Part shown: piece by piece, positions 1 to 64,000 of the stretch
Layout: every line of letters begins with the position of its first letter
Position numbering within the stretch: position 1 is the first letter of the stretch
DNA from: Candidatus Krumholzibacteriia bacterium
Lineage (GTDB): Bacteria; Krumholzibacteriota; Krumholzibacteriia; JAJRXK01
Direction: 5' to 3'
DNA: 64,000 nt
Assembly: GCA_041484665.1 (NCBI GenBank)
Contig: JBGPIA010000004.1
Span: 1 to 64,000, forward strand
Translations under genes and position numbers: made by a program
Notes under the pieces: generated by a model
The model's database searches: none
Told to the model about the DNA's origin: nothing
The model's input: only the letters and a program-made list of their open reading frames with translations

Positions 1-30
1 ACAGGCCACAGCCGATGCGCCCCGGTACGC

Positions 31-1047
31 TCAGCCCAACAGCTGCTGCAGCAGCCGCCGCGTGAACACCCCGAGCATCTTGCGGCGGTACTTGGGCGTG
101 AAGTGGGTGTTCTTGTGCGGCACGACCTCGGCGGTCACGCGCTCGCCCAGAGCGCGGATCGCCGCATCATCGGGTTTCGTCCCCACCAGCCCCGCACCCA
201 GCTCGTCCAGCAAGAGCGGCGTGGGCGCCACGGCGTTGGCCACCAGATGCAGCTCGGTGATCCGCCCCGCGGCGTCGGTGCGCAGCGCGATGGCCATCGC
301 GGCATCGGGGAAGTCCATGCTGTCGCGGGCGCGCAGCTTCATGTAACCCGCACGCAGCCCCTGGCTGGCCGCCGGCAGCTCGACCGCCACGATCACCTCG
401 TCGGGCCGCTTCGTGTTGCGGCCGATGCCGTCCAGGCGCGCGCCATCGGGCATGCGGTGCGCCCCGTTGCCGTCGCCCGCCGGCGGTACGAAAAAATCGT
501 GCACCGAGATCCTGCGCACGCCCTGCGCACCAGCCAACTCCAGGCGCGCCTGCAACACCATGAGGACCGGCCCCAGGTCGCCCGAGTAGGCGGCATAGCA
601 TACCGAGGTGTTAGGCACGACGCGGCATTCGTGGGTCTCGGCTTTCAGGCAGCTCCCCAGCGCCACCCGAAAGTCCGGCGTCTGGTTGAACCAGTAACAA
701 CGGGTGTCGACCAGCAGATTGCCTCCGACCGTTCCGGTCTGGCGGATGAGCGGAGTGGCGATCTGCGCCACAGCGGCCGCGATCACCGGAAACGCCGTGC
801 ACAAATCGGCGCTCTCCTCCAGCTCCACCAGGCGCGCCCCGGCCCCGATGCGCGTCGCACTGATCCCGCGCAGCTCCGCCACGTGGGTCAGGCTGATCAC
901 GTGGGGCTTGGCGTTGAGGCGGTTCTTGTAATTGCACAAGAGGTCCGTGCCGCCCCCGAGGAAATCGAACTCACGCAGCTCGCGCGTGAGCCCGTGGACC
1001 TCCGCAAGCGTGGTCGGCCGGTGCAGCGTGAAGCTTGGAACCAGCAT
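31..1047 (-). CDS. hcrB: FAD-binding subunit of a xanthine-dehydrogenase-family Mo-enzyme, HcrB-like with [4Fe-4S] insertion
   Basis: GGGTDL and IRQTGTVGGNL FAD motifs; Cys-rich insert DTRCYW...SCLK...ECRV...VCYA as in HcrB/PaoB; follows the large subunit. Confidence 0.8.
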   Translation of the reverse strand: MLVPSFTLHRPTTLAEVHGLTRELREFDFLGGGTDLLCNYKNRLNAKPHVISLTHVAELRGISATRIGAGARLVELEESADLCTAFPVIAAAVAQIATPLIRQTGTVGGNLLVDTRCYWFNQTPDFRVALGSCLKAETHECRVVPNTSVCYAAYSGDLGPVLMVLQARLELAGAQGVRRISVHDFFVPPAGDGNGAHRMPDGARLDGIGRNTKRPDEVIVAVELPAASQGLRAGYMKLRARDSMDFPDAAMAIALRTDAAGRITELHLVANAVAPTPLLLDELGAGLVGTKPDDAAIRALGERVTAEVVPHKNTHFTPKYRRKMLGVFTRRLLQQLLG

Positions 1048-1062
1048 CCTTGGAGTTCTTCC

Positions 1063-3417
1063 TCAGGGCTGCGGGCGATGCGGCGCCGCCGGCACGGAGG
1101 CCATCGACTCGGCGCGCCGCTGCGCGCGCTCCTTCGCCTCGATGGCGTCCAGCACGCGCTCGGGCGTGAACGGCAGCCTGTAGAGTCGTACCCCCACCGC
1201 ATCGTAGATGGCATTGCCCACCGCCGGGATCACCGGCGAGAGCGCCCCCTCGCCGCACTCCTTGGCGCCGTAGGGGCCTTCGGGATCATTGCTCTCGATG
1301 ATGATGGCCTCGATCTCGGGCGTGTCCACGGCGGTGGGCACCTTGTAATCGAGGAAATTGGCGTTCATGAGGAGGTTGTCCTTGCGGTAGCGCATCTCCT
1401 CCATGAGCGCCTGCCCCAGCCCCATGTGGCAGCTGCCCTCGATCTGCCCCTCGACCGCCAGCGGGTTGAGCGCGAAGCCGCAGTCGTGCGCGGCCCACAC
1501 CTTCACCACGCGCACGAAGCCGGTCTCCGGGTCGACCTTCACCTCGGCGATGAAGGCGCTGAAGCTGTAGGTGGGCGACAGTCCGGCGGCAGCGCCCTTG
1601 AAATCGCCGCCCAGCCGGGGAGACGTGTACCAGCCCTTGGCAATCAGCGCGCCGTTGTCGGCCATCGCCTGCTCGAGGGCGGCGAAGTACGGCACCTGCA
1701 CGGCGGGCTCGCTGCGACTGACCAGCGCGCAATCGCGGAAGTCGAACTCGGCGCGCGGACGGCCGGCGATCTGGCGGGCCGCCTGCGTGAGCTTCTCGCG
1801 CAGCACGCCGGCGGCGTCCCGGGCGGCATTGCCCAGCATGAACGTGACGCGGCTGCTGTAACTGCCCACATCCAGCGGGGCCAGGTCGGTGTCGGTGGTC
1901 CGGACCCGGATCATATTGATGGGCAGCCCCAGCTCCTCGGCCACCACCTGGGCCAGCACGGTGTCGGAGCCCTGCCCGATCTCGGCGGCCATGCTGTGGG
2001 CGGTCACCCCACCGTCCCCGTCAACCTTGAGATGCACGGTGCACTGCGGCGTCTTGGACCAGTGGATGGGGAGGTTGCTCCCCGAGATATAGAATCCGCA
2101 GCCCACGCCCACTCCGTGCCCGTACGCCAGCTTGCCATGGCGCTCGCGCCAGCCACTGCGGCGCATCGCCTCCTCCAGCCCCTGCTGGATGCCATTGCTG
2201 GTGATACGGAACTGGTTGACGGTGCTCGTGTTGGGCGGCAAGAAGCAGCGCAGCCGCAACGCGCACGGATCCTCACCGAGCTTCTCGGCCAGCTCGTCGA
2301 TGAGCGTCTCGATCGCAAAGCGAGTGTTGACGCTGCCGTGGCCACGCATGGCGCCGCTGGGCGGCTTGTTGGTGTACGCGCGCTGCCCGCGGTAGCGGAA
2401 GCTCGGGATGCGGTAGGGACCCTGGCTGAGCACACCATTATAGTAGGTCGTCACCACTCCGAAACTGGCCCACGCGCCGCCGTCGATCAGCACATCCAGG
2501 TCGAGGGCCTCGATCCCATTGCGACGGGAGCCCGCCAGGCGCAGGCGCGTCTGTGTGGGATGCCGCCCGTGGTTGGTGAGGAAGGTCTCCTCGCGGGTCA
2601 TGACCAGTTTGACCGGTTTGCCCGTCTTGCGCGCCAGCAGGCAGGCGATCATCTCGTGCGGGAAAGGATCGCTCTTGCCGCCGAAGGCGCCACCGATCAT
2701 GGTGCGGATGACGCGGATCTGATGCATCGGCAGGTTCAGCACGGCCGCCAGCGCGCGGTGCACGTAGTGGGGCACCTGCGTCGGCGACCATAGCGTCAGC
2801 CGCCCGTCGGCCTCCCAGTGCGCGACCACGCAGTGCGGCTCGGTGAAGGCGTGATTGAGGCCGGGGAAGTCGAACTGCGCCTCGACCACGGCCTCGGCCT
2901 GCGCGAAGGCGCTGGGCACGTCGCCGAAGTGCTGCTCGACACCTTTCATCACATTGGTGCGGCCAACCGTGCGCTCGTGCATCGGGTCGTCGGTCTCGCG
3001 CAGGGCATCCTGGGCGCGCAGGATCGGCGGCAGCAGCTGGTACTCGACCGCGATGCGCAGCGCGGCGAGGTCGGCCGTCTCCTGGTCGTCGGCCGCCACC
3101 GCGGCCACGCAGTCGCCGACGTAGCGCACGCGGTCCACGGCGAGGGCCGTCTCGTCCTGCGTGACGGGCAGCACGCCGAATTTGTTCGGGGCCTCGGTGC
3201 CACGCACGAAGGCGCGCACGCCCGGCATGGCCAGGGCCGCGCTGGGATCGATCGAGACGATCTTCGCGTGGGCGTGGGGGCTGCGCAGGATGCGTGCGTA
3301 GAGCATCCCCGGCAGGTACAAGTCCTCGGGGTACTCACCCTCCCCCGTGACCTTTTTGGCGGCGTCCACCAGGGGGATACGCTTGCCGATGACGCTGAAG
3401 CGCTCGCGCTGGCTCAT
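1063..3417 (-). CDS. hcrA: Molybdopterin-binding large subunit, 4-hydroxybenzoyl-CoA reductase alpha-like
   Basis: LRSPHAHA, TQVPHY, GGAFGGK, AMRGHG, EIGQG, VEGQIEG and KECGE motifs; AMRGHG is the HcrA-type variant. Confidence 0.8.
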   Translation of the reverse strand: MSQRERFSVIGKRIPLVDAAKKVTGEGEYPEDLYLPGMLYARILRSPHAHAKIVSIDPSAALAMPGVRAFVRGTEAPNKFGVLPVTQDETALAVDRVRYVGDCVAAVAADDQETADLAALRIAVEYQLLPPILRAQDALRETDDPMHERTVGRTNVMKGVEQHFGDVPSAFAQAEAVVEAQFDFPGLNHAFTEPHCVVAHWEADGRLTLWSPTQVPHYVHRALAAVLNLPMHQIRVIRTMIGGAFGGKSDPFPHEMIACLLARKTGKPVKLVMTREETFLTNHGRHPTQTRLRLAGSRRNGIEALDLDVLIDGGAWASFGVVTTYYNGVLSQGPYRIPSFRYRGQRAYTNKPPSGAMRGHGSVNTRFAIETLIDELAEKLGEDPCALRLRCFLPPNTSTVNQFRITSNGIQQGLEEAMRRSGWRERHGKLAYGHGVGVGCGFYISGSNLPIHWSKTPQCTVHLKVDGDGGVTAHSMAAEIGQGSDTVLAQVVAEELGLPINMIRVRTTDTDLAPLDVGSYSSRVTFMLGNAARDAAGVLREKLTQAARQIAGRPRAEFDFRDCALVSRSEPAVQVPYFAALEQAMADNGALIAKGWYTSPRLGGDFKGAAAGLSPTYSFSAFIAEVKVDPETGFVRVVKVWAAHDCGFALNPLAVEGQIEGSCHMGLGQALMEEMRYRKDNLLMNANFLDYKVPTAVDTPEIEAIIIESNDPEGPYGAKECGEGALSPVIPAVGNAIYDAVGVRLYRLPFTPERVLDAIEAKERAQRRAESMASVPAAPHRPQP

Positions 3418-4073
3418 GGCCGCTCTTGGTCGCCGGGCCGGGGCGGGCGGGCGTCCGGGCAGCCGCTGTCACGCTCGGCGGGCCGCTCTCCAGCCCGTGG
3501 AGGCGGGTTCCCCTTGAATGCTCCCAGCACTGTCGTGGAGCCGTCGTCGTTGCGCCGGCCGCGCAGCCCGGTACCCGCCGGAGTGGGAATCTCACCCTCG
3601 CCGCGCAGTTGGGCGCCGGCCACGCGGATCGCCTCGACGATCTTCATGTAGCCCGTGCAGCGGCACATGTTGCCACTGATGGCCTCGCGGATCTCCCGGT
3701 CGCTGGGGTCGGGAGTGCGCCGCAGCAGGGCCACCGACGTCAAGATGAACCCCGGCGTGCAGAAGCCGCACTGGCTGCCGCCGGCGGTCATGAACGCCTC
3801 CTGCACCGGGTGGAGACGCTCGGGACCGTGGAGACCTTCGATGGTGGTGAGCGCGCGCCCCTCGACCTCCGCCGCCAGCGTGAGGCAGCCCAGCCAGGGC
3901 CTGCCATCCACGAGTACGGTGCAGCAGCCGCAGGTGCCCATGTCGCAGCCGCGGTGCGATCCCGTCAGGCCCAGCTCGTCGCGCACCACGTCCAATACGG
4001 TCGCGGCCGGCCGGATCGCGACCTGGTGCTCCACGCCGTTGACGCGCAATCGCACGAGGATTTTGGCGCTCAT
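3414..4073 (-). CDS. hcrC: 2x[2Fe-2S] small subunit (HcrC/CoxS-like)
   Basis: GCDMGTCGCC, QCGFCTPG and NMCRCTGY motifs; start taken at MSAKILV; stop overlaps the hcrA start. Confidence 0.85.
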   Translation of the reverse strand: MSAKILVRLRVNGVEHQVAIRPAATVLDVVRDELGLTGSHRGCDMGTCGCCTVLVDGRPWLGCLTLAAEVEGRALTTIEGLHGPERLHPVQEAFMTAGGSQCGFCTPGFILTSVALLRRTPDPSDREIREAISGNMCRCTGYMKIVEAIRVAGAQLRGEGEIPTPAGTGLRGRRNDDGSTTVLGAFKGNPPPRAGERPAERDSGCPDARPPRPGDQERP

Positions 4074-4348
4074 CTTATTAACGGGCTCCCGGAAACCACG
4101 CTTGAGACGCCGGCGCACCGCGCTGGCTGCGGCGGCGGCCCGCGGGCCGGCCGCAGGCGGCCGCAGGCGGCCGCGACCGCCGTCGGCTACGGCGGCCTCG
4201 ATCGGTTGTTTAACGTACCAACTATACGGCAGCTCGGCCACGAGCGACCAGCGCGGCCGGGCGGCCCGACCCCCTTGCGTCGGCGGCTTTCCGCGCTTTG
4301 CCTTCACCCCGTCGCTGTTGCGTCGAACCCCATCCCCGGAGGTCGGTC

Positions 4349-4852
4349 GTGGGCCGCAGACTCGTCTCGCGCAGGGATATCGCTATCGACGTCTTCGAGG
4401 CCGACAGCGGGCGCGTGGAGGTGGTGAGCCGGCTGTTGGATCCCTATCACCTGATCCGTCTCGACTTGGAGGTCGATCCCCACACGCGTACGATCGTGCG
4501 CAGCGAGGCGGAGCTGGCCAACTACCCCCACACCCTCTGCCCCGCGGTGGCGCAACGTGCCAACGCGCTCGAAGGCCTGGTGATCGGCAAGGGGGTCCTG
4601 CGCGAGATCGCCCGGCGCGTCGGTGGCGGAACTGGCTGCGTCCACCTGCGCGAGCTGGCGGTGGAGGCTGTCAACTTCACGGCGACCTGCCTGATCGGCG
4701 TCCAGGATGGCTACGGGCTGATGTCGCAGCGATTCAACCGGCTTGATGAGGCCAGCCGCTACACAGTCGCCCGCGAGCAGCTGGCCGGCACCTGCACGGT
4801 GTACCGCGGCGGCGAGCGGCCCGGTGAGCCGCCGCCGCGCGAGGACCCCTGA
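4349..4852 (+). CDS. DUF2889-like protein
   Basis: H-x-I-x-L, YP..LCP..., LEGLVIG.G and GG.TGCVHL.EL pattern; GGAGG upstream of GTG. Confidence 0.65.
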   Translation: MGRRLVSRRDIAIDVFEADSGRVEVVSRLLDPYHLIRLDLEVDPHTRTIVRSEAELANYPHTLCPAVAQRANALEGLVIGKGVLREIARRVGGGTGCVHLRELAVEAVNFTATCLIGVQDGYGLMSQRFNRLDEASRYTVAREQLAGTCTVYRGGERPGEPPPREDP

Positions 4853-4853
4853 G

Positions 4854-5243
4854 ATGGCCGTGCGCTGGTGCGCGGTGGCCTCGAGCGCGGAGGTCGGCGG
4901 CGAGCATCCCACCGCCTGCGCGGCGGAGAGCGTCCTGCTGGCTCTCCTGCGCATCGACGGGCGGATCTACGCGGTCGAGGACCGCTGCCCGCACATGGCC
5001 TTTCCCCTGAGCCAGGGCCTTTGCCGCGACGGTCGCCTGGTCTGCGCGTGGCACCACTGGGAGTTCAACCTGCGCGAGGATCAGCGCTTCCTGAACCCGG
5101 AGGCGCGCTGCGCCACCTATCCGGCCGTCGAGCGCGACGGGCAGGTGCTGGTCGGGATCGATCGCGATGCATTGCCGCCCGCCCCCGGTGGCTTCCCGCG
5201 TCCGGGCATCGACGCGCCCACGGGACCGTCGGCGCCCGATTAG
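4854..5243 (+). CDS. Rieske [2Fe-2S] ferredoxin
   Basis: DRCPH...VCAWHHWEF Rieske ligands; starts 1 nt after the upstream stop. Confidence 0.85.
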   Translation: MAVRWCAVASSAEVGGEHPTACAAESVLLALLRIDGRIYAVEDRCPHMAFPLSQGLCRDGRLVCAWHHWEFNLREDQRFLNPEARCATYPAVERDGQVLVGIDRDALPPAPGGFPRPGIDAPTGPSAPD

Positions 5244-5839
5244 CCTGCGCCCGGGCGGCCCGGCGCCGGCGGGCCGGACGTGGTCGCGGGCAGCGTGGGC
5301 GGCGCGGACGGCGCGGACGCGGATGGTGTGGATGACGTCGACCCGAGAAGCGCCGACGGTACACGCGGCGTCAGCTCAGGCGCTGCGCCCGCTGTGACTC
5401 CGGCCGGATCCACCAGCGTCAGACGCAGGGTCAACAGTGCCATCCCATAGGGCCGCGCTTCCCAGCGCGCGAGCCGTGCACCCAGCCGCTGCTGCAGAGT
5501 CTCGAGCACCGACGAGGGGAGGCTGCGGCAGGCCAGGCTCACCTCCGCGTGGTGTGGCGCCAGCTCCTCCGGCTCAACCCCGTCGGGCTGCAGCAGCGCG
5601 AGGGCCTCACCCAGGGTGACCGTGATCGCCGGACCGATGCTCGCCGGGCGTGGGTGCGGATGGAGACGGTGGCGCGCGATCCAGAAGGCCTCCCCTCCAG
5701 GGAGGAAGAGCACGCGAACGTCGTTGCGGCGCAGTTGGACCACCACGCCGAGCTGCCCCTCCCGGTGCAGCTGCGCGGCGAGCTGCGGGTCATGGACGAT
5801 CACCAGATCGCCCAGCGTGGGGCGGTACTCCAGCGACAT
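5240..5839 (-). CDS. Hypothetical protein
   Basis: Protein-like composition; GGAG-type RBS region upstream; SH3/KOW-like N-terminal pattern (GDLV...GVVV...VRVLF). Confidence 0.5.
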   Translation of the reverse strand: MSLEYRPTLGDLVIVHDPQLAAQLHREGQLGVVVQLRRNDVRVLFLPGGEAFWIARHRLHPHPRPASIGPAITVTLGEALALLQPDGVEPEELAPHHAEVSLACRSLPSSVLETLQQRLGARLARWEARPYGMALLTLRLTLVDPAGVTAGAAPELTPRVPSALLGSTSSTPSASAPSAPPTLPATTSGPPAPGRPGAG

Positions 5840-5960
5840 GGCTGCCGGAGGGTAGCGCACGCGACCGGCAGTGCAAAGGCGCGAGCGCGCGCGACGAAGG
5901 GGCGAGCCGCCGGCCCGCCCCTTCGCCCACCACGCTCTCGCTGGCTGCGGACGATCGCGC

Positions 5961-7082
5961 TCAGAGCGCAGTCGGTTGGTCGCAGCTCTGCGACCAGCGG
6001 CCCTCGAAGAAGCCGCCGTTGAAGTCCGTGCCCTCGCTCAGGCGTGACTTGAAGCGGCCCTGCAGAACGCCCTCGATGGTGCCGGCGCGGTTGACCCACC
6101 GCCCTTCGTAGGTCCCGGTGCCGTCGGCGTTGGGCGCGTAGGTGCCCTGCACCAGCCCGCGGATGGCACCCGCGAATCCGATCAGCTTGCCGGCGAAGAT
6201 GTGCTCGCCTGAGTCATTGACGCCGAAGCGGCCCATCAGGAAGCCGCGCACGCGCCCGCCCTCGCTCAGCCACAGCCCACGGAAGACCCCGCCATTGCCC
6301 TGGGGCAGCAGCATCCAATGGCCCGCCATGAAGCCCGACGGGCAGGCCACCGGCTCGCGCGCGAAAGCGGTGAAGTTCACGCCGTTGCCCAGCTGGTCCA
6401 GCATCACGGTCTCGTCGAGTCCGTCGAGCTGGGCGATTTCGAAGCTCTTCGTGAGCTGCGGGGTCTGGAAGGTCACCGTGCCGTGCACGGCCCCGGTGCT
6501 GTCGGGCTTGCTCAGGAGGCAGACCAGAATGCCGTCGACGTGGCGCCTCGTATGGCTCACCCAGTCGACCTCCTGGCGGCTGGTGCGCGGCAGCAGGTGA
6601 TCGCCCTGCAGGCGGCGGTCGAACAGGATCGTGTGCTTGACCACGATGGCGCCCTGGCTCACGCGCAGGCTCCCGGTCCAGTCGAGGCCGCCGACTTCGG
6701 CAGCGCTGGAGTCCGGAGGGCCGTCGAGCATGCCCCACACCACGCGCAGGTAGGTGCGCCGCAGGCGCGGAGCGCCCACCAGCTCACCCACCGTCGGATC
6801 GCTGCTCGCCAGCTGCGCCTCGTCGTCCTCGCCGAGGGCGGCGGATTCCTGGATGGACGCCTCGGTCGAGAGCGCCGGGTCGCCAAACGCGGGCGCCTCG
6901 CTCGTATAGGCGAGACCGCCGTAGGGTTGATTGAGGTTCGTCTGCGCCAGGCTGTTCCCGGTCGCAACGCCACTCGTATCGGTGGCCGCCGGGTTGTCAC
7001 TGCAACCTGCCAAGAGCGAGATGAACGCCCACGCGGTGGCCGCGGCCGCCGGCGCTGCGAGTCTCGAGGTGCTCCTGCTCAT
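5961..7082 (-). CDS. Lipoprotein with repeated G-x-F/L-x-G-x-W/F beta motifs
   Basis: GGAGGAG RBS; lipobox LAGC after a hydrophobic stretch. Confidence 0.75.
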   Translation of the reverse strand: MSRSTSRLAAPAAAATAWAFISLLAGCSDNPAATDTSGVATGNSLAQTNLNQPYGGLAYTSEAPAFGDPALSTEASIQESAALGEDDEAQLASSDPTVGELVGAPRLRRTYLRVVWGMLDGPPDSSAAEVGGLDWTGSLRVSQGAIVVKHTILFDRRLQGDHLLPRTSRQEVDWVSHTRRHVDGILVCLLSKPDSTGAVHGTVTFQTPQLTKSFEIAQLDGLDETVMLDQLGNGVNFTAFAREPVACPSGFMAGHWMLLPQGNGGVFRGLWLSEGGRVRGFLMGRFGVNDSGEHIFAGKLIGFAGAIRGLVQGTYAPNADGTGTYEGRWVNRAGTIEGVLQGRFKSRLSEGTDFNGGFFEGRWSQSCDQPTAL

Positions 7083-7152
7083 GTCCGTCTCCTCCGGATG
7101 TGGCCGGGATCGGTCGCCCGGCGGGTGCATTCCAGCTCGTGCCTGCTCGCAG

Positions 7153-7168
7153 TGCAAGCGCGAGGCCG
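7153..7168 (-). promoter_or_regulatory. Possible sigma54 -24/-12 promoter of the lipoprotein gene
   Basis: Minus strand CGGCCTCGCGCTTGCA = GG-N10-GC. Confidence 0.4.
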
Positions 7169-7436
7169 ACCTGCATTTCCAATAGCAAGTGCTTGACAGT
7201 TTTGCAGTTGCGGTGAGTATAGCTCCCAGTGCCCCCGACCGGTTCTGTACGCGGTCGTACAGCGTGCCGTCCCAGGGACGGCGGCATGGACCGTGCAGCG
7301 TCATGTACGGCTGCAGGACCAGCGCGCGCGTCGGCCGCCACGGACGGATGGATGTGTCCATGCGTCGCCCGTGCGGCCTACCCGCTCCCCGGCGGCCTGG
7401 TCCAGACTTCAGCGTGGAGAGGAAAGGAGAGCAGCG

Positions 7437-7988
7437 GTGAAGCGATTCTTGTCGATTGCGGCGGTCGCCGTGGTCCTGTGCCTGGTGGCCACTCCGCCCG
7501 TCATGGCGGGGCCCATGGGGCTCGCCAAGCTCGGTGTGGGTGCCTACGGCGTGACGGCCTTTCCCGTCGTCCAGGATGACGCGGGGACGGGCACGCTTCT
7601 GGGAGCGCGCGTGCGCCTCGGATTAGTCCCCATCCTGATGCTCGAGGGGTCGTATACGAAGTTCAATCTCGGGGACAAGGACGTGAGCGGCACGAACATC
7701 ACGCTCCAGGCGCCCGAGGAGTCCACGTGGTCGATCAACGCGATGCTGCGCAGCAGCGGCGTTGGATTCTCCATGTATCTCACCGGCGGCATCGGCACCA
7801 CGAAGCTGAAGGTGCCTCAGGCCGGCGACGAGAGCAAAGCCACCTACAACGTCGGAATCGGCGCCGAGATCGGGCTGGGGCCCGTCTCGTTGGATCTCAG
7901 CCCGCGCCTGTACATCATCAACAACGCCGACGGCGCCTCGCGGAAGAACCTCGCGGGGCTGGCCGGGCTCACGTACTACTTCTTCTAG
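7437..7988 (+). CDS. Outer-membrane beta-barrel protein (small 8-stranded type)
   Basis: AAGGAG RBS, signal peptide, alternating amphipathic strands, C-terminal aromatic TYYFF. Confidence 0.75.
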   Translation: MKRFLSIAAVAVVLCLVATPPVMAGPMGLAKLGVGAYGVTAFPVVQDDAGTGTLLGARVRLGLVPILMLEGSYTKFNLGDKDVSGTNITLQAPEESTWSINAMLRSSGVGFSMYLTGGIGTTKLKVPQAGDESKATYNVGIGAEIGLGPVSLDLSPRLYIINNADGASRKNLAGLAGLTYYFF

Positions 7989-8021
7989 GCCTTGGCGCGC
8001 CAAGCAGAAAGGATGGATGCG

Positions 8022-8558
8022 ATGCGCAGGATCTTCGCTGCAGCCGCGGCCGTGGCCTTGACGCTCGTGGCCGCCGGGTGCCCGCTGGTCTCGGGCACCA
8101 AGGTCTTCACCTACACCGTGGGGAACATCGACCTCGCTCCCGGAGTCGGGTTCAACCACACTACGATCGACCTTTCGAACAACGGGGTCTTCAACGACCA
8201 CAAGGCCGATATCAAGTTGATCGACCGCGTCGGCTTCGAGTGCGGGCTGGTCAACAACACGTCCACAGCGCAGACGGTTTCCGTCTACTTCAGCACCAAG
8301 TCCAACCTGACGGCGGGCGAGGTGCCGGCGCAGGCGACGGTGCTGTTCAAGGACGTGTCGGTTCCGGCCTCGGCCTCGGGCACCACTCCCGACCGGACGA
8401 TCGCCTACGACGAGTCGCTGACTCTGCTGCAGAACTTCACGGCTTTCTCCAAGGCGGTCGAGAGCGGGAACTTCACGTTCTACGTGCTGAGCGGCGGAGG
8501 CGTGGACGTCGACATCTCCGGTCTTGTCCTGATCGTGACCTTCACCGTGGGTCTCTAG
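8022..8558 (+). CDS. Lipoprotein, unknown function
   Basis: Lipobox AAGC; beta-rich mature part. Confidence 0.7.
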   Translation: MRRIFAAAAAVALTLVAAGCPLVSGTKVFTYTVGNIDLAPGVGFNHTTIDLSNNGVFNDHKADIKLIDRVGFECGLVNNTSTAQTVSVYFSTKSNLTAGEVPAQATVLFKDVSVPASASGTTPDRTIAYDESLTLLQNFTAFSKAVESGNFTFYVLSGGGVDVDISGLVLIVTFTVGL

Positions 8559-8733
8559 GGGTCCGGGGCTGAGTCGGACGTCCCCGAGCGGCTCGCCCCG
8601 CTCTGACATTCCCTCCGCGCCGCCCGGGGATCTCTGCCCTGGGCGGTCGCGTTTGGGCAAGGCACTGCGACGCCTTCCGATAGGCCCGCGCCCGCCCCAG
8701 CCAGGCCCGGCACTACCCAGCGCCGGCCCCGGC

Positions 8734-8765
8734 CCACAGCCGGCCACAGCCGGCCACAGCCGGCC
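8734..8765. repeat. Tandem 10-bp repeat CCACAGCCGG x3
   Basis: Directly visible in the intergenic region. Confidence 0.8.
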
Positions 8766-8872
8766 GTGGCCGCGGCGCCAGACAGCCGCCGTCGGGCGTG
8801 GCGCCCGGCGGTGGCGGGTGGGCCACACAGCGATTCCTCGGCGGGTGCCCCCGGGCCGGACGGCCGCCGTCC

Positions 8873-8901
8873 TTGACCGCCCCGCTTCGCCCCGGCACAA
8901 T
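8873..8901 (+). promoter_or_regulatory. sigma70-type promoter candidate for the M1 peptidase
   Basis: TTGACC-N17-CACAAT. Confidence 0.45.
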
Positions 8902-9014
8902 AGAATGTGGACGGCCCCTCGACACACCGTGTACCGCGTCGTACCGCGTACCGCGCAGGTTTGCCTCTGAGGACGCTGCATGACCCCTTGAGTATGGAGA
9001 GGCCGGGCTTCCCA

Positions 9015-11045
9015 ATGCAAAGCGTCAGGATGGCCGCGTGGACGCGTCGCGTAGGCGGCCTCGCGGTGGTCGTGTGCGTAGGGATCGCCACGCTCGTCCC
9101 ACCCTTCGCCGCTGCCCAAGGCCAGGATCCCAACCCAATCCATGAGGCCGACGGGTGGAAGGCCGCTGCGGCCGCAGCGGGGCGCGATGCCGCCGCGATC
9201 TCCAAGCTGCAGGTGGGCAACCAGGCCCAGTACGACGCCCTGCACTATACGCTTTGGATCGTGCCGTCCTTCCAGAGCGCCACGATCCACGGCGTCGTGG
9301 TGATCACGCTGCGCAGCCTGGTGAACGGCCTCGACCACATCGATCTCGACCTCTACAACACGATGATCGTCTCCTCCGTGCGCGAGGACGCGGTGCCCCT
9401 GACGTTCACCCACGTCGCGAACCGACTCAGCGTCACGCTGCGCCGGCCGCTCTCCGCTAGCGAGCAGACCGCGCTCTCGATCGACTACGGTGGCGCCCCC
9501 CAGCCGGCGGGGTTCATGGGCATGCAGTTCCGCAGCCACGACGGTCAGCCGATCCTCGCGACCCTCAGCGAGCCGTATTACGCGCGCAGCTGGTGGCCGT
9601 GCAAGGACGTACCCGACGACAAGACCTCCGTGCGCCTGTCGTGCCTGGTCCCGGCCTCGATGTACTGCGCCAGCAACGGTGTGCTGGTCTCGGAGGTGCC
9701 CGACGGCCAGGGCAATGTACTGTACACCTGGGAGGAGAACTACCCGATCAGCCCCTACCTGGTGAGCATCGCCGCCACGAACTACGTGGGTTGGTCGGAG
9801 TCGTACGTTTCTCCGTTGGGCCATGCCATGACCCTGGAGTACAAGGTCTTCCCCGAGCACCTGGCGGCGGCGCATGTGGACTTCGCCCACACCTCGGAGA
9901 TGATCGACCTCTACGCCACGCTCTTCGGCGAGTATCCATTCATCCGGGACAAGTACGGGATGGCCGAGTTCGTCTGGAACGGCGCGATGGAGCACCAGAC
10001 GATGACCAGTTACGGCAATACACTCATCACCGGCACGCAGCAGTTCGAGCGCCTGGTGGGGCACGAGCTCAGCCATCAGTGGTGGGGCAACCTCCTGAGC
10101 CTCACCGACTGGAACGACGTCTGGCTCAACGAAGGCTTCGCCACCTACTGTGAGGCGCTGTGGCTCGAGCACTCCAAGGGAACGGCCACGGCCCGCAGCT
10201 ATCTGAACGGCCACTCCGCACCCTTCTCCGGGCCCGTCACCCCACCCGAGGCGCTCTTCAACTACACCGTCTACTTCAAGGGCGCGTGGGTCCTGCACAT
10301 GCTGCGCCACGTGCTGGGCGACAACGATTTCTTTCGGTCGATGCGGGCGTACGCCGCGCTGCCCCAGCAACAGTACGGCAACGTGCGCACGGCGGACTTC
10401 GTCGCCGCCGTCGAGGGCACGATCGGCCGCCCGCTGGGCTGGTTCTTCGACGAATGGCTCTACCGCAGCGATCGCCCGGTCTACGACATGCAGTGGAGCA
10501 CGCAGCCGTCCGGTGACCGAACGCGGGTCGATGTGACGATCCGGCAGACGCAGCCCGGCGCGCCGTACGTCATGCCGCTGGAGGTCGTCATCGACACGCC
10601 GACGGGCAGCCAGACCTTCGAGACCTGGAATGAGTCCGCCGTGCAGATCACGACGTACATGGTCGACGCTCCACCCACCGCCGTGTCGCTGGACCCCAAC
10701 GACTACGTGCTGGGCACCGATTCCAGCCAGCAGACCCCCACCGCGGTGCGACCGGCGGGCTCCGCGCTGCGCGTGGAGCTCTTGCCCAACGCTCCCAACC
10801 CGTTCAATCCCAGCACGCTGCTGCGCTTTTCGCTCGCGTCGGTGGCCGACGTGCAAATGACGATCCATGATACGCGCGGTCGGATCGTGCGGCGGCTGCG
10901 GCTGGATGAGCTGCAGCCCGGGCTGCACGAGGTGCGTTGGAACGGTGAGGACGACGCCGGCGCCGCCGTCGCCTCCGGGGTGTACTACGTTCGTCTGCAG
11001 GCGCCGGGCACCGATCTCAGCCGTCCCGTGGATCTGGTGCGGTGA
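9015..11045 (+). CDS. Secreted M1-family Zn aminopeptidase with C-terminal FlgD-Ig/T9SS-like sorting domain
   Basis: GAMEH, HELSHQWWG, WLNEGFA and YFKGA motifs; C-terminal NAPNPFNP...WNGED..G..VASGVY; signal peptide; start approximate. Confidence 0.9.
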   Translation: MQSVRMAAWTRRVGGLAVVVCVGIATLVPPFAAAQGQDPNPIHEADGWKAAAAAAGRDAAAISKLQVGNQAQYDALHYTLWIVPSFQSATIHGVVVITLRSLVNGLDHIDLDLYNTMIVSSVREDAVPLTFTHVANRLSVTLRRPLSASEQTALSIDYGGAPQPAGFMGMQFRSHDGQPILATLSEPYYARSWWPCKDVPDDKTSVRLSCLVPASMYCASNGVLVSEVPDGQGNVLYTWEENYPISPYLVSIAATNYVGWSESYVSPLGHAMTLEYKVFPEHLAAAHVDFAHTSEMIDLYATLFGEYPFIRDKYGMAEFVWNGAMEHQTMTSYGNTLITGTQQFERLVGHELSHQWWGNLLSLTDWNDVWLNEGFATYCEALWLEHSKGTATARSYLNGHSAPFSGPVTPPEALFNYTVYFKGAWVLHMLRHVLGDNDFFRSMRAYAALPQQQYGNVRTADFVAAVEGTIGRPLGWFFDEWLYRSDRPVYDMQWSTQPSGDRTRVDVTIRQTQPGAPYVMPLEVVIDTPTGSQTFETWNESAVQITTYMVDAPPTAVSLDPNDYVLGTDSSQQTPTAVRPAGSALRVELLPNAPNPFNPSTLLRFSLASVADVQMTIHDTRGRIVRRLRLDELQPGLHEVRWNGEDDAGAAVASGVYYVRLQAPGTDLSRPVDLVR

Positions 11046-11458
11046 GCCCTGGCCCGCGCCCTCTGCTCTTGCTCCACGCGGGCGCAACCATCGATCCGGA
11101 CCTGAGCAATCTCGAGCCCACTGCCCTCGCCCTCGACCGCATCTTCCTCGACGCGGACCGCCTGCTGCAGGAAGGCGCTGCGGCACTCACCGCCGTGGCG
11201 CGCGCCGTGGCCGCCATGGAGGCCGACCCGCTGTTCAACGCTGGATACGGGGGTAAGCTGCAGGCCGATGGCGTCGTGCGCCTGAGCACCTCCGCCATGG
11301 ACGGCAGCCGCCGCCGGTTCGGCGCGGTGATCAACGTGCAGCGCTTGTATCATCCCAGCCGCCTGGCGCTGCATCTGCTCGAGCAGGAGGACCGCGTGTT
11401 GGACGGTGACGGCGCGGGCGCGTCAGCGACGCGGCCGCCCGCTGGACGACGGCGGTGA
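11042..11458 (+). pseudogene. Truncated isoaspartyl peptidase/L-asparaginase (Ntn hydrolase), N-terminal part only
   Basis: LHAGA, AV..MEADPLFNAGYG, SAMDG and FGAV motifs; ends before the catalytic Thr, with no room before the convergent gene. Confidence 0.7.
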
Positions 11459-11525
11459 TGGCGTATCGCCTGTGGCGCGGCGGCGCGCTGGACGGCTGGC
11501 CGCGGTGGCGCGTGGGGACCGGCGA

Positions 11526-11987
11526 TCAGACCTGCTCACCGGGCGGCCGCAGCTTGCCCCACTCGCGACTCTCGTAGCGCTCGCCGGTGGCGAGGTCGTA
11601 GCCCTCAATGCCCGCGCTGCGTGGAAAGCCACGGTGGATCGCCTCGCAGTGGTAGCAGAGCAGGATCTCCGGCAGCAGCATGTAGAGGCCCAGATCGATC
11701 GCCGCGGCCACCAGCAGGCTCAAGCCCCGCGTGTGCACGCTGAACGCCGCCGCCACGATCACCACCAGCAGGCCGAGCTTGCGGTTGAAGTCGCGCTGGC
11801 GGTAGAGGCGGTCGCACGCGCAGACCGCGCAGCGCGCGAGGCGGCCCTGCGCGTCGAGCGCGCCGGTGGGATCGACGGAATGCGCCTCGCCGCAGCCGGC
11901 GCAGGCGACCCCGGCCGGCGCGGTCGCGGGCCGCAGCCACAAACCGCAGCCGCAGCGGCGGCAGCGGAAGTTGATCTCGCGGGCCAT
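11526..11987 (-). CDS. Membrane protein with four CxxC pairs
   Basis: CRRC, CAGC and CAVC, two TM helices, then CYHC; GGAG RBS. Confidence 0.75.
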   Translation of the reverse strand: MAREINFRCRRCGCGLWLRPATAPAGVACAGCGEAHSVDPTGALDAQGRLARCAVCACDRLYRQRDFNRKLGLLVVIVAAAFSVHTRGLSLLVAAAIDLGLYMLLPEILLCYHCEAIHRGFPRSAGIEGYDLATGERYESREWGKLRPPGEQV

Positions 11988-12000
11988 GGTGGCCACTCCC

Positions 12001-12780
12001 TCAAATCGGCAAGCGGTAGCTGACGGCGAAGTAGGTGGCCACCGCCTCGCCCATCAGGGCCAGGAACGCGGCGACGTAGAGCAGCCCCGTCGCCGACTGG
12101 TTCGCGCGGCGCTTGACGCAATCCCAGATCATCGGCAGCAGTGCGGCCAGCGCCACCAGCACCAGGCCGCGCTGGGCCAGGAACGCCACGTGATCGATCA
12201 GGAAGATCCCCCGGTCGACGCCCGCCGGCGAGGCGAGCAGCTGGCCGCCGACCACCGGCACCAGCGCGGCCGCCAGCCGCAGCACGAGCAGCACGCCCAA
12301 GAGTTTCGTGAACCGTGCCAGATAGCCGAACGAGAGCCGCGGCGTCACCAGGTAGAAGTGGCCCAGGATCATCGCCACCATTGTGCCGCCCACGAGCAGG
12401 CTGCTCAGCAGGAACGTGAGCCACAGGAACGCGGTGCTGTTGTAGAAGGCGCTGCCGTGCAGCCGCCGCGACTCGCCGAGCATGGCGATCGCCGCGAGCG
12501 CAAGCGCCAGCCCCACGAACGTGAAGGCTGCGCGGGGCGAGGCCGTCGGATCGAGCATGAAGCTCAGCATCAGCGCCAGGGCCGCCCCGGCCAGCCAGAG
12601 ATTCACCAGGCCCAGATCGCCGCGGCTGCGGATCGCCAGCGCCGCGATCCACAGGCCGAGCGCGCAGAGCGAATTGAGGACGTAGTAGGTGCGCCCGATC
12701 TGACGCGGGCCGACCAGCGGCATCGTGGCCAGCATGCCGAAGCCCAGGCGGACGAAGAAGTGATAGAGGATCTCGCTCAT
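12001..12780 (-). CDS. Polytopic membrane protein (MILGHFYL motif)
   Basis: About 7-8 hydrophobic segments; promoter directly upstream. Confidence 0.75.
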   Translation of the reverse strand: MSEILYHFFVRLGFGMLATMPLVGPRQIGRTYYVLNSLCALGLWIAALAIRSRGDLGLVNLWLAGAALALMLSFMLDPTASPRAAFTFVGLALALAAIAMLGESRRLHGSAFYNSTAFLWLTFLLSSLLVGGTMVAMILGHFYLVTPRLSFGYLARFTKLLGVLLVLRLAAALVPVVGGQLLASPAGVDRGIFLIDHVAFLAQRGLVLVALAALLPMIWDCVKRRANQSATGLLYVAAFLALMGEAVATYFAVSYRLPI

Positions 12781-12807
12781 GCAGGGGCTCGACGGCGCAA
12801 GCGCGCG

Positions 12808-12837
12808 AGTATAGGCTCCGCGCTCGCAGGGTGTCAA
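12808..12837 (-). promoter_or_regulatory. sigma70 promoter
   Basis: TTGACA-N18-TATACT on the minus strand. Confidence 0.6.
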
Positions 12838-12877
12838 ACGAGCGTGCCGCGGCACTGCGCGGCGGTCGGAGGGGCAG

Positions 12878-13537
12878 ATGTACCGCGTGGGGATCCTGCT
12901 GTCCGGATGTGGAGAGCTCGACGGGAGCGATCCGGCACAGACCGTGGCGGCGTACATGCGCATCGAGACGGCCGGCGCCGAAGTGGTCGCATTCGCCCCC
13001 GACGTGCAGCAGCGCGACTCGATCCATCCGCTCACCGGAGCCACTCTGTCCGCGCCACGGCAGGCGCTCGCCGAGAGCGCGCGGCTGGCCCGCGGCGCCT
13101 GCCGCCCCGCCGCCGCGGTCACCGCGCTTCACGTCGACGCTCTGGTCGTGCCCGGCGGCCTGGGAGTGGTCAAGACGCTGTGCGACGTGGCCGTGTCCGG
13201 AGCGGACGCCACGCTCGAGCCTCAGGTGGCACGCGTGCTCGCCGAATTGCAGCGCGAGCGCAAGCCCGTCGCCGCGCTGGGTGAGGCAGTGCTGTTGATC
13301 GGGTTGTCGCGCCGCGAGCAGCGCCTGCGACTGGCCTGCGGCACCGACCCGGCGCTCGCCTTGCTGCTGCGCGAGCTGGGCCACGAGCCCGTCGCGGGCG
13401 GCCCCGCCGAGAAGATCGTGGACGCGAACGGCCGCCTCGTGAGCGCTGCCGTCCCCTTCGGGCTGCTGGCCAGCCCGGCGATGGCAGCGGCGACTGGCGC
13501 GGTGGACCAATTGCTGGAGTGGCTCTTGGCCGTCTAG
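12878..13537 (+). CDS. ElbB/ES1-like DJ-1 superfamily protein with degenerate active site
   Basis: ILLSGCGELDGS, VAFAPD, LAESARLARG and LVVPGGLG motifs; GGAGG RBS. Confidence 0.75.
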   Translation: MYRVGILLSGCGELDGSDPAQTVAAYMRIETAGAEVVAFAPDVQQRDSIHPLTGATLSAPRQALAESARLARGACRPAAAVTALHVDALVVPGGLGVVKTLCDVAVSGADATLEPQVARVLAELQRERKPVAALGEAVLLIGLSRREQRLRLACGTDPALALLLRELGHEPVAGGPAEKIVDANGRLVSAAVPFGLLASPAMAAATGAVDQLLEWLLAV

Positions 13538-14245
13538 GCCCGGCGCGCGCCGCACCGGATTCGCACCGGGGAGGCGCCACGGAGATCGGGGGCACGGGAC
13601 CAGCCGGGATTGCCGAGCAGGCCGCGCTCGTTCGGATCGAGCGCTTCGCAGACGGTTCCCGGATGCTGCCTCCGGGGTGTGTCAGACTACGCGAGGGTCC
13701 CCGTCGTCCAGCATTCTGGTTGGATCGAACGGCAGCAGCCCCCGAGCACCCCAGCCGGCCCCGCGCCCACAAATTGGGCGGATCAAGAAGTGCGGCCGCC
13801 GATTGGTCCCGCCTGTGCCCCGCATTGCCAGGCGTTGTCGACCGAACGACCTCCCGACGGCCGCGAACCCATCGCGCGAGTTGGCGCCCTGAGCGCTCTG
13901 CTCGCCCCGCGCGAGAACGCGCGCGGTGGAAGTGCGAGGGACGAGCGGTCCCTGGTGTGAGTGGATCTCACCCGCCCGCCCCTCGAGCTCCCGTTTGCGG
14001 ACCTCTGCCGCCCCGCTCGCTCTTGGGTCCGACGCGACTCTTCCCCAGACTGACCGTCGAGCATCACGATGGCGACATGAGGTCCACACCGCACCGGGCT
14101 CGCAGGCGAGCCCGTATCAGCGCTTGGCGGAGCCTGGAGCGAGGGGGGATCGACCGATCCGCGCACCAGCCCCCGTGCTCCGCCGTCCATGGGAAGCGGG
14201 AATGGGCCGAGGCCAGGATCGGGTGCGCGGGCGCGTAGCGAGATG

Positions 14246-14498
14246 GACGCTGCTGCGGCCTTGTTCCTATCTCGCGACAATGCACCGACGCGGTTGCACG
14301 ACGAGGGTGTCAGGGCCCAGCCAGAACCGCTTCCGATGGACGTCGCTGGCGAGTGCCAAAGCTGCTGGCCGTGCTCCGTGCCGGGGCCGGCACGGGATTT
14401 CGCGACAGGGGAGACCGCAACCTCGGCGTCGCCCTCAAGGCCAGGACACGGGCGGGTTGTTGGATAGACAAACAAGCCCGACGGCCCAGTCTTGACTT
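14246..14498 (-). ncRNA. Candidate structured non-coding RNA
   Basis: Nested long-range helices with G-U pairs only on the minus strand; upstream promoter; no credible ORF. Confidence 0.4.
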
Positions 14499-14504
14499 GC
14501 TCGA

Positions 14505-14533
14505 AAGGTACGGGTCCAGCGCAGCCGCGTCAA
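14505..14533 (-). promoter_or_regulatory. sigma70 promoter firing into the ORF-free region
   Basis: TTGACG-N17-TACCTT on the minus strand. Confidence 0.55.
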
Positions 14534-14680
14534 CCCCCTCTGCGGGACGGCGCAAAGACTGCCGCGCTGGAGCCGCCGAGCTCAAAATTCAGCGCCGCGG
14601 CGGCCGGGCCGCCCGCGGCGCCGGCCGATGGGCGACGGGTGCCGGGCGCGCGCGGCGCGCCTGTGCGCGCGCCCGACGTC

Positions 14681-15541
14681 TCAGGGATGCACGAAGCGGA
14701 TGCTGCTGCCGCCGTCCACTGCCAGCACCTGTCCGGTGACGAACGGCGCGCGCGCAAGGAACAGCACGGCCTGCGCCACGTCGTCGGGCGTGCCGTAGAC
14801 CGCGCGCGGGATGCTGCTGCGCGGTGGCTTGGCCGCAGCTCCCCTCTCCTCCCCCGGAATCCAGAGGGTTCCCGGCGCGACGGCGTTCACCCGCACCTGC
14901 GGCGCGAGTGCGAGCGCCATCACGCGCGTGAGCATGACGATCCCCGCCTTGCTGAGGCTGTAGGGGATGTGCTGCGCGTAGGGGCGCAGGCCGCCCACCG
15001 AGGCGATGTTGACGATGGCGCCCCCGCCGCGCGCACGCATCGCACGGCCACACTGCAGGCTGAGCAGGTACGGCGCGCGCAGATTGACGGCGATCGTATC
15101 GTCGAAGACCGGCGCGTCGCTGGCGAGCAGCCCGGCCGCGGGGAAGACCGCCGCATTGTTCACCAGCAGGTCGATCGGTCCCATCGTTCGCTCGACCTGG
15201 GGCGCCAGCGCTTCCGCCTGCGCGGCCACGCGCAGGTCGGCGCGGAAGACCGCCGCGCGGCCGCCCGCAGCGCGCACCGCGCCCGCCACCTCCTCGGCCG
15301 GCGCATGGCTGCCGTAGGCGTGGATGGCCACGTCGAAACCCGCCTCGCCCAGCGCGAGGGCGATCTGCCGCCCCAACCGCCGGCCGCCCCCGGTGACCAG
15401 GGCCAGGGGCCGGTGCGGGGGCTGCGCGGACCGTGGCGTCGACCGCGGCCCGGACTGTGGCGCCGATCGCGGCACGGCCGGGGCGGCGCGCCGGGGCGCG
15501 CGGGGACGGCGGGAGTTCGAGTGAGAGGCGGGTTGGGCCAT
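14681..15541 (-). CDS. SDR oxidoreductase, pteridine reductase/FolM-like
   Basis: TGGGRRLG, LVNNA, YSLSK, VRVNAVAPG and VTGQVLAVDGG motifs; start uncertain. Confidence 0.85.
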   Translation of the reverse strand: MAQPASHSNSRRPRAPRRAAPAVPRSAPQSGPRSTPRSAQPPHRPLALVTGGGRRLGRQIALALGEAGFDVAIHAYGSHAPAEEVAGAVRAAGGRAAVFRADLRVAAQAEALAPQVERTMGPIDLLVNNAAVFPAAGLLASDAPVFDDTIAVNLRAPYLLSLQCGRAMRARGGGAIVNIASVGGLRPYAQHIPYSLSKAGIVMLTRVMALALAPQVRVNAVAPGTLWIPGEERGAAAKPPRSSIPRAVYGTPDDVAQAVLFLARAPFVTGQVLAVDGGSSIRFVHP

Positions 15542-15656
15542 CGCGCACCTCGGCCGGGAAGAGTGTCGATCCGGGGCGACCTTCGTTATACTGGCGATAC
15601 TCCGGCCGCTGCACAACTGCATCCGCCCCCCGCCCCGCCGACCGAGGACTCCACCC

Positions 15657-17195
15657 ATGAAGGACGTCACGACCCTGGGCGCTCTGCGCGCGACGGACTA
15701 CCGCCCCCAGCCGGTCAAGGAGGAGGTCCGCACCAACGCGATCCGCCTCCTGCGCGAAGGCACCGAGCTGTTCCCGGGCATCATCGGCTACGAGCAGACG
15801 GTATTGCCCGAGCTGATGAACGCGCTGCTGTCCCGGCACGACCTGATCCTGCTGGGCCTGCGCGGGCAGGCCAAGACGCGCATCGTGCGCGGATTGGTCC
15901 GCTTCCTCGATCCGGCCGTCCCGGCCATCGCCGGCAGCCCCATCCACGACGATCCGGTGCGGCCGATCTCGGCCTTCGGACGCCGCATGGTGCGCGAGGC
16001 GGGAGAGGACACGCCCATCGTCTGGCTGGCGCCCGAGGACCGCTTCCAGGAGAAGCTCGCCACGCCCGACGTCACGATCGCCGATCTGATCGGCGACGTC
16101 GATCCGATCAAGGCCGCCCGTGAAGGCAAGAGCCTCGACGACGAGGAGGTCATCCAGTACGGGCTGGTGCCGCGCAGCCACCGCGGGATCTTCGCCATCA
16201 ACGAGCTGCCCGACCTCGCGCCCCGCATCCAGGTGGGGCTGCTCAACATCATGGAGGAGAAGGACGTCCAGATCCGCGGCTTCCCGGTGCGCATGCCAGT
16301 GGATGTGCTCATGGTCTTCACCGCCAACCCGGAGGACTACACCAACCGCGGCAGCATCATCACGCCGCTGAAGGACCGCATCGACAGCCAGATCCACACC
16401 CACTACCCCTCGTCCCTGCAGGAGGCGATGCGCATCACCGAGCAGGAGGCGTGGACGCAGCGCGGAGTACACCTGCAGATTCCGACCTTCCTGCGCCGCG
16501 TGGTGGACGAGGTGGTGTTCCTCGCCCGCGAGAGTGAGTTCGTCGACCAGTCGTCGGGCGTGAGCGCCCGCGTGGCGATCAGCGCCTACGAGAACCTGCT
16601 GAGCAATCTGGAGCGCCGCGCCTTGCTGCTGCGCGAGAGCCGGGCCGTGGCCCGCGTCTGCGACCTGCCTGCGATGGTCCCTGCGCTCACCGGCAAGATC
16701 GAGCTGGCCTACGAGGGCGAGCAGGAGGGGGCGCTGGCCGTATGCCGCGATCTGCTGGGCAAGGCGGTGCGCAAGGTCTTCCTCGAGCACTTCCCCGACC
16801 CCAAGGGTGCAGAGCCCAAGCGGCGGCGCGGACGCGCCGAGCAGGGTGGAAGCCACGACGCCGACCCCGACGAGCGGGGTGGCCCGCGCGAGGTCGACCA
16901 GTCGATCTACGCCCCGATCACGAGCTTCTTCGCCGCCGGCAGCCGCGTCGAGGTGAGCGACCTGCAGCCCGAGAGCGCCTACCGCGCTCAGCTCGCCGCG
17001 GTGCCCGGGTTGGAGGCACTGGCCCGCAAGCACATGCAGCTGCATGACGACGAGGTGGCCCCGGCCATGGAGCTGGTGCTGGAGGGCCTCTACCAGGGCA
17101 GCTTCGTGGCCAAGGAGAACCTCGACCGCTCGACCTTCTACAGCGACATGCTCATGCGCATGTTCGAGGGGATGGGCAAGGCCAAGCGCTCCTGA
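15657..17195 (+). CDS. AAA+ ATPase, Mg-chelatase subunit I/MoxR-like
   Basis: GLRGQAKT Walker A, FAINELPDL Walker-B variant, FTANPEDYTNRG. Confidence 0.85.
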   Translation: MKDVTTLGALRATDYRPQPVKEEVRTNAIRLLREGTELFPGIIGYEQTVLPELMNALLSRHDLILLGLRGQAKTRIVRGLVRFLDPAVPAIAGSPIHDDPVRPISAFGRRMVREAGEDTPIVWLAPEDRFQEKLATPDVTIADLIGDVDPIKAAREGKSLDDEEVIQYGLVPRSHRGIFAINELPDLAPRIQVGLLNIMEEKDVQIRGFPVRMPVDVLMVFTANPEDYTNRGSIITPLKDRIDSQIHTHYPSSLQEAMRITEQEAWTQRGVHLQIPTFLRRVVDEVVFLARESEFVDQSSGVSARVAISAYENLLSNLERRALLLRESRAVARVCDLPAMVPALTGKIELAYEGEQEGALAVCRDLLGKAVRKVFLEHFPDPKGAEPKRRRGRAEQGGSHDADPDERGGPREVDQSIYAPITSFFAAGSRVEVSDLQPESAYRAQLAAVPGLEALARKHMQLHDDEVAPAMELVLEGLYQGSFVAKENLDRSTFYSDMLMRMFEGMGKAKRS

Positions 17196-17217
17196 GGGGC
17201 GCCCGCGCGGCACGACC

Positions 17218-18348
17218 ATGCGCTACGAGTATTTCGCCTTCGACCCGTCGATGCTGCACCGGCTGCTGGACCTCCAGAGCCTCAAGCAGCTGTTCCGCAC
17301 GCTGGTCACCATGACGGCCGGCAACGTGCAGCAGGCGCTGGCCATCCTGGAGCGCCTGCGCGAGCAAGGCCTGGTGCCGCCTTCGACCGATCTCGATGCC
17401 CTCCGCGAGCAGTTGCAGCAGGACGAGGAGATCGGCACTCAGCCCGACGGGACGCTGACGCTGACCCCCAAGGGCGAGCGGGCGCTGCGGCGCACCGCTC
17501 TGGAGCAGGTCTTCGGCAAGCTGCGCAAGCGCGGCGCTGGTGACCACCCGGTGCCGCGGGAGGGGCACAGCGGCGAGCGTGCGTCCCACACCCGGCCCTG
17601 GCGCTTCGGCGATGAGCTGAGCGACATCGACTTCATGCAGAGCTACCGCAACGCGCTGCGCCGCAACGCGCGCACCGCGCACGGCGACGGGACGAGCCTC
17701 CCATCGCCCGACCAGCTGCCGCTGCGCGAGGACGACCTCGAGGTCCACGAGACCGAGCACCTGGCCAGCTGCGCCACGGTGCTGCTCCTGGACATCAGCC
17801 ATAGCATGATCCTCTACGGCGAGGACCGCATCACGCCCGCCAAGCAGGTGGCCCTCGCGCTGATCGAGCTGATCACCACGCGCTATCCCAAGGACACTAT
17901 CGACGTGGTGCTGTTCGGCGACGAGGCACAGCGGATCACCCTGGACGAGGTTCCCTACGTGCAGGTGGGCCCCTTCCACACCAATACCAAGGCGGCGCTG
18001 CAGGCGGCGCGGCGGATCCTGCGGCACCGCAAGCACTCCAACAAGCAGGTGATCCTGATCACCGACGGGAAACCCACCGTGATCGTGGATGACGAGGGCG
18101 CGCTCTACCGCAACACCTTCGGCCTGGACCCGAAGATCGTGAGCAAGACCCTCGACGAGGCGATCGCGCTGCGCAAGGAGCGCATCCCAATCACCACCTT
18201 CATGATCGCCAGCGACCCGTACCTGCAGCGCTTCGTGCACCGGCTCACCGAGCTCAATCGCGGCAAGGCCTACTTCGCCGAGCCCGGCCAGCTGGGGCAG
18301 TTCGTGCTGGTGGACTTCGTGCGCAATCGGCGTGGGAAGGCGCGCTAG
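17218..18348 (+). CDS. vWA-domain protein partnered with the AAA+ ATPase
   Basis: MIDAS DISHSM, TNT and LITDGKP motifs. Confidence 0.85.
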   Translation: MRYEYFAFDPSMLHRLLDLQSLKQLFRTLVTMTAGNVQQALAILERLREQGLVPPSTDLDALREQLQQDEEIGTQPDGTLTLTPKGERALRRTALEQVFGKLRKRGAGDHPVPREGHSGERASHTRPWRFGDELSDIDFMQSYRNALRRNARTAHGDGTSLPSPDQLPLREDDLEVHETEHLASCATVLLLDISHSMILYGEDRITPAKQVALALIELITTRYPKDTIDVVLFGDEAQRITLDEVPYVQVGPFHTNTKAALQAARRILRHRKHSNKQVILITDGKPTVIVDDEGALYRNTFGLDPKIVSKTLDEAIALRKERIPITTFMIASDPYLQRFVHRLTELNRGKAYFAEPGQLGQFVLVDFVRNRRGKAR

Positions 18349-18436
18349 GCGCCAGCGTGGCGCATCGCGCCCCCGCTCCCCGCGCCACCGCGCCACCGCG
18401 CCGCGCGCGGCGTGCGGCGTGCCGGGGCCGCCGGCG

Positions 18437-19297
18437 CTAGGTCCGCGGGCGGGGCAGGTGGGCGACGAACCAATCCCGGGTAACGGCGAGGGCGCGCTCG
18501 AGCTGCGGCGTCGTGCCTGTGAACGGGTGCACGGCTCCAAACGTGTGTCCGGCCCGCTCGACGATCTCGACGCGGCAGCGCTGGGGGTCGTCGCGGCCGG
18601 CGCGCATCTCCGCAGCCGCCGACACCGGCACGGCGAGATCCTCGCTGCCGTGAACGATCAGGTGTGCCGCCCGCATGCGCCGGCATGCCGCCGGCAGGTC
18701 GAAGCGCTGCGCGTTGCGGCGCGCGTCTTCGACGAACTGGTAGCCGACCGCCATCTGCTGCCCGGTGCGCGTGTTCTCGAACTCCATGCTGCCGGCGCGC
18801 TCCCACTCGGCGAGCTGGCGCTGCGAGTAGCCCAGCGCGCGGCTCACGCCGCTCCAGGTGACCACGGCACGGATGTCGGGGTTCTCCGCGCCCGCTACCA
18901 CCGCCGCCAGCGCTCCACGGCTGTGGCCCAGCACGCCGAGCTTGCCGCCGTCGACGCTGGCCGCAACCGGTGCGTCCATCACCAGCCACCCCATCACCTG
19001 GCCGAGGTCGCTGAGCTCCTGCGAGTAGTTGTTGCGCGCAAAGTTGTCCAGGCGCGTGAACTCACCGGGCACGTCACCGATACCGTTGAGGGAGAAGTCC
19101 AGCGAAGCCACCGCGAACCCGGCCTCGGCCAACCGCTCACTCACGTACGGGAAGAATCCCCAGTCCTTGAACCCCTTGAAGCCGTGGCAGACGATGATCA
19201 CCGCCCCAGGTGGCGGGGCCTCCAGCCAACGCAGGTCCACGCGCAGGGGGTCGCCCTGGCGCGTCATGAGCACGAAGGTCTCCTGGGTCATGGACAT
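18437..19297 (-). CDS. Alpha/beta hydrolase (S9-like)
   Basis: HGFKGFKDWG, GHSRG, HGSEDLAV and GHTF motifs; GAGGAG RBS. Confidence 0.85.
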   Translation of the reverse strand: MSMTQETFVLMTRQGDPLRVDLRWLEAPPPGAVIIVCHGFKGFKDWGFFPYVSERLAEAGFAVASLDFSLNGIGDVPGEFTRLDNFARNNYSQELSDLGQVMGWLVMDAPVAASVDGGKLGVLGHSRGALAAVVAGAENPDIRAVVTWSGVSRALGYSQRQLAEWERAGSMEFENTRTGQQMAVGYQFVEDARRNAQRFDLPAACRRMRAAHLIVHGSEDLAVPVSAAAEMRAGRDDPQRCRVEIVERAGHTFGAVHPFTGTTPQLERALAVTRDWFVAHLPRPRT

Positions 19298-19621
19298 GGG
19301 CTCCTCGCTGCTGCTAGGCCCGCAAGAAGCGTGGCCGCTGCGAGCTGACCCAAGGGCTTGGACAGCAACGCTCAAACCGCCCTGGCAGAGCGGTTGTGGA
19401 GGAGGTGGTGCAACGGAACATCAGGCCGCCAGGAAGGGTCGTTCGAGCGAAGCAGTCTAACCACGAATCCCAGCGCCCGCGCAAGCACAGAATCCGAGCG
19501 CAGCTCGAGCCCCATCTGCGACGTCACTCTGCAGGGTAAAGAGGATCGGGGGGCGTGCCGGGACCGTCCGGACTGTCGCGTCGCCTCCCCCGATTCCCGC
19601 CGCGCGCATCTACCGGCTCCC

Positions 19622-20505
19622 TTAGTGCAGCGCATCCGACGGAAGCAGGTCGGCCTTCGTCAGAGACGCCAGGATGGCTGTGCCGGCGATCTCGTTCCCC
19701 GCGATCGCGGGATGGAGGGAATCCCCTCGCTGCACCCGCAAATGGTGGTGGGAGCACGCTGCGAAGGCGTCCAGCAATGAAGTATGCGCGAGCTCCTGGC
19801 TCTCGCATGCAACGGCCACTTGCCGATCGAGCTCCCGCCAATTGTAGTGATCCAGATCGTACAGCATGGGGAAGATCGGCACGGACACCGTGACGCCATG
19901 GGTGTCTTGGTATTCCCGGATGCGGTTAAACGTGCTGGCGAGGATCTCCGGGGCGTTCTCTTGCTGGTACAGCCGTTGGTAGTAGTCCCCCTCCACCATG
20001 TAGAACGTGCCGCTTCGATCGGCCCAACCCATGCGAAGCATGCCCTGCTCGACGGCCTTCTTCAGAGCGAAGAGGAAGACCGACTTGCGCATTCGGCTTT
20101 CCAAAGCGCAGGGGACCTTGATTCCCAGCACCCGCAGATTGCACCAGCTCTCGGTGTCCTTGCCAAGGGTCGTCAGGTAGTCTGGCATCACATCGTTCAC
20201 GCAGTAGTCCACGATGATCAGGTCAAGATGGTAGTCGCAGGCGTAGCGCTCCACGAGGTGTACCTTCTGCCGTAGTGATAGGCCGGGCATGCTGTAGTTG
20301 ATGACCTCGAAGTGACACGCGGAGGCTCGCTCGTTGAGCTTCCGCTGGAGTACTCTCGGGTAGCTTTGCTCCATCTCGACGTTGGCTCTGCCAGCGTGAA
20401 TCCCACTGCGACGGTCAACGCGATGAGGGCGAGGCGGGCCGCGATTCCGCGGACCGCGTGGCTGCCCGCCGGCCGTAGCGCAGAAAGGAGAACCGCTTGG
20501 CTCAT
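19622..20505 (-). pseudogene. Disrupted membrane-anchored SGNH/GDSL hydrolase
   Basis: N-terminal anchor (IALTVAVGFTLAE) in one frame; EVINYSMPG, CVND and DSLHP in another; catalytic GDS block absent. Confidence 0.6.
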
Positions 20506-20770
20506 GGTGGACTGCGATCAACCTGCGGCGCGGACGCAGGGGGACACGTGCGGAAGGCCTCAATCTTGGATCTCACCATTGACGAAGGAGTCAACTCCTT
20601 CGATGATGCGTGAACAAGTGGCCCATGACGGATGAGGATCATTGCCTCCCGGAGCTCCGCCCCTGGCACGACGCCGTTCACGTCACTTCGCCGCGCAACT
20701 CGTTCGTCGGATGGCTGGGGTCTGCTCGGCCCGACCCGGCAACCGTCGCTATTGCTGAACCACCACGACC

Positions 20771-21574
20771 ATGCGCGCCGACGAAGGAAGTGCTTCGCTG
20801 CCACCGTGGGCGCCGCGTGCGCTCGTCTTCGACCTGGACGGCACGCTGGTCGACTCCCGGCATGCGGTGGTCGAGGCGGTGGCCGCCGGGATAGAGGACG
20901 TGCTCCACCGCCACGGATTGGGGGATGCGCCGCCATCGTCTGCGGCGGTCGCCGCCGCGATGGGGCTCGCCGCCGAGGAGTACTATCGGACCATTCTGCC
21001 GGCAGGGCTGCAGCACCTCGCCGCCGAGGTCCAGGCGGCCTGCACGCGCCACGAGGTCGCCGCGCTGGCAGCGGGCCGCGGGTGCCTCTATCCAGGCGTG
21101 CTCTTTACGCTGACGGCGCTGCGCGAGGCGGGAGTGCGGCTGGCGGCGATCAGCAACGCACAGTCCCTCTACTTTCACGCCGCGCTGATGCACCTGCAGT
21201 TGCGGCCGCTGCTACAGCACGCCGAGTGCCACGGTGACCTTCCGGCGGACGGTCCGCGCGGAAAACACACACTGCTGGTACGCGCGCTGGACGCGCTGCG
21301 GGCCTCTCCCGGCGAATCGTGCATGGTCGGGGACCGGCGGGAGGACCTGGAGGCGGGCCGGCAAGCCGGCTGCCGCACCATCGGCGTGCGCTTCGGATTC
21401 GGAGCGCCCCACGAGCTGGCGATCGCGGACGCGGTGGTCGATCGCTTCGCGGCCATCCTGGAGCTGCTCGGTGTGGCGCGGCCCGAGAGCGATGAGCGCG
21501 GCGCCATCGGCCCGCCGAGTGCCGAGCGGTCCGGGACCGGTCTTCCTCCGGCGGGATCCGCACCAGCGCTCTAA
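20771..21574 (+). CDS. HAD-family phosphatase (Gph-like)
   Basis: FDLDGTLVDS, ISN, K and MVGDRRED motifs. Confidence 0.85.
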   Translation: MRADEGSASLPPWAPRALVFDLDGTLVDSRHAVVEAVAAGIEDVLHRHGLGDAPPSSAAVAAAMGLAAEEYYRTILPAGLQHLAAEVQAACTRHEVAALAAGRGCLYPGVLFTLTALREAGVRLAAISNAQSLYFHAALMHLQLRPLLQHAECHGDLPADGPRGKHTLLVRALDALRASPGESCMVGDRREDLEAGRQAGCRTIGVRFGFGAPHELAIADAVVDRFAAILELLGVARPESDERGAIGPPSAERSGTGLPPAGSAPAL

Positions 21575-22818
21575 CGCCCCGCGGTGGAATCGCCCTTGGC
21601 TTCCACTGCCGCGCGCACGCGCTGCAGCAGGGCAGCCGGCTCGGCTGCCGGATCGGCCGCGGGGCAGCTGCCGCGCGCCCGCTCGTCGCTGCCACCACCT
21701 TTGCCGCCCAATGGCGCAAGCACGGCCTGCAGCACCTCGCGGCAATCCAGCGGGACCTCACCCCCACGCCCCAGCAGCAGGTGCGTGCGCTCCCCATCGC
21801 GCATGGCCAGGGCCGCAAGCGCGTCCGCCGTCTGCGCCAGGGTGGCAACCGCCTCCTGGGCGAGCGCCGCCAGCTCGGCAGGCAGCTCCTGCGCGATCAG
21901 CCGCGCCCTGACTCCCCCCACCGTCACGGGCGCGGCGCCGGCAAGCCACTGCACGGCGCGTAGCTGCAGCAGCTCTCGCGCGAGCGCGGTGGCGCGGCGC
22001 GTGGACGCGCGACTCTCTTCCTGGAGACGGCCGAGGGCCTCCAGCAGCCCTTCCTCTCCGGTGGTGAGTGCCGCGGCGATCCGGCCGACTAGGCGGTCGC
22101 GCGAGCGGCGCCAGTGCAGGGCGCGATCGCCGCACAGGAAGTGGATACGGAGGTTGCCACGCATGCGCTCGGTGCCGGTGATGGCGATGGTGCCGATCTC
22201 TGCGGTGTTGGCCACGTGCGTGCCGCCGCACGCGCAGCGGTCGAAGCCCTCCACCTCGATGACGCGCACCGGCCCTTCGCTCTCGATGACCTTGCGCAGG
22301 CCGGATGCAACGGCCTCCTGTGGCGACAGGAACGTGATCGTCACCGGCCGGGCCTGCCACAGGAGCTGATTGGCCGCGTCCTCGGCTCCGTCCAGGCGGG
22401 CCAGCGGGAGCGCAGCCCCCGCCACGTCGATCGTGTTGTCGGTCTCGCCTAGACGGCTGCTCAGGGTGGCCAGCTGCAGCTGGTCCTGCAGGACGTGGCT
22501 GAGCACGTGCTGTCCGGTGTGCTGAGCCCGGTGGTGACGGCGCCGCCGCGCGTCGATGCAGCCCTGCAGCAGCTCTCCCACGCGCGGCGGCGTCTCGGTG
22601 GCCAGCACGTGAACGACCTGGCCGTCCACATCGACCACATCGACCACGGGCACGCCACCCAGCGTCCCCAGGTCGTGCAGCTGCCCACCGCTGGTGGGAT
22701 AGAAGTACGTCGCCGCCAGCTCGACGGCGGCGAGCCCCGGGGCCAGCACGCGCGCCGCCGACACCGTCGCGCTGAACTCGGTGGTGTAGCTGTCGGTGTA
22801 ATAGAGACGCTGGGTCAC
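21571..22818 (-). CDS. Alanyl-tRNA editing protein (AlaX) with DHHA1 domain
   Basis: RLYYTDSY, FYPTSGGQLHD, QHTGQH, CGGTH and GGKGGG motifs. Confidence 0.88.
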   Translation of the reverse strand: MTQRLYYTDSYTTEFSATVSAARVLAPGLAAVELAATYFYPTSGGQLHDLGTLGGVPVVDVVDVDGQVVHVLATETPPRVGELLQGCIDARRRRHHRAQHTGQHVLSHVLQDQLQLATLSSRLGETDNTIDVAGAALPLARLDGAEDAANQLLWQARPVTITFLSPQEAVASGLRKVIESEGPVRVIEVEGFDRCACGGTHVANTAEIGTIAITGTERMRGNLRIHFLCGDRALHWRRSRDRLVGRIAAALTTGEEGLLEALGRLQEESRASTRRATALARELLQLRAVQWLAGAAPVTVGGVRARLIAQELPAELAALAQEAVATLAQTADALAALAMRDGERTHLLLGRGGEVPLDCREVLQAVLAPLGGKGGGSDERARGSCPAADPAAEPAALLQRVRAAVEAKGDSTAGR

Positions 22819-22945
22819 GCCGGACGGTCCGGGGGTCGCGGGAGCGATTCGCACGCGGCGACGGCGGCGAATCGTCCCCGGAGTATCCTCTGCTTCGCGC
22901 TCGGCTTCAAGCCAGGCGACTCCGGCGGGGACCGTGGGCGCGCGG

Positions 22946-23704
22946 CTACTGCCGGCGCTCCACCGCCTCGTGCTGCTGCGCCTGCAGGCGCTGCAACTCG
23001 GCCGACAGGCGCTGGACCTCGGCCTGCAGGCGGTCGATCTCCGCGTCGAGGGCGGCGTCGCCTTGGACGCGGTTGCCGCCCAGCGAGGGCGGCGCCGGAG
23101 GCGACACCGGTGCCGGCGGGGCGGGACGCGGCGTCCAGTTGCGCGCGGCCCAGCTGCCGCGGGTCGGGTGGCGCCCATGATCGCCGTTCCCGTCGACCCT
23201 GTGCAACCAGGCGTCGTGGTCCTGGAACGAGCGGCCGAGCTCGTCGCCCATGCGCCCGAGGTCGCGCCCCAGCTGGTCCATCGACCGCTCCACCTGATCG
23301 ATATCGACACGGTCCAGCGCCTGCTCGATCTCGCGGCGCAGGCGGCGCGTGTCGACCTCGTAGGCGTGGCGCTCGCCGTCCTTGTCCACGCGCACCACGA
23401 AGCGCTGCGCATCGTCAGGACGGGTCTTCACGCGCACGTGCACGCCGTCCAGGTTCTTGCACGCCTCGCGCAGTCCGTGCATGGCTTCGTGCACCGCACG
23501 CGAGACGTCCCGTCCCACGTGCTCGTCGACGTCGACGCTGTCCGCGTCGTCGCCATTCTTGACGATCACCACGCGACCGTCGTGCTGGCCTTGGGAGTCG
23601 CCGGCGGCAACCGCATGACCGGTGGGAATGGGGAGCAGGAGCGCAGCCGCAGCCAATGCGGCGCAGAGGGCCAGGGGGGAGATCTGCCGAAGACGAGCGG
23701 GCAT
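22946..23704 (-). CDS. Exported helical/coiled-coil hypothetical protein
   Basis: GGAGG RBS, signal peptide, Pro-rich linker, C-terminal heptads. Confidence 0.65.
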   Translation of the reverse strand: MPARLRQISPLALCAALAAAALLLPIPTGHAVAAGDSQGQHDGRVVIVKNGDDADSVDVDEHVGRDVSRAVHEAMHGLREACKNLDGVHVRVKTRPDDAQRFVVRVDKDGERHAYEVDTRRLRREIEQALDRVDIDQVERSMDQLGRDLGRMGDELGRSFQDHDAWLHRVDGNGDHGRHPTRGSWAARNWTPRPAPPAPVSPPAPPSLGGNRVQGDAALDAEIDRLQAEVQRLSAELQRLQAQQHEAVERRQ

Positions 23705-23816
23705 GACCGGCCTCCAGCGCTGGGGTTGCTCTCCCTACGTGCCAACGCCGGCTCGGGTTCCACGCCGGGCTGCCCGGCGCAGGCGCCCGCGACGGCCGCG
23801 CGCTTGGCGCGGGCGG

Positions 23817-24968
23817 TCAGGCGGAGGCGCCCGCGACGGCCGCGCGCGGGGTCTCGGGGTTCAGCCCCGCCAGGATCTCGTAGTGGATCGTGTCGGCCCA
23901 GCCGGCCAGGGTCTCGGCCGTGAGGATCTCCCCGCCCTGGCGCCCCAACAGCACCGCCTCGCTGCCAACCCGAGCGCCCGGTACGTGGGTCACGTCGGCC
24001 ATGATCAGATTCATGCAGATGCGCCCCCGGACGTGGCAGCGCCGCCCATCGATGAGCACGCGCGCCTTTCCCGCGAAGGCACGCCGGTACCCGTCGGCAT
24101 AGCCCACCGGGAGCACCGCGATCACGCTGTCCACCTCGACCTTGTCGCTGCAGCCGTAGCCGATGAAGCTGCCGGCCGGGACACGCTTGATCTGGGCTAC
24201 GGCGGCCTTCCAGGTGAGCGCGGGAGCGATCTGCAGCCGGTCAGCCCCCCGCTGCTGGGCCGAGACGAGGGTCTCGCGGCTGGGCCAGTAGCCGTAGGCC
24301 GCGATCCCCACGCGCGCCAGGTCGAAGTGGGTGTTGGCGAAGAGGATCGCGGCCGCGCTGGCGGCCGCGTGCCGCAGAGGGGGGCGCAGCCCGGACGCCT
24401 CCAGTTCGGCCAGGGCCTCCTGGAAGCGCGCCAACTGCCGCGTGGCGTAGCTGTGATCGGTGGTGTCCTCGATGTTCGCGAAGTGGGTGCTTACGCCCTC
24501 TAGGCGCAGGCCCTGCGCGCCGCGCAGGACGTCGCGGCACGCGCCCAGGCCGTCTGGGTCGACGCCCTGCCGGTGGGTGCCGGTCTCGATCTTGAGGTGG
24601 ATGGCGGCCGTGCGTCCCTGCGCCAGCGCCGCCTGGTCGAGCTCCTGCAGCCGGCGCGGATCGTACACGGTGACGTGATGACCCGCGGCCACGGCCGGCG
24701 CGACCTCCTCGGGCGCCAGCGGCCCGAGGATCAGGATGGGCTGCGGCAGAGAGAGCGCCCGCAGCTGCTGCGCCTCGGCCAGCGAGTGCACGCACAGCCA
24801 GTCGGCGCCGCCCTCGTGGAACGCCCGCGCCGCCAGGGCCAGCCCATGCCCGTAGCCGTTGCTCTTGACCACCGGCCCGAGCTTGACGCCCTGGCCAAGG
24901 TGCTTGCGGAAGGCACGGATGTTGTCGGCCAGGCGGTGGGGATCAACCTCGATCCACTGGGTCGGCAT
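23817..24968 (-). CDS. alr: Alanine racemase
   Basis: VVKSNGYGHG, HLKIETG.HRQG, GYADG, GRICMN and TIHYEI motifs. Confidence 0.95.
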   Translation of the reverse strand: MPTQWIEVDPHRLADNIRAFRKHLGQGVKLGPVVKSNGYGHGLALAARAFHEGGADWLCVHSLAEAQQLRALSLPQPILILGPLAPEEVAPAVAAGHHVTVYDPRRLQELDQAALAQGRTAAIHLKIETGTHRQGVDPDGLGACRDVLRGAQGLRLEGVSTHFANIEDTTDHSYATRQLARFQEALAELEASGLRPPLRHAAASAAAILFANTHFDLARVGIAAYGYWPSRETLVSAQQRGADRLQIAPALTWKAAVAQIKRVPAGSFIGYGCSDKVEVDSVIAVLPVGYADGYRRAFAGKARVLIDGRRCHVRGRICMNLIMADVTHVPGARVGSEAVLLGRQGGEILTAETLAGWADTIHYEILAGLNPETPRAAVAGASA

Positions 24969-25650
24969 CGGTGCGGCTTCCTTCCGGCTGCGGCGACTGC
25001 ACGCACCGCAGGTAGATCTCACGGGCGACGTCGGCCTCCAGGGCCAGCTCCGTGTGGCCGACGCGCACCACGTAGGTGGGAGTCTTCTGGTGGAGCTGGA
25101 GCCTGCTGCCGGGCAGGATACCGAAACTGCTCAGGCGGTCCAGCCGTCGATGGAAGCTGGGCGCCAGGAACGCGATCTCCCCGGACTGGCCCGGGGTGAG
25201 CTCGGTCAGGGGGCGCACCAGCGGCGCGACCTCGCGGCTGAGGGTCTCGCAGCAGCGTCCCGCTGGGATGGGATATCCATGCGGGCAGAGGGTCGGGTGC
25301 CCCAGCAGCGTGCAGATGCTCTCGGCGGCCTCCAGGTTGAGGATGTGCTCGAACCGGCACGCCGCCTCCTGCGCTTGCTGCTGCTTGAGGCCCAGCACGT
25401 CGAGCATCAGGCGCTCGGCCAGGCGATGGCGGCGGACCACGTCGCGGGCCTGCGCGCGCCCGGCCTCGGTCAGGTGCAGCTCGCCGTTGTCGCGTGCCTG
25501 GATCCAGCCCTGTCCGCGCAGATGGGCGAGGTCGTCCGCGCCGACCCCCTCGCCGATGAACTGGGCGACGCGCTCCAGCGAGGCGGGCTTGCCGCGCTCC
25601 TGGAGCATCCAGACGGCCTCGAGGGCGTCCTCAGCTTTGCGCGAGTCCAT
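24943..25650 (-). CDS. DtxR/MntR-family metal-dependent regulator with C-terminal FeoA domain
   Basis: RRHRLAER, EACRFEH and CPHGYPIP motifs; FeoA-like LSSFGILPG. Confidence 0.88.
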   Translation of the reverse strand: MDSRKAEDALEAVWMLQERGKPASLERVAQFIGEGVGADDLAHLRGQGWIQARDNGELHLTEAGRAQARDVVRRHRLAERLMLDVLGLKQQQAQEAACRFEHILNLEAAESICTLLGHPTLCPHGYPIPAGRCCETLSREVAPLVRPLTELTPGQSGEIAFLAPSFHRRLDRLSSFGILPGSRLQLHQKTPTYVVRVGHTELALEADVAREIYLRCVQSPQPEGSRTDADPVDRG

Positions 25651-25879
25651 GGGACCGCCGGCCGAAGCGTCGCTTGAGCCAGTTGAGCACGCGGCTCTCC
25701 ATCACGAATTCGTAGCCGCAATGGGGGCAGCACTCGATATTGCACGAACGCCGCAACGGACAGCCGTGGGAGCAGGTCTCGTCCTGCTTGGTGAAGCGGA
25801 AGCCGCACAGCGGGCACTGCATCGCCGCGGGGGTGTCCCGCGCGGCATCCACGGCGGCCTTCTCCCCGGTGGAGTTCAC
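25631..25879 (-). CDS. Small 8-Cys protein in the feo operon
   Basis: CPLC..CSHGCP...C..CCPHCGYEF; GTG start overlaps the feoB stop. Confidence 0.75.
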   Translation of the reverse strand: MNSTGEKAAVDAARDTPAAMQCPLCGFRFTKQDETCSHGCPLRRSCNIECCPHCGYEFVMESRVLNWLKRRFGRRSHGLAQS

Positions 25880-27840
25880 AGCGACACCTTCAGGGCGCGC
25901 AGCACGAAATTCACGGCGCCCCCCGCGGCGAACGCGAAGGGCACGATGAACGCGGCCAGCGCCAGCGCTACCTTCACGCCCCGCTCCTTGATCATCACCA
26001 GGAAGTTGGCGAAGCACGGGATGAACAGCGTGATCGTCACCAGCGCCACCACCGTCTGCACCCCGTCCAGCTGGCCGTTGACGAACAGGGTGTGCAGCCC
26101 CGCCGCTCCGTAGTCGCGGCGCAGGAACCCGACCAGGAAGGCTTCGGTGGCCTTCTCCGGAAGCCCTAGCACGCCCTGGACCAGCGGCGCGGACACGGCC
26201 TCGATGCGCCCGAGCAGATGGAAGCGGTCCAGCAGGAACAGCACCAGCGTCCCCACCACGAACAGCGGCAGAGCTTCGCGCAGGTACCATTCGAGGCGGG
26301 CCAAGGTCTTGGCGAGGATATTGCCCAGGCTGGGGCGGCGGAACGGCGGCAGCTCGAGGATGAAGTCGCTGGTGCGGCCGGGCAGCACCTGATTGGCTAG
26401 CCATCCCACCAGGAAGATCGTGCCCAGCACGGAGGCGGCCCAGATCAGCGCGCCGGCCGGGCTCATGGCCGTCAGCATCCCCATGGTGACACCCAGCTGG
26501 GCCGAGCAGGGCACGCCCAGGGCCAGCAGCAGCGTGACAATGATGCGCTCCTTGCGCGTCTCCATGATCCGCGTGGTGAGCGTGGCCATGGTGTCGCACC
26601 CCAGACCCAGGATCATGGGCAGGACCGCCTTGCCCGAGAGCCCGAGGCGGCGCAAGACGCGATTGCTCATCACCGCCAGCCGCGGCATGTAGCCTGAGTC
26701 CTCCATAATGCTGAAGGCGATGAAAAAGGTCGTCACCACCGGCAGGATGATGGCCAGCCCGTAGGTCAGCGCCATGGTGAAGATCCCGTACTCACCCACG
26801 AGCAGCGCGCGCGCGGGCTCCCACGGGATCGCGCGCTGGGCGACCGAGACGAGGAAGGGGTTGACCACACCTCCGAAGAGCTTGTGCTCCATCAGATTCA
26901 CCAGGGTGCCGGCGCCGAACACCCCGACGAACTCGTAGACCACCCACAGCACCGCCAGCAGGATGGGCACGCCCCAGACCGGGTGCATCGACCAGGCCCC
27001 CAGGCGGGTGGCCAGCGTGGCCCGGGAGACCGCCGGCTCGCTCACCGCGTCGCGCAACAGCTCGCGCACGCGCTGCAGCCGCTCCTGGTTGATGCGCGAT
27101 CCCACCGGGACGCGGCTGCCCTCGCGCAGCTGCATGCGAACGCGGTCGATCTCGGGCAACGCCGCCGCGCCGCCGGCCGCGGACAGCCAGGGCTTCAGGC
27201 TGTCGTCGCCGGCCAGCAGCATGAGCGCCAGCGCCCGCCGGCTGATGTGCGCCGCCGCCCCAGGGAGCAGGGCCGCGACGCGCACCGCCGCCTGCTCGAT
27301 GGCCGGCGAGTAGGTCACGTGCCCCTGCCCGACGCGGGCCTCTCCCGCGCGCCGCAGCAGGTCCCCCACGCCGATGCGGCGGATGGCGACGGTCTCGATC
27401 ACGGGCACCCCAAGCCTCGCCTCCAGCAGCTTGCGGTCGATGCGGATCCCCTTGCTTTGTGCTTCGTCGGCCATGTTCAGCACGAGCACGTAGGGAGCCT
27501 CCATCTCGGACAGCTGCACGGCCAAGAGCAGCGCCCGCGGGAGGTTCTTCGCGTCGGCGATGAGCAGGACTCGCTTTTCCTCGCAGGTCAGCAAGATGTC
27601 GCGCGTGACTGCCTCGTCCTCCGACTGAGGCATGAGGTTGTTCACGCCGGGTGTGTCGACGACCGTCCAGTCCGCGCCCGACAGCTTGGCTTTGCCGCGC
27701 GTGATGTCGACGGTCGTTCCGGGGTAGTTGCTGACGGTGACGTACGTCCCGGTGATGTGGCCGAAGATGACGCTCTTGCCCACGTTGGGATTGCCGATCA
27801 GCAACAGCGTCGGGGTCGGCGCGAGCAGGGTGCTGGTCAC
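25876..27840 (-). CDS. feoB: Ferrous iron transporter FeoB
   Basis: GNPNVGKS, NYPGTTV, DTPG, NMAD, EDSGYMPR, GLGC and ELPP motifs. Confidence 0.95.
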   Translation of the reverse strand: MTSTLLAPTPTLLLIGNPNVGKSVIFGHITGTYVTVSNYPGTTVDITRGKAKLSGADWTVVDTPGVNNLMPQSEDEAVTRDILLTCEEKRVLLIADAKNLPRALLLAVQLSEMEAPYVLVLNMADEAQSKGIRIDRKLLEARLGVPVIETVAIRRIGVGDLLRRAGEARVGQGHVTYSPAIEQAAVRVAALLPGAAAHISRRALALMLLAGDDSLKPWLSAAGGAAALPEIDRVRMQLREGSRVPVGSRINQERLQRVRELLRDAVSEPAVSRATLATRLGAWSMHPVWGVPILLAVLWVVYEFVGVFGAGTLVNLMEHKLFGGVVNPFLVSVAQRAIPWEPARALLVGEYGIFTMALTYGLAIILPVVTTFFIAFSIMEDSGYMPRLAVMSNRVLRRLGLSGKAVLPMILGLGCDTMATLTTRIMETRKERIIVTLLLALGVPCSAQLGVTMGMLTAMSPAGALIWAASVLGTIFLVGWLANQVLPGRTSDFILELPPFRRPSLGNILAKTLARLEWYLREALPLFVVGTLVLFLLDRFHLLGRIEAVSAPLVQGVLGLPEKATEAFLVGFLRRDYGAAGLHTLFVNGQLDGVQTVVALVTITLFIPCFANFLVMIKERGVKVALALAAFIVPFAFAAGGAVNFVLRALKVSL

Positions 27841-28307
27841 GAGGCTTTCTCCTGGCAGCCGGCGCACAGACCGTAGAGCTCGTGCTTGTGGCGCAGCAGG
27901 AGGAAGCCGTGCTGGCGGGTGATCTCATCCTGGAGGCGCTCGATCGTCTCGTCGGTGAACTCGAGGATCGTGCCGCACTGCTCGCAGATCATGTGGTCGT
28001 GATGGGGCACGTCGCGCAGCTCGTAACGGGTGTGGTCGCCGCCGAAATTGCGGACGGAGGCGAGCCCCGCATCCACGAGCAGCCGCAGCGTGCGGTAGAC
28101 CGTGGCGTAACCGACCGCCGGGTCGCGGCGCTTCACGCGGCGCAGCAGGTCCTCCACCCGCACGTGCTCCCCCACCCCGGCGAAGACGTCCACGATTAGG
28201 TCGCGCTGGTGGGTGGACTTCAAGCCCCGGCGCGCCAGGTACGCCTTGAAGGTGGCCAGCATGTCGAGGCGTCCCGGGTGTCCGGTCTTTGAAGTCTGGC
28301 GTTCCAT
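27837..28307 (-). CDS. fur: Fur-family transcriptional repressor
   Basis: ATVYRTL, HHDHMICEQC and YGLCAGC motifs. Confidence 0.92.
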   Translation of the reverse strand: MERQTSKTGHPGRLDMLATFKAYLARRGLKSTHQRDLIVDVFAGVGEHVRVEDLLRRVKRRDPAVGYATVYRTLRLLVDAGLASVRNFGGDHTRYELRDVPHHDHMICEQCGTILEFTDETIERLQDEITRQHGFLLLRHKHELYGLCAGCQEKAS

Positions 28308-28325
28308 CGCGCTCTCCTGGGTCTC

Positions 28326-28390
28326 GTTGAAAATGAAAACTGTTTTCAACTAGACCCCCCAACGCTAGACACCCAGGCTCCCCCTGTCAA
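28326..28390 (-). promoter_or_regulatory. sigma70 promoter with downstream Fur box
   Basis: TTGACA(28390-28385)-N17-TAGCGT; perfect 7-1-7 palindrome TGAAAAC-T-GTTTTCA at 28334-28348. Confidence 0.8.
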
Positions 28391-28488
28391 GGCGGGCTGC
28401 CGGCGGGTCCCCTTCAGCAGGCCCGGCGAGCCGGGCAAGGAATCCACTCGCAGGAGCGACAGCGCCTTGCGAGGTGCTGCGCGGCAGC

Positions 28489-29994
28489 TCAGTGCTTGTC
28501 GACGGGCTTGGGCGGCGCGATCTCCTGGACCTCGGGGGTCTCGCCGTCGAAGGTGATGCGGATCGGGCGGTCCTTGTAGACCGTCTCGACGGCCACCGGC
28601 CGCTGCCACAGACCGTGCAGGCTGCGCAGGGTGTCCTGGGCGTAGGCGATGTCCAGCGGAATCCCCTCGAAGCCGTGGCGCAAGAGTAGCCCCCCACGCT
28701 GCAGGTAGTCTTCGTCGACGATCGTGATGAGCGGGTGGCTGGCGTTGGTGAGCTGCGTCAGCAGCTGCTGCTTGATCTTGCGGAACTCGCGGCTGGCCAC
28801 CACGTATTGGTCCTTGTCCAGGTCGAACTGGTAGACGAACAGCTTGTGCTCCTGGCAGAACTCCTCGGTGAGGAACGTGTCGATAAACGTCACGTCGTTG
28901 TAGATGCGCCGCACTTCGAAGATCTTCTCTCGGCCCAGCCCTAGACGGCGGTCCCACGCCGCGCGCTCGCGGAAGTCGGAGCACCGGTCGTACTCCGGCC
29001 CGAACTTCCCCTTGTTCCAGCGCTCCTCGATGTCCTTGAACAGGTAGTACCCGAGCTTGTAGGGATTGGTGCTCCCGCTGCCACCCAAGGTCCCACTGTG
29101 GTGATCGGCGTAGTCGATCACCTCGGCGTCGTTGAGCACCTTCTGGGTCATGAGCGTCGAGTGCCAGTAGACCGCCCAGCCTTCGTTCATGATCTTGGTC
29201 TGCCACTGCGGGGCGAAGTAATAGGCCTCGTCGCGGACCATTCCCAGCACGTCGCGCTGCCAGCGCTTGAGCGGGGCGCGCTCCATGAGGAACAGCAGGA
29301 TGTCGCGTTCGGTGGAGAACTCCGGCCGGACCTTCTCCTGGCGCTTCTCCGCGTACTCCTTGCGGCGCCGCTGCACCACCTGGTCGGGATTGATGAACTC
29401 CTCCATGTAGGGCTTGGCCTTGAAGCGGAAGGAGGGCTCGTCCTCGACCTGCTCCTGCTCGAGCTCGCCCTGCTCCTGCCGCCGGCGTGTGATGAACTGG
29501 CTGTGGACGTCGATCAAGTGCTCCAGCGACAAGCACTGGTCCAGGAATGCCTCCACCTCCTCGAGACCGTGGCGGTTGATGTAGGTGCGGATGCGGGAGG
29601 CGTGGTTGGCCATCTCGTTGATCATCTGGCGGTTGGTCTTGCTGAACCAGATGTTGTTCTTGAAGAAATCACAATGGCCGTAGACGTGGCACATCACCAA
29701 TTTCTGATCGACGAGGTTGTTCTCCTTCATGAGGTAGGCGTAACAGGGGTCGTTGTTGATCACCATCTCGTAGATCTTCTGCAGCCCGTACGCGTAGCTC
29801 TTGCTGAGCTGGTCGAACTGCATCCCGTGCGACCAGTGCGAATAGCGCACGGGGAAGCCCCCGTAGCTCGCCACCTCGTTGAGCTGGCGGTAGTCCAGGA
29901 CCTCGAAGCGCGTCTCGAAGAAGTCGAGGCCGTACGCGCGGGCGTGCCCCTCGATGGTGCGCTTCCAGTAGAGCAGATCCTCGCTGGGCTCCAT
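28489..29994 (-). CDS. spoVR: SpoVR family protein
   Basis: GGFPVRYSHW, KIYEMVINNDPCYAYL, HVYGHCDFFKNN and TKIMNEGWA motifs. Confidence 0.93.
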   Translation of the reverse strand: MEPSEDLLYWKRTIEGHARAYGLDFFETRFEVLDYRQLNEVASYGGFPVRYSHWSHGMQFDQLSKSYAYGLQKIYEMVINNDPCYAYLMKENNLVDQKLVMCHVYGHCDFFKNNIWFSKTNRQMINEMANHASRIRTYINRHGLEEVEAFLDQCLSLEHLIDVHSQFITRRRQEQGELEQEQVEDEPSFRFKAKPYMEEFINPDQVVQRRRKEYAEKRQEKVRPEFSTERDILLFLMERAPLKRWQRDVLGMVRDEAYYFAPQWQTKIMNEGWAVYWHSTLMTQKVLNDAEVIDYADHHSGTLGGSGSTNPYKLGYYLFKDIEERWNKGKFGPEYDRCSDFRERAAWDRRLGLGREKIFEVRRIYNDVTFIDTFLTEEFCQEHKLFVYQFDLDKDQYVVASREFRKIKQQLLTQLTNASHPLITIVDEDYLQRGGLLLRHGFEGIPLDIAYAQDTLRSLHGLWQRPVAVETVYKDRPIRITFDGETPEVQEIAPPKPVDKH

Positions 29995-30002
29995 GGGATC
30001 CC

Positions 30003-31112
30003 CTACTTGCCCTTGCCCAGGAAGGCCTTGATCGACGCCGGGATGTCCTCCTTGCTGTCGATCTGGCTGGTGATGATGCGGTCGAGGTTCTTGAAGGTCT
30101 CGTCCAGGTCGCGCTTGAACTGTCCCGAGCCGTACGTCGACGTCACCTGCCCGTAGCAGAAGAGGTTCACCCGGGGCCGGATCTCCTGCGCCACCAGCTT
30201 CAGGCAGAGTTCGGTGTCCCCCCCGCCCCAGTTGTCGCCGTCGGAGAAGTGGAACGGGTAGATGTTCCATTGGTCGGGAGGATAGTGGTCCTGGATCAGC
30301 TCCACGCAGAGCTGGTAGGCGCTGCTGATCTTGGTGCCGCCGCTTTCGCGGGTGTGGAAGAAGGTGTGGCGGTCGACCTCGTGGGCCACTGCGTCGTGGA
30401 TCACGTAGCGCGTCTCCAGGCGCTTGTACTGACTGCGCAGCCAGGTGTCGATCCAGAAGGCCTCGATGCGCACGATCTCCTTCTGCTCCTCCCCCATGGA
30501 GCCCGACACGTCCATCATGTAGATCAGCACGGCGTTGCTGGCCGGCTCCTCGGACGCCGTCCAGCTCTTGTAGCGCAGATCGCGCCGCGTGGGGATGATG
30601 AGCGGGTTGGCGTAGTCGTAGGTGCCGCTGGAGATCTGGCGCTTGAGCGCCTCGCGGTAGCTGCGCCTGAAATGGCGCAGGCTGTCCGGGCCCACCAGGC
30701 TGATGCTGCGGTAGCGGTCCCGCGTGCCCTCGATCTGGTCCTTGCCCTTGGGCTGGATGTTCGGCAGCTCCAGCTCCTCGCCCAACAGCTCCGCCAGCTC
30801 GTCGAGGCTCACCTCCACGTCGAGGATGTGCTGCCCGGGAGCCTCACCAGCCGGACCCGCGCCCTCCCCCTGTTGCGCGCCGGGAACGGGCTGCCCCTCC
30901 TCGCCCTCACCGAAGCCCACGCCACCCTGGTCGTGCTTGCCGTAGCGGAAGTGCGGGATGTCGATGCGGGGCACCGGGATGGACACCAGGTCCTTGCCCT
31001 GCTTGCCGATGAGCTCGCCGTGGGAGATGTACCGGCGCAGGTTCTCCCTGATCCGGCCGCGGACGATCTCGCGGAAGCGGCTCAAATCGCGGTCGATGCG
31101 GCTGATCTTCAT
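30003..31112 (-). CDS. yeaH: YeaH/YhbH (DUF444) family protein
   Basis: [26 protein letters not shown] and [14 protein letters not shown] motifs. Confidence 0.92.
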
Positions 31113-31138
31113 GGCGCAGACTGGCCCGCGCGGCCGGG

Positions 31139-33199
<2,061 letters not shown>

Positions 33200-33222
33200 A
33201 GCTGCCCTCCATCGTGTCGAAC

Positions 33223-33276
33223 GCTTGAAGGCAAGTGTCCCACCGTCAGGCTTGAAGGCAAGAGTGCCGCCGTCCA
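33223..33276. repeat. Imperfect 27-bp tandem duplication in the prkA leader
   Basis: GCTTGAAGGCAAGTGTCCCACCGTCAG / GCTTGAAGGCAAGAGTGCCGCCGTCCA (22/27 identical). Confidence 0.85.
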
Positions 33277-33280
33277 GACG

Positions 33281-33296
33281 TGCAAGCCCCATACCA
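33281..33296 (-). promoter_or_regulatory. sigma54 -24/-12 promoter of prkA-yeaH-spoVR
   Basis: TGGTATGGGGCTTGCA on the minus strand, about 80 nt before the start. Confidence 0.65.
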
Positions 33297-33504
33297 GGCA
33301 GCGGCGTGCCCGCTCGCTGCCCCGCCAAGCCGCAGGGGGCGCGAGAAGAAGGTAATCGGGGCGCGGATGCGGGGCCAAGCGGGCAGCCGGTGGGGCGTCA
33401 CGGCGGACGTATGCCCGCCGGCACGCAGTGGGAGGACCCGTCCCGCCGCGCCGCCGGCGCGGCGGCACGAAGCCGGCCAGAATCCTGTCACGCAACGCTG
33501 GAGA

Positions 33505-34305
33505 TCAGTGCCCGAGCTCGATGCGCACGGCCTGCGAGTCGTCGGCGGCCACGGCCCAGAGCCCGCCGCGGTCCCACGCCAGCGAGACGAACCGGCCGGG
33601 GAAATCGAACGCGTCCGCTGCGACCACACCGTCAGGCTCGGCGTTGAAACCCTTCAGGCGATAGAGTCTTCCGGTGCTCGCGTCGGCGCACCAGAAGCGC
33701 GAGCCGTCGTGGGTGAGGCCGGTGGGATAGAAGCCGGGCGCGGGGAGCTTGCGGGAGACCTTTCCCTCCTGCATGTCCAGCCGGTAGAGCTTGCGGGAGT
33801 CGGCGTCGGCCTGCCACAGGTAGCCGCCGGCCACGGTCAGGCCTGCGGGATGGTAGCCAGGGCTGGGGAGCGTCACGACGACGGTGCCGAGGTCGGTGGC
33901 GATGCGGAACAAACCGGCGTGATCACCCAACAAGCTGCCGCCGCTCCAGAGGAATGCCCCGTCGTAGGCCAACCCCGTTTCGTAGCCGTCCGCCTCCGTG
34001 GACAGCGTGTCGACCGCGCCGGTGGCCAGTTCCAGCGAGAGGATCCGGCTCTGGAAGTGGGTCTCCGGCGCCGCGAGCCCACGGTTGCCGGTGGCCAGCA
34101 GCCAGAGCGTGCCGCCCGACACCGCGATGCCCCGCACGCCGTCGCAGGGCAGGTGAACGACGCTGGCGCGGCTGGCCTTGATCTCGGACAGGCTGTTGAG
34201 CGCTGCGGCGGCACCGCCTGCGCACCACCCGATGACCGCCAGGCTCGCGCTCGCGTGGCGCGCGGCCCGGCGCAGACGCCGCAGGCATGCCGGCGGTCGG
34301 CGCAT
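33505..34305 (-). CDS. Exported beta-propeller protein
   Basis: Repeats GLAYDGAFLW, GLTVAGGYLW, GLTHDGSRFW and LAWDRGGLW; start approximate. Confidence 0.7.
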   Translation of the reverse strand: MRRPPACLRRLRRAARHASASLAVIGWCAGGAAAALNSLSEIKASRASVVHLPCDGVRGIAVSGGTLWLLATGNRGLAAPETHFQSRILSLELATGAVDTLSTEADGYETGLAYDGAFLWSGGSLLGDHAGLFRIATDLGTVVVTLPSPGYHPAGLTVAGGYLWQADADSRKLYRLDMQEGKVSRKLPAPGFYPTGLTHDGSRFWCADASTGRLYRLKGFNAEPDGVVAADAFDFPGRFVSLAWDRGGLWAVAADDSQAVRIELGH

Positions 34306-34306
34306 C

Positions 34307-35521
34307 CTAGGCGCGCGCGCGCAGACCCGGCGCGGGGGATTGCGGACCGCGGTCGAGGCGACGGGCGCGCTGCTGCTGCAGCGCGAACGCCGAGTCGAGC
34401 AGGGCGACGAATCGGTCGTACCCGATGGGCTTGCCGGCCTGCAGATCGACGACGCGGCGCGCGGGAGCGGCCAGCGCCTCGTCTTGCCAGCCGGTGAGCA
34501 GCACGATCGCGACGGAGGGGTCCCGCTCGCGGATCCGCGCGGCGGCCCACAGCCCCGTCTCATCGGGCAGCCCCAGATCGAGCACCACCACGTGATGGAC
34601 GGCAGGATCGAACGCCGCCACGCCTGCGCGTGCCTCGTGGGCGAGCGTAGCCGGCAGGCCCTCCAGCGCGCACATCTCGCCCAGGACATTCGCCACGTCG
34701 ATCTCGTCATCGACGATCAGGACCCCCAGGCCTTCCCCGCGCGGCGCCGCGGCGCGCCGCACGGGCATCGCCGCGCGCGCCCGCGCCGGCTCGTCGGCCG
34801 TCCGCAGCAGGATGCGCACGCGCGTGCCCGCGCCCGGCTGGCTCTCGACGGTGAGCTCCCCGCCCTGGCGCCTCACCATGGCGAGGGCGTTGGACAGGCC
34901 CAGGCCCGATCCGACGCCTCCCTTGGTCGTGAATTCGGGCTCGAGGCAGCGCGCCAACGTCGGCGCGTCCATCCCGCAGCCGTTGTCTAGCACCTCGAAC
35001 ACCACCCAGGCGTCCCGGCGGCTGGCCACCAGGTCGATGCGTCCCCACTCGCGCAGCGCGTCCAGTGCGTTGCTGATCAGGTTGTTGAGCACGTGTCGCA
35101 GGTCGTCGGCTCGTCCCCAGACCCAGAGCGGCCCGTCCAGGTGTGGGAGGATCTCCACGTGTCGGCCATCGGCCTTCATCCGCCCCACCTTGGCGGCCCA
35201 CAGCTCCACGGTCTCGCACACGACCAGGGCCAGATCGAGGGGCTCGCGCGGGGAGCCTTCGGCGGGTCCGGTGGCGCGCATCTGGTCCAGCACCCTCTGG
35301 CTCAGCGAAGCGCACGCGCCGGCCGCCTTCTGGATCAGCTCGGCACGATGGCGCAGCGAGGGGTCGGCCGCCTCGCGCAACAGCGACTCCGTCTGCCAGA
35401 GGATGATCTGCAGCATCTGCGCGTAGTCGTGGACCAGGCCGTGGGAGAGCTCGCCGAGGAGGCGCAGGCGGACGTCGCGCGGCTGGAGCCCGCCAGGCAG
35501 GTTGGGGTCGATCACGCGCAC
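34307..35521 (-). CDS. Hybrid histidine kinase/receiver without a sensor domain
   Basis: VHDY H-box, NLISNALDA, DNGCGM, FTTK, GSGLGL; receiver IVDDE, LDLGLP, KP. Confidence 0.88.
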   Translation of the reverse strand: MRVIDPNLPGGLQPRDVRLRLLGELSHGLVHDYAQMLQIILWQTESLLREAADPSLRHRAELIQKAAGACASLSQRVLDQMRATGPAEGSPREPLDLALVVCETVELWAAKVGRMKADGRHVEILPHLDGPLWVWGRADDLRHVLNNLISNALDALREWGRIDLVASRRDAWVVFEVLDNGCGMDAPTLARCLEPEFTTKGGVGSGLGLSNALAMVRRQGGELTVESQPGAGTRVRILLRTADEPARARAAMPVRRAAAPRGEGLGVLIVDDEIDVANVLGEMCALEGLPATLAHEARAGVAAFDPAVHHVVVLDLGLPDETGLWAAARIRERDPSVAIVLLTGWQDEALAAPARRVVDLQAGKPIGYDRFVALLDSAFALQQQRARRLDRGPQSPAPGLRARA

Positions 35522-35731
35522 ATCCCGCAGCCAGCGAAGAAAACGCCGGACCCACTAGCGTGGGTCCGGCGATTCCGGGCACTCATCCTTGCCTTCGCGA
35601 TCGTACGGACGAGGTAGCGATGAGTCAGATCTTGCGGGCCGAGCGGCGGAAGCCCCTCGTATTCCTGACACACTTCCGACCGCCCGGTCCCAGCAAGACG
35701 GCTTGTCTGCCTATCCGAGCTGATCAACCTC

Positions 35732-35746
35732 GCATTGAGCGTGCCA
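35732..35746 (-). promoter_or_regulatory. sigma54 -24/-12 promoter of the hybrid kinase
   Basis: TGGCACGCTCAATGC on the minus strand. Confidence 0.6.
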
Positions 35747-35851
35747 GTTGCACAGGATCGCGTGCACGCGGGACACATTCGCCCAACCCATTCAAGTATA
35801 ACAGGTTATGCGCAACATGCGATCGAGGGCTCTTCGGGCATTTCCGGCCTA

Positions 35852-35890
35852 CAGTAAGAAAAATTTACGTTTCGTAAAATCTCTTTACTG
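35852..35890. promoter_or_regulatory. Paired GTAA-N7-TTAC palindromes, putative enhancer (UAS)
   Basis: GTAAGAAAAATTTAC (35854-35868) and GTAAAATCTCTTTAC (35874-35888), 20-bp period, in an AT-rich island. Confidence 0.6.
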
Positions 35891-35906
35891 AGTAGGTGCG
35901 CAGCGC

Positions 35907-36275
35907 CTACATCTCACCGTGGCCGGTCTCATCCGGAGGGGTATGGTGGATCGGAGACTCGAACTCCGTGGGCCCGCTGATCTCGCCGCTCACGACGAGG
36001 ACATCCGGTGCGCCTTTCCACACGATCCTGGTGCGCACGGAAGACTCGTTCGGCCGCGCCAGGTCCAGCACGCCGTGGAGCACGCCAGACTCCACCGTGA
36101 CCGTCAGCGCGAGCTCGTCCGTGGACTGGATGATCAGAGTGCCGTCGCCAATCGGCACCTCCGTCGTGCCCGCCCCCAGGAAGATCCGCTGGGAAATGGC
36201 CGCGTGGAGGACGGCGGCGGTGAAGACCAACAGGACGGCCGCAAGCCACGCAGTCCAGTGCTTTCGGGTGGCCAT
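35907..36275 (-). CDS. Small secreted hypothetical protein
   Basis: AGGAGG RBS, signal peptide ending VLHA. Confidence 0.65.
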   Translation of the reverse strand: MATRKHWTAWLAAVLLVFTAAVLHAAISQRIFLGAGTTEVPIGDGTLIIQSTDELALTVTVESGVLHGVLDLARPNESSVRTRIVWKGAPDVLVVSGEISGPTEFESPIHHTPPDETGHGEM

Positions 36276-36456
36276 CGACCCTGCCTCCTGAACGGGGTGT
36301 ATCCCGTGGGACGCCCACGGCACGGCAGCGGCGGTGGCCGCCCCCAGCCGCAGGCTACGCGTATCAGTATAGCGCGAAATCGCCCTCTAGGGAAAGCCCG
36401 GCGTGGCGCCCCCAAAGCGGAGCCGGTAGGGGGCCGGCGGTCTCGCGCAGCGCTGA

Positions 36457-39400
36457 TCAGCCGGGCCCGGCCCGGCGGGCCCGCACCGCGCCCGGGGGCG
36501 CCTCGTCGTCCGCCTCAGGGTCGGCGTGCTCGAGCGGGCGGCTTCCGAACAGCGCGTAGAAGCGCCGCAGACGATTGTAGAGCGTGGGCTTGGTGATGCC
36601 CAAGAGCCGTGCGGCGCGCGCCTTGTTGCGCACAGCGAGCACGACCTCGTGCGCCATGAGGATCTCGAGCTGCGGCATGAGGGGCCGCTCCTCGGAGTAG
36701 TCCTCCGCATCCACCATCGCGCGCACCGCATCCGACACGCTCTGGCGTGTCGGCGCGCCGCTGGTCCCCAGCACCGTGGCGGGCAAGTCCTCCACGCGGA
36801 TGACATCCCTCCCGGCGAACACCATGGCGTTCTTCACCACGTTCTCCAGCTCGCGTACGTTGCCGGGCCAGCGGTACTCCATCAAGCGCGCGATGGCCTC
36901 CTCACTCATGGTGCGCTCGGGGCTGCGAAACTCCTCGGCATACCGCCTCAAGAAATGCTCCACGAGCGGCTTGATGTCCTGCGGACGATCGCGCAGCGGT
37001 GGGATCTGAATGGAGATCACGTTCAGCCGATAGAACAGGTCCATGCGGAAGCGTCCCGCCTCAACTTCCCCTTCCAGATCGCGGTTGGTGGCCGCGATCA
37101 CGCGGGCGTTGGTGCGGACGGTGCGCACGCCGCCCACGCGCGTGAAGCTCTTCTCCTGCAGCACGCGCAACAGCTTCGCCTGCATCGCCATGGGCATCTC
37201 GGCGATCTCGTCCAGGAAGATCGTCCCGCCGTCGGCCCGCTCGAACATCCCGACGTGGCGGTCGATGGCGTCGGTGAACGCCCCTTTCTCGTGCCCGAAC
37301 AGCTCGCTCTCGAGCAAGTTGGCCGGGATCGAGGCGCAGTTCACGGCGACGAACTCGCCCTTGCGGCGCGCGCTCGCTTCGTGGATCGCGCGGGCCACCA
37401 GGTCCTTGCCCGTGCCGTTCTCGCCCAACAGCAGGAGCGTGATGTCGTTGTCCTTCACCAGGTCGACCATGCGCAGCACGGCGTCGGTGGCCGTGCTCGT
37501 GCCGATGATGCCGTAGCGCGCCCCGGGTGAGGGAGCGGCCTGCGTGGCGGTGGCGTGACCGGAGAGCGGTGCGGACAGCCCGGTGGCCAGGCTCACCGCG
37601 CCCGCGACGGCCTGCAGGAAGACGAGCTCACCCTCCTCGAGTGGGCGGTCGCGCAGCAGGGCCAGCCACCCCGGATCGGACCCCCGCGTGCGCACGGCCG
37701 TCCACGGACCCTGCTGCAGGACGTCGGCGGCGCGCTCGGCTTCCGCGCGCGCCAGCGCCGTCGCCAGATCCCCCGGCGGCGGGCTGGTGCGGATCTCGCC
37801 TCGCACCAGGCCGAGCGTGCGCGCGGCGCGGACCCAGCGCACCTCCTCGCAGCCCAGACCAGCGGCGAGCGCGCGCAGCGCGCCTTCGAAGCGCCGCGCC
37901 TCGAGGTCTCCGCCGGCTCCCAGCAGGTCGGCCAGCGCCGTGAGCTGCTGCTCGGCACCCACGCGCGCCAGGCCGGGCGCCGGGATCTGTTCGCCGATGC
38001 GCTGCTCCAGATCGCCCAGCGCGGCGGGGAAGCGGTAGACCTCGTGGCGCGCCATGAGGTCGCGCGCCTCGATCAGGCTGGCACGGGCTTCGGCCTGCCG
38101 GCCAGCGGCGAGCTCGAGCGTCCCGCGCCGCGCCAGCGACTCCAGCTGCAGGTCGAAGCGCCGCAGCGCCGCGAGCGTGCGCGCAGCCGATCGCAACAGC
38201 TCGACCGCCCGCTCGCTCTGTCCGGCACCACCCAGCAGCTCCGCTTCCAGGGTCTCGAGCATGGCGCTCTCGAAGCGCGACGGCACCTGCTCCAGGACCT
38301 CCTTCGCCTCGGCCAGGCGCGAGGCAGCCTCCTTGTGCTCGCCCAATCGGAGCAGCAATGCGACGAACCGGCGCAAGGTCGCCAGGCGCTCGGTCTCGTG
38401 GTTGGTCGCGCGGCAGATCTCGAGGTCGCGGATGAGCAGGTCGCGCGCCTCGTCCAGGCGCCCCTCACCCATCGCCGCCTCGCCCAGCAGCCCGTGGGCT
38501 TCCGCCTCCATCTGGCGGTGGCGCAGGCGCCGCGCCAGGTGGAGGCACTCCAGGCCGCAACGGTTAGCCTGCCCGAAATTGCTCTGGTCGATGGCGAGGT
38601 AGCCCAGGTTGAGCTGCGTGGCGGCCACGCCGAGGGTGTCGCCCAGCTTGGTCTTGAGCTCGAGGCTGCGCTTGAGACAGCGCTCCGCCTCCTCCAGGCG
38701 GCCCAGCCCGCGGTAGGCCAGCGAGAGGTTGTTGTAGCTGCGCGCCACCTCCTGCACCAGGCCGGCCTGCTCGCGCAGCACGAGGCCGCGCTGCAGGTTG
38801 ATCAGGCTCTGCGAGTAGTTGCTCTCCTCGTACTGGATCAGTCCCAGCGCGTTGTAGGCTCGTGCCACCTCCAGCGGATAGCGCTTGTCGTCGAGGATCT
38901 TGAGCGTCAGCTCGCAGTAGCTGGCCGCATCGCGCGTGCGGCCGAGCTTCAGCAGCGCCGACGCCAGATCGAGGTAGATGTGCCCGCGGTGGATCACCGG
39001 GAGCTGGTCTTCGTAACGCTCCAGCCCTTCGGCCAGCAGCCGGTGCGCGTCCCGGTAATTCGCGCGGTGCTGGGCCAAGAACGCGATCTTCAGCAACAGT
39101 TCGGCGGCCAGCGGCGCCAGGCGGCCTTGGGCCAACTCCGTGGACGACTCCACCGCCGCGAGCGCCTCGGAGAAGATGCGGTCGGCGCGGTCGAGGTCGC
39201 CGTGCAGGCGATGCTGCTCGCCCATGCTCTTGGCCGCCTGGCAGCGATCCTCCAACTTGGGACGCGCCACGTCGGCCGCCTGCAGCAGCCGCTCGTAGGC
39301 CGCGTATTCCAGCAGTGGCGCGTCCTCCTGGCGCGCGCGCGCGGCCAGCTTGCGCACGAGCGAGGGCGCCCGCAGCGGCGCGCGCAGCAGCGCGGCCTGC

Positions 39401-40863
39401 AGCCGCAGCCAGTCGCCGCCCAGGCCGGTGCGGGCGCTGAGCAACTCGAGCGTCCCGCCCAGCAAGGCGGAGATCTCCGCCGCGCGCTCCGGCGGCACCT
39501 CGACCGGTGCCCCTGGCGCGAGCGCCAGGATCAGCTGCGGGTGGGCGGGCGCCTCGTCCGCGCGCGCGTACAGCACGGTCGCGCGACGGGCGCGCCAGAG
39601 GTCGTCGGCGATGGCGGCCACGCTCTCTTCAGTCAGCGCGAACGTGCTGCGCAAGAGCGTCTCGCTCAGGGGGCGGCCGCAGACGGCCAAGGCCTCGAGC
39701 ACGCGCAGCGCGGCCCCCGCTGTGGCCGACGGCTGCTGTGGAGCGCGCGCGGCCGCGTGCCGGCGCTGCGGCGGCGCTGCGTCCTCGGGAAGCGTCACCT
39801 CGTGCAGCCGTTCGCTCCCGCGGTGCCGCAGCGACGCCAGGTAGAGATCCGCCGCGCCGTCCAGGGGCGAGGCGCTGGGCGCCACCACGACGATCTCGCG
39901 CCCGTCGAGCCAGCCGGCGGCCGCCAGCCGCGCCAGCCCCTCGGCGAACCCGGCGTAGCGCTCCAGCTGATCGAGCACCACGACGCGGCCCACGGGCTCC
40001 TCGGAGGGCGAGCTCAGGGTGTGGGTTGGGGGGCCCACGTGCGGGCGCAACGTCACGTACGACCGCTTCTGCTCCCGCGCCCAGGCGCGCACGCTGTCCA
40101 GGGCCCCGCGCACCGCCGCGCGTCCCCCCCGCAGCAGCAGCGCGCCGCCTTCTTGCTGCAGATGCGCCAGCGCTTGGCGGACGGGCCCGGGCAACGCATC
40201 GTCCGCAGCACCGCCGACGCGCGCCAACGTCAGTGCTTGCAGCACGCACTCCAGGTCCACCAGATCGCTTGCCGACAGCCGGGCGCCCGCCGCGCGCCGG
40301 TAGCGGCCGCAAGCCTCCGCGAGCTCCGCGAACAGCGCGCCGACCTCGGCGGCCCCGGCGACCGGGTCGTCGTGTTGGTCTGCAGCCGGATCCAAGCCGC
40401 GCAGGATCGGCGGGAGCGCGTACGAATCGGGCAAGAAATAGGGCCCCTGGTCATCGCGCCACATCGCCGAGATGTGCAACGCGCCGCCCGGGCAGCGGGC
40501 CCGCGCCAGCGCGCCCAGCCCGTCCATCAGGCACTCGATCTCGGCCAGCGCGGCGGCCGCGGGCAGCGACAGCAGGCGCGGCTCCCACGGCTCGCCGGCT
40601 GCCTCGGGCAGGAACAGATAGAGGCTCCCCTCGCCGCGCAGCACGACGCGCGGCGGGAACGGCCGGAACAGAGGTTGCGCGGCGAACGCCGCGAGCCGGA
40701 AACGGACCGCGACCTCGCTCTGGTCGGCGCCGGGGGTGCCGATCTGCAGCAGCGTACCCGGCGCGTCGGTCGCGACGTCGCGCGCCGAGTACAGGCAGGG
40801 CTCCTCCCCCGCGCCAAGGGGGTGGAGCCGCTGGAAGCGGTGGGCGATCACACTTTCGATCAA
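36457..40863 (-). CDS. sigma54-dependent enhancer-binding protein with TPR array and degenerate kinase/NTPase N-terminus
   Basis: [36 protein letters not shown] and Fis-[16 protein letters not shown]; TPRs ARAYNALG and ARSYNNLS. Confidence 0.9.
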
Positions 40864-41002
40864 GGCGCGGCTCCAAGGCGATGCCGCGGGCCGGGCCGCG
40901 CAGGATCGCGGGGTCCGCGGCGTCTTCGCCGCTCATGATGGTAGTCGAGCGGGATGCGCAGCGACAAGCGCCCCGGACGGGGCCAGCACGCCGGGGGCTG
41001 GC

Positions 41003-42097
41003 TCAGCGCGGGGCGGGCGCAGCCGGCCGCAGTGCGAGGACTGGCAGCTCGAGGATGACGGCGGAGTCGGCCGGCCCATGCTCCCAGCGCAGCCGCGCGT
41101 TGAAGGCGCGTACCAGCCGGTCGCTGACCTCGTAGCGCAGCAACCGGTCGCGGGCCTCGGTCCGGTCGCCAGAGGCCTCGGGAACAGTCATGCCCTGCGC
41201 CGCGCCTGCCCCGATCCCGTGGGCGCAGCAGCGCAGCAGCGCCGTTCCATCCGAGCCCGGCACGAGCTGCAGGGTGGCCACCGTCGGGCGGCGGGCGTCG
41301 GCCATTCCGGTGGCAACGCCCAGGAATTGGGCCAACAGCTGCGCCAGCCTTGGCCCGTCGCACAGCATGCCCCCGCTGTGCGGGCGCACATCCAGCTCGA
41401 GGTGCGCGAGCTCCTCGCGACGCAAGCGGGCCATCCAACGGCGCAGGCGATCTGCGACGTCCGGCAGCGAGCTGGGCGCGGGCCGCAGCGCCACCTCGCC
41501 GTTCTCCAGCGCGACGAGCTCCTCGATGCGCTCGATGGTCTCAGAGAGCCTCTGCACGTTGCGGCGTCCGACCTCCAGGAAATGCTCGGTGGTCGTCCCG
41601 CGAGTCTCGGCTCCAGCCTCCTCGAGGATGGTCAGAGCGCTGGACAAGGACGTCACCGGCGTGCGCAGGCGATGGGAGAGGTACCCGAGGTAGCGGTGCA
41701 GCTCGGCGCGGGCCGCGACGGCTTGCGCACGGTCTCCACGCGCCCGCGCCTGCGCCAGCAGCTCGCGCAAGCGGGCGGCGTCCGGCGGGGCGGCGCACAT
41801 CCCGATGGCGCCCAGTCGCAGCGCGTCCCGGAACGCGGACGCACAGGCTTCGGGGCCGACCAGCAGCAGGGGCGCGCGGGTGGGGCGGCGCGCCAGCCCC
41901 CCGTCCAACCCGTCTTCCGCCCGCACGCGCGCCAGGGAGGCCACCAAGAGCGAGCTGTCGCCGCCCTCGAGCCAGGCGCTCAAGTCTTCTTGACCTTGCG
42001 CGCTGCGCACGCAGAGGCCCGCCGCCTCCAGCGCGCGCGCCCAGGTCTCCACGTGCGCAGGCTCCACCAGCAGCAACGCCTGCTCGCTCCTGGACAA
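41003..42097 (-). CDS. Pseudo-receiver + HisKA protein with degenerate ATPase domain
   Basis: SHRLRTPVTSL H-box; receiver-like fold lacking the acidic pocket; GGAGGA RBS before TTG. Confidence 0.7.
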   Translation of the reverse strand: MSRSEQALLLVEPAHVETWARALEAAGLCVRSAQGQEDLSAWLEGGDSSLLVASLARVRAEDGLDGGLARRPTRAPLLLVGPEACASAFRDALRLGAIGMCAAPPDAARLRELLAQARARGDRAQAVAARAELHRYLGYLSHRLRTPVTSLSSALTILEEAGAETRGTTTEHFLEVGRRNVQRLSETIERIEELVALENGEVALRPAPSSLPDVADRLRRWMARLRREELAHLELDVRPHSGGMLCDGPRLAQLLAQFLGVATGMADARRPTVATLQLVPGSDGTALLRCCAHGIGAGAAQGMTVPEASGDRTEARDRLLRYEVSDRLVRAFNARLRWEHGPADSAVILELPVLALRPAAPAPR

Positions 42098-42191
42098 CGC
42101 TCGTCCTCCCCGTGCGGGAACCGCACACCGCGCGAATCCGTCGACGGCGCATCAGCTGAGGCCTGCGGCCGGACGGACCCGTGGCAGGAGG

Positions 42192-42207
42192 TACAAGGCA
42201 CATGCCA
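42192..42207 (-). promoter_or_regulatory. Possible sigma54 promoter
   Basis: TGGCATGTGCCTTGTA (GT instead of GC at -12). Confidence 0.45.
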
Positions 42208-42433
42208 CCGTCCGCCGAAGGCTCACGGAGACTCACGGGGAAACATCGGGACGCATGCGCCGCGCGCGGGTGCCGGCGCGACCGCAGCGACGCGGCGGGA
42301 CAGCGTGCATCCTGCCACCCCCAACGCGTTGGCGCGCGGGTTCGGGCGGTGCCGGGGGCCGCGCCTGGGTCCGAGCCCGCCGGGAGCCGCGGGCGAGCAG
42401 GCGCGCCGTCGACGTCGCGCAGGTGGGGGGGCG

Positions 42434-43258
42434 TCAGGGCGCCCGGGTGGGCGGCGCCAAGCCCGCAGGGGCCGCAGCCGGGGGGCGCCACACGAGCCCG
42501 ATCGTCCAGCCCAGGTCGATCGGCCGGTCGGCGCGCGGGCCGATCGCGGTGGCCGCGCCCACGCGCAGCAGCACCTCGCCCATGAGCGGTGTGGCCGCTG
42601 AGGCTTGCAGCCACGCCGTGCGTGGCAGGCCGCCCAGGTCGGAGCGCGCCGTCGCGTCCCACAACAGACGCTGCGCGGCGCCGTGCGCCGCAGCCTCCAC
42701 TCCCCAACCCGAAGGGAAGTCGTCGGCGGGACGCGTGCGATCGTCGGGCGGAGAGACGCGCCGCGCCCAGGCACCGGCCCACACGCGCCAGCGCCGTCCG
42801 CTGAGCGGGGAGGCCCGCAAGCGCGCCGTGACGCTGGGAGCGCCGGTAGAGACGGGATAGAGGGAGCGGTCGCCCAGCGGCAGGACGACGCGCAGGTCGA
42901 ACGCGCCACGGCTGGTGGCGGGCTCACCCAGGTGACCGCTCCACTGCACCCACGGTGGACCACCGCCCCATTCAGCACGCTCGCTCGTATCGACGCCAAC
43001 GTAGTCGACCCCGCCCGCGACGGCGTGCCTGCCGGCGACCGTGAGCCAGCCGCTCGCCTCGTACACCTCCGCCCGCGCGTCGCCTGGGAGCTGGTAGGCC
43101 CACACGGCGGTCGATCCGCGCGCGGGCTGTGGCAGGTCGAGGGGATCCAGCGGCAAAGGTGGGAGCAGCAGCTGCGCGGAGGCGGCGCACACCGGCGGGA
43201 GCTGTGGCCGCATTCCCAGCGCGACGACCGCAGCGCAGGCAATCCAAACCGGCAGCAC
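42434..43258 (-). CDS. Exported Trp-rich hypothetical protein, possibly a beta-barrel
   Basis: Signal-like LPVWIACAAVVALG; amphipathic strands ending DLGWTIGLVW; start uncertain. Confidence 0.5.
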   Translation of the reverse strand: MLPVWIACAAVVALGMRPQLPPVCAASAQLLLPPLPLDPLDLPQPARGSTAVWAYQLPGDARAEVYEASGWLTVAGRHAVAGGVDYVGVDTSERAEWGGGPPWVQWSGHLGEPATSRGAFDLRVVLPLGDRSLYPVSTGAPSVTARLRASPLSGRRWRVWAGAWARRVSPPDDRTRPADDFPSGWGVEAAAHGAAQRLLWDATARSDLGGLPRTAWLQASAATPLMGEVLLRVGAATAIGPRADRPIDLGWTIGLVWRPPAAAPAGLAPPTRAP

Positions 43259-43362
43259 ACGGCTGCGCAGCGCGGCCGCAAGCCCTCGCGCAGGAGGCCA
43301 CGGACCGCACGGGGTGGCGCGCGTTGAGCGCGATCGGGCGCCACGGGCGCCGGCCAGCGGAC

Positions 43363-43725
43363 TCAGGAGGCCCCTTCGATCAGCTGCATCTCGCCGTGCT
43401 CCACGAAGCAGACCTTGATGACCAGCCGATTGCCCGGCAGCTTCGCCTTGGCCGTGACGGTGCCGTAATCGTCCCAGCCGCGATGGTGCAGCACGTCGCC
43501 GATCTCGTAGACCGTCTTGGGGTCGTAGGGTCGCGCGCGCGCGATGTCCAGTTCCTCGAGGGTGGGCGCGACCTGCTCGGCGCTCGTGGGCACCGGCGCG
43601 TCCTCCATCCTCGGCAGGATTCCCTTGCAGCGCGGGCACTTCAGCCAGATCACGCCATCCTCGTTGGTGTCGCTCACCACCGTCATCTCGAGGTGGTCCT
43701 TGCACACCGAACAATATTGGCGCAT
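43363..43725 (-). CDS. Zinc-ribbon plus Tudor/SH3-like small protein
   Basis: CSVC...CPRC then YEIGDVLHH..WDDYGTV...IKVCF..G. Confidence 0.75.
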   Translation of the reverse strand: MRQYCSVCKDHLEMTVVSDTNEDGVIWLKCPRCKGILPRMEDAPVPTSAEQVAPTLEELDIARARPYDPKTVYEIGDVLHHRGWDDYGTVTAKAKLPGNRLVIKVCFVEHGEMQLIEGAS

Positions 43726-43787
43726 GGCACGTCCCGCAAAGGACAGCTCTGGCTTCATCAGCGCCCCGTGGCTGCGGCCTTATGGGT

Positions 43788-43964
43788 TCAGGTGACGATC
43801 CTGCAGCACTCCTCGGCTTCGTCCTTCGAGTTGTAGCGCATCCCGCAGGTCAGGCAACGGTACCTGCCGTTGATCCTTCCTTCTAGCTCTGCTCTCTCGA
43901 TGAGTTGGTCGTATTTGACGTAGGGCTTTTCCTTCACGAGGGCCGGCTCTTCGATCTTCGCCAT
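43788..43964 (-). CDS. 58-aa zinc-finger-like microprotein (absent from the ORF track)
   Basis: MAKIEEPALVKEKPYVKYDQLIERAELEGRINGRYRCLTCGMRYNSKDEAEECCRIVT; purine-rich RBS; own promoter. Confidence 0.75.
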   Translation of the reverse strand: MAKIEEPALVKEKPYVKYDQLIERAELEGRINGRYRCLTCGMRYNSKDEAEECCRIVT

Positions 43965-44065
43965 TTCCCTTCCCCCTGAGACACCATCCTTCTTCGGATA
44001 TTGTCCTCACCGCCTTCGCGATCACTCATGAAGTCGAAGCAGTCGAAGCAAGCGATGCACGCGGC

Positions 44066-44094
44066 ATCATATGCAACACCGGTGCGTGCGTCAA
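44066..44094 (-). promoter_or_regulatory. Near-consensus sigma70 promoter
   Basis: TTGACG-N17-TATGAT on the minus strand. Confidence 0.7.
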
Positions 44095-44146
44095 CCCCGC
44101 CCCAGCCCTTTCAGGATGTTCGGTGGCGGCGTGTGGGGATGGACGG

Positions 44147-45280
44147 CTACGCGAGCGCGGCGCGGAGGTCGTCGATCAGGTCCTCGACGTCCTCGATCCC
44201 CACGCTGAGGCGCACGAGCCCGTCGGTGATGCCCAGCGCAGCGCGCTCGGTGGCGGGGACGGAAGCATGGGTCATGACGGCGGGATGTGCGATGAGGCTC
44301 TCGACCCCACCGAGACTCTCGGCGAAGGTGAACAGCTTCACGCGCGTGACCGCTGCCTGCGCCGCCTCGAGGCTGCCGAGGTCGAAGGCGATCATGGCGC
44401 CAAAACCGGTCATCTGGCGCCTGGCTAGATCGTGGCCAGGGTGGTCGGGCAGGCCGGGGTAGTAGAGCTTGCGCACACGGGGGTGCCGGGCCAGCATCGC
44501 GGCGATCGCCCGCGCGTTCTCCTCGTGCTGGCGCATGCGCACCGCCAGCGTCTTGACCCCGCGCAGCGCCAGCCAGCAGTCCCAGGGGCCCGGAACGGCG
44601 CCGGCCGCGTTCTGCAGGAAGCGCAGCGCGGCATGGAGCTCGTCGTCGCCGGTGACCACGATCCCGCCCACCATGTCGCTGTGCCCGTTGAGGTACTTGG
44701 TCGTGGAGTGGACCACGGCGTCGGCGCCCAGCGCGAGCGGCCGCTGGAAGTAAGGGCTCATGAAGGTGTTGTCGACCACCAGGCGCGCTGCGCGCGCGTG
44801 GGCCAGGCGTGCCGCGGCGGCGATGTCGGTGATGGAGAGCACCGGGTTGGTCGGGGTCTCGACGTAGAGCATGCGGGTGCGCGGCGTCCACGCCCGCTCC
44901 ACGTTGGCCAGATCGCTGGTGTCCACGAAGGCGAACTCCAGGCCGAAGCGCCGCAGCACCTGCTCGAACAGGCGGTAGGTCCCGCCGTAGACGTTGTGCG
45001 TGCACACCACGTGGTCGCCCCCGCTGAGCGTCTGGACCAGGGCGTGGATGGCAGCCATGCCGCTGGCGTAGGCGATGCCGTGGCGCGCCCCCTCCAGCTT
45101 GGCCACGCAGGCCTCCAGCGCCTCGCGGGTGGGATTCTGCGTGCGCGCGTACTCGTAGCCCTTGTGGCGCCCGATCCCCTCCTGCCGGTAGGTGGAGGTC
45201 TGGAAGACCGGGACCGTCACCGCGCCGGTGGTAGGCTCGGGGTGCTGGCCGGCGTGGATGGCGTCGGTGGCGAAGCCCAC
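44147..45280 (-). CDS. Cystathionine gamma-lyase/synthase (PLP)
   Basis: YEYARTQNPT, SGMAA, YGGT, ETPTNP, DNTF, HSTTKYLNGHSD and ESLGGVESL motifs. Confidence 0.92.
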   Translation of the reverse strand: MGFATDAIHAGQHPEPTTGAVTVPVFQTSTYRQEGIGRHKGYEYARTQNPTREALEACVAKLEGARHGIAYASGMAAIHALVQTLSGGDHVVCTHNVYGGTYRLFEQVLRRFGLEFAFVDTSDLANVERAWTPRTRMLYVETPTNPVLSITDIAAAARLAHARAARLVVDNTFMSPYFQRPLALGADAVVHSTTKYLNGHSDMVGGIVVTGDDELHAALRFLQNAAGAVPGPWDCWLALRGVKTLAVRMRQHEENARAIAAMLARHPRVRKLYYPGLPDHPGHDLARRQMTGFGAMIAFDLGSLEAAQAAVTRVKLFTFAESLGGVESLIAHPAVMTHASVPATERAALGITDGLVRLSVGIEDVEDLIDDLRAALA

Positions 45281-45283
45281 GGC

Positions 45284-46678
45284 TCACTCCTCCCCATGGA
45301 TGTAGTCGATGAGGTCGTAGCGGGTCAGGATCCCCGCGATGCGGCCGTGCTCCCCCACCAGGACGGCCGCATCGCGGCCGCCGAGCAGCTTGAGCACTTC
45401 GAGCGTCGAGCGCGAGCCGTCGATCAAGGGCAGCGCTGGCTCCTGGAAGTCGGACACCCGCGCTCCCATCGCTTCGGTATGGTCCAGGACGGCTGCCATC
45501 AGCTTGCTGTCGGTCACCCGGCCCACCGGCTGGCCGTCGCGCATCACGGGCAGCTGGCTCACCTGGTAGCGGCGCATGAGCTCGATTGCCTCGCGCACGG
45601 GCGCTGCCGCGTCCACCGTGATCAACAGGGGCAGGCCACCGGGCTTGGCATGCACCACGTCGGCCGCGGTCACCACATCGGCGCCCAGGAAGCGGTTCTC
45701 GCGCATCCAGTCGTCGCTGTAGATCTTCGACAGGTAACGCGACCCGGAGTCCGGCAGCAGCACCACCACCAGCTGCGCGGGCGGCAGCTCGCGGGCCACC
45801 TCCAGCGCCACCACCACCGCCGCGCCGCAGCTGCCACCCACGAACAGGCCTTCCAGGCTGGCGAGCTTGCGCGTCGTAAGCATGGCACTGCGGTCGTCCA
45901 CCGTCCGCAGCTCGTCTACCCATTGCCGGTGGAAGCAGCCGGGGATGATGTCCTCGCCGATCCCCTCGATCTTGTAGGGCTCGGCCTCGGTCATCTCGCC
46001 GGTGTCGAACCAGTGCTTGAGGATGCTGCCCTTGGGATCAGCGCCGACGACGCGCACCCCCGGATTCTGCTCCTTGAGGTAGCGGCCCACGCCGCTGATC
46101 GTCCCACAGGTGCCGATCCCCGCCACGAACACGTCGAGCTTGCCCTCGGTCTGCTCCCAGATCTCCGGCCCGGTGGTATCGTAATGGGCCTGCGGGTTGG
46201 CGTCATTGTCGTATTGATTCATCCAGATGCAGTTGTCGTTCTCCTCCGCCAGGCGCCGCGCCACGGAGTAGTAGCTCTCGGGGCTGTCGGGCGGTACGGC
46301 GGTCGGCGTGACGATCACTTCCGCACCCATGGCGCGCAGCAGACGGATCTTCTCCTGGCTCATCTTATCGGGCATCGTGCAGACGAGCTTGTACCCCCGC
46401 ACCGCGCACACCAGGGCCAGCCCCATGCCCGTATTGCCGCTGGTGCACTCCACGACGGTGCCGCCCGCGCGGAGCTTCCCGCTGCGCTCGGCGGCGTCGA
46501 TCATGGTCGTGCCGATGCGGTCCTTCACGCTGCCGCCCGGATTGAAGTACTCGACCTTGGCGTACACCTTCGCGCCGCGCGGGTCGGGGAGGCGGCGCAG
46601 GCGCACCAGCGGCGTTCCGCCGATGGCTTCGGTGATGTCCTCGTAGACCGCGGGTGCGGGGCGGCGGCGTGGCTGCAT
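45284..46678 (-). CDS. cbs: Cystathionine beta-synthase with C-terminal CBS pair
   Basis: NPGGSVKDR, TSGNTG, GIGTCGT, YKIEGIG and PDSGSRYLSK motifs; two CBS domains. Confidence 0.9.
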   Translation of the reverse strand: MQPRRRPAPAVYEDITEAIGGTPLVRLRRLPDPRGAKVYAKVEYFNPGGSVKDRIGTTMIDAAERSGKLRAGGTVVECTSGNTGMGLALVCAVRGYKLVCTMPDKMSQEKIRLLRAMGAEVIVTPTAVPPDSPESYYSVARRLAEENDNCIWMNQYDNDANPQAHYDTTGPEIWEQTEGKLDVFVAGIGTCGTISGVGRYLKEQNPGVRVVGADPKGSILKHWFDTGEMTEAEPYKIEGIGEDIIPGCFHRQWVDELRTVDDRSAMLTTRKLASLEGLFVGGSCGAAVVVALEVARELPPAQLVVVLLPDSGSRYLSKIYSDDWMRENRFLGADVVTAADVVHAKPGGLPLLITVDAAAPVREAIELMRRYQVSQLPVMRDGQPVGRVTDSKLMAAVLDHTEAMGARVSDFQEPALPLIDGSRSTLEVLKLLGGRDAAVLVGEHGRIAGILTRYDLIDYIHGEE

Positions 46679-46795
46679 GGCGTCGCGAGGAGCGCGGCTC
46701 CCCTCTCCTTTCGTGGCGCGGGGTGGGTCGGTGGGGGTCGCCGCGAGGGCCGGGGCGGTCGCGGCAGGTGCCGTCCCGGGCGGCAAGCCCGGCGC

Positions 46796-46825
46796 AAACT
46801 AGCACCCTGGTTTCGCGTGTGTCAA
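46796..46825 (-). promoter_or_regulatory. sigma70 promoter for cbs
   Basis: TTGACA-N18-TAGTTT with extended TG. Confidence 0.5.
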
Positions 46826-46968
46826 GGCGACGCCGCGCGGAGCATTGCGGTAACGTCCAGCAACAGAAAGACTTCGCGCTCTGCCCGCCACCGGGGCATC
46901 GCCCACACACCGCGCTCAGCCGCGCGACGGACGTGCCGGGGCACAGCGGCGCCGCGCGGGCGCCGCTG

Positions 46969-47781
46969 TCAGCGGCGACCGGCCTGAAACTCGAGCAGCC
47001 CGCCCACCGTCTCGATGCCAGCGGCGCGCAGCTCGTGCAGCAGACGCACGAGGACGCCCGCCGTTGCCCGGGCGTCATCGACGGCGCGATGACGGCGCAG
47101 CAGCGGCACCCCGTAGTGGGCCGCCACCGCGTCGAGGGCGCAGCTGCGCAGGAAGGGAAGGTGGCGCTGCACGAGTCGCAGCGTGCACACCCGGGGAGTG
47201 GGAGCGGGATGGACGTCGCAGGCGCGCAGCCGGCTGCGCAGGAACGCGTAGTCGAACTCGGCGTTGTGCGCGACGAACAATGCGTCGTCCAACAGCTCCA
47301 GCAGACGCGGAGCGACCGCCGGCAGCGCGGGGGCGCCCGCGAGCATCGAGTCCTCGATCCCGGTGAGCTGCTGGATGAGCGGCGGGACGGTGGTTCCGGA
47401 GGTGATCAGGCTCTGAAACTCCCCAGCGGGCCGCATGCCCTCCAGGCGCACGACGGCGATCTCGATGATGCGGTCCGTGGCAGGCAGGCTGCCGGTCGTC
47501 TCCAGATCGACCACCGCGAAGCTGGCGCTGGCGAGCGGCATGCGCTGGTACGCGCGGCTGGCGAGCTCCCACCGCCCGCGATGGCGCTGCCGGAAACGCT
47601 CGTCGCTGGAGAGCAGCGTACGAATCAGCAGCGGAGCCACACCGCTCGCACGGCCGGGATCGGGGAACAGCACGTCGGCGAGCTCGTTCACTGCCACCGG
47701 GCGGTCGGCCCGCTCGATGTACGCGATGGCGCGCCGGCGCATGCTGTCCAGGCTCTCGCCGCGCAGAGGATGGCTCGCCAC
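46969..47781 (-). CDS. DEDDh 3'-5' exonuclease (DnaQ-like) with N-terminal HTH-like extension
   Basis: VDLETTG, AHNAEFD and HRAVDDA motifs. Confidence 0.88.
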   Translation of the reverse strand: MASHPLRGESLDSMRRRAIAYIERADRPVAVNELADVLFPDPGRASGVAPLLIRTLLSSDERFRQRHRGRWELASRAYQRMPLASASFAVVDLETTGSLPATDRIIEIAVVRLEGMRPAGEFQSLITSGTTVPPLIQQLTGIEDSMLAGAPALPAVAPRLLELLDDALFVAHNAEFDYAFLRSRLRACDVHPAPTPRVCTLRLVQRHLPFLRSCALDAVAAHYGVPLLRRHRAVDDARATAGVLVRLLHELRAAGIETVGGLLEFQAGRR

Positions 47782-47946
47782 CGGGGGCTCCTGGCGTTCG
47801 TGGGTGGACCAAGCAAGCCCTTCCAGTCTAGCACGCGCACCGGTCGCTGCTCAACGCGGCGGGGCTCTGACAGAGCTCGTACGGCCCCAGCCCGCCCGGG
47901 AACGGTGCTGTGATCGGCGTGCGGGTGACCGCCGTGCGGCTGCGGC

Positions 47947-48840
47947 TCAGCGTTTGCCCGCGCGTGCTGCGAGCACGGCGCGTGGCAGCGCGGTCGCGCC
48001 GTCGGTCCCGAAGGCCAGGCAGCGCAGCTGCAGCAGCGCGATGAGCGGCGGCGGCGCACGCCGGTTGGGCTCGGGTGGATCGACGGCGGTCTCGACGCGC
48101 GTGGTGGTCGTGGCGCCGAGCAGGTGGAACACCGGGACCTGGGCGCTGATCTGCGCCTGGGAGCGGGCCACGGTGCGGTGGATGAGCGTGCGCCGCCCCA
48201 TGGGTACGCGCTGCTCTCGCGTCTCGCTGAGCACCACTTCCTCGCGGGCCAGGCGCCCGCCGCTCCAGGTGGTGTCCGGCAGCGTGGAGCGCGTCAGTTG
48301 CGGCGATGTGAAAATATCCTGGAAATGGCGGCGCACGAGGCGGTTGTTGCGCAGCTGCGCCAGATCCTGCGCCTGCGCGCTCCCGTCGCCGGGCAGCCGG
48401 TAGAGCTCGAGCACTGCGTCGAGCAGGTCGACATCGGCGCGCAGCCGGGAGGGATCCAGCTGGAAGATCCACGACTCGGTCTCGGAGCGCACGCGCAGCT
48501 CCACCCAGCGCGTTCCGTCCGGCTGTGCGGCCCGCACGGCGCAATCCAGCGTGTCGGTCTCGACACGCCCCTCGGCAGCCTCGAGACGTTCCAGCCGCAC
48601 CCATGCCCCCGGCGTCAGCTCGAGGGGGAGCAAACCTCGCCGCCACCAGCTGAACAGCTCCTGCGCGTGCGCGGGGCCCGGCAGCACCGCTGCAAAGCCC
48701 GCGGCCAGCGCGAGGCCACACACCAGCAGCCGGCCCCGCAGACGCGGCCGCCTGGAGAGGACCCTCCCCAGGCGGCGCCGGCGTGCTCGCTGCGCGGGCG
48801 CGCTAGTGCTTGATCTTGGCCCAGTAGCTCGCGTACTCAA
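47947..48840 (-). CDS. Exported hypothetical protein
   Basis: Signal peptide ending PAHA-Q; start uncertain (possibly GTG at 48723). Confidence 0.6.
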   Translation of the reverse strand: MSTRATGPRSSTSAPAQRARRRRLGRVLSRRPRLRGRLLVCGLALAAGFAAVLPGPAHAQELFSWWRRGLLPLELTPGAWVRLERLEAAEGRVETDTLDCAVRAAQPDGTRWVELRVRSETESWIFQLDPSRLRADVDLLDAVLELYRLPGDGSAQAQDLAQLRNNRLVRRHFQDIFTSPQLTRSTLPDTTWSGGRLAREEVVLSETREQRVPMGRRTLIHRTVARSQAQISAQVPVFHLLGATTTTRVETAVDPPEPNRRAPPPLIALLQLRCLAFGTDGATALPRAVLAARAGKR

Positions 48841-50206
48841 AGTTCGGGCTGTTCTCCGCCGTGTGGCAGGTCGTGCAGGAGCTCTTGGCGGCGGCGACCC
48901 ACTGGCCGTCGCGCACGTGCTGCGTGCCGTACCCGTGGCACGCCTCGCACTGGACGTTGTACAGCGAATTGCGCCCGCTCTGGGAGTCGCCGCGGTCGTA
49001 GCCGTTGACGTGGTTGTAACCCACCACGTGGCACCCGACGCAGTCGGAGTTGGACTCCTGTCCCTTCTCGACCAGCGTCTGCCAGGCCCGCGCGTGGGCG
49101 CTGGAGGCGTAGGTCTGGTAGTCCTGCGAATGGCACTTGGCGCAGGCGCTGGCGCCCAGGAACTTTTCCGACGTGGACCCCAACGGCCGCGAGTGTGTAT
49201 CCGGCGGGATCTCCTTGGCTTTCTTGGCCGCCTCGGCCTCGAAGCTGGTCACGCGGTCGCGCACCGCGGTGGTCTCCGGGCTCTTCTCGTCGAGCTCGTA
49301 GATGGTGACCGGCTCCTCGCCGAACTGGATCTGGTGACTCTTCTTGTCCACCGTCATGTCCAGCTGGCCGACGTACTTGCCTTGATTGTTGGCCGCCAGC
49401 AGCGCCACGCTGCCGATCTTGTTCAGGCGGCGGTACTGGCGGATGTCCTGCCCCTCGACACAGATGTCGATCAGGGGGTTGTTCCCGTCCTTGTCCCCCA
49501 TGCCCACCAGCAGCTCCCGCGTCTCGGTGCTGGAGAGGTGGGCCAGCAGGACCACCACGTCGCTCTTCTTGCGCAGCTCGGGCAGATACTTGTCCAGGGC
49601 GTCGCGCGGCGAGTCGACTACGAACTGGTCGGGCGTGGCCGACATGGTCGTGATCTTCATCGCCGGGCTCAGCACCGAGATCACGCCGATCCTCAGCCCC
49701 TCCTGCTCGATCACCGTGTAGGGCGGGAACAGCAGCGGGCCGCCGGCGGTCTGGCGCACGTTGGCGTTGACGAAGAGGAACCCGTAGGTCTTCTCCGTCT
49801 CGCGCAGGTAGTCCAGGCCGTAGTTGAGGTCCATCTCGCCGACGCCGAAGACCTTGTAGCCCAGCGCGGCGGTCTCCTTGCACAGGAAGCTCGTCTGGTC
49901 CTTCTCGGACTGCGTGCGCTGACCGAACAGGTCGCCGCCGTCCAACGCCACGACGTTCTTGTGCTCGTGGCGGATCTTCTCGAAGAGGGCGGCCCTCCGG
50001 GCCAGCCCGCCCAGCTGCTTCGACTTTCACCCACAGGGAGAGATCTTGCCCTGCACCGCTGATTGGAACAGCAGCGTCAGGTCGACGCCCTGGTCGGCGC
50101 GGCTCTCGCGGCCGGCGACGACCAGGGCGGCGAGCAACAGGGCCAAGGCTGCGACGAGCGCGCTCCCGCGCCGTCCCAGCATGGAGCGGTTGGACTCCCG
50201 CGACAT
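48803..50206 (-). CDS. UshA-like selenoprotein fused to tetraheme cytochrome c (c554-like); Sec at UGA 50027-50029
   Basis: AGGAGG RBS and signal peptide; GKISPCG-UGA-KSKQLGGLARR in frame with LDGGD...; four CxxCH motifs (CAKCH, CVGCH, CEACH, CTTCH). Confidence 0.85.
49980..50023 (-). promoter_or_regulatory. Putative bacterial SECIS hairpin
   Basis: GGGC-U-GGCCC-GGA-GGGCC-GCCC with bulged U, loop 28 nt after UGA; lower stem UCGAAG/CUUCGA. Confidence 0.7.
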
Positions 50207-50356
50207 CCGGCAACCTCCTTGGTGTGCCAACGCAGGCGGTGGGCGCCGGCCGGCGCCGCCGCACAGGGTGTCATGCTAGCATCGGTAGTGCCGGGGTCGC
50301 AATCGGCCCGCCGGGCCGCCAGGTAAACGCTCCGTAAAAAGGTCGGTTCCCGCGCC

Positions 50357-53300
50357 TCAGTAGCCGAACACCTGGCCGTACCCTCCGCCGACTCCCTGGT
50401 GCCCGCGCGTGACCTTGAGGTCGGGGATCTGTTTGAGATAGAGGCGGAACCCGAACTCGCTGCCGCCGCCGTCGACGCTGCGATCGAACTCCAGCGCCCA
50501 GCAGTGGATGTCGCGGCGCAGGCTGTAGTACTGATTGGTGAACTGGCCGCGGCTCACGTCCAACTCGGTGCTGTAGTGCAACGACCACGCCCCCGGAAGG
50601 GCCACGTTGCCGTCGGCGTTGACGTGGGTCGGCGTGCTCGCGCCGGCCGAGCTCTGGAGATAGCTGTAGCGCAGGTCCACACTCCAGGGGAGCCGGTTGC
50701 GGTCGTGGGACCCGTGCACGCCAAAGCTGCCCGACTCCTCGTCCCCGCCCCACCCGGCGCCCTGCGGGTGCGAGCCTTCCCCCGCTGCCGCCTGCCCTTC
50801 GCGTGCGGAGTCGCCGCGGGCGGGGATGCGCTGCAGTACCGGGCTGAGGCGCTCTTTGCGCTGCAGCAGCGCGCCCCCCAGGTCCAGATCCCCGCCGAGG
50901 TGCAGGTTGCCCTGGATGGTGGACTGCGAGCTCAGCACGTGGAGGTCGTGGGGATCCAGCTGGTGGGAGACCACCAGGTTGACCAAGCGCCCGCCAATGG
51001 GCTGCACGGTGACGGTGCTGGTGATGGGGCTCCACTCGGCGCCCGCCGCAGCTTCCGGGTCGTAGCTCGCCGCCAGGCTCCACCGCACCAGCTGGTCCAG
51101 CTTGCGCGATGCCTCCTTGTCCGGCTGCGGGCCCGACCCTGAGGCGTCGGACGCGACACCTGCCGCCCCTGGGATGCGGGAGCTGCCGGTGGCGTCAGCG
51201 CGTTCGCTGGCGCCGGTACCCAGCGACGTGTCTGCACCGGCCCGCGCGCCGGCGCGGCCCGTGTCGGCCAAAGCGTGCGCCGCGCGCAGTTTGACGGACA
51301 GCTCGTTGTCCAAACCGAAGTTGAATCTCTGGCTGCGGCTCTGCTTGGCCCCCAGCTGGGGGCTGAAGCTGTGCCCCATGCTCCAGGTGACCTTGTGCTT
51401 GATCCCCGTGACCGGACCCAGGCGGGTGCGGAAGATCCCGTAGAGATCGGTGCGCAGCGAATTGGTGAAGGAGAGATTGGGGGTGACCTTGTCCCGCAGG
51501 TCATCGCGGTGCTCGCGCAGGCGCACGCTCTGGGTCACCACCAGGCTGTCGGGCAGCCCCGGACGCGGCACGAGCGTCGTATCGGAGAAGACCGCGTAGA
51601 GCGATTGATGCGTGCTGGTCCGGTTGTAGTCGAAGCCGAAGCCGGCGCTGCTGGTGAAGGCGAACAGCCACAACCGTCCCTTGGGCGCGTAGGCGAGGCG
51701 GTAGGCGCCTCCGGCGCCGATGGCGTCCTGCTGCGTGTTCTCGCTGCGAGTTTGGTCCAGTTGCCCGCGGTACGACTGGCTGAACTGGATGTCGCGCAGG
51801 ACGTTGGTGATGGGCGTACCGAGCTCGTCGCCGTGCAGCGGGGGCAGCAGCGGCCCAGTCTTGAACCCCAGCGTCGCCGCCGGGAGCGTCGTCCGCGAGA
51901 GCTGCTTGTCGGTCAGCGGATCGCCGTCGCCGGCGTTGACGAATTGATCGCGCGAGCCCGACAGGGACAGGTTTACCCCCGATCCGAACGTGCGCGAGAG
52001 CCGCCCCGTGCTGCGCAGCTGGGTGGGCAGCAGGTCGCGCCGGGCGTCGCTGTTCAAGTTGTTGCGCGTGAGGTTCTGGCTGCTGGCGGAGACGTCCGCC
52101 CCGGCGTTCCAGACCTCCCACAGATTCGGCTGGTTGTGGTGTGCGGTGAGGCGCCACTCGTCCCCGCGCGTCTCCCCCAGCTTGACGCCGAAGGCGCGCA
52201 GGTACGAGAAGCTCACCTGGCCGTCCATGCCGTAGCGCACGCGGTAACGGTTGCTCAGCGCGAGGGTGAAATCCTTGCGCTCGTTGTAGTCCAGCTGGAA
52301 GGTGAAGTCGGTGTAGTCGTTGGTGGCCCAGTAGTAGCCCAGGTCGCGGATGTAGCGCCCTTCGCGGCTGCTCACTCCGACGTCGACCCGCGGGAACAGG
52401 ATCCCCGAGTGCCTGCCCGAGTCGAGGCTCTTGAAATAGAACGGTAGCGGCAGCACCGGCAGGTCGCTCACGTAGAAGGTGACCTGGCGCGCCACCACCT
52501 GCTCGTTGAGCCGCAGTCTCATGCGCTTGGCGGTAAAGTGGTAGTGCGGCTCCGCCAGGTCGCAGCTGGTATAGGTTGCGTCGCGCACCAGCAGCGTCTT
52601 CTCATCCAGCCGGCGCACGTGCTTGCCGTAGTAGAAGCCGTCCTGGTAGCGCGTCCCCCCTTCGGCGACGGCACCGGTCTGGGGATCGAAGAGGTAACCC
52701 ATGCGGTCGCCCAGCAGCTCGCTCTCCTTGTCCTTGAGCAGGGGGTCCCCCTCCGCCAGCAGCTCCCGGGCGTTGGTGTCGAAGTGGATCTCCTGGCTGC
52801 CCAGGGTCAGAGTCCCGTGTTGCACCTCGGCGTCGCCGGAGATGAGGATCAGGCCGCGCGGAACGGCGAAGGACGCCCGCTTGCCCTTGTAGAGCACCTT
52901 CTCCGCGTGCGCGTCGAAGTCGATGCGCGCCGCCGTGGAGTCGCCGCCGGCGCCGCGAGTCCGGACTGCAGCCGTGTCCGCCACGGCGGTCGCCCGTGGG
53001 GCAGCCGGTGGTGCAGCCGAACTGCTGTCGGCGTGGGCAGCCGCATGGGGCTCGCCCCGGACAGCCGCGCTGCTGTCGGCGCTCGCGGCCGCCGCCATGC
53101 GCTTGCGCTCCAGGAAGCGGTAGGCCCCCTCGACCTGGCCGTGCACGTCGACACGATCGACGTGCCCGCTCAGGAAGCTGATGTCGATCGCCGAGCCGGA
53201 GACCTCGTTTACCGAGATGGTCGAGCTCTGGTCCTCCGGGAGGTAGGTGCTGCGGGCCGATCCGCGCACGCGGGTGTGGGTCACCTCGTCGTGCACGACG

Positions 53301-54415
53301 TCGATGCTCAGCGTGTCGCCGCGCAGCTGGTTGGCCAGCGGCACGGCGGTGAAGATGCGCCGCAGCGTGTCGGGGCTGCTATCCACCAGCTCGGTCTGCC
53401 CGAAGACGTCGATGCGCCGCAGTTCGCCGCCCTCGTAGAAGAAGCTGGCGCGTTCCCCCGTCAGCGCCTGGCGCCCCTGCTCTACGCGCGGCGTGCCGGT
53501 AAGCACGAGCAGGCTGTCGCCCTGGAAGTCCGCACTGTCGGCGGTGGCGCTCGTGGCACCCTGCCGGAAGCGCACCGCACCCACCGCCCGACGGCGCGAG
53601 CCGTCGCGTTGGAAGACCATGCGGCGGCTCTCCACTTCGGCCAGGCGCTGTCCCTGGCGGCGCGACGTGAGGTGCGGCAGCGAGTCGACCCAGGCCAGGC
53701 CGCTGCGCCGATCGAACCGCGCGCGCGCGCCGGTGATGAGAGTCTGATTGGCGCCATCGACGATGCGCACCGCTCCGAACGCCTGGAGCACTCCGGCGGC
53801 GCGGTCATAGGTCAGCGAGTCCGCATCCACGACGATCGCCCCGTCGATCATGCGGGCATCGCCGGCCAGCGCCAGCCACCGGTCGCTGCGCCGGAGGATG
53901 CCGCGCGCGCCCGTGCCCGTGGTGCCTTCCAGGGTCTGCAGCTTCACGCTGCCAAAGGCGCGGGCGAGGTCGGCGCGCTCGATCACCTCGACGCTGTCGG
54001 CCCAGACGGTGAGCGACTCGGAAACGGCGTGCACCGCGCCGACCAGAAAGGTCTCTTCGCGGTCCATGTCGCGGCGCGCGTGATCGGCAGTCAGCGTCAC
54101 GCCCGTACGGTGGGCGGAGACGTTGCCCGTCAAGACGAGGAAGCGGCGCTGCTCGACGGTAACGATGCGGCCATGGTCGCCATTGACGGTCCAGCGGCCG
54201 GCAACGACTGCGGGCGCCACCGCCGGAGCAGGCGCCGCGGCCGGGCCCGGCGGCGGGGCGGACGGAGCAGCCCCCGGAGCACGCGCGGCGGCGGGGCCGG
54301 GCGGCGGGGAGCCGCTCTGCGCCGCCGCGGCGCACGCCAGCGCAACCGAGACGAGCACCGCCAGCGGCCTGGCCGCCGTGGGCCCGCGCCGGGCGCGCGC
54401 TGCTCGCTCGTCCAT
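50357..54415 (-). CDS. lptD: LPS assembly protein LptD with extended LptA/OstA-like N-terminus
   Basis: YTSCDLAEPHY, LPVLPLPF, RHSGILFP, LGYYWA and RRDIHCW motifs; start approximate. Confidence 0.85.
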   Translation of the reverse strand: MDERAARARRGPTAARPLAVLVSVALACAAAAQSGSPPPGPAAARAPGAAPSAPPPGPAAAPAPAVAPAVVAGRWTVNGDHGRIVTVEQRRFLVLTGNVSAHRTGVTLTADHARRDMDREETFLVGAVHAVSESLTVWADSVEVIERADLARAFGSVKLQTLEGTTGTGARGILRRSDRWLALAGDARMIDGAIVVDADSLTYDRAAGVLQAFGAVRIVDGANQTLITGARARFDRRSGLAWVDSLPHLTSRRQGQRLAEVESRRMVFQRDGSRRRAVGAVRFRQGATSATADSADFQGDSLLVLTGTPRVEQGRQALTGERASFFYEGGELRRIDVFGQTELVDSSPDTLRRIFTAVPLANQLRGDTLSIDVVHDEVTHTRVRGSARSTYLPEDQSSTISVNEVSGSAIDISFLSGHVDRVDVHGQVEGAYRFLERKRMAAAASADSSAAVRGEPHAAAHADSSSAAPPAAPRATAVADTAAVRTRGAGGDSTAARIDFDAHAEKVLYKGKRASFAVPRGLILISGDAEVQHGTLTLGSQEIHFDTNARELLAEGDPLLKDKESELLGDRMGYLFDPQTGAVAEGGTRYQDGFYYGKHVRRLDEKTLLVRDATYTSCDLAEPHYHFTAKRMRLRLNEQVVARQVTFYVSDLPVLPLPFYFKSLDSGRHSGILFPRVDVGVSSREGRYIRDLGYYWATNDYTDFTFQLDYNERKDFTLALSNRYRVRYGMDGQVSFSYLRAFGVKLGETRGDEWRLTAHHNQPNLWEVWNAGADVSASSQNLTRNNLNSDARRDLLPTQLRSTGRLSRTFGSGVNLSLSGSRDQFVNAGDGDPLTDKQLSRTTLPAATLGFKTGPLLPPLHGDELGTPITNVLRDIQFSQSYRGQLDQTRSENTQQDAIGAGGAYRLAYAPKGRLWLFAFTSSAGFGFDYNRTSTHQSLYAVFSDTTLVPRPGLPDSLVVTQSVRLREHRDDLRDKVTPNLSFTNSLRTDLYGIFRTRLGPVTGIKHKVTWSMGHSFSPQLGAKQSRSQRFNFGLDNELSVKLRAAHALADTGRAGARAGADTSLGTGASERADATGSSRIPGAAGVASDASGSGPQPDKEASRKLDQLVRWSLAASYDPEAAAGAEWSPITSTVTVQPIGGRLVNLVVSHQLDPHDLHVLSSQSTIQGNLHLGGDLDLGGALLQRKERLSPVLQRIPARGDSAREGQAAAGEGSHPQGAGWGGDEESGSFGVHGSHDRNRLPWSVDLRYSYLQSSAGASTPTHVNADGNVALPGAWSLHYSTELDVSRGQFTNQYYSLRRDIHCWALEFDRSVDGGGSEFGFRLYLKQIPDLKVTRGHQGVGGGYGQVFGY

Positions 54416-54468
54416 GGGCGTCCTGCCGTTGGCGCCGACCGGGGGCGACGGTTGCGCGGACTCGCTAT

Positions 54469-55443
54469 TCAATGCGCGCGCGACCCGCCTCCGTCAAGGG
54501 GCGCGCGCGCCAGCAGCGCCGCACCGATCGCAGCCGCCTGGTTTCCCAGCTGTGCGGCCAACAGCTGCAGGTGCTCCGCCGTCGGCCGCATCGCCCAGGC
54601 CTTGAGCGCTTGGCCCGCCGGCTTCAGCAGGGGGTCCCCGGCCAAGGCGATTCCGCCGCCGATCACGATCGCTTCCGGATTGAGGGCGTTGGCCAGGTTG
54701 GCGCAAACCACGCCGAGCAGGCGGCCGACGTCGCCGAGGATGCCCACCGACAGCGGATCGCCGTCGGCGGCGGCCAACGCAAGCGCCCGCGGTGTCAGAC
54801 CGCCCTCCTCGCGGCAGCGGCGCAGCAGGGGCTGCTTCTGCTCGTCGCTCGCCGCATCGAAGCGCTGGCCCGCGTAGGTCACGATGCCCGTGGTCCCCAG
54901 ATAGGCCTCCACGTGCCCCTGGCGTCCGCAGCTGCAGTGCGGCCCGTCGATCTGCAGCGTCATGTGGCCGAACTCGCCGGCGACCCCGCGCGCCCCGCGA
55001 TAGAGCTCGCCATCGATCACCAGCCCCCCGCCAACCCCGGTGCCCAGCGCCAGCATCAGCACGTGGCGCAGTCCGCGCGCCGCGCCTACGCGGGTCTCGG
55101 CGTAGACCGCGGCGTTCACGTCGTTCTCCATGGCGACCGCCGCGCCCCCCAGCCGCGCCGAGAGCTCCGCCGCCAGCGGGAAGCCCTCGAACGCCTGGAG
55201 GTTGGGCGCCTCCTGCAGGCTGCCCTCCCCGGACACCAGTCCGGCCACCGCCAGCCCCACGGCAGCCTGGTCGCCGCGCGCCCCGATCCAGGGCGTAAGC
55301 GCCTGCGCCAAGCGCTCTACGAACCGCGCCGGTCCCAGCTCCCCCTCCGTCTTGAACTCCGCGTGCTCGGCCACGGCCAAGTCGTCGCCCAGCCGCACCA
55401 GCTTGGTGTTCGTCGCGCCCACATCGACGCCGATCCATCTCAT
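54469..55443 (-). CDS. ROK-family sugar kinase (glucokinase-like)
   Basis: GVDVGAT, ENDVNAA, LGTGVGGG and GEFGH...CSCGRQGHVE motifs. Confidence 0.9.
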   Translation of the reverse strand: MRWIGVDVGATNTKLVRLGDDLAVAEHAEFKTEGELGPARFVERLAQALTPWIGARGDQAAVGLAVAGLVSGEGSLQEAPNLQAFEGFPLAAELSARLGGAAVAMENDVNAAVYAETRVGAARGLRHVLMLALGTGVGGGLVIDGELYRGARGVAGEFGHMTLQIDGPHCSCGRQGHVEAYLGTTGIVTYAGQRFDAASDEQKQPLLRRCREEGGLTPRALALAAADGDPLSVGILGDVGRLLGVVCANLANALNPEAIVIGGGIALAGDPLLKPAGQALKAWAMRPTAEHLQLLAAQLGNQAAAIGAALLARAPLDGGGSRAH

Positions 55444-56903
55444 GGAGTGGCCACCTCCTGCTCCCGCTGCGGGCGCTCGCGCAGCGGGCTGCCGGCGTCC
55501 CACAGCGGAGCGTGCGGCGGCCCGACGAGATCGTCCACCCCGATGCGGTCCAGCACCTCGGCGACCAGGAAGTTCGATCCAGTCACGAGCACGCTTTGGC
55601 CCCGGCCGCCGGCGGTCGGCGCCATGGCCCGCCGCCGCGCCTCCTCCATCGCCGCCGTCACGGACTCGACCACCAACACCAAGGGCGGTGTCCCGCTCGC
55701 CGGCGTGGCAGCGCGCAGGCGCGCGGCCAGATCGCGCGGAGGCAGCGACCTCTCCCAGCACGGCGCGGTCAGCACCACACAGGCGGCGCACGCGGCGATC
55801 TCGCCGAGCACCGCATCGATCCGCTTGTCGCGCATGACGCCGAAGACGAGGACGCGCTCCGCGCGCGGCCGCTCCGCCGACCACTGTGCCAGCACCTGCT
55901 GCAGCGCCGGCGTGTTGTGCGCCGTGTCCAGCAGCAGCTCGGGAGCCGCACCGAAGCCCTCGTAGCGGCACGGCGCGCGCACCCCGCGCAACGCGCGTCC
56001 CGCGTCCCCGAGCGGCCACCCCTCGCGACGCGCCAGGTCCTCCCAGCACGCCCACGCCAGCGCCGCCATCTGGGCCTGCATCGCGCCGCGCTGGGGCAAG
56101 GTCACCACGGCCTCGCCGGCGGGCAGCCACAGCCGAACCCGTGCAGAGCGCCCGTCCCACGCCTCGACGGTGCCGCGCCCCAGGGAGAGATCCACGGCCT
56201 GGGCGCCGGCGGCCGCGAGCACCTCGGCCGCCAGGGCGTCGATGCCGGCCGGCAGCAGCCCCAGGTAGAAGGGGCGGCCGCGGCGGGCCAACCCCAGCTT
56301 CTCCCGGGCGATCTGCGCAAGGGAGTCACCGAGGATCTGGTGATGGTCATCCCCGACGGACGTGAGCAGCACGCCGCGCGCATCGACCGCGTTGGTCGCG
56401 TCCAACCGGCCGCCCAGCCCGGTCTCGAGCACCGCCAGCTGCACGTCCTGCTCGCGGAAGTGCAGCAACGCCATGGCGGTCATCGCCTCGAAAAAGGTGG
56501 CCTGCGCGGCCTCGATGTGCGGGCGGCAACGCTCGATGAGCGCTACCAGCGCGGACTCGGCCAGGGGGCGTCCATCCACGACGATGCGCTCGCCGGGGTG
56601 CAGCAGGTGGGGACTGGTGTACAGCGCCGTGCGCAGTCCGGCGGCGCTGCCCAGCGCGGCGAGGTAGGTGGCCGCGGAGCCCTTACCGTTGGTGCCGGCC
56701 ACCACGACGCAGGCCATGTTCCGTTGCGGATCGCCGAGCCTGCGCAGCAGCGCCTTGACGCGCACGAGACCCGGCCGCATGCCGCCGCGCGCCAGTCCGA
56801 ACAGCCAGCGTGCCGCGGGATGGGTTGGCGCGAAGGGCGGGAGGAGCTGGAGGAGTTCGAAGCCGCGGCTAGAGTCGCCGGTGCGACGTGGCCGCGAGCT
56901 CAT
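55440..56903 (-). CDS. folC: Folylpolyglutamate synthase/dihydrofolate synthase
   Basis: AGTNGKGS, YTSPHL, ETGLGGRLDATN and LDTAHN motifs. Confidence 0.92.
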   Translation of the reverse strand: MSSRPRRTGDSSRGFELLQLLPPFAPTHPAARWLFGLARGGMRPGLVRVKALLRRLGDPQRNMACVVVAGTNGKGSAATYLAALGSAAGLRTALYTSPHLLHPGERIVVDGRPLAESALVALIERCRPHIEAAQATFFEAMTAMALLHFREQDVQLAVLETGLGGRLDATNAVDARGVLLTSVGDDHHQILGDSLAQIAREKLGLARRGRPFYLGLLPAGIDALAAEVLAAAGAQAVDLSLGRGTVEAWDGRSARVRLWLPAGEAVVTLPQRGAMQAQMAALAWACWEDLARREGWPLGDAGRALRGVRAPCRYEGFGAAPELLLDTAHNTPALQQVLAQWSAERPRAERVLVFGVMRDKRIDAVLGEIAACAACVVLTAPCWERSLPPRDLAARLRAATPASGTPPLVLVVESVTAAMEEARRRAMAPTAGGRGQSVLVTGSNFLVAEVLDRIGVDDLVGPPHAPLWDAGSPLRERPQREQEVATP

Positions 56904-57792
56904 CGCTCTCCTCCTCCTCGAGTGGATGGACGCCGTCCACCAGGAAGCCCAGCAGCCCGTGGAGCTCGCGCCGGAGGTTCTTGCGCTCCACGATGCGATC
57001 GATCATGCCGTGCTCCAGCAGGAACTCGCTCTGCTGGAAGCCCTCGGGCAGCTCGGTGTTGATGGTCTGCTGGATCACCCGCGGGCCGGCAAAGCCGATC
57101 AGCGCCCGCGGCTCCGCGACGATGACGTCCCCCAGCATGGCGAAGCTCGCCGTCACGCCGCCAGTCGTGGGATGGGTGAGCACCGAGATGAACGGCAGCC
57201 GCTCCTCGCCCAAGCGCGCGAGCATGGCGCTGGTCTTGGCCATCTGCATCAGCGAGAGGATCGACTCCTGCATGCGTGCGCCGCCCGACTTGGAGATGAT
57301 GACCGTGGACAGCCGCTGCGCGATGGCGTCCTGGATGCAGCGCGTGATCTTCTCGCCGACCACCGATCCCATGCTGCCGCCCAAGAACGAGAAATCCATG
57401 ACCGCGATCGAGATGGGTACGCCGCCGATGCGCCCGAATCCGGTGATCACGGCTTCTTCGCGTCCGGTCTTGGCGCGGTTCTCCCGCAGCCGGTCGCGGT
57501 AGCGCTTGGTGTCGCGGAAGTTCAGGGGGTCGGAGCTGACCAGCCCCTTGTGCGTCTCCTGGAAGCTCTGCGGGTCCAGCAGCAGATCGAGGTACTGCTC
57601 GGCGGAGATCGGGAAGTGGTAGCCGCACTGGTAGCAGACCCAGAGGTTGCCGGCGAGCTCCTTGTTGTAGATGAGGTCGCCGCACGAGGTGCACTTGGTC
57701 CAGAGATTGTCCGGGACTTCCCGGCGTGGGCGCACCGCGCCGCTGGTGGCGAGCTGGTTGATCCCCTTGCGCGTGCGCTTGAGCCAGGACAT
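56869..57792 (-). CDS. accD: Acetyl-CoA carboxylase carboxyltransferase beta subunit
   Basis: LWTKCTSC, GGSMGSVVGEK, SGGARMQE, PTTGGVTASFA and GFAGPRVI motifs. Confidence 0.96.
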   Translation of the reverse strand: MSWLKRTRKGINQLATSGAVRPRREVPDNLWTKCTSCGDLIYNKELAGNLWVCYQCGYHFPISAEQYLDLLLDPQSFQETHKGLVSSDPLNFRDTKRYRDRLRENRAKTGREEAVITGFGRIGGVPISIAVMDFSFLGGSMGSVVGEKITRCIQDAIAQRLSTVIISKSGGARMQESILSLMQMAKTSAMLARLGEERLPFISVLTHPTTGGVTASFAMLGDVIVAEPRALIGFAGPRVIQQTINTELPEGFQQSEFLLEHGMIDRIVERKNLRRELHGLLGFLVDGVHPLEEEESDELAATSHRRL

Positions 57793-57993
57793 GGTTCTCC
57801 CGCGGCGCCGCTGGCGCCACCCCCACAATCTAGGGGGGGAGGGCGGGCGCCGACAATCCAATTCCCCGCGGGCCCTGTCCCGGGGGCGCAGCATCGCCGC
57901 GCGCAGGGACGCCCTGCGCAGCCGCGGCGCGCGTGCCGGCAGCGGGCCTTGGCCGCCGGTCAAAGACGCGTGCGGCAGCGGCTGGGCGGACGC

Positions 57994-58503
57994 TCAGGAC
58001 TCCTTGCGTTGGTCGTGCGACCGCGGTGGCTGCGGTGCCTGCGGCGCAGATCCCTTCAGCAACTTCACCATGACCACCGCGTCCTCGCGATTGTCTGGAT
58101 AGTAGCCACGGCGGATCGCCACCTCGGCGAATCCGTGCCGCCGGTACAGGCTAAGCGCCGCCTCGTTGCTCGCGCGCACCTCGAGGGTCATCGCGCGCGT
58201 GTGTCGCGCGAACTCATGGCGCAACAGCGTGCGCAGCAAGCGGTCGGCGATCCCCTGGCGACGGTGACGATCGTCCACGGCCAGGCTGACCAGATGGATC
58301 TCATCGACGACGCGCCAGACGAAGGCGTACGCCACCACCTCATCGCCGATCTCGGCCACCAGCGCGAGCCGGCCGGGATCCACGATCAGCTCGGCGGCGA
58401 TGGCGGTGGGGCTCCAGGGCGCCGTGAAGATCGCGTTCTCCATCTCCACCAGCCGCGGCAGATCCGCGGGGCACGCGAAGCGGATGTGGCAGGCGGGCTT
58501 CAC
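57994..58503 (-). CDS. rimI: Ribosomal protein S18-alanine N-acetyltransferase
   Basis: F..PW, RRQGIA, LEVRASN and RRGYY..EDAVVM motifs. Confidence 0.9.
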   Translation of the reverse strand: MKPACHIRFACPADLPRLVEMENAIFTAPWSPTAIAAELIVDPGRLALVAEIGDEVVAYAFVWRVVDEIHLVSLAVDDRHRRQGIADRLLRTLLRHEFARHTRAMTLEVRASNEAALSLYRRHGFAEVAIRRGYYPDNREDAVVMVKLLKGSAPQAPQPPRSHDQRKES

Positions 58504-59279
58504 GGCCGTTCGCGGCGCGGCGAGACCGGGCGGTGCACCTGTGCCTCCAGGTCCACGCCGAGTTTGCGCTCGGCCTGGCTGGGGCTGATGTAGATGGGAA
58601 CGAGCGTGACCGGGTCGGCCGCGCGCGCCGGCGGTGCCCCGGCCGAAGCGCCGGCCGCCAGGCGGCGCGCGAGCCCGTCGGCGGCTACGGTCTGCGCACA
58701 GGCGCCGGCGGCCAACAGCTCCCCGCTGCGCCGCAGGCTCTCCTCGCCGCGCGCGGCCAGCACGACGGGCGGCGGCAGCCCGGCGAGCCACTCCGGCAGC
58801 CCCGCCAGCGCCACGCGCGCGGGCATGCGCAATGGCGACGACAGGAGCAGCGCGCGCCCGCGGTCGGCGCGTGCGTAGGCTGCGGCGAAGGCGTGGCCGG
58901 CGCCCGCGTCCAGCGCCGCCGCCACGCAGCCCGCCAACGACGTTGGCGCTGCGGCGGGCGCGTCACTCGCGGCCGCCGCCACCAGCTCCAGCGTGCCCGC
59001 GGCGAGCAAGGGGATCCCGCGCGCGAAGCTGAGCGTCTTGGCCGTCATGATGCCGATGCGCAACCCGGTGAAGCTGCCCGGGCCCACCACCACTGCCACC
59101 GCCTCCACCGCCTGCAGCGTCACAGCGGCTTGGCACAGCGCATCGTCCAGGAGCCCCGGCAGCGACTCGGCGAAGCTGCCGCGGCCGGCCAGCGCGACGG
59201 CGGCCAGCAGCTTTCCGTCGCACCCGACGGCGACCTCCGCCCCGTGGCCGGAGGTGTCCAGCGCGAGCACGACGCTCAC
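58500..59279 (-). CDS. tsaB: t6A biosynthesis protein TsaB
   Basis: LALDTS, GPGSFTGLRIG and LVPIY motifs. Confidence 0.9.
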   Translation of the reverse strand: MSVVLALDTSGHGAEVAVGCDGKLLAAVALAGRGSFAESLPGLLDDALCQAAVTLQAVEAVAVVVGPGSFTGLRIGIMTAKTLSFARGIPLLAAGTLELVAAAASDAPAAAPTSLAGCVAAALDAGAGHAFAAAYARADRGRALLLSSPLRMPARVALAGLPEWLAGLPPPVVLAARGEESLRRSGELLAAGACAQTVAADGLARRLAAGASAGAPPARAADPVTLVPIYISPSQAERKLGVDLEAQVHRPVSPRRERP

Positions 59280-59815
59280 GGCCGCTCGCCGCCGGCACGC
59301 CCCCAGGCGGCGGCCAGCTCGTCCTGACGCGGCCAGGGTCTGCCGACGGCGCGCAGCGTCAGGTGGCGCGGCGCATCGCGGCCCGGCTGCGCGGTGAGCA
59401 GCTTGATGGACAGGCGCAGGCAGGGCGAGAGCCAGGGCAGCACCGCCTGCCCCCACTCCACGCACAGCAGCGCCCCTTCCTCACGCGCCTCGAGCATCAT
59501 CGCCAGCAGCTCCGGGTCGGCACGGTCGCCGAAGCGGTAGAGGTCGACGTGGACAACTTGCGGCGCGCAGCCCGGCGCCGGGGCCTCCACCGGATAGCGG
59601 TTCTCCAGCGTGAAGGTCGGGCTGACCACCGAGCTGCCGCCGCCCAAAGCCGCCACCAGCGCGGCCACGAAGGTCGTCTTGCCCGCGCCCAGGTCGCCCT
59701 CCAGGCAGAGCGCGCTGCCCGCGGGCAAGAACGGCGCGAGCGCCCGTGCGAGGGCGGCCGTCTGCGCCGGCGCGCCGGTTTCAGCCTGCAGTTCGAGGAT
59801 CTCCGGCGTTGCCAT
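59276..59815 (-). CDS. tsaE: t6A biosynthesis ATPase TsaE
   Basis: GDLGAGKTTF, SPTF, HVDLYR and VEW motifs. Confidence 0.92.
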   Translation of the reverse strand: MATPEILELQAETGAPAQTAALARALAPFLPAGSALCLEGDLGAGKTTFVAALVAALGGGSSVVSPTFTLENRYPVEAPAPGCAPQVVHVDLYRFGDRADPELLAMMLEAREEGALLCVEWGQAVLPWLSPCLRLSIKLLTAQPGRDAPRHLTLRAVGRPWPRQDELAAAWGRAGGERP

Positions 59816-59820
59816 CGCCC

Positions 59821-61374
59821 CTAGCGCGGCCGCAGGGTGACGCACGGCACGATCAGCTCCTCCAGCGAGATGCCCCCGTGCTGGAAGCTGTCGCGGTATT
59901 GGCGCTCGTACTCGTGGAAGTTCGTGGGATAGACGAAGTAGTTGTACTCCTTGGCGCAGATGTAGTTCTGGATGGGCGAGTCCGACGGCAGTCCGAAGTC
60001 GCGTGGGTTCTTCATCACGAACGCGTCCTTGGGGTCGACGCCCAGGTTGTCTCCGTATTTGTAGCGCAGGTTGGTGGAGGCCTCGCGGTTGGCCTTCACC
60101 AGACTCGAGCGCTTGGCCTGCACCGACCCGTGGTCGGTCGTCACGACCACGACCGACTGCGGCGCGGCAGCGATCTCCTTGAGGGTCTCCAGCAGCGCGG
60201 AATGCTCGAACCACGAGCGCATCACCGAGCGGAAAGCCGACTCGTCGGGCGCCAGCTCGCGTAGCAGCTCGTTCTGGCTGCGGCCGTGGGCCAGGATGTC
60301 GAGGAAGTTGATCACGCCCACCACGAGCTGGACATCGCGCAAGGTGGGAATCTGCTTGCGCATCGCCTCGGTCTCGCCGGCGTTGAACGTCTTGAAGTAC
60401 TTGAAGCGGACGTCCTTGAGCCCCAGGCGCGCCAGCTGCGTGCCCAGCAGATCCCGCTCGTTGGCGTTCTTGCTCTTCTCCTCGTTGGCCGCGCCACGCC
60501 ACCACCGCGGGTAGCGGGCGGCGATCTCGACCGGCAGCAGCCCCGCGAAGATGGCGTTGCGGGCGAAGGGCGTCGCCGAGGGGAGGATGCTGTAGTAGCT
60601 CTCCCGCTGCAGCGCGTACAGCGAGTCGAGGCTGGGCTCCAGCACGCGCCACTGGTCCAGGCGCATGCAGTCGATCACGAACAGAAAAACCCGCGTCCCC
60701 GCCCGCAGGTGCGGCGCGACCCAGTGCTCGAACACGTGGTGGCTCATCACCGGGGCGTCGTGGCCCTGCATCCAGTCGCGGTAGCTGCGCTCCACGAAGC
60801 GGCCGAACTCGGCGTTGGCGTCGCGCAGCTGCTCGCTGTGGGCGTTCCACAGCCCGGGGTCCTCCAGGCGCGTGAGCTCCAGCTCCCAGGTCACCATCGT
60901 TTCGTAGATGGAGATCCAGTCGCGCCAGTGGCGCGCCTCCAGGCGCATGCGCGCCAGCTCGGCGAAGCCCTTCAGGTAGTCCTGGGTCACCTGGCGCCGC
61001 CGGATGGTCTCCTCGTCGAGGGCGCGCTTGAGGGCCATGAGGATCTGGGTGGGCTGGACCGGCTTGACCAGGAAGTCGGTGATGCGCCGTCCCAGCGCCC
61101 GGTCCATCAGCTCCTCCTCCTCGCTCTTGGTGATCATGATCACCGGCACGAGGGGATCGAGGCGCCGGATCGACTGCAGCGTTTCCATGCCGCCGCGCCC
61201 GGGCATCATCTCGTCGAGCAGGATGGCGTCGAAGCGGCGGTCGCGCACCAGCGAGATGGCGTCCTCGCCGTTGCTGACGCCGACGACCTGGAAGCCCTTT
61301 CCCTCCAGGAACAGGATCTGGCTGCGGAGCTCCTCGATCTGGTCGTCGGCCCAGAGGATGGTGCGGGCTGTCAT
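59821..61374 (-). CDS. PorX-like response regulator (REC + PglZ phosphodiesterase domain)
   Basis: ILWADD, LDEMMPG, MITKSEEE, IDCMRLDQW, LPSATPFARN, TTDHG and FQHGGISLEE motifs. Confidence 0.88.
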   Translation of the reverse strand: MTARTILWADDQIEELRSQILFLEGKGFQVVGVSNGEDAISLVRDRRFDAILLDEMMPGRGGMETLQSIRRLDPLVPVIMITKSEEEELMDRALGRRITDFLVKPVQPTQILMALKRALDEETIRRRQVTQDYLKGFAELARMRLEARHWRDWISIYETMVTWELELTRLEDPGLWNAHSEQLRDANAEFGRFVERSYRDWMQGHDAPVMSHHVFEHWVAPHLRAGTRVFLFVIDCMRLDQWRVLEPSLDSLYALQRESYYSILPSATPFARNAIFAGLLPVEIAARYPRWWRGAANEEKSKNANERDLLGTQLARLGLKDVRFKYFKTFNAGETEAMRKQIPTLRDVQLVVGVINFLDILAHGRSQNELLRELAPDESAFRSVMRSWFEHSALLETLKEIAAAPQSVVVVTTDHGSVQAKRSSLVKANREASTNLRYKYGDNLGVDPKDAFVMKNPRDFGLPSDSPIQNYICAKEYNYFVYPTNFHEYERQYRDSFQHGGISLEELIVPCVTLRPR

Positions 61375-61504
61375 GGGTCCTCCCCGATCTGGAGGCGTGG
61401 CGATCGCCGCTGCGTGAGGGGAGCGGCGCAGGAGCACAGCCACGCCGCGGGCCATGCGCGGGAGGACGGCCAGGCGCCGGCCGCCGCTCCCCCAATATAG
61501 AGGA

Positions 61505-62848
61505 TCATCCCGCTTTCAGCGTGACCCGCATCGTCGTGCCGACTCCTGGAGCGCTGCGCGCGACGTCGACGTCGCCACCGTGGTACTCCTCCACGATGCG
61601 GCGCACCAGCACCAGCCCCATCCCCCAGCCCGCCTTGCGCGTGGAGAACCCGGGCTCGAAGATGCGCCGCTGCAGCGCCGGGGTCATCCCCTTGCCGTTG
61701 TCGGACACGAGGATCTCGACGCTCTGCAGCTCGGGGCGGTAGCGGCAGGTCACCTCGACGAGCCCCTGCGCCTTGTCGATGGCGTCCAGGGCGTTCTTGA
61801 TCAGGTTCTCCAGCACCCACTCCAGCAGCTCCTCGTTGAGCGGCGCCAGCGGGACCTCCTCGAGGTAGCTCTCGATGCGCACGTGGCTGCCCAGGTGGGG
61901 AAGGCGCCGGCGGAAGTACGCGCAGACGCGCTCGGCCACCTGGTCGGCGCGCCCCAGCGAGAGCTTGGGGCGCCTGCCGATCTGGCTGAATCGCTCGGTG
62001 ACCTTGGTCAGGCGTTGCAGGTCGCGCGCGAGCTCGCCCAGCACCTGTTCGCGATCGAGCACGGAGTCGGCCGCGCCGGCGCCGGTGGCTTGCGCCGCCT
62101 GCGGGCCGCCCGCCCCGGGGCGCACGGCGCCGGGCGCGCCGCCGGTCTCCGAGAGCAGCGCGAGCCAGCCATTCATGCTGGTGAGCGGCGTGCCGAGCTG
62201 GTGCGCCGTTTCCTTGGCCATGCCGACCCAGATGCTGCGTTGCTCGCTGCGCTTGATGTTGCGGAAGGCCAGCAGCGCCACGCTCATGAACACCAGGATC
62301 GCCGCCGCCTCCAGCCATGGCATCCAACGCACGCGCGCGCCGAGGCTGCTGGCGCCGTAGTGCAGGTGGCCGATGGGACGCTCCTCCCCCGGAACGAGCA
62401 CGGCGATGGGCTCGCGCCGCCGGTCGAAGCGCCGCACGAGCTCCAGCACTTGTCGCACGTGGGGATCGGACGGGTTGCGGGGATCCTGGGCGAGCAGGTC
62501 CGCGTAGCGCTCCGGCAGCGGCACGCCCACTCGCCACTCGTTCCAGAAGTGGGGACGCCCTTCCCGGTCCGTCAGCACGAACGGGAACGTGACGTCCTTG
62601 ATCGCCAACAGCGACGCGCGCAGGTCGTGCTCCTGTTGGGGCGTGAGGCCGTGCTGTGGCAAGAGCAGCGTTGGCGCCGCGAAACGGGCGATGAAACGCG
62701 TGGTGAGGCGGTCCTGGAGCGCCACCTCTTCGGTAACGCGCAGCGTGAAGAACGCGACGGCGGTGCCGATCAGGACTAGCCCGATGAGCAGGTAGCTCTT
62801 GATGAGCGCGCGGCCCGTGGGCCCCTGGAAGAAGAGCGCCGGCGACAT
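61505..62848 (-). CDS. Membrane sensor histidine kinase
   Basis: Two TM segments; WVGMAKETAHQLGTP, NLIKNALDA, DNGKGM and GWGMGL motifs. Confidence 0.9.
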   Translation of the reverse strand: MSPALFFQGPTGRALIKSYLLIGLVLIGTAVAFFTLRVTEEVALQDRLTTRFIARFAAPTLLLPQHGLTPQQEHDLRASLLAIKDVTFPFVLTDREGRPHFWNEWRVGVPLPERYADLLAQDPRNPSDPHVRQVLELVRRFDRRREPIAVLVPGEERPIGHLHYGASSLGARVRWMPWLEAAAILVFMSVALLAFRNIKRSEQRSIWVGMAKETAHQLGTPLTSMNGWLALLSETGGAPGAVRPGAGGPQAAQATGAGAADSVLDREQVLGELARDLQRLTKVTERFSQIGRRPKLSLGRADQVAERVCAYFRRRLPHLGSHVRIESYLEEVPLAPLNEELLEWVLENLIKNALDAIDKAQGLVEVTCRYRPELQSVEILVSDNGKGMTPALQRRIFEPGFSTRKAGWGMGLVLVRRIVEEYHGGDVDVARSAPGVGTTMRVTLKAG

Positions 62849-62857
62849 GGGCGCGAC

Positions 62858-64000
62858 CTAGCCGATCTGCCTCACACCACCCATGTAGGGGATCAGCGGC
62901 TCGGGGACGCGGATCGCCCCGTCCTTGGTCTGGTAGTTCTCCATCACGGCCACGAGCATGCGCGGCAGCGCGAGCCCGCTGCCATTGAGCGTGTGCACCC
63001 AGGCGGGTTTGGCTCCCTTCTGGGTGCGGTAGCGGATCTGAGCGCGGCGGGACTGGAAGTCGCGGAAATTGCTACAGCTGCTCACCTCCAGCCAGGTGTC
63101 GACGCCCGGGCTGAAGACCTCCAGGTCGTAGCACTTGGCAGCGGCGAAGCCCAGGTCGCCGCTGGCGAGCTTCACCACGCGGTAAGGAAGCTCCAGCCGC
63201 TCGAGCAGCACCGTGGCGTCGGCCACCAGCTCCTCCAGCTCGGCCTCGCTGCGCTGTGGCGTGGTGAAGCGCACCATCTCCACCTTGTGGAACTGGTGCA
63301 CGCGGAGCATTCCGCGCGTGTCCTTGCCCGCCGATCCTGCCTCGCGGCGGAAGCAGGGGGAGAACGCCACGAAGCGCACCGGGAGCTGGTCGCCCTCCAG
63401 TACCTGCTCGCGCAGGTAGTTCGTCACCGACACCTCGGCGGTGGGGATGAGCCACAGCTGGTCGGGCGCGGTCACGTACATGTCGTCGGCCAGCTTGGGG
63501 AGTTGGCCGGTTCCGAACAGCGCGTGGTCACGCACCAGATACGGCGCGCTCATCTCGAGGTAGCCCTGCTCGCGCACGTGCACGTCGAGAAACCAGTTGA
63601 TGAGTGCGCGCTCCAGCCGCGCGCCTTCGCCCTTGAGCAGAATGAACCCGCTGCCGCTCATGCGTGCGGCCGCTTCCAGGTCGAGGATCCCCAGGCGCTG
63701 GCCCAGCTCCCAGTGCGGCAGCAGCCCCGGCCCGCTCGAGCGGGGCGTCCCCCACGTGCGCACGACCTGGTTGTGGCGCTCGTCGCCGCGCGGGACGTCC
63801 TGGTCCGGAAGGTTGGGAATGCACGCCTCCAGCGCGTCCAGCTCGGCAACCAGCGCCGTGATGCGCTCATCGCCGGCCTTGATGCGCTCGCTCACGTCGC
63901 GCATCTCCGCAATCGCAGGGCCGGCGTCTTGGCCGGCCTGCTTGCGGCGGGCGATGTCCTCATTGGCGGCGTTGCGCCGCGCCTTGAGCTGCTCCACCTC
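62858..64000 (-). CDS. serS: Seryl-tRNA synthetase (5' end outside the window)
   Basis: LIPTAEV, CFRREAG, RVHQFHKVE, EVSSCSN and HTLNGSGLA motifs. Confidence 0.96.
   Translation of the reverse strand, partial: EVEQLKARRNAANEDIARRKQAGQDAGPAIAEMRDVSERIKAGDERITALVAELDALEACIPNLPDQDVPRGDERHNQVVRTWGTPRSSGPGLLPHWELGQRLGILDLEAAARMSGSGFILLKGEGARLERALINWFLDVHVREQGYLEMSAPYLVRDHALFGTGQLPKLADDMYVTAPDQLWLIPTAEVSVTNYLREQVLEGDQLPVRFVAFSPCFRREAGSAGKDTRGMLRVHQFHKVEMVRFTTPQRSEAELEELVADATVLLERLELPYRVVKLASGDLGFAAAKCYDLEVFSPGVDTWLEVSSCSNFRDFQSRRAQIRYRTQKGAKPAWVHTLNGSGLALPRMLVAVMENYQTKDGAIRVPEPLIPYMGGVRQIG

Follow-up and report, generated by a model that had tools for sequence, protein, structure and literature searches.

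The gene at positions 50206 to 48803 on the minus strand of the window, the whole stretch of 64,000 nucleotides analysed here, gives one chain of 467 amino acids with four CxxCH haem-binding motifs when its single TGA is read as selenocysteine (Sec, U). This gene almost certainly encodes a genuine Sec-containing, exported member of the NCBIfam family NF041198 (UshA_like_PCGU, 'UshA-like (seleno)protein'). As to function, where every step beyond the identity of the gene is inferred from conservation and gene context, our leading but tentative reading, which we hold at slightly less than even confidence, is a thiol/selenol-disulfide oxidoreductase that would serve the folding network of the envelope as a periplasmic housekeeping enzyme and be connected to a cytochrome c554-like haem chain. 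The features of the region are as follows.

48803..50206, minus strand: gene for the 467-amino-acid UshA-like CxU tetrahaem selenoprotein (NF041198), from read-through translation and the family model
50214..50220, minus strand: ribosome-binding site AAGGAGG, 7 nt before the start ATG at 50206, from the sequence
50096..50206, minus strand: putative signal peptide, residues 1-37, with a basic n-region and an h-region at residues 16-31, from a hydropathy scan
50027..50035, minus strand: C58-G59-U60 redox motif with the TGA at 50029-50027, from the sequence and the homologue alignment
49987..50008, minus strand: SECIS-type hairpin with a bulged U, a 5-bp upper stem and a GGA loop, from folding and homologue stems
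49202..50089, minus strand: 5'-nucleotidase/SoxB-type metallophosphoesterase N-domain and linker helix, with GNH lost and D92, E124 and H223 kept, from alignments and fold comparison
48806..49162, minus strand: cytochrome c554-like tetrahaem domain with CxxCH at residues 355, 389, 420 and 444, from profile matches, alignment and fold comparison
within 48806..49162, minus strand: conserved extra His residues of the tetrahaem domain (371, 430 and 467), from alignment
50357..54472, minus strand: lptD, conserved upstream neighbour and candidate client with its Cys pair kept; the ORF limits are mechanical
47947..48840, minus strand: exported hypothetical protein overlapping the stop codon of the selenoprotein gene, a conserved downstream neighbour in 29/110 loci

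The TGA (50029-50027) splits two open reading frames, 50027-50230 and 48803-49951, which lie in the same frame on the minus strand, and the sequence around it reads ...QGKISPCG-TGA-KSKQLGGLARRA. The frame continues past the TGA up to a TAG at 48803, and the residues P57-C58-G59-U60 near the N-terminus agree with the PCG[U/C] motif. The only strongly hydrophobic stretch of the protein was found at residues 16-31 (mean hydropathy 3.1, compared with a best value of 1.4 after U60), and therefore the part downstream of the UGA has no signal of its own; cleavage of the signal peptide probably follows S-R-A, as judged by eye. The first-pass annotation had noted both the two frames parted by one TGA and the missing downstream signal, and both observations were confirmed. 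Its expectation that gene callers would split the gene was also correct, most protein-database matches beginning just past the UGA. No Pfam or NCBIfam match was found for the exported hypothetical protein at 47947..48840.

The reading of the TGA as Sec, proposed in the same annotation, was supported by the genome, by the homologues and by the RNA signal. The genome of the window (5.45 Mb, 93.65% complete) contains selA, selB and selD above the cut-offs together with tRNA-Sec (selC), so that all four genes suggested as a check were found. Homologous loci were gathered by an alignment-based scan of genome contigs; 110 were collected, and 96 matched the motif pattern, five of these rows being duplicate loci. 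The codon at the position of U60 was TGA in 77/96 and a Cys codon in 19/96, which answers the question of whether homologues carry Cys at the UGA. The predicted hairpin was present as described, with a stem at 50008-49987, a bulged U at +23 and the GGA loop at +29 to +31 after the UGA. Its folding energy was unremarkable (z of -0.78, 0.87 and -0.51 in three folding windows), and its significance lies not in this energy but in the conservation of the stem among homologues. A SECIS-type stem, defined as at least 5 bp at the equivalent spot 3' of the UGA, was found in 64/71 distinct TGA homologues against 12.3 expected from synonymous recoding, and in 1/19 Cys homologues; these figures are counts and cannot be read as a probability, because related loci are not independent. 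In four loci, one C-G pair of the stem is replaced by A-T. The selD gene of the window genome itself contains one TGA.

Contigs of three of four sediment-metagenome runs bridge the TGA without any other letter, while the fourth run yielded no piece across it; an assembly error, the concern raised in the first-pass annotation, does not explain the TGA. The unremarkable folding energy, taken by itself, would suit a pseudogene, an assembly error or two separate genes. Such a broken gene is extremely improbable, given the TGA at the same codon in 77 loci and Cys in 19, the complete Sec machinery of the genome with selA in 193/201 phylum genomes, the conserved SECIS stem and the lack of variants in the bridging contigs.

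The window protein scored 293.2 bits against NF041198, above the cut-off of 275. Its N-domain matched model positions 3-275 and its haem domain positions 357-519 of 519, the latter also when the haem part was compared alone (E 7.4e-35). Because the model covers the haem domain, the fusion of the N-domain to the haem domain is already inside the curated family; the UshA-tetrahaem fusion is therefore not new to science as a family, and the novelty first attached to it was overstated. NF049981, UshA-like (seleno)protein family 2, gave a score of 48.6, below its cut-off of 140. PMC2398784, PMC9312934 and PMC13188914 list the COG0737 UshA-like family under its name and CxU motif; these entries, in the parts of the papers that were accessible, give neither haems nor a function. 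The open-access literature searched (main texts) yielded no functional study or known activity of any NF041198 member and no report on Krumholzibacteriota with selenocysteine.

Matches to the NF041198 gene (E 1e-20 or better) were detected in 197/201 phylum genomes, a count that may include a few haem-less paralogues, and in 125/125 high-quality ones; most of the 150 phylum matches listed carry one TGA. The closest named relative is from a Candidatus Krumholzibacteriota MAG (locus L002), and the same protein occurs in genome G057, which belongs to the family of the window genome. Further carriers bear the titles Eisenbacteria, Latescibacterota, Poribacteria, Nitrospinota, Nitrospirota, Acidobacteriota, Planctomycetota and Thermodesulfobacteriota, and Atlas clusters offer leads to Verrucomicrobiota, Myxococcota and Bdellovibrionota. 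A haem-less CGC paralogue is encoded in the same genome as the window selenoprotein.

Position 60 was Sec or Cys in 112/112 aligned homologues, a count that includes nine loci missed by the CxC/U pattern and excludes five fragmentary loci, and Cys58 was present in 107/112. The five homologues without Cys58 (A/F-G-U), which probably form one clade, keep the UGA, and all have acquired a Cys in the loop that follows metal motif V, where 0/103 CxC/U members have one; a resolving thiol thus seems to be needed. These patterns point to Sec as a nucleophile that acts with a resolving thiol.

The C-terminal 120 residues superimposed on cytochrome c554 (1bvb) with Z 10.1 and an rmsd of 2.8 over 120 residues, which, together with the four CxxCH, bears out the tetrahaem cytochrome c domain recognised in the first reading. 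Among the 112 homologues the CxxCH motifs are nearly invariant, His371 and His430 invariant, and His467 is present in 108. The closest solved relatives of the domain were c554 and OcwA (E 8.4e-8 and 3.2e-9). It shares with Nitrosomonas c554 and with haems 1-4 of OcwA the four CxxCH with like spacing and a haem 2 without a conserved distal His, whereas it is confined to about 120 residues and fused to a CxU domain, and the window protein falls below the cut-off of NF043010 (30.7 against 400). Three conserved extra His (371, 430 and 467) are available for four haems, and no conserved distal His is left for one of them; by analogy, the sixth site of haem 2 is probably open or occupied by a ligand other than His. 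Haem 2 is described as the active site in c554 and OcwA (bioRxiv 10.1101/641308). Covariation between the two domains was weak: mutual-information pairs at z 5-6 connect loops 100-112 or 256-257 with residues 386, 422 and 426 near haems 2-3, and in an alignment of 486 rows, some of them duplicates (Neff about 300), they were mixed with phylogenetic-looking pairs and amount to a weak hint. MccSep/ExtKL (PMC13510729) is likewise periplasmic and carries Sec and c-type haems in one chain; however, MccSep belongs to NF040886 and, in the accessible part of that report, has five haems, an Ig-like Sec domain and no phosphoesterase fold, whereas the window protein has four CxxCH and gave no match to NF040886 at E 0.1.

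The AF2 model of the mature chain (pLDDT 93.6, pTM 0.88) showed that the part up to the linker helix resembles E. coli UshA (1ush, Z 32.6) and SoxB (2wdc, Z 30.7; sequence-profile match E 2.6e-19), so that the UshA-type fold of the first-pass annotation was upheld. The N-domain fold and the linker helix are common to these proteins, whereas the window protein lacks NDxH and GNH, has the CxU inserted after motif I, and carries the tetrahaem domain in place of the C-terminal substrate domain; it gave no match to PF02872 (C-terminal 5'-nucleotidase domain) and matched PF13435 there instead. The alignments placed QSAVQG and GVGEMD at the sites of the 5'-nucleotidase NDxH and GNHE. The window protein does not carry the set of dimetal ligands and catalytic His (DxH, GD, GNH, H, GHxH), retaining 2/8 canonical dimetal/catalytic residues (D92 and H223), and at most 5/8 are retained in 103 homologues. 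The hydrolytic GNH is kept in 0/112 homologues, and, judged from these motifs, the hydrolase function is lost. A metal-free state of the whole family is not established by the same alignments: D92, E124, H223 and H253, which would form a remodelled one-metal ligand set, are all kept in 55/112 homologues and covary strongly (z 8-11, mutual information), while at most one is kept in 49/112. The window protein retains three of the four (D92, E124 and H223). The earlier statement that the metal motifs are replaced therefore held for GNH, lost in 112/112, but not for these remaining ligands.

The gene neighbourhood was compared across the homologous loci. In the window phylum and Eisenbacteria, the order is accD-folC-ROK-lptD followed by the selenoprotein gene, often with HU between. 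The lptD cluster was present at 58/110 loci, and the LptD Cys pair was kept in 28/31 long ORFs; the two conserved Cys presumably correspond to an E. coli LptD pair. E. coli LptD needs disulfides (PMC10567701). The synteny with lptD comes mostly from a single lineage block and might simply reflect ancestry. A DsbA-family gene lies directly downstream, at 1-132 nt, in seven loci with Nitrospinota, Nitrospirae and Thermodesulfobacteriota titles; locus L072 is a Nitrospinota example in which the member is a Cys form, and L073 and L075 likewise pair a Cys form with an adjacent dsbA. In a scan of the 90 nearest neighbours (loci L021-L081), MauE was directly upstream in two loci, DUF1573 upstream in two and DciA downstream in eight, and most neighbours were unrelated housekeeping genes (HU, exonuclease, DciA, folC, accD and SRP54). 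The order in L068 is lptD, DUF1573, rhodanese, MauE, the NF041198 gene and a 4Fe-4S membrane-type gene, and in L055 DUF1573, MauE and a 4Fe-4S gene adjoin the NF041198 gene. A DUF1573/MauE module occurs elsewhere in 4/4 phylum MauE loci scanned, the window's own excluded. Fusions were found among 34 long matches picked from the 150 best representatives: a DSBA-like domain in 4/34 (one CPHC, two CPYG) and DUF1573 in 8/34, the latter usually with CGC. A UGC Sec form of DUF1573 is given in a table of PMC13188914.

Known disulfide generators were counted in the same genomes. Among the 201 phylum genomes, DsbB was found in 0, VKOR in 4 and MauE in 191. MauE, a protein with a CGC active site, makes disulfides and replaces DsbB in E. 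coli (bioRxiv preprint 10.64898/2026.03.05.709764). Because this demonstrated replacement is present in 191/201 genomes, the argument from a DsbB/VKOR gap fails in this phylum; the idea of a DsbB substitute based on that gap was dropped, and the selenoprotein is not a simple DsbB substitute. The CGC of the MauE active site recurs in the Cys forms of NF041198, and MauE shares one operon with the NF041198 gene in L055 and L068, whereas MauE, DsbB and VKOR are four-helix quinone-using membrane proteins and the window protein is soluble or anchored and haem-bearing. The window genome contains a DsbD/CcdA domain, so that both disulfide arms are covered without the selenoprotein, and at 93.65% completeness it gave no match to DsbA (PF01323/PF13462) or DUF1573. 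Its MauE appears, by eye, to be fused to a thioredoxin-like CSHC domain.

Outside the phylum, 50 carriers of other lineages, which are interrelated MAGs of unstated completeness, had DsbB in 0, VKOR in 6, MauE in 23 and none of the three in 26; the last group includes 4/7 carriers having a dsbA neighbour. The share of species without any known disulfide generator is given as 20.1% of 20,704 (10.64898/2026.03.05.709764). In a sample of 201 Acidobacteriota genomes, VKOR was present in 5/37 carriers and 78/164 others among the matches listed, the carriers being hand-counted among these matches (54 further matches; 20 loci checked; G273 among the non-carriers). Since 17 carriers are one close clade, without which the count is 5/20 and the difference weak, this anticorrelation was set aside as inflated support.

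In the proposed envelope relay, Sec60 would act as the nucleophile that exchanges with a client dithiol or disulfide, the partner being DsbA-like or of another thioredoxin fold, DUF1573 or an LptD-type client, and Cys58 would resolve the mixed bond, leaving a selenenylsulfide between C58 and U60. Taking the position of the substrate-binding domain on the 5'-nucleotidase linker helix, the haem domain would cap the old active-site face. Two electrons would then move singly to haem 2, the one without a conserved distal His, pass through three bis-His haems and leave to a cytochrome or a membrane Fe-S partner. The housekeeping pattern (197/201 phylum genomes, 125/125 high-quality ones) is consistent with this relay, as are the DsbA, MauE, DUF1573 and lptD neighbours and the DSBA-like and DUF1573 fusions. 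Against it, the MauE of 191/201 genomes means that the absence of DsbB/VKOR requires no new enzyme, the window genome gave no match to DsbA or DUF1573 and has a DsbD/CcdA domain, most neighbours are unrelated housekeeping genes, the potential metal site in half of the family is superfluous for a pure disulfide relay, and the genome also encodes a CGC paralogue without haems. The oxidising direction, with disulfides generated alongside or in place of MauE, is favoured as a possibility; a reducing or isomerising direction is rather unlikely. As a class, selenenylsulfides tend to be good reductants and not oxidants, which counts against an oxidising relay. It is conceivable, though doubtful, that NF041198 represents a fourth periplasmic disulfide route after DsbB, VKOR and MauE: soluble and independent of quinone, this CxU/CxC oxidase would re-oxidise DsbA-type partners and use its own four haems to hand the electrons on to the cytochrome chain. 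The mitochondrial Mia40-Erv1-cytochrome c relay offers a comparison, of which such a protein would be the bacterial one-chain counterpart.

Three other functions compete with the envelope relay, and a small remaining share of the probability falls to functions not foreseen here. In a small-molecule S/Se oxidoreductase, Sec, with Cys58 near or on haem 2, would cleave polysulfide, thiosulfate, tetrathionate or S-sulfo groups in the manner of MccSep, and the anion would be held by the SoxB-like pocket and the residual metal. The haem 2 without a conserved distal His, at the position of the active site in c554 and OcwA (bioRxiv 10.1101/641308), agrees with this, as does the location of Sec in MccSep, beside a haem 2 ligated by Cys (PMC13510729). 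Fold neighbours include SoxB (Z 30.7, E 2.6e-19), and the context adds cystathionine beta-synthase/gamma-lyase-type genes, which follow in several loci and lie 2-4 kb downstream in the window, rhodanese in L068 and a NapC/NirT-type multihaem gene that follows in L078. However, an envelope function accounts better than a respiratory one for the near-universal presence in the phylum and for the housekeeping neighbours, no sox, psr or dsr genes were found among the 90 nearest neighbours scanned, and MccSep belongs to another family, whose model NF040886 gave a single weak match to one homologue (E 0.00045). We regard this activity as unlikely, if worth keeping in view. A periplasmic detoxifier of peroxide, sulfenic acid or NO, in which Sec would reduce the oxidant and the haem chain recycle Sec, is less likely still. 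A Sec nucleophile with its resolving Cys, a haem 2 that may be open, the broad distribution and an AhpC/TSA gene upstream in L064 would suit it, but a single peroxiredoxin was seen among the 90 neighbours scanned and the partners that recur are proteins of disulfide folding.

A metal-dependent hydrolase or metal-handling protein would use the one remodelled site (D92, E124, H223, H253) with Cys58 and Sec60 as ligands or redox switch. Joint retention of the four residues in 55/112 homologues, their covariation at z 8-11 and the three kept in the window protein speak for such a site. Yet 49/112 homologues, close relatives included, keep at most one ligand while the CxU and haems stay, the catalytic GNH is absent in 112/112, and the nucleotide-binding C-domain has been replaced, which makes this function improbable.

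In summary, a gene cut in two by gene callers has been put right, and, the family being already catalogued, the annotation result alone is modest. The Sec protein and selA appear as near-core features of an uncultured phylum (197 and 193 of 201 genomes, respectively). The larger value lies in a functional lead for a very widespread family, provided by operons and fusions with DsbA, MauE, DUF1573 and LptD, and the Cys-form members beside dsbA allow testing in E. coli without selenium machinery. If the NF041198 route is real, it would fill part of the gap for species that have none of the three known disulfide generators.

The genome carrying the window protein (G000; C, contig) has two further sequences of the same type:

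G000:C11:83192-84028 (locus L116, 6656-8065), plus strand: haem-less paralogue
G000:C11:2103-2240 (locus L117), close to the contig start: 46-codon piece of the window-protein type

The L116 paralogue, which is 41% identical to the window protein, is a Cys form with the motif CGC and terminates past the linker helix without a haem domain; no cytochrome gene was found beside it among the adjoining ORFs listed. The L117 piece is 85% identical to the window protein over the last haem motif and the C-terminus, and is either a duplicated fragment or a remnant.

Other features of the genome and of the window were as follows:

window 44147-46786, minus strand: genes resembling cystathionine beta-synthase (PALP + CBS) and gamma-lyase
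G000:C2:511158-511532 (locus L143, 862-1953), minus strand: MauE fused to a thioredoxin-like domain, CSHC
G000:C10:74937-75869 (locus L114): selD with one in-frame TGA

The cystathionine beta-synthase-like and gamma-lyase-like genes lie 2-4 kb downstream of the selenoprotein gene in the window, and such genes are located immediately 3' of the family gene in the homologous loci L021, L039, L043, and L049. An HU gene was detected nearby upstream of the family gene in 48 of the 110 loci, unlike in the window, where none lies between lptD and the selenoprotein gene (50207-50356).

MauE is present in 191 of the 201 phylum genomes. Four other MauE loci were scanned; DUF1573 lies near MauE in all of them, and two also have a rhodanese match. 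SelD of G000 is probably itself a selenoprotein, because its gene has the in-frame TGA. Multihaem open frames are clustered at C2 (~704-737 kb) and C11 (~110-115 kb); single stop-to-stop frames there contain as many as 42, 31, and 23 CxxCH.

Among the homologues, the first Cys of the motif is absent in L026, L031, L040, L044, and L054, which carry A/F-G-U instead and have acquired a new Cys in the loop that follows metal motif V. The database matches P0243-P0245 and P0337 and the loci L069 and L080 are large fusions in which a tetrahaem domain and DsbA-like domains are combined with one or two UshA-like CxC domains. In L069 and L080, the fusion gene is preceded by a gene for an S26 signal peptidase. 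Another family member, P0313, has a hydrophobic C-terminal extension with His, which showed no Pfam match and may be a membrane electron-transfer domain. In the Acidobacteriota sample, N-domain matches were detected that contain an in-frame TGA and have short open frames (e.g., G318:C124:6566-7333 and G354:C10:24558-25319), and these are probably haem-less Sec forms.
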